Below the pieces are notes generated by a model. It was given only the letters and a program-made list of their open reading frames with translations, was not told the DNA's origin and did not search any database. Both the position numbers and the translations under genes were made by a program. Positions 1 through 15,778 of a DNA stretch of 15,778 nt are shown here, piece after piece. Origin of the DNA: Promethearchaeota archaeon (GTDB lineage Archaea; Asgardarchaeota; Lokiarchaeia; Sigyniarchaeales; SOKP01); assembly GCA_048938445.1 (NCBI GenBank), contig JBHLME010000106.1, forward strand, positions 1 to 15,778, read 5' to 3'. The stretch's first letter is position 1. Each line of letters starts with the position of its first letter.

Positions 1-114
1 TCACTAATTTTTTAAATAAATCTTAGAATTAAAAGCTTAGTGAAGAATTATCTCTTAAATATATATTATTATCATAATAAATAATTAAAATAAAAGAAAA
101 TAATTTATATGGAC

Positions 115-759
115 TTAATAAGCCATTAGTACCAAGATAAAAGAGACCAATATAATTGCTCCACCATAATTGGTATATCCATTAGGAAACATAAAAATCA
201 CGAAACCGATAATAAGAACCACCCACCATGCATAGGGAATGTTGATTGTTATCTTTTTTTGCATAGTTAATAGAAGTATGACAGCTAAAATGATATTAAT
301 TACACTCCACACAATTACGAAGGCATCTTGAGCACCTACTATACTAGGTGCCGCATTAAATATGATTGTCCAGAGGGCTCCAATTAATCCTACTACTTTT
401 GATGATTTATACTTCTGATCGTCTGATAAAGCCTCTACGAAACCCGCAATTGCAATTAATAAACCTCCTAAAAAAGGACCAACGTAAAAAAAGAACAACA
501 AAGCGATCCCAATACCTATTATTAATAGCAACCATGATTTATAAGGAATGATAAATTTAGTTGTTTGAAAGATGTTCAATGATATAAATACAAAAATACC
601 TAAAACTATTCCTAAAATGCCAAGAAGAATAGGAATAAGTATTTGAGGAAATGTTTCTTGAGAAAAAAATGTTAAATAAGACTCGTAAAATAAAAATAGT
701 GTACCAATCAGAGCCACAACTTTCGATGCCGAAATACCTACTCTACTAGTTTCACCCAT
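115..759 (-). CDS. Uncharacterised polytopic membrane protein, paralog 1 of a tandem trio (about 8 TM, internal duplication)
   Basis: 214 aa hydrophobic ORF. It shares the motifs ASKVVALI, SSKVVGLIG, GGLLIAIAGFVE and IPYAWWVVLIIGF with the ORFs at 891-1628 and 1939-2739. Confidence 0.85.
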   Translation of the reverse strand: MGETSRVGISASKVVALIGTLFLFYESYLTFFSQETFPQILIPILLGILGIVLGIFVFISLNIFQTTKFIIPYKSWLLLIIGIGIALLFFFYVGPFLGGLLIAIAGFVEALSDDQKYKSSKVVGLIGALWTIIFNAAPSIVGAQDAFVIVWSVINIILAVILLLTMQKKITINIPYAWWVVLIIGFVIFMFPNGYTNYGGAIILVSFILVLMAY

Positions 760-859
760 AATTCTTCACTTTGAAATTTTAAATATAGATCTTCATAATC
801 AAATTTTTCTTAAATAAGTTATCTTAAAAATATAAATATAACTCAATTGATTTTTTATT

Positions 860-878
860 AAAAGAAAAAAAAAAAAAA
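860..878 (-). terminator. Oligo-U archaeal-type terminator after paralog 2
   Basis: Near-pure A run on the + strand (T run on the minus strand) about 12 nt after the TAA at 891. Confidence 0.5.
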
Positions 879-890
879 TTAATTTATTGT

Positions 891-1628
891 TTATTCTCTA
901 ATCATTACAATAAAAGCTATTAAAATAATAATTCCAGTAATAGCTCCAGTATACCATGTAAAGAAGATAAATCCAATTATTAGAATGAGCCACCAGGCGA
1001 ATTTGAGCTTTACATTAACCTTATTTTGTATTATTAGGAGTAGTAAAACCATGCATATAATTCCAACAACTATATAATATATACCACTTGTTTGATCAAC
1101 CAATCCATTTGAAACTCCGACACCTAGTAAAATAACATCAACTAATGCACAAAGTACTCCAATCAACGTAAGTATTTTAGCAACAGAAAGATTTTCTTTC
1201 CATTTTAGTAAGATTTCGATTAGTGCAGCAATAAGTACTAAAAGTCCACCTAAAATAGCTCCAATTTGAAGTTCACCTGCCACTGCTACTCCCTGCCATG
1301 CAGCTACTCCATTCCAGAGTACTCCTGAAAACTCTAGTATTAACATTAACCCACCGATAATTAGCAAAGGTATCCAATGATATAATTTTTTGAGGAAAGC
1401 TATTTTTAAGTCGACTACCGTTGCTATTATGGCAATCATAAGTATAGCAGCTAAAATAAGTTGAAGCACCCCAATTGTACCATAACCAAAACCAATCGGA
1501 AATGGTAATAAATGATAACCTATCCACCAATTATTAACACCTTCTTTGAAAACCATTAATAAGGCAATCAATGCGACTACTTTTGGGGCTGTAAATTGAC
1601 TTTTCATTCCTGTTTCTGTTTCTCCCAT
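891..1628 (-). CDS. Uncharacterised polytopic membrane protein, paralog 2
   Basis: 245 aa hydrophobic ORF starting MGET like paralog 1. Motifs APKVVALI, VAKILTLIG, GGLLVLIAALIE and FAWWLILIIGF. GAGGT SD-like motif upstream and a long T-run after the stop. Confidence 0.85.
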   Translation of the reverse strand: MGETETGMKSQFTAPKVVALIALLMVFKEGVNNWWIGYHLLPFPIGFGYGTIGVLQLILAAILMIAIIATVVDLKIAFLKKLYHWIPLLIIGGLMLILEFSGVLWNGVAAWQGVAVAGELQIGAILGGLLVLIAALIEILLKWKENLSVAKILTLIGVLCALVDVILLGVGVSNGLVDQTSGIYYIVVGIICMVLLLLIIQNKVNVKLKFAWWLILIIGFIFFTWYTGAITGIIILIAFIVMIRE

Positions 1629-1716
1629 TTTTAAGACCTCTTAAAGTTTTATTTAAATTGTTTTTATTTAATTTATTTTATTTTTAAGTAAAATAAAAAA
1701 TAATTAGATTGTCACA

Positions 1717-1768
1717 TATTTAAGCGTTATGATGTGTCCTCATGTTATTAATAATGCTATTAACATGA
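1717..1768 (-). promoter_or_regulatory. Putative BRE/TATA promoter of paralog 2 with an upstream 8-bp inverted repeat
   Basis: Minus strand ATAACG-CTTAAATA at 1730->1717, plus perfect inverted repeat TCATGTTA (1740-1747) N13 TAACATGA (1761-1768). Confidence 0.4.
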
Positions 1769-1938
1769 AAGTAATCTAATCATTTTCATTTACTTTTTTG
1801 TTGAAAATTTCTTTTTAAAAATATTTTAATGATGATATAACAAAGTCATGCTTTTAAAACTAATTAATAAAGAAGTAATATGTAGGTATTTTTACGCATA
1901 AGAAAATAATAAAAAAAATAAATTGAATAATTAAATAA

Positions 1939-2739
1939 TTACTTTTCTAAGAGCATTAAGATAAATGATATTAAGATGATAGTTCCACCATTTTGACCTA
2001 CCCAACCATAGATGATGAATCCAAGGATTAATACCATCCACCATTGATAAGGTATGAATTTAATTGCATCTACCATTGACAATGATAAGAAGATAATTAC
2101 TGCAATTCCAACACAGGTATCCCAAAAAATTGCTATAGGTGAGGTATCAATCGGAATTGTGATTAAGAGAGCTATATCTAAAAGAGTAAAAATTATACCC
2201 ATAACTGCCACTAATTTAGAAGGTTGAATCTCATAATCTTTTATACGCAAATATTCTAAGATTGTAGCTGTTAAAACTAATAAACTACTAAGAACTCGAG
2301 TACGATTAGGTAAATTAGTAGGGTCCCAACCTATAAGCAAAGAAAGGGCTTCGAAGAGGAGTATTAGGAAAAAGAAAATTACTAATACCTCCCACCTGAA
2401 GAATTTTTCAACTTCTTCGATTTTTTTAAGTCTAGGTTTCCCGAAATCAAGTATATCTAAAATAAGAATTAATGCCACACCAAGAATGCACAACATTATT
2501 CCATAAAAAATTAATGAACCAAATAAAATATTGATGGCAATATTATGCACTCCTTGCCAAAATAAGTTAGAGCCTGTAAGTATAGTTAATAAAGCAGCAA
2601 TTAACGCTACGATTTTTGGAGCTCCTTCTGGTCCAGTAAATTTAATGATTGCTCCTGCTACAATTTTTTTTGATTTTGTATCTTTTTTTGGTTTTTCTTT
2701 AACTTCCATTAAAGTTTCTTCTTCTACCATTTTACTCAC
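1939..2739 (-). CDS. Uncharacterised polytopic membrane protein, paralog 3 (charged N-terminal extension)
   Basis: 266 aa ORF (GTG start; alternative ATG at 2730). Motifs APKIVALI, PSKLVAVMG, SSLLVLTATILE, IPYQWWMVLILGF and GGTIILISFIL. Confidence 0.85.
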   Translation of the reverse strand: MSKMVEEETLMEVKEKPKKDTKSKKIVAGAIIKFTGPEGAPKIVALIAALLTILTGSNLFWQGVHNIAINILFGSLIFYGIMLCILGVALILILDILDFGKPRLKKIEEVEKFFRWEVLVIFFFLILLFEALSLLIGWDPTNLPNRTRVLSSLLVLTATILEYLRIKDYEIQPSKLVAVMGIIFTLLDIALLITIPIDTSPIAIFWDTCVGIAVIIFLSLSMVDAIKFIPYQWWMVLILGFIIYGWVGQNGGTIILISFILMLLEK

Positions 2740-2857
2740 AAGTTTTTTCTTTAGATTCCAATAAATTATGATTTAAATATATTATATACCAAAATATAGT
2801 TTAAAAACCTAATTGACGAATTATTTAAATTAAAAATTTATAAAAGTTCTAATTAAT

Positions 2858-2865
2858 AAAAAAAA
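2858..2865 (-). terminator. U8 terminator tract after the SECIS
   Basis: Eight Ts on the minus strand just 3' of the SECIS structure. Confidence 0.45.
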
Positions 2866-2871
2866 TGCTTT

Positions 2872-2939
2872 ACCGATACCATTGCATTGGTTAGTCTTTC
2901 TGCGACTATTATTTTCTCGCAAAAATCATTCTAATCGGT
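2872..2939 (-). promoter_or_regulatory. SECIS element (eukaryote-like/Lokiarchaeal AUGA...GA K-turn type) at the 3' end of the hdrA-vhuD operon
   Basis: Minus-strand RNA: ACCGAU UAG AAU GA UUUUUGCGA GAAAAUAAUAG UCGCAGAAA GA CUA ACCA AUGCAA UGGU AUCGGU. It has a 9-bp upper stem, an A-rich loop, a tandem GA/GA core with a 3-nt bulge and a UAG/CUA lower stem, and it directly follows a gene with in-frame UGAs. Confidence 0.88.
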
Positions 2940-3371
2940 TTTTTTCTCTTTTTTTCCCTTGAAGGGATTGCTGCCTATCTTTTCAATAATTCCAGATATT
3001 CGTATCGATTCATTTTGAAATCTTTGACCTTCTGCTGCGCTACAGTGAAACATTTGTATTCTTTCGGGAGAAATTCCCGTGGTTTTTAAAATCTCCCTTA
3101 CATATTCAACATTTCTCTCTGCGACTAAATTACCCGTTTCGTAATCACATTCCCCAGGATATCATCCAGCAACCATAATACCATCAGCACCATTCCCAAT
3201 CGCTCTCATCATGAGGCTTGGAGTAACTCTTCCCGTGCAATTTATCCTAATTGGTCTTATCGTTGCGGGGTATTGTGCACGTATGGTTCCCGCCATATCT
3301 GCACCCCCATATCCTCATTTCCAGCATAAAAAGGACAAGATTTTAGTACTATTTTCAGCTATTTTACTCAC
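2931..3371 (-). CDS. vhuD: F420-non-reducing hydrogenase iron-sulfur subunit D (MvhD/VhuD), selenoprotein with 2 Sec (U19, U70); absent from the ORF track
   Basis: Hand translation: MSKIAENSTKILSFLCWKUGYGGADMAGTIRAQYPATIRPIRINCTGRVTPSLMMRAIGNGADGIMVAGUYPGECDYETGNLVAERNVEYVREILKTTGISPERIQMFHCSAAEGQRFQ...KTD*. MvhD motifs CxxC..GADxAG, CxGR, GADG..GCxxGxCxY.GN and SAAEG are present. TGA codons at 3317-3315 and 3164-3162 replace conserved Cys. The start (GTG 3371) is uncertain by a few codons. Confidence 0.93.
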
Positions 3372-3375
3372 CTCT

Positions 3376-5343
3376 TTATACCTCCTCTAGAATTGCATCT
3401 ATTTGTTTTTCATATTGAGGTTCTCGATAATATCTAAGAGTGATTGCTTCTGATGGACAACTCGCTAAACATGTACCGCATCCCCTGCATAAGATTTCAT
3501 TCACTAAAGCACCATCTTCTTGAACTGTTATGGCATTGTATGGGCAATTTAATTCACATAATCCACATTTTGCACAGCGTTCTTTCTCCACTGTTGCTCG
3601 AATTAATAGTATGCGATATTTATCCTTGCTCATTAACCTTGCTAATGAAGATGCTGCTGCTCTTCCTTGAGCTATGGATTCTGAAATTGATTTAGGTCCT
3701 TGTGCAACTCCGGCAAGAACTATTCCAGGTATCTTAGTATCAATTGGATTTAATCGCGAATGATATTCTTTAAAGAATCCATCTTGACTAACCTCAAGTT
3801 TTAATAGTCTACCAAGGTCTTCGACTCCTCTTGAGGGAACCATTGCGGCGGACAAAACAATCAAATCATATTCCATTTCTTGAGGTTTTAAGGAATCACG
3901 CAATGTATTATGAATCATTACTTTTAGATTGTGTGTTTCAGCATCTTCCTCAATTGTTGAGATGTTTGTCCGAATATACTTGATTCCTTCCTTTCGGGAG
4001 GCCGTGAAGTATTCTTCATAATCTTTTCCAGAAGCTCGCATATCCATGTAGGCAACAGTTATGTCCGAATCGGGATAATGTTGTTTGATGAGTTTGGTAT
4101 TTTTAATACTAATCATGCAACATACACCAGCACTACAATATGTATTTCTCTTGAGATCTCGTGAGCCCACGCATTGAATGAATAAAATTCTCTTAGGTCG
4201 TTTCCCATCTGAGGGGCGAACTAGATGTCCAACAGTAGGACCGTTTGGAGCTAAAATACGCTCGAGTTGCATTTGAGTAATGACATTTGGATAAATTCCA
4301 TATCCTAGATAGCCATGATCGGGGATATATTCATCCCAACCAGTTGCTACCACGATTGATCCTACTTTTATGCTTTTTAATTCATCTTTTTGATTGAAGT
4401 CTATGGCCTTTAGTTCACATACACCCTTACATAGCTCACATTTGATACATTTAGTCATATCTATTTGAGCCATTGAGGGAACAGCTTGCGCAAAAGAGAC
4501 ATAAATAGCTTTTCTAGCATTTAATCCTTCGTTAAATTCATCATAAGCGTAAGCAGGGCAAACTTCTGAACAAGAACCACAACCATTGCAGTCTTGTGTA
4601 ACATATCTAGCTCTTTTTCTTATTTTCACCTCAAAGTTCCCTACGAATCCTTTTACATCATCAATATCACTATATGTATAGATGTTTATACCTGGTGTTC
4701 TTGCAGCTTCAAGCATTACGGGACCGAGAATTCATATACTACAATCATCAGTAGGAAAGGTTCTATCTAATTGGGCCATTTTTCCACCAATAGTAGGACT
4801 TTTTTCTACCAAATGAACTTCATATCCTTGTTCGGCTAAATCTATGGCAGCGGATAAACCAGCAACACCTCCCCCAATCACGAGTGTTCTTTTAGTGATA
4901 TCAACTTCCTTTACTAAGATTTTTTCTAAGACTGCTGCTCTTGCGACTGCTGATTTGATTGCATCTTCTGCTACTTTTTGTGCTCCAGGTTTATCATTTC
5001 TATGCACGAAACTTGCATGTTCACGAATATTCACGAATTCTAAATAAGATGGGTCTACACCCATTGATTCTAGAACACTTTTGAAAACTGGTTCATGTGT
5101 TTTTGGAGTACAAGATGCTAAGACTAATCGGTTAGCCTTGCTTTCTATCATTTTTTCTTTGATAAATTCCGCTCCAGGTTCAGTGCATAGACTTATGTAA
5201 TCAGAAGCAGCAACTACATTAGGAAGTGTTCTGGAGAATTCTGCTAATGCGCCACAATCGACTATTTCTGCTATATTGATACCTCACTGACAGACAGCTA
5301 CAAAAATTCGAATTTCTTCTTCAGTTTTTTCTGTATCTACCAT
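3376..5343 (-). CDS. hdrA: Heterodisulfide reductase subunit A (flavin-bifurcating HdrA), selenoprotein with 2 Sec (U20, U204), 655 aa
   Basis: Track ORFs 4732-5151 and 3376-4716 and an upstream segment from ATG 5343 are all in one frame, joined by TGA at 5286-5284 (IFVAVCQUGINIA) and 4734-4732 (RTFPTDDCSIUILGP). Motifs include GGGVAG FAD-binding, SCTPKTHE, VNIRE, CVGSR..YCS..CC and two pairs of CxxCxxCxxxC ferredoxin motifs. Confidence 0.95.
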
Positions 5344-5505
5344 TGCATATCATTTAATTTTACTTTTTTGTATTTTCCACCTAAATATTTTTTTTAATAC
5401 TAATAATATTTTAAATCTCTGAAATTTTATAAAATTGGCTAAATTTTAAATTAAGAATATTTTATATATATGTTATAAAATAAAAAAGAAAACTTTAGAA
5501 TATGC

Positions 5506-5973
5506 GTGATACAATTGGAAATGCTATTTAAAGATATTCCTGGAGAATATATACCTTTTATATATGCGGGAATCACTTTTGGTTTAATGATTATTTCCTG
5601 GATTCCAATATTAAAAATCGGTTTAGCCATCACGCATGCAGAAGTTAAAAAAGAAATGAAATGGGTAGCGGCTAGTGCTGCTATTCAAGCAGGTGCGGTT
5701 TTTTTCATAATGCTACCCATTTTCTTGCTTGAATTTTCAAGTGAATCACATGAAGGACCAGATTTTGGATGGATAATAGGTCTAATGTGTTTAGGTTTAT
5801 TTATTAATCTTAATATCATAAATGTCTTTCATAGGGTAGGTATTAAACGTGCTCTTCTTATATTTGCTTTGGAAATAATACCTGTTATCATCATAATGTC
5901 TTTTATGCTCGCAGATACAGGTCCTTCAAATAATTATGAAAGTGGTACCTCAATGCTTTTATCAATATTCTAG
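5506..5973 (+). CDS. Hypothetical membrane protein (about 4 TM)
   Basis: 155 aa ORF with four hydrophobic segments, divergent from hdrA. The start may be the ATG at 5521. Confidence 0.7.
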   Translation: MIQLEMLFKDIPGEYIPFIYAGITFGLMIISWIPILKIGLAITHAEVKKEMKWVAASAAIQAGAVFFIMLPIFLLEFSSESHEGPDFGWIIGLMCLGLFINLNIINVFHRVGIKRALLIFALEIIPVIIIMSFMLADTGPSNNYESGTSMLLSIF

Positions 5974-5998
5974 ATTTTAAAAATTTCGAAATTAAGAG

Positions 5999-6898
5999 CT
6001 ATAATCCTATTTGATTATTAATATTATTATTCATATCGACAATCTCTTCTCTTGCGGCTAATGCGAATTTTTCTTCAGTATATTTTTTTTTATAATACGC
6101 AAACATTATTCCTCTTGATGAATTTACAATTGCACCGAGTCCTTTTTTATCAAATCCATATTTAACATCTTCGGCAGTTGCGCCTTGGGTTCCATATCCC
6201 GGAATTAGAATGAATGAGTTTTTAACAATATTTCGAATTGTTTTTAACTCTTTTGGAAATGTTGCACCTACGACAATACCTAAATCGTGATATTCTGAAA
6301 ATTTTGTTAATTGTTCACCCCAGAGTTTTACTAATTTTGCCATTTGAACATAATTTCTTTCTAATTTAACTGATTTCCTTTCAATTTCAAAATTTTCTTC
6401 GGGAATATCATCAAGCTTAATACTAAATAAGTTTTGGAAGTCTCGAGAACTAGGATTTGAAGTTTTTACAAGTATAAATAGTCCTTTTCCTTGATACTGG
6501 AGGAAGGGTTTTATTCCATCAATTCCTAAATATGCATTAAGAGTACATGCATCAGCTTTATAGACTTCAAAAGTAGAATAAGCATATGCCCCAGATGTAG
6601 AGCCTATATCGTTTCTTTTTGAATCCAATATTACTAATACATCATTTTTATGTGCATATTGAATTGTTTCTTTTAAAGCTTCGAAAGCCTCATATTTTTC
6701 ATAAAAGGCAATTTGTGGTTTAATAACGGGAATTAGATCACAAGTATTATCTATTAAAGTTTTATTGAATTCTAATATTATTTTATTAGGATCTTGATAA
6801 TCGTTAATTAGAAATTTTGGTATTTGCCCCTCATTTTCCATCTTGGGATCTAATCCCATACAGATAACACTTTTTTTATCTTTAATCTGAGTAATCAA
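5999..6898 (-). CDS. pyrF: Orotidine-5'-phosphate decarboxylase (type 2)
   Basis: Motifs CMGLDP, KPQIAFYE, DSKRNDIGST (DxKxxDIxxT), VKTSNP, VVGAT, LIPGYGTQG and VNSSRGI. The true start is probably slightly upstream (see findings). Confidence 0.95.
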   Translation of the reverse strand: MITQIKDKKSVICMGLDPKMENEGQIPKFLINDYQDPNKIILEFNKTLIDNTCDLIPVIKPQIAFYEKYEAFEALKETIQYAHKNDVLVILDSKRNDIGSTSGAYAYSTFEVYKADACTLNAYLGIDGIKPFLQYQGKGLFILVKTSNPSSRDFQNLFSIKLDDIPEENFEIERKSVKLERNYVQMAKLVKLWGEQLTKFSEYHDLGIVVGATFPKELKTIRNIVKNSFILIPGYGTQGATAEDVKYGFDKKGLGAIVNSSRGIMFAYYKKKYTEEKFALAAREEIVDMNNNINNQIGL

Positions 6899-7205
6899 AT
6901 TTTCAATAAAAATAATCCATCAACCTTGATTTTTTTAATTTGACGTATTAAATGAAAAATTGCCAAAATAAATGGAAATTATTTATCATATAAAATAGAT
7001 AACTCCACTTGCAACTGTTCTTCTCTGTATTCATGGCAAATTTCTCGTTTGATTATCTTTATTTTCTTATATTTTAAAGGACACTTTATATATATATCTT
7101 TTTCTAAGAAACTTTTATTGGGAAGCTTCCTTTAACGGTGTATTTCACACTTTTATTTGAATAATTCTAATACGCTTACTAGACCATAAGAGATTAAAAA
7201 AATTA

Positions 7206-7430
7206 AAAAAAAATAATATTTACAATTCTACTACTCCTATGATTACAAATCTCGCTATATCTTATGTTGACGAATTAATAAGATATACAACCTTAAAAGA
7301 TAATAAAGATGAAATAAAGAGTAATCTTTTAGATACTTTAAAAGATTCTGATATAATTATTTTCACAGGTGGTTCATTAATTGGTAACAAAGATTATTTG
7401 CTAGAAATTATGAATAAAAAAATTTTATAA
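7206..7430 (+). pseudogene. moeA: Remnant of molybdopterin molybdotransferase MoeA (MoCF-binding domain fragment)
   Basis: In-frame KKNNIYNSTTPMITNL...LKDNKDEIKSNLLDTLKDSDIIIFTGGSLIGNKDYLLEI resembles MoeA IYDSN..ML...DD...I......D.IITSGG.SVG.KDY. It lacks both the N- and C-terminal domains. Confidence 0.65.
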
Positions 7431-7498
7431 TAAGTTTTTTAATTTATTGCTTTTATTCAGAAATGTTTTATATCTTATAGCTTATTTTTAGAAAAATC

Positions 7499-7523
7499 AA
7501 ATATGATCAAAATGATCATATTT
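7499..7523. promoter_or_regulatory. Palindromic operator 1 (putative PadR site), abutting the TATA box TTTAAATA at 7521-7528
   Basis: AAATATGATC-AAAAT-GATCATATTT, 10-bp perfect arms. Confidence 0.75.
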
Positions 7524-7556
7524 AAATAGTTAAATGTTTTCTAACTAAATAGAGTG

Positions 7557-7577
7557 ATATGATCAAAATGATCATAT
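7557..7577. promoter_or_regulatory. Palindromic operator 2 (identical 21-bp copy)
   Basis: ATATGATC-AAAAT-GATCATAT is an exact repeat of 7501-7521, 56 bp downstream and 31 bp before the PadR ATG. Confidence 0.75.
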
Positions 7578-7608
7578 ATAACTTATCAATTTTAATAGGT
7601 TAAATGAA

Positions 7609-8346
7609 ATGTTCAGAAAAGATTTAGAATTTTTTAGATCAGAGGAAAATTGCAAAAGATTTATGGGTCAAAATCCTCCAGACCACCATAGATCCCCACC
7701 TCCGCCTCATTTCGGTGGACCTCCTCCTCTTGGACATGTACCCCCTTTTCCAGGTATTCATCCAAGAGCTCCAATACCTATGGGCAAAGATTCTTTTCAG
7801 GAAATAAGAGATTATATGCTATTATTAATAATTTCAGAACATTCAGAAGGCACAACTGGCTATCAATTACAAGAAAAATATCATTTTCCTAGAGGTACAC
7901 TTTTACGAACTCTCCAAGATTTAGAAGAAAAGGGATATTTACAAACTAAAGAAGAAATTATTGATGGTAGACCAAATAAGTTTTATTTAATCACTAATGA
8001 AGGGAAGAAATTTTTAGAGGAACTTAAATTAAAATGGGCAACCATCTTTGGAAGATTAGCAGAAATAAATCCAGAGAGTGGTATGAAATATATGTTAGAA
8101 AGTAAAATTGAAGAATTTGAAACTATTGAAGATGCAGATGATTTTTTTAGAGGTTTTAGATTTTGGTCAAAAGGAATGTTAAAAAATATTGAAAACAGAG
8201 TCAAGAAGTTTAAAATAGCAACAGCTCGTATAGATGAAATTATAAAAGAGATTGGAAACATGGAAACTTTAAATAAGAAAAAGTTAAGAGAATTGGTAAG
8301 GGAAACAGCTAGACGAATAGGGGAAGAAAATCTTAATAAAAAATGA
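7609..8346 (+). CDS. PadR-family winged-helix transcriptional regulator with a Pro/His-rich N-terminal extension
   Basis: LLIISEHSEGTTGYQL...PRGTLLRTLQDLEEKGYL...GRPNKFYLITNEGKKFLEEL is a typical PadR wHTH; C-terminal helical region follows. Confidence 0.85.
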   Translation: MFRKDLEFFRSEENCKRFMGQNPPDHHRSPPPPHFGGPPPLGHVPPFPGIHPRAPIPMGKDSFQEIRDYMLLLIISEHSEGTTGYQLQEKYHFPRGTLLRTLQDLEEKGYLQTKEEIIDGRPNKFYLITNEGKKFLEELKLKWATIFGRLAEINPESGMKYMLESKIEEFETIEDADDFFRGFRFWSKGMLKNIENRVKKFKIATARIDEIIKEIGNMETLNKKKLRELVRETARRIGEENLNKK

Positions 8347-8378
8347 AATAAAGAACAAAATTGGTTGATTAAAAAATT

Positions 8379-10163
8379 ATGAATTCACTACAAATGATTA
8401 TTAAATATTGGTTGAAGAGTAAAGGCATTTTCGTTAAAGCGTTAATTCTTCTAATTATTTCGACAATAATCCAACTTATCATCCCAATTTTTATAGGACA
8501 ACTCGTGGGTCGTTTAGATCCTAACTCGCCGAATCCGATGAGTATTACTGAATTATTCTTTTATTTTTTTATGATAATAGGTTTAGGTCTGGTAATATAT
8601 TTTATTTTTCGCTATTCACGAATATTAGGAGCACGGGTTTCCACAAATGCTTTGTACTTTGTCAGAAAAGACATTCACAATGCAATAAACCGCCAATCTT
8701 TTGCTTATTTTGATCAAATGGAATCTGGGAATCTAGTTGCACGAGCTACATCAGATGTAGAACAAACAGATATGATCTTTGGATTTGGCTTAGCCGTTGG
8801 AGTTCAAGGGGTAATACAGTTAATTGGTATTTTGTTTGCTGTATTTATACTAGGAACTCAGATGGTTTGGATATTCGTGATTCTTATTCCGTTGTCACTT
8901 ACAATTTCTTTAATTATTACTAAAAAAATGCGTCCAGTTTATTATGAGAGCCGTGAAGCGTTCGGAAAACTTACCAATACCATACGGGAGAATATTGTAG
9001 GTGCTCAAGTAGTTCGTATGTTTAGCATGCAAGAAAAGGAACTTCGGAAATTTAATGCAAATAATAAACGCTTTTATAAAGCTAGTGTGAGATCTGTGAA
9101 ATTAAATTCTCTTTATATGCCAATCAATTTCACATTAATAGGTTTGATGATAATATTAACCCTATTTGTTGGAGGAAACTTAGTAATCCAAGGTATTATA
9201 CCCTTATCAACTTTAATCACTGTCCAATCTTATATTGGGCTAACTATATTCCCACTTGTCATTCTAGGGCAAATTATGATCATGTATGTTCAAGCTGACG
9301 CGGCATTACGCCGAATACGAGAAGTTATTGAATCTTCCCCCGAAATCTTGGAGAAACCGAATTCTATAAGGGCAAAAAATCTTAAAGGAGAAGTAGAATT
9401 TGAAAATGTCTCCTTTGGATATACACCAAGCAACCGTGTACTCAAAAATTTAACATTTAAAGTACCTTCAGGTAAGAAAGTTGCCATCATTGGTACTACT
9501 GGCTCTGGAAAGTCCACAATCATCAACCTTATTCCACGTTTCTATGATGTAAGTGAGGGTTCCATTAAAATAGATGGTGTGGATGTTCGTGATTATAATA
9601 TAGCAGATTTACGTCGCAATATTGCAATTGTCTCTCAAGATACATTTCTTTTCGATAAAACTATAAAAGAAAATATTACATATGGGAAGGTAGAAGCAAC
9701 TATGGAAGAAGTGATAGAAGCAGCAAAAAATGCGAATATTCATGAATTCATATTAGAATTACCTGAAGGATATCAATCAATGGTGGGAGAGCGTGGTACA
9801 CGTCTCTCAGGAGGTCAGAAACAACGCCTAAGCATTGCTCGTGCAATAATTCTTAAGCCTAAGATTTTAGTTTTTGATGATTCCACCAGCTCTGTTGATG
9901 TAGAAACTGAATACAAGATCCAAAATGCTCTTGAACGTATTATGAAAAATACAACAACATTCATTATCACGCAACGCATATCTACCATTCGAAATGCAAA
10001 TGAGATCTTGGTTTTAGATAAAGGGCGGATTGTGGGTTATGGAACCCATGAAAGTTTGATTGAAAATAACGTGCTTTATCGGCAAATCTACGAAACTTTA
10101 TATCGTAAACAAAAGGAAATTGTTAAACCGATATTAAAAACAGAAGAGGGGGTTCGCAAATGA
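8379..10163 (+). CDS. ABC exporter TMD-NBD subunit A (degenerate-site half of a heterodimer)
   Basis: Six-TM domain, Walker A GTTGSGKST, signature LSGGQ, non-canonical Walker B ILVFDDS and switch IITQR (Q for H). Confidence 0.93.
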   Translation: MNSLQMIIKYWLKSKGIFVKALILLIISTIIQLIIPIFIGQLVGRLDPNSPNPMSITELFFYFFMIIGLGLVIYFIFRYSRILGARVSTNALYFVRKDIHNAINRQSFAYFDQMESGNLVARATSDVEQTDMIFGFGLAVGVQGVIQLIGILFAVFILGTQMVWIFVILIPLSLTISLIITKKMRPVYYESREAFGKLTNTIRENIVGAQVVRMFSMQEKELRKFNANNKRFYKASVRSVKLNSLYMPINFTLIGLMIILTLFVGGNLVIQGIIPLSTLITVQSYIGLTIFPLVILGQIMIMYVQADAALRRIREVIESSPEILEKPNSIRAKNLKGEVEFENVSFGYTPSNRVLKNLTFKVPSGKKVAIIGTTGSGKSTIINLIPRFYDVSEGSIKIDGVDVRDYNIADLRRNIAIVSQDTFLFDKTIKENITYGKVEATMEEVIEAAKNANIHEFILELPEGYQSMVGERGTRLSGGQKQRLSIARAIILKPKILVFDDSTSSVDVETEYKIQNALERIMKNTTTFIITQRISTIRNANEILVLDKGRIVGYGTHESLIENNVLYRQIYETLYRKQKEIVKPILKTEEGVRK

Positions 10164-12913
10164 GAAATAAAAAAGCTCGGGAGAAAATTAATAATACTCA
10201 AGAAGAATTTGATTCAGAAGAAGTAAAACGACTTGAAGAAATAGAAAAAGAAAGAGAATTACGCCCAAGAGGTCCAGAAGTGGGTGGGCATCGCGGCCCT
10301 ATGGCATTCACAGAAGGAAAAACTAAACTTGAGCATCCACGTAATGTTCTATGGCGGTGGATATTTTCATATCTTTTCAAACAAAAAAAATTATTCATTT
10401 TCTTTGTTATTTTAATTGTTGGTGGAACAATAATAAACTCCTATGGTGTCTTATTGACAAGGACTTTGATTGATTCTGGAATTGTCGCAGGAAATGCGTA
10501 TGTTGTATTGAACATTTCTCTCCTATATTTAACTTTGATGTTATTTATGGTCATCGGAAATTATTTTGGATCCTATGGTTTGGGAAAAATTGGTCAGGGT
10601 GTGGTTTTTTCGATGCGGAATGATGTATTTGAACAGCTTCAAAAAATGTCCATGTCATATTTTGATAAACACCCTTCTGGAGATGTAATATCTCGAGCAA
10701 CTAATGACGTAGACCAAATAAATTTATTGTTAGGTGGACAACTTGTCCAAATAATCACGAGTATAATTTCACTCGGATTAAATCTAATATTTATGTTCGT
10801 ATTGAGTCCTTTTCTATCGCTATTTGCTCTCGTTGTATTTCCTATCTTCTATTTATTAACAAAATGGTTCCGAAATCGCGTAATAGGTGCCTTTAAGGAT
10901 ACTCGTAAAAAGATTAGTAAAATGACTTCTTCTGTTCAAGAAAATATTGCAGGGGCTAAGACCGTTCAAGCATTTGGGCAAGAAAAAAAAGCTACAGAAG
11001 AGTTTGACCAAGCTAATATAGAAAATGCTGAAGCTTCATTTCGAGCTCGTAGGATTTTTGCAACCTTTTTTCCACTCATAACTTTTATGTCCTCAGTTTT
11101 AACCGCAAGTGTTTTAGTAATTGGAGGATATGTAAATATAATAAATTTCGCTCCTTTTGGAATTACCATTACTGTAGGAATTCTGGCAGCTTTCATCCAA
11201 TATATGTCATCTTTTTTCCAACCATTTATGACTCTTACTCAAATCCAACAAATAATAGAAAGTGCAATGGCCTCTGCTGATCGGATTTATGGTATCCTGG
11301 AAGAAGAAGTCGACCTACCTGATCCTGAACAGCCTGTTGAAATAAAGGAACCAAAAGGATCAATTGAGTTCGAGGATGTAAGTTTTGGATACATATTCGA
11401 TGAAACTCAAAAAATAGATAGCTCACCTAATTCCAAGATTTTAAAAATCTCTAAACCTTCAAAAGCACCCCATGGAATAACAGGAGGTTTTAATCCTAGT
11501 CAGTTGATGGAACGAGTGCAAGAATTCTTTTTAACCCTCCCAGAACCTTACAAATCATTCCTTTTGCAAAATATAATGCAAATCCCTCAAGCTATTAGGC
11601 AAGAAATGATAGTAGATTTAATAGGAACACTCCCCGAGAAAATCCCCGTTAAAATCAATGCAATTTTTGCTAAATATGGATACGCAATCCCTGGGACTCA
11701 ATATTCAAAAGATCATCCGCTTTTGAAAACAACTCTGCTCGAAACATCCATACCCTCAATGATAGCAATGACAGCAGGACAAATCCCACAAGTAGAATCT
11801 CAAAATTTAAGCTTTAAAACTACAAAGGAATTCGAGGAAGGTAATAAAGTTGAGACGCAACATTTACCACCATTCTTACGGGAAATTTTAAATAATCCCG
11901 AGATGTTAAATCGAATGGTGCGGGGATTAGAAACAACTTTAAAAGGAAATTCAAGAATACTTAGTAGTGGAGGCGGAGGAAGCGGAATGGGAGGTGAAAC
12001 AGGTGGAATGATGGGTGGTAGTGCCAGTATGGGCGGTCTCATGAATACTGCACGACTGCTTAGAATGTTAGCGACTTTATCCTTGCCTGATGACATTACA
12101 AATAATTTTCCTGAAATTGTAAAGAAAGCAATTGAAGAAGAGCAAATTCGTTTAGAACATGAAGCTACAATAGGCTATGTCTTAAGACATGTTATTCTGA
12201 AAATAGATGAGGGGAAGACTATCGCCATCGTTGGAAAAACTGGAGCTGGTAAAACCACTTTTATCAAATTAATTTGTCGGTTTTATGATATTACTGATGG
12301 TAATGTCTTAATTGATAATGTAGATGTTAAAAATTTGGATAAAAAACATCTTCGTAATTTAATTGGTCTTGTACCCCAAGATTCATTCCTCTTTACAGGA
12401 ACTATTCGGGAGAACTTGCTATATGGATACGATGATGAAGAACCAAGTGCAGAAATGGAAGAAAAAAGGGAGGCAAAAATGATTGAAGTTTCAAAATTTT
12501 TAGGGCTCCATAACTTTATTGAAACACTCCCGAAAAAATATTATACAAAATTAAAGGAAAATGCCTCCAATATTTCTATTGGACAGCGACAACTTATCGC
12601 CTTCGCAAGAGCCCTTATTCAAAATCCAAGGATATTAGTACTTGATGAAGCAACCTCTTCCGTTGATCCCTACACGGAATCTTTGATTCAAGATGCCCTC
12701 GATAGAGCCAGAGAAGGAAGAACCACAATTATCATAGCACATCGCTTATCTACCATTAAAAACGCAGACTGGATTGTGGTTCTCGATCAAGATAAAAAAG
12801 GTATTGTAGAACAGGGCACTCATGAACAGTTGGTTGCAAAGAAAGATGGAGTTTACAAGCATCTTCTGGACATGCAATACAAGGATATCGAAGTTGAAGA
12901 TACTCAAATATGA
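10160..12913 (+). CDS. ABC exporter TMD-NBD subunit B (consensus catalytic half) with a ~260 aa insertion in the NBD
   Basis: ATGA overlap with subunit A. Walker A GKTGAGKTT, degenerate signature ISIGQ, Walker B ILVLDEATS and switch IIAHR; 917 aa. Confidence 0.92.
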   Translation: MRNKKAREKINNTQEEFDSEEVKRLEEIEKERELRPRGPEVGGHRGPMAFTEGKTKLEHPRNVLWRWIFSYLFKQKKLFIFFVILIVGGTIINSYGVLLTRTLIDSGIVAGNAYVVLNISLLYLTLMLFMVIGNYFGSYGLGKIGQGVVFSMRNDVFEQLQKMSMSYFDKHPSGDVISRATNDVDQINLLLGGQLVQIITSIISLGLNLIFMFVLSPFLSLFALVVFPIFYLLTKWFRNRVIGAFKDTRKKISKMTSSVQENIAGAKTVQAFGQEKKATEEFDQANIENAEASFRARRIFATFFPLITFMSSVLTASVLVIGGYVNIINFAPFGITITVGILAAFIQYMSSFFQPFMTLTQIQQIIESAMASADRIYGILEEEVDLPDPEQPVEIKEPKGSIEFEDVSFGYIFDETQKIDSSPNSKILKISKPSKAPHGITGGFNPSQLMERVQEFFLTLPEPYKSFLLQNIMQIPQAIRQEMIVDLIGTLPEKIPVKINAIFAKYGYAIPGTQYSKDHPLLKTTLLETSIPSMIAMTAGQIPQVESQNLSFKTTKEFEEGNKVETQHLPPFLREILNNPEMLNRMVRGLETTLKGNSRILSSGGGGSGMGGETGGMMGGSASMGGLMNTARLLRMLATLSLPDDITNNFPEIVKKAIEEEQIRLEHEATIGYVLRHVILKIDEGKTIAIVGKTGAGKTTFIKLICRFYDITDGNVLIDNVDVKNLDKKHLRNLIGLVPQDSFLFTGTIRENLLYGYDDEEPSAEMEEKREAKMIEVSKFLGLHNFIETLPKKYYTKLKENASNISIGQRQLIAFARALIQNPRILVLDEATSSVDPYTESLIQDALDRAREGRTTIIIAHRLSTIKNADWIVVLDQDKKGIVEQGTHEQLVAKKDGVYKHLLDMQYKDIEVEDTQI

Positions 12914-12977
12914 ACAAAAAAAAAATTAAAAAATTTAAGAGAAAACTTTTATTAGCTGAAGAAATAATAAATTTAAC

Positions 12978-13718
12978 TTAGATATTTAAGAAAATTGATA
13001 TTATCAATGCAATTAAAATACCAAATATACTAAGGATCAATGCCTTTGCAGAAGGGCTTTTTTCATGAACATCAGGCAATAAATCACTAGCTCCTAAATA
13101 TAAAAAACCACCGGCAAAAAAAGGTAGGATAAAAATGAGAATGATCTCAGGGAAACTAAAGAAAAAAGTCACAAGAACTCCTAATATAGGAGTACAAGCG
13201 TCTAAAAGTAACATTTTTAAGGTTGATTTAAGAGAATTTCCCGATTTTAACATCAAGGTTGCGGTATTTAATCCGTCTGAAAAATCATGAGAAATTACTG
13301 CGATTGCGACAATAATTCCAACTGAAAAGTTGAATTGAAACCCTATACCTATAGCAAAACCGTCCATAAAACTATGAGCCGATAATTCAAATGCCCCATA
13401 AAACCCACCTTTAGGATGTCGTACATTCTTACAAACATCTTCCTCACATATTTTATGAACAGAAATATAACGTTCAAGTATAAATAAAAAAACAAAACCT
13501 AAAGCAACTATATACATAACGATTTCTAACGAAATATTCATTTTATTTGCTAAATTTAAAGATTCTGGTAATAGTTCGAATAAAGGAACTCCAATAAGAA
13601 CTCCTGCTGCTAAAGCAGTAAAATATTCGAGTCGTAAGCGAAATTTAGTTGCTAAAATTCCACCAGCGAAAGTAGAAAAAAAAGTTATAATAGTCAATAA
13701 GAGTGCATAAATATTCAT
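12978..13718 (-). CDS. ZIP-family (ZupT-like) divalent metal transporter
   Basis: Motifs LAAGVLIG..LFELLPES, TM4 HSFMDG, TM5 HDFSDG and FAGGFLYLGASDLLP. ATG 13718 is preferred over TTG 13745. Confidence 0.9.
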   Translation of the reverse strand: MNIYALLLTIITFFSTFAGGILATKFRLRLEYFTALAAGVLIGVPLFELLPESLNLANKMNISLEIVMYIVALGFVFLFILERYISVHKICEEDVCKNVRHPKGGFYGAFELSAHSFMDGFAIGIGFQFNFSVGIIVAIAVISHDFSDGLNTATLMLKSGNSLKSTLKMLLLDACTPILGVLVTFFFSFPEIILIFILPFFAGGFLYLGASDLLPDVHEKSPSAKALILSIFGILIALIISIFLNI

Positions 13719-13927
13719 ATAGGCGATATTTAGGGAATAATTCAATTAAATATTTCTCTATTAATTTATAAGCATGGGATGAATTATTAGTAATTCTGAG
13801 TTAAAGCAAAATTAAATGGAACTTTTTACTCAATCAATAATTTAAGGAAAATGGGTGCAACCCTAAAATTTAGCTTGTAAAAAACAAAACCAAAAATCAA
13901 ATAAATGCTAAAATTAATTGTCCAAAT

Positions 13928-14530
13928 TTAAACCCTTAGCGAGCCACGGAATCCCCTAACACTATAGAAAGAGGGCGCACTGTTATGATACACGAATACA
14001 TGGTCGTAGCGGCGATCACAAAAAATTGCACCGCCGAGTTTTCTAATATCAGAAGGTGTTTTAACCCAGCTCGACGTCTTCATGTCGAAATTTCCAAGTT
14101 TCTGCAACTCTCGATATTGTTCTTCCGTTAAAAGCTCAATGCCCATAGCTGCAGCCATATCAATAGCATTACCTTCTGGATGCACTCCTTTCTTTTCCCT
14201 CGCCTCCTGCCCTTCATGGTCGTAACAAATATTTCTGCGGCCTTTAGGACTTTCCGCTGAAAAATCATAAAAAATGTATTCACCCGTCTTTTTATCATAA
14301 CTAAAAACATCCGGTTCACCGCCAGTTCTTTCCATTTCATTGAGTGACCACAATTTTTCAGTATTTGCTTCCAGCTTTGCTTGTACTTTAGCCCATTCAA
14401 GACTTTCATGACGGTTCATATTTTTCTCAAAACGGCCTTTCAATGCTATGAGTAGTTCTTCACGTTGTTCTGGTGACAATTCTTTTTTGAATTCAGTAAT
14501 TGATGGTTTGTGCATAATCTTGGTATTCAT
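13928..14530 (-). CDS. DUF4256-domain protein (bacterial-type conserved hypothetical)
   Basis: Recognised from memory: LKxRFEKNMNRH..LEW.KVQAKLEAN.EKLWSLNEMERTGGEPDV...SAESPKGRR..CYD...KTSSWVKTP.DIRKLGGAIFCDRRY..VFVYHN.A.S.Y..RGFRGSLRV. Confidence 0.85.
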   Translation of the reverse strand: MNTKIMHKPSITEFKKELSPEQREELLIALKGRFEKNMNRHESLEWAKVQAKLEANTEKLWSLNEMERTGGEPDVFSYDKKTGEYIFYDFSAESPKGRRNICYDHEGQEAREKKGVHPEGNAIDMAAAMGIELLTEEQYRELQKLGNFDMKTSSWVKTPSDIRKLGGAIFCDRRYDHVFVYHNSAPSFYSVRGFRGSLRV

Positions 14531-14553
14531 CCTGAGTATATAAAATTATTTAG

Positions 14554-14646
14554 GCAAGGAAGGGTAATTTTTGTCCTAATTGCGGTGAAAAATTAGAAAA
14601 CAATCGACTTAATATCTGTTCTTACTGTGTTTCTAAAATTAATTAG
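14554..14646 (+). pseudogene. Orphan C-terminal double zinc-ribbon fragment
   Basis: ARKGNFCPNCGEKLENNRLNICSYCVSKIN*, with CPNCG and CSYC motifs, an in-frame TAG at 14551 and no start codon. Confidence 0.6.
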
Positions 14647-14790
14647 TTTATATGTTTTTTTTGGTTGTTTTCTTTAAATACATAAGTTAGAAGATCGTTC
14701 AATTGTTTATGAATAATTTTGGATAATGGATTAAAAATTGATATGACTTTAATTAAGTGATTTTTGAGTTGCAAAAACTTTTTATATTAA

Positions 14791-14842
14791 TGAACATTGA
14801 TAGCTAACACTGTTATCTAACAATGTTACCTAACATCGTTAA
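14791..14842. repeat. Four tandem 13-bp units, each a TAACA-N-TGTTA-like palindrome (putative operator array)
   Basis: tgaacattgatag / ctaacactgttat / ctaacaatgttac / ctaacatcgttaa, lying between a TATA-like TTTATATT (14781-14788) and the ATG at 14861. Confidence 0.8.
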
Positions 14843-14860
14843 CAAGTCAAATGAATAATT

Positions 14861-15778
14861 ATGTCAGCAATTAAAAAGATATATAATGAAATTGAAGAAA
14901 TCGTAGGTTCTGATTTTATTACGGATAAAGATTTTATGAAAGCTGCGTATTCAAGAAATGTTGATCCTGCATTTCCAGATAGATGGGCGGATATAATAGT
15001 TCGCCCAGAGAGTACCGAAGAAATTTCAGATATTATGAAAATCTCAAATAAATATAAAATTCCTATAGTTCCTAGAGGAGGTGGTGCTGACTTAGTTGGT
15101 GGATCTGTTTCAGAGGGAGGTATATTACTTGATATTTCAAGAATGAATAAAATCATTGAGATTAATGAAACAAATTTTTATTGTGTAGTTGAATGTGGCA
15201 TTACTTGGGGTGAATTAACATCAATTTTACATGAAAAAGGATTAACAACTGGGATGGTCGGTCCAGGAAGTGGATATGCCGCGACTGTTGGAGGTGCGCT
15301 TTCTAATAGCACTGCGGGTTATGGTTCTACAAAGTACGGTTTAGCTTCAGATATTTGTTTAGGAGTCGAAGTAGTTTTACCTAATGCTGAAGGATCAACT
15401 ATAAGGACAGGATCCGGAGCTAATAAATATGCAGAACCATTTTGCAGGTATGGTATTGCTCCAGATTTTACAGGATTGTTTCTTGGTGATGCTGGAACAA
15501 TGGGAATTAAAACTAAAGCATTTCTAAAATTATTTCCACTACAACCTATTAAGAAATTAAAAACTTACATGTTAACCAAGAATAATAATAAAATATTAGT
15601 AAAAATATTATATAGGTTACAAACAGAAATTAGGGATGGAATTTATGACCTTATGGTCATTCCATTGATCATGGTCAGATTAACTGCTAGTTCAGTTAAA
15701 AATAAGCCGAAAACATCCCCTAAATTAAGAGGTCCTATTTTTTCAATAGTATTAGAAGCCGTAGACCAGAAAATTTTA
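14861..15778 (+). CDS. FAD-binding oxidoreductase, GlcD/D-lactate dehydrogenase (VAO/PCMH) family; 3'-truncated by the window end
   Basis: Hand translation MSAIKKIYNEIEEIVG...DIIVRPESTEEISDIMKISNKYKIPIVPRGGGADLVGGSV..GGILLDISRMNKIIEI...VECGITW...ATVGGALS...KYG..DICLGVEVVLP...DFTGLFLGDAGTMGIKT. The frame stays open to the edge. Confidence 0.92.
   Translation, partial: MSAIKKIYNEIEEIVGSDFITDKDFMKAAYSRNVDPAFPDRWADIIVRPESTEEISDIMKISNKYKIPIVPRGGGADLVGGSVSEGGILLDISRMNKIIEINETNFYCVVECGITWGELTSILHEKGLTTGMVGPGSGYAATVGGALSNSTAGYGSTKYGLASDICLGVEVVLPNAEGSTIRTGSGANKYAEPFCRYGIAPDFTGLFLGDAGTMGIKTKAFLKLFPLQPIKKLKTYMLTKNNNKILVKILYRLQTEIRDGIYDLMVIPLIMVRLTASSVKNKPKTSPKLRGPIFSIVLEAVDQKIL

Follow-up and report, generated by a model that had tools for sequence, protein, structure and literature searches.

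The sharing of one SECIS element by adjacent hdrA and vhuD genes is already known: it was described by Mariotti et al. (2016, Mol Biol Evol; PMC4989117) and extended by Huang, Xiao & Zhang (2024, ISME J; PMC11227280). The main text of the first paper reports tandem HdrA-VhuD pairs of Lokiarchaeota with a single element, the lokiSECIS, and terms the arrangement of two cistrons with one signal unparalleled. In the main text of the second, neighboring hdrA and frhD/vhuD genes likewise use the same structure, a type I eSECIS-like element that has a GA_GA core, an upper stem of 7 to 15 bp, and a loop of 8 to 20 nt, all of them features of the element analyzed here. The model given there consists of core, upper stem, and apical loop only, and that main text nowhere uses the word "hairpin." Eukaryotic SECIS elements of form 1, including that of the multi-UGA SelenoP, resemble the present element in their 3' site, the AUGA...GA motif, the A-rich loop, a reach of kilobases, and the service of several UGAs by one element; they differ from it in that the element here has a shorter stem, matches no Rfam model, and belongs to a putatively bicistronic mRNA. 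No SBP2 is known in archaea according to the relevant sections of PMC4989117 and PMC9723677. The SECIS elements of Methanococcales and Methanopyrus serve the same hdrA and vhuD families, with the same VhuD Sec positions (9sfi_K) and a 3' untranslated region site, but they are of the GAA_A bulge type, in which an invariant bulge separates a GC-rich lower stem from a short upper stem of GC pairs. The element found here lacks the asymmetric GAA/A bulge and is not GC-rich, its stem being an uninterrupted 9-bp helix mostly of A-U or G-U pairs.

We analyzed a stretch of 15,778 nucleotides (the window) and identified in it a selenoprotein operon consisting of two genes, from an Asgard archaeon of the Promethearchaeota/Lokiarchaeia type, in which hdrA encodes the flavoprotein subunit of heterodisulfide reductase and vhuD encodes its MvhD-type iron-sulfur partner (Table 1). 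A sequence-only reading of this DNA had placed in-frame UGAs at HdrA codons 20 and 204 and at VhuD codons 19 and 70, had put 4 nt between the genes, and had predicted that standard annotation would split hdrA and miss vhuD. Each of these points was borne out. Translation of the minus strand with TGA as U gave an HdrA of 655 aa and a VhuD of 146 aa with U at the same codons, AGAG alone lies between the hdrA TAA and the vhuD GTG, and translation table 11 breaks hdrA into two open reading frames (139 and 446 aa) and leaves fragments of 44 and 40 aa for vhuD. Two T5 runs can be read directly within the operon (5306-5302 and 3332-3328), and they could terminate some of the transcripts.

Table 1. 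Coordinates of the features of the hdrA-vhuD operon in the window and of the tRNA-Sec gene on another contig of the same assembly.
Feature	Position	Strand	Details
hdrA CDS	3376..5343	minus	ATG 5343 to TAA 3378-3376; 655 codons; UGA at 20 and 204
vhuD (MvhD/FlpD family) CDS	2931..3371	minus	GTG 3371 to TAG 2933-2931; 146 codons; UGA at 19 and 70
hdrA-vhuD junction	3372..3385	minus	GGAGGT 3385-3380 in last hdrA codons, TAA 3378-3376, spacer AGAG, GTG
AT-rich upstream intergenic region	5344..5505	minus	Presumed operon promoter
T8 run	2858..2865	minus	6 nt past SECIS; likely archaeal transcription terminator
UGA, HdrA codon 20 (predicted Sec)	5284..5286	minus	Cys in 5odc_A; UGA in 27/27 orthologs
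UGA, HdrA codon 204 (canonical HdrA Sec site)	4732..4734	minus	Cys in 5odc_A; UGA in 27/27 orthologs
UGA, VhuD codon 19 (predicted Sec)	3315..3317	minus	X in 9sfi_K, Cys in 5odc_D; UGA in 27/27
UGA, VhuD codon 70 (predicted Sec)	3162..3164	minus	X in 9sfi_K, Cys in 5odc_D; UGA in 27/27
Complete SECIS	2871..2940	minus	Covariance model R1 79.9 bits, E 8.7e-20; pair counts; constrained fold
SECIS P1	CCGAU 2938-2934 / AUCGG 2877-2873	minus	Overlaps last two vhuD codons
SECIS core	AUGA 2929-2926 + GA 2896-2895	minus	GA directly 3' of stem
SECIS P2	2925-2917 / 2905-2897	minus	9/9 bp paired, one G-U
SECIS apical loop	2916-2906	minus	11 nt, GAAAAUAAUAG
SECIS P3 mini-hairpin	2891-2888 / 2881-2878	minus	Loop AUGCAA
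tRNA-Sec	C108:40439-40558		120-nt gene, recognized by fold

As described in the main text of Mariotti et al. (2016), the Lokiarchaeota pairs share with this locus the gene order, the very short spacer, a multi-Sec HdrA that includes the site near position 200, two Sec residues in VhuD, an hdrA that never ends in UGA, and a SelB gene that lies at a distance of about 5 kb from tRNA-Sec and is encoded on the other strand. The element itself also corresponds in all the sequence features given for the lokiSECIS, namely, AUGA, a 9-bp stem, an 11-nt loop with an A-rich start and an AG end, GA, and a single position found only behind vhuD. The present locus differs in coming from a different genome, in a loop that starts with G, and in a tRNA-Sec insert that lies in the D-loop and not in the T-loop. 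A closing helix and a 3' mini-hairpin are present here and go unmentioned in that main text. A further relative is the HdrA2 fusion of HdrA and MvhD (NCBIfam NF040770), to which hdrA and vhuD are collinear over profile positions 1 to 643 and 644 to 773 of 777; the genes here are nevertheless separate cistrons that do not share a frame, with TAA and 4 nt between them. A hidden HdrA-VhuD fusion was considered and ruled out, the frames being offset by 7 nt and the spacers of the orthologs varying among 4, 7, 8, 9, 10, 13, and 15 nt.

The sequence-only reading had found a SECIS-like hairpin at the end of vhuD, about 2.35 kb from the first UGA. This agrees with the distances that we measured: the AUGA begins 1 nt past the vhuD TAG and lies 2355, 1803, 386, and 233 nt downstream of the UGAs of HdrA codons 20 and 204 and VhuD codons 19 and 70, respectively. 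A strict pattern of ATGA, 9 bp, 11 nt, 9 bp, and GA with 9/9 positions paired gave 0 matches when the 2.8-kb operon was shuffled 2000 times at the mononucleotide level. When base pairs of the helices were counted across homologous elements, compensatory changes were seen in 8 of the 9 P2 pairs with 27 sequences and in all 9 with 75 distinct sequences. The apical loop opens with GAAAA, compared to the AAAAA preferred by the published consensus; its first nucleotide is thus G, four of the first five are A, and it ends in AG. Rfam SECIS families gave no match anywhere in the window (cmscan, E<=10), the six matches returned being at chance level and including no SECIS or tRNA family.

The element as a whole is a roughly 70-nt structure of three helices, in which a helix closes the base and a mini-hairpin on the 3' side is conserved; this extended architecture is possibly new. 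The G-C dinucleotide in the P3 loop is invariant in the aligned vhuD-type elements (27/27). P3 is located across from the AUGA, on the opposing strand, and this placement may be reminiscent of k-junctions. It is a tentative and rather doubtful proposal that the functional Asgard SECIS comprises some 70 nt, made up of P1, the core with P2, and an obligatory P3, and thus extends beyond the published hairpin of about 35 nt. Were P3 essential, an archaeal SECIS-binding factor could dock there. Depending on the construct used, a requirement for P3 could also help to explain why a lokiarchaeal SECIS was nonfunctional in the heterologous host Methanococcus maripaludis, the sole functional test that we found in print (PMC11881835). 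No Asgard SECIS with a three-way junction was found in the literature by title or abstract start, and the term lokiSECIS was found only in the 2016 paper by Mariotti et al.

One 3' SECIS probably recodes four UGAs in two cistrons of one mRNA. With filters off, covariance model R1 matched the window once at 79.9 bits, the next-best score being 9.9 bits (E 0.93). Of 30 orthologous loci, 27 were matched in full and 1 had a match truncated where the contig stops, and the remaining 2 loci stop before the site; no second SECIS copy was found with R1 in the window or in these 30 operons, apart from a 15-bit antisense echo. Among further vhuD loci in public metagenome-assembled genomes (MAGs), one R1 match directly follows vhuD in 79 of 80, the match being absent at locus L091. 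A sliding RNAalifold scan of the 27-sequence operon alignment reached -12.4 kcal/mol at the SECIS, against an all-window mean of -0.48 (standard deviation, 1.5) and a best coding window of -3.44, and detected no other conserved structure in the operon. In 29 of the 30 loci, the hdrA-vhuD spacer measures 4 to 15 nt, and a SECIS between the genes is excluded there because the spacer is too short. The stop codon of hdrA is TAA in 13 loci, TAG in 17, and TGA in none, compared to vhuD, which ends in TGA in 10 of 28 loci.

A different reading gives hdrA its own hidden recoding signal, similar to a bacterial SECIS or a eukaryotic SRE, and leaves the vhuD element to serve vhuD only. Bacterial-type in-frame SECIS elements do exist, and a relaxed pattern scan returned weak AUGA...GA hairpins at 4296-4334, 3818-3869, and 3165-3209. 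These hairpins, however, lack an A-rich loop, and their number is within chance (shuffle mean, 1.26; maximum, 8). The covariance-model scan for further SECIS copies scored nothing above 8.3 bits inside hdrA (E 2.5, filters off), in keeping with the single hairpin of the sequence-only reading, and found nothing in the hdrA genes of the 30 orthologous operons. RNAalifold energies for the stretches of 50 to 100 nt that follow each of the four UGAs were 0.0 to -0.2 kcal/mol, which is no better than typical coding sequence. Moreover, hdrA genes that lack vhuD carry a 3' SECIS of their own. An hdrA paralog on contig C214 of the same genome contains 5 UGAs, lacks a vhuD, and is immediately followed by a SECIS of its own (50.8 bits; its AGGA core was missed by the pattern scan and found by the covariance model), and a distant hdrA without vhuD, at locus L143, likewise has a SECIS directly behind hdrA. 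The fused forms of this genome that contain only Cys (contigs C186, C182, and C214) have none. Taken with these controls, a separate signal within hdrA is highly improbable.

The preferred reading, a single element behind vhuD acting on both genes, can be laid out as follows. Most likely, hdrA and vhuD would be transcribed as one mRNA ending at the T8 run. The four in-frame UGAs would be decoded as Sec by Sec-tRNA(UCA), delivered by archaeal SelB/EFSec, and the sole recoding signal would be the eukaryote-like lokiSECIS 1 nt past the vhuD stop. It would work over 233 to 2355 nt and, with such a reach, would also act on ribosomes in the upstream cistron, across the hdrA UAA. The sequence comparisons show the layout of the operon, its conservation, the lack of a second signal, and the Sec machinery; from them we infer that the two genes are co-transcribed, that Sec is inserted, and that the SECIS acts on hdrA. 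Sharing of a SECIS is not a general rule, because three tandem same-strand UGA genes on contig C53 of the same genome each keep their own.

Both gene products were assigned from family and structure comparisons. HdrA aligned with PDB chain 5odc_A over residues 9 to 652 (E 3.9e-201), contains Pyr_redox_2, NAD_binding_8, and Fer4 family domains of Pfam, and scored 779 bits against NCBIfam HdrA2 over profile positions 1 to 643 of 777; it thus has full-length similarity, the FAD/NAD-binding fold, and the 4Fe-4S ferredoxin domains expected of HdrA, and its scores with the NCBIfam HdrA models (551 to 779 bits) are under the curated cut-offs of 1100 to 1400. VhuD matched Pfam FlpD (PF02662) with an E value of 1.6e-41 and 141.6 bits (cut-off, 22.3) and PDB chain 9sfi_K with an E value of 5.3e-34, and it scored 142 bits with the NCBIfam VhuD model, under its cut-off of 215. 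The MvhD/VhuD domain is full length, and U19 and U70 fall at the two VhuD Sec positions. That all four UGAs fall at conserved Cys positions, as had been claimed from the sequence, is confirmed by the HdrA, MvhD, and VhuD structures, in which Cys or Sec stands opposite each (X in 9sfi_K denotes a nonstandard residue). In 6 of 6 more distant orthologs, HdrA position 20 is a Cys codon and position 204 is UGA; at VhuD position 70, a single distant ortholog (L141) has Cys. Of 121 genomes sampled from the same order, 120 had an HdrA match (E<=1e-100), and almost every close HdrA ortholog contains 1 to 4 in-frame TGAs.

The machinery for Sec synthesis and insertion, the presence of which in the genome bears on the sequence-only proposal, was found for the most part in the same assembly. 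SepSecS (471.7 bits) and SelD (181.3 bits, with one in-frame TGA of its own) scored above their cut-offs, as did SelB, with 243.3 bits in the genome search and 244.5 in the protein scan (cut-off, 242.25). A PSTK-like kinase has selen_PSTK as its best family (E 1.1e-46), its 159.3 bits lying below the NCBIfam cut-off of 290.5. The tRNA-Sec was recognized by its minimum-free-energy fold of -50.3 kcal/mol, a 9/4 cloverleaf in which the acceptor stem has 9 bp, the T stem has 4 bp, and the variable arm is long. It has a UCA anticodon in the loop CUUCAAA, discriminator G, and a D-loop interrupted by an intron-like insert of some 30 nt, and it scored 39.5 bits with Rfam, below the gathering score of 47. 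ARAGORN called neither a tRNA in the window nor a tRNA-Sec anywhere in the genome. The contamination of this assembly, a MAG, is estimated at 8.17%, so that the machinery is linked to the operon by binning only. Global reassignment of TGA was ruled out, as TGA terminates 320 of 1820 long frames genome-wide and is the ordinary stop of 3 of the 10 open reading frames in the window.

The UGAs, or at least those of hdrA, might not encode Sec at all, and might instead cause termination or be read through by near-cognate Cys or Trp tRNAs without a SECIS. A functional demonstration of a lokiSECIS was not found in print, which leaves some room for this reading. We nevertheless consider it very unlikely: the UGAs are invariant in 27 of 27 intact, conserved frames and coincide exactly with Cys or Sec residues in the solved structures, relatives have either UGA or a Cys codon at position 20, Sec machinery is present, and a SECIS always accompanies the UGA-containing genes. 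The four UGAs are almost certainly read as selenocysteine, judging from this agreement of conservation, structure, and gene content. Assembly or sequencing errors, or pseudogenes, which a metagenome-assembled source might suggest, are effectively ruled out already, as these codons are found again in dozens of genomes that were assembled independently, and the frames show no other interruption and are strongly conserved.

It would be unusual biology for one 3' signal to recode the UGAs of two cistrons across a distance exceeding 2 kb, and a shared SECIS bears on the origin of the eukaryotic Sec system from an archaeal one. The window adds one more clean, well-conserved example and leaves current knowledge unchanged; it also brings controls from the same genome, namely, the vhuD-less hdrA with its own SECIS and the Cys-type fused forms without one.

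Elsewhere in the genome, we noted a member of an unnamed but widespread protein family in which two Sec residues stand side by side (the UU family). It had no Foldseek match in the PDB at E<=0.001, and with VIA-align its best Z score was 6.6, to beta-grasp sulfur-carrier proteins, a value within the range of common arrangements.

The four in-frame UGAs of the adjacent genes hdrA and vhuD are confirmed, and comparison with known proteins identifies both genes firmly. The HdrA protein matches the solved HdrA of 5odc over residues 9 to 652 (E 3.9e-201), and VhuD matches the Pfam family FlpD (PF02662; E 1.6e-41) as well as the solved delta subunits 9sfi_K and 5odc_D. Against a fused HdrA2 profile of 777 positions the two are collinear, HdrA covering positions 1 to 643 and VhuD positions 644 to 773. 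Read from the sequence, the spacer between the hdrA TAA and the vhuD GTG is the 4 nt AGAG, and a GGAGGT lies 8 nt 5' of the GTG, within the final hdrA codons. Translation with table 11 breaks hdrA into pieces of 139 and 446 amino acids and vhuD into pieces of 44 and 40, so standard gene prediction would break up or overlook both, as the sequence-only reading had anticipated. Downstream of the operon, on the minus strand at 115-2739, lie three consecutive open reading frames (ORFs) of 214, 245 and 266 amino acids, with no Pfam family at E≤0.001.

Features of the hdrA-vhuD operon and its SECIS element
Feature	Position	Strand	Remarks
hdrA	5343 (ATG) to 3378-3376 (TAA)	minus	655 codons, uninterrupted if TGA is read as U; U at codons 20 and 204
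vhuD	3371 (GTG) to 2933-2931 (TAG)	minus	146 codons; U at codons 19 and 70
SECIS AUGA	2929-2926	minus	begins 1 nt after the vhuD stop
SECIS GA	2896-2895	minus	3' of the stem
T8 run	2865-2858	minus	6 nt past the SECIS element

All four UGAs occupy conserved Cys positions, in agreement with the sequence-only reading. Alignment pairs U20 and U204 of HdrA with Cys of 5odc_A; the partners of VhuD U19 and U70 are Cys in 5odc_D and X, a non-standard residue, in 9sfi_K. In an alignment of 27 orthologous operons, drawn from other genomes within the order, each of the four sites is UGA in every one. Six more distant orthologs carry a Cys codon at HdrA position 20 and TGA at position 204, and one of the more distant orthologs has Cys at VhuD position 70. 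Reassignment of TGA is ruled out, since it is the stop codon of 3 of the 10 ORFs in the window, two ABC-transporter genes among them, and of 320 of 1820 long frames in the genome.

The Sec machinery that such recoding calls for was sought in the assembly (4.63 Mb in 256 contigs, 29.6% G+C, estimated to be 96.5% complete and 8.2% contaminated), where part of it is clear and part falls under the thresholds. SepSecS (471.7 bits) and SelD (181.3 bits, with one in-frame TGA) are encoded, and SelB, at 243.3 bits when the genome was searched and 244.5 bits when the proteins were scanned, lies just above its cut-off of 242.25 and far above the EF-Tu scores of the same protein. A PSTK-like kinase (E 1.1e-46) is under the curated cut-off, and the Rfam tRNA-Sec model gives 39.5 bits, short of its gathering score (47); ARAGORN called no tRNA-Sec in the whole genome. 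The 120-nt tRNA-Sec(UCA) gene at C108:40439-40558, which overlaps the start of contig C157 by 73 nt, nonetheless folds as a 9/4 cloverleaf; the discriminator is G, the variable arm is long, and the D-loop holds an insert of some 30 nt with a hairpin of its own. Its immediate downstream neighbour is SepSecS, and SelB is encoded on the other strand roughly 5 kb upstream. The tRNA-Sec/SelB layout is that of the Loki described by Mariotti et al. 2016, whose tRNA-Sec has an intron in the T-loop instead (PMC4989117).

The element behind vhuD has the published lokiSECIS dimensions, namely AUGA, a stem of 9 bp, a loop of 11 nt whose last nucleotide is G, mostly after an A, and GA (Mariotti et al. 2016, PMC4989117). 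All nine stem pairs form, the 11-nt apical loop reads GAAAAUAAUAG, and the strict SECIS pattern had no match in 2000 shuffles of the operon. It had been proposed to be the only such element, and this held. A covariance model (R1) built from 27 orthologous elements and run with filters off on the 15.8-kb window gave one match, at 2871-2940 (79.9 bits, E 8.7e-20); the next best lay outside the operon (9.9 bits, E 0.93), and the best within hdrA reached 8.3 bits (E 2.5). Across 30 orthologous loci, two of which stop short of the SECIS site, R1 found 27 complete matches and one truncated at a contig end; the sole further match was an antisense echo of a single element, at 15 bits. Among 80 further public vhuD loci, from records most of which are titled as Promethearchaeota or Promethearchaeia MAGs, 79 had exactly one match right behind vhuD and one (L091) had none. 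Sliding RNAalifold over the 27-sequence operon alignment gave -12.4 kcal/mol at the SECIS, against an all-window mean of -0.48 (sd 1.5), -3.44 for the best coding window and 0.0 to -0.2 after the four UGAs. Neither R1 nor RNAalifold therefore gives any sign of a second recoding structure in the operon.

That one 3' SECIS would recode the UGAs of both cistrons, as first proposed, is supported by gene arrangement and comparative sequence, and its mechanism we infer. The projected hdrA-vhuD spacer is 4 to 15 nt in 29 of the 30 loci and 38 nt in the other, where the alignment began late, and is thus too short for a 70-nt element. The hdrA stop is TAA in 13 loci, TAG in 17 and TGA in none, whereas 10 of the 28 complete vhuD genes stop at TGA, that TGA abutting the AUGA core or lying within it; the same reasoning, for a minimum UGA-SECIS distance, is already in print (Mariotti et al. 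2016, PMC4989117). Two hdrA genes without vhuD, each with its own SECIS directly behind it, point the same way. The first, a paralog in this genome (C214:60712-62774 = L023:1213-3275), has five in-frame UGAs (codons 16, 74, 200, 301 and 385) and an element at C214:62706-62774 (50.8 bits; 5' core AGGA, not AUGA); the gene that comes next is HdrC-like, not vhuD. The second, a distant hdrA from another family of the order (L143, G004:C153:12100-15400, positions 2160-2260), contains a single UGA, at position 204, and terminates at the UGA that belongs to the AUGA core; the element retains all three helices, its closing helix (CUCGAG/CUCGAG) being GC-rich and different in sequence. No SECIS match accompanies the HdrA paralogs of this genome that have Cys only, of which two are unfused and three are fused to an MvhD-like domain. 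Sharing is a property of the hdrA-vhuD pair and not a general rule, because on contig C53 a tandem of three genes on one strand, all with in-frame UGAs, has a separate SECIS for every gene.

The finding is a correct rediscovery and not novel, because the case is already stated by Mariotti et al. 2016, who gave the single-SECIS reading of hdrA-vhuD (PMC4989117), and by Huang et al. 2024, who extended it to more than 400 Asgard genomes (PMC11227280); a 2026 review restates the 2016 reading (PMC13188914). In M. maripaludis a lokiarchaeal SECIS did not function, according to Peiter et al. 2025, who also state that archaea have no known SBP2 homologue (PMC11881835).

What may be new, as a lead and not a result, is that the conserved element appears longer than the published core. 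CCGA 5' of AUGA and a downstream UCGG are invariant and complementary (closing helix P1, 4/4 pairs in 27/27 orthologs), whether CCGA is coding or non-coding. Between GA and UCGG lies a mini-hairpin, P3, with compensatory changes at 2 of 5 pairs in one element alignment (A2) and 3 of 5 in another (A3); all 27 vhuD-type elements share a G-C dinucleotide in its loop. Over all cells, 95.3% are paired; shuffles give 86.1% (0/500 reach the observed value) and slid controls 29 to 46%. Constrained folding of 14 diverse elements (hdrA-vhuD paralogs, hdrA alone, selD, vhuU, unnamed genes and two other families of the order; 2 of 16 were left out because the core finder failed on them) gave P3 in 14 and P3 with P1 in 12, against 397 and 213 of 1400 flank-shuffled controls. 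The P1 sequence differs wholly between classes (for example CCGAU/AUCGG, AAUGUGUUA/UAACACAUU, CUCGAG/CUCGAG). Huang et al. mention a 'lower stem', their model comprising core, upper stem and apical loop only (PMC11227280), and the portions of PMC4989117 and PMC11227280 covered carry no mention of the 3' hairpin.

Other candidate selenoproteins were seen in the genome. A family of about 150 amino acids (C53:11414-12423 = L027:915-1927; homologs L144-L163), without a Pfam match, has an invariant adjacent Sec-Sec pair, kept in 20/20 fetched homologs, in two subtypes, S-S-[A/S]-U-G-U-U and G-C-U-U. A search with one member as query recovered it from 92 of the order's 121 genomes searched, and the near-full-length members among the matches listed have two or three in-frame TGAs each; a pattern-level lokiSECIS lies at most 22 nt past the stop in 18 of the 20 homologs. 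Its AlphaFold model (pLDDT 81) suggests one weak structural likeness, to beta-grasp sulfur carriers such as CysO and SAMP1 (Z 6.6). Identity with the published Prx-like family was rejected by motif, and the family has no name in the portions of the Asgard selenoproteome literature covered. A 74-codon ORF (C53:12554-12778 = L027:2055-2279), with no significant Pfam match, has four in-frame UGAs and then its own SECIS (R1, 36.7 bits). Finally, a vhuD-type SECIS (70 bits) at C24:4375-4444 is preceded by neither hdrA nor vhuD; the sole candidate upstream is a short ORF ending in CPUS, about 30 to 45 nt before the element.
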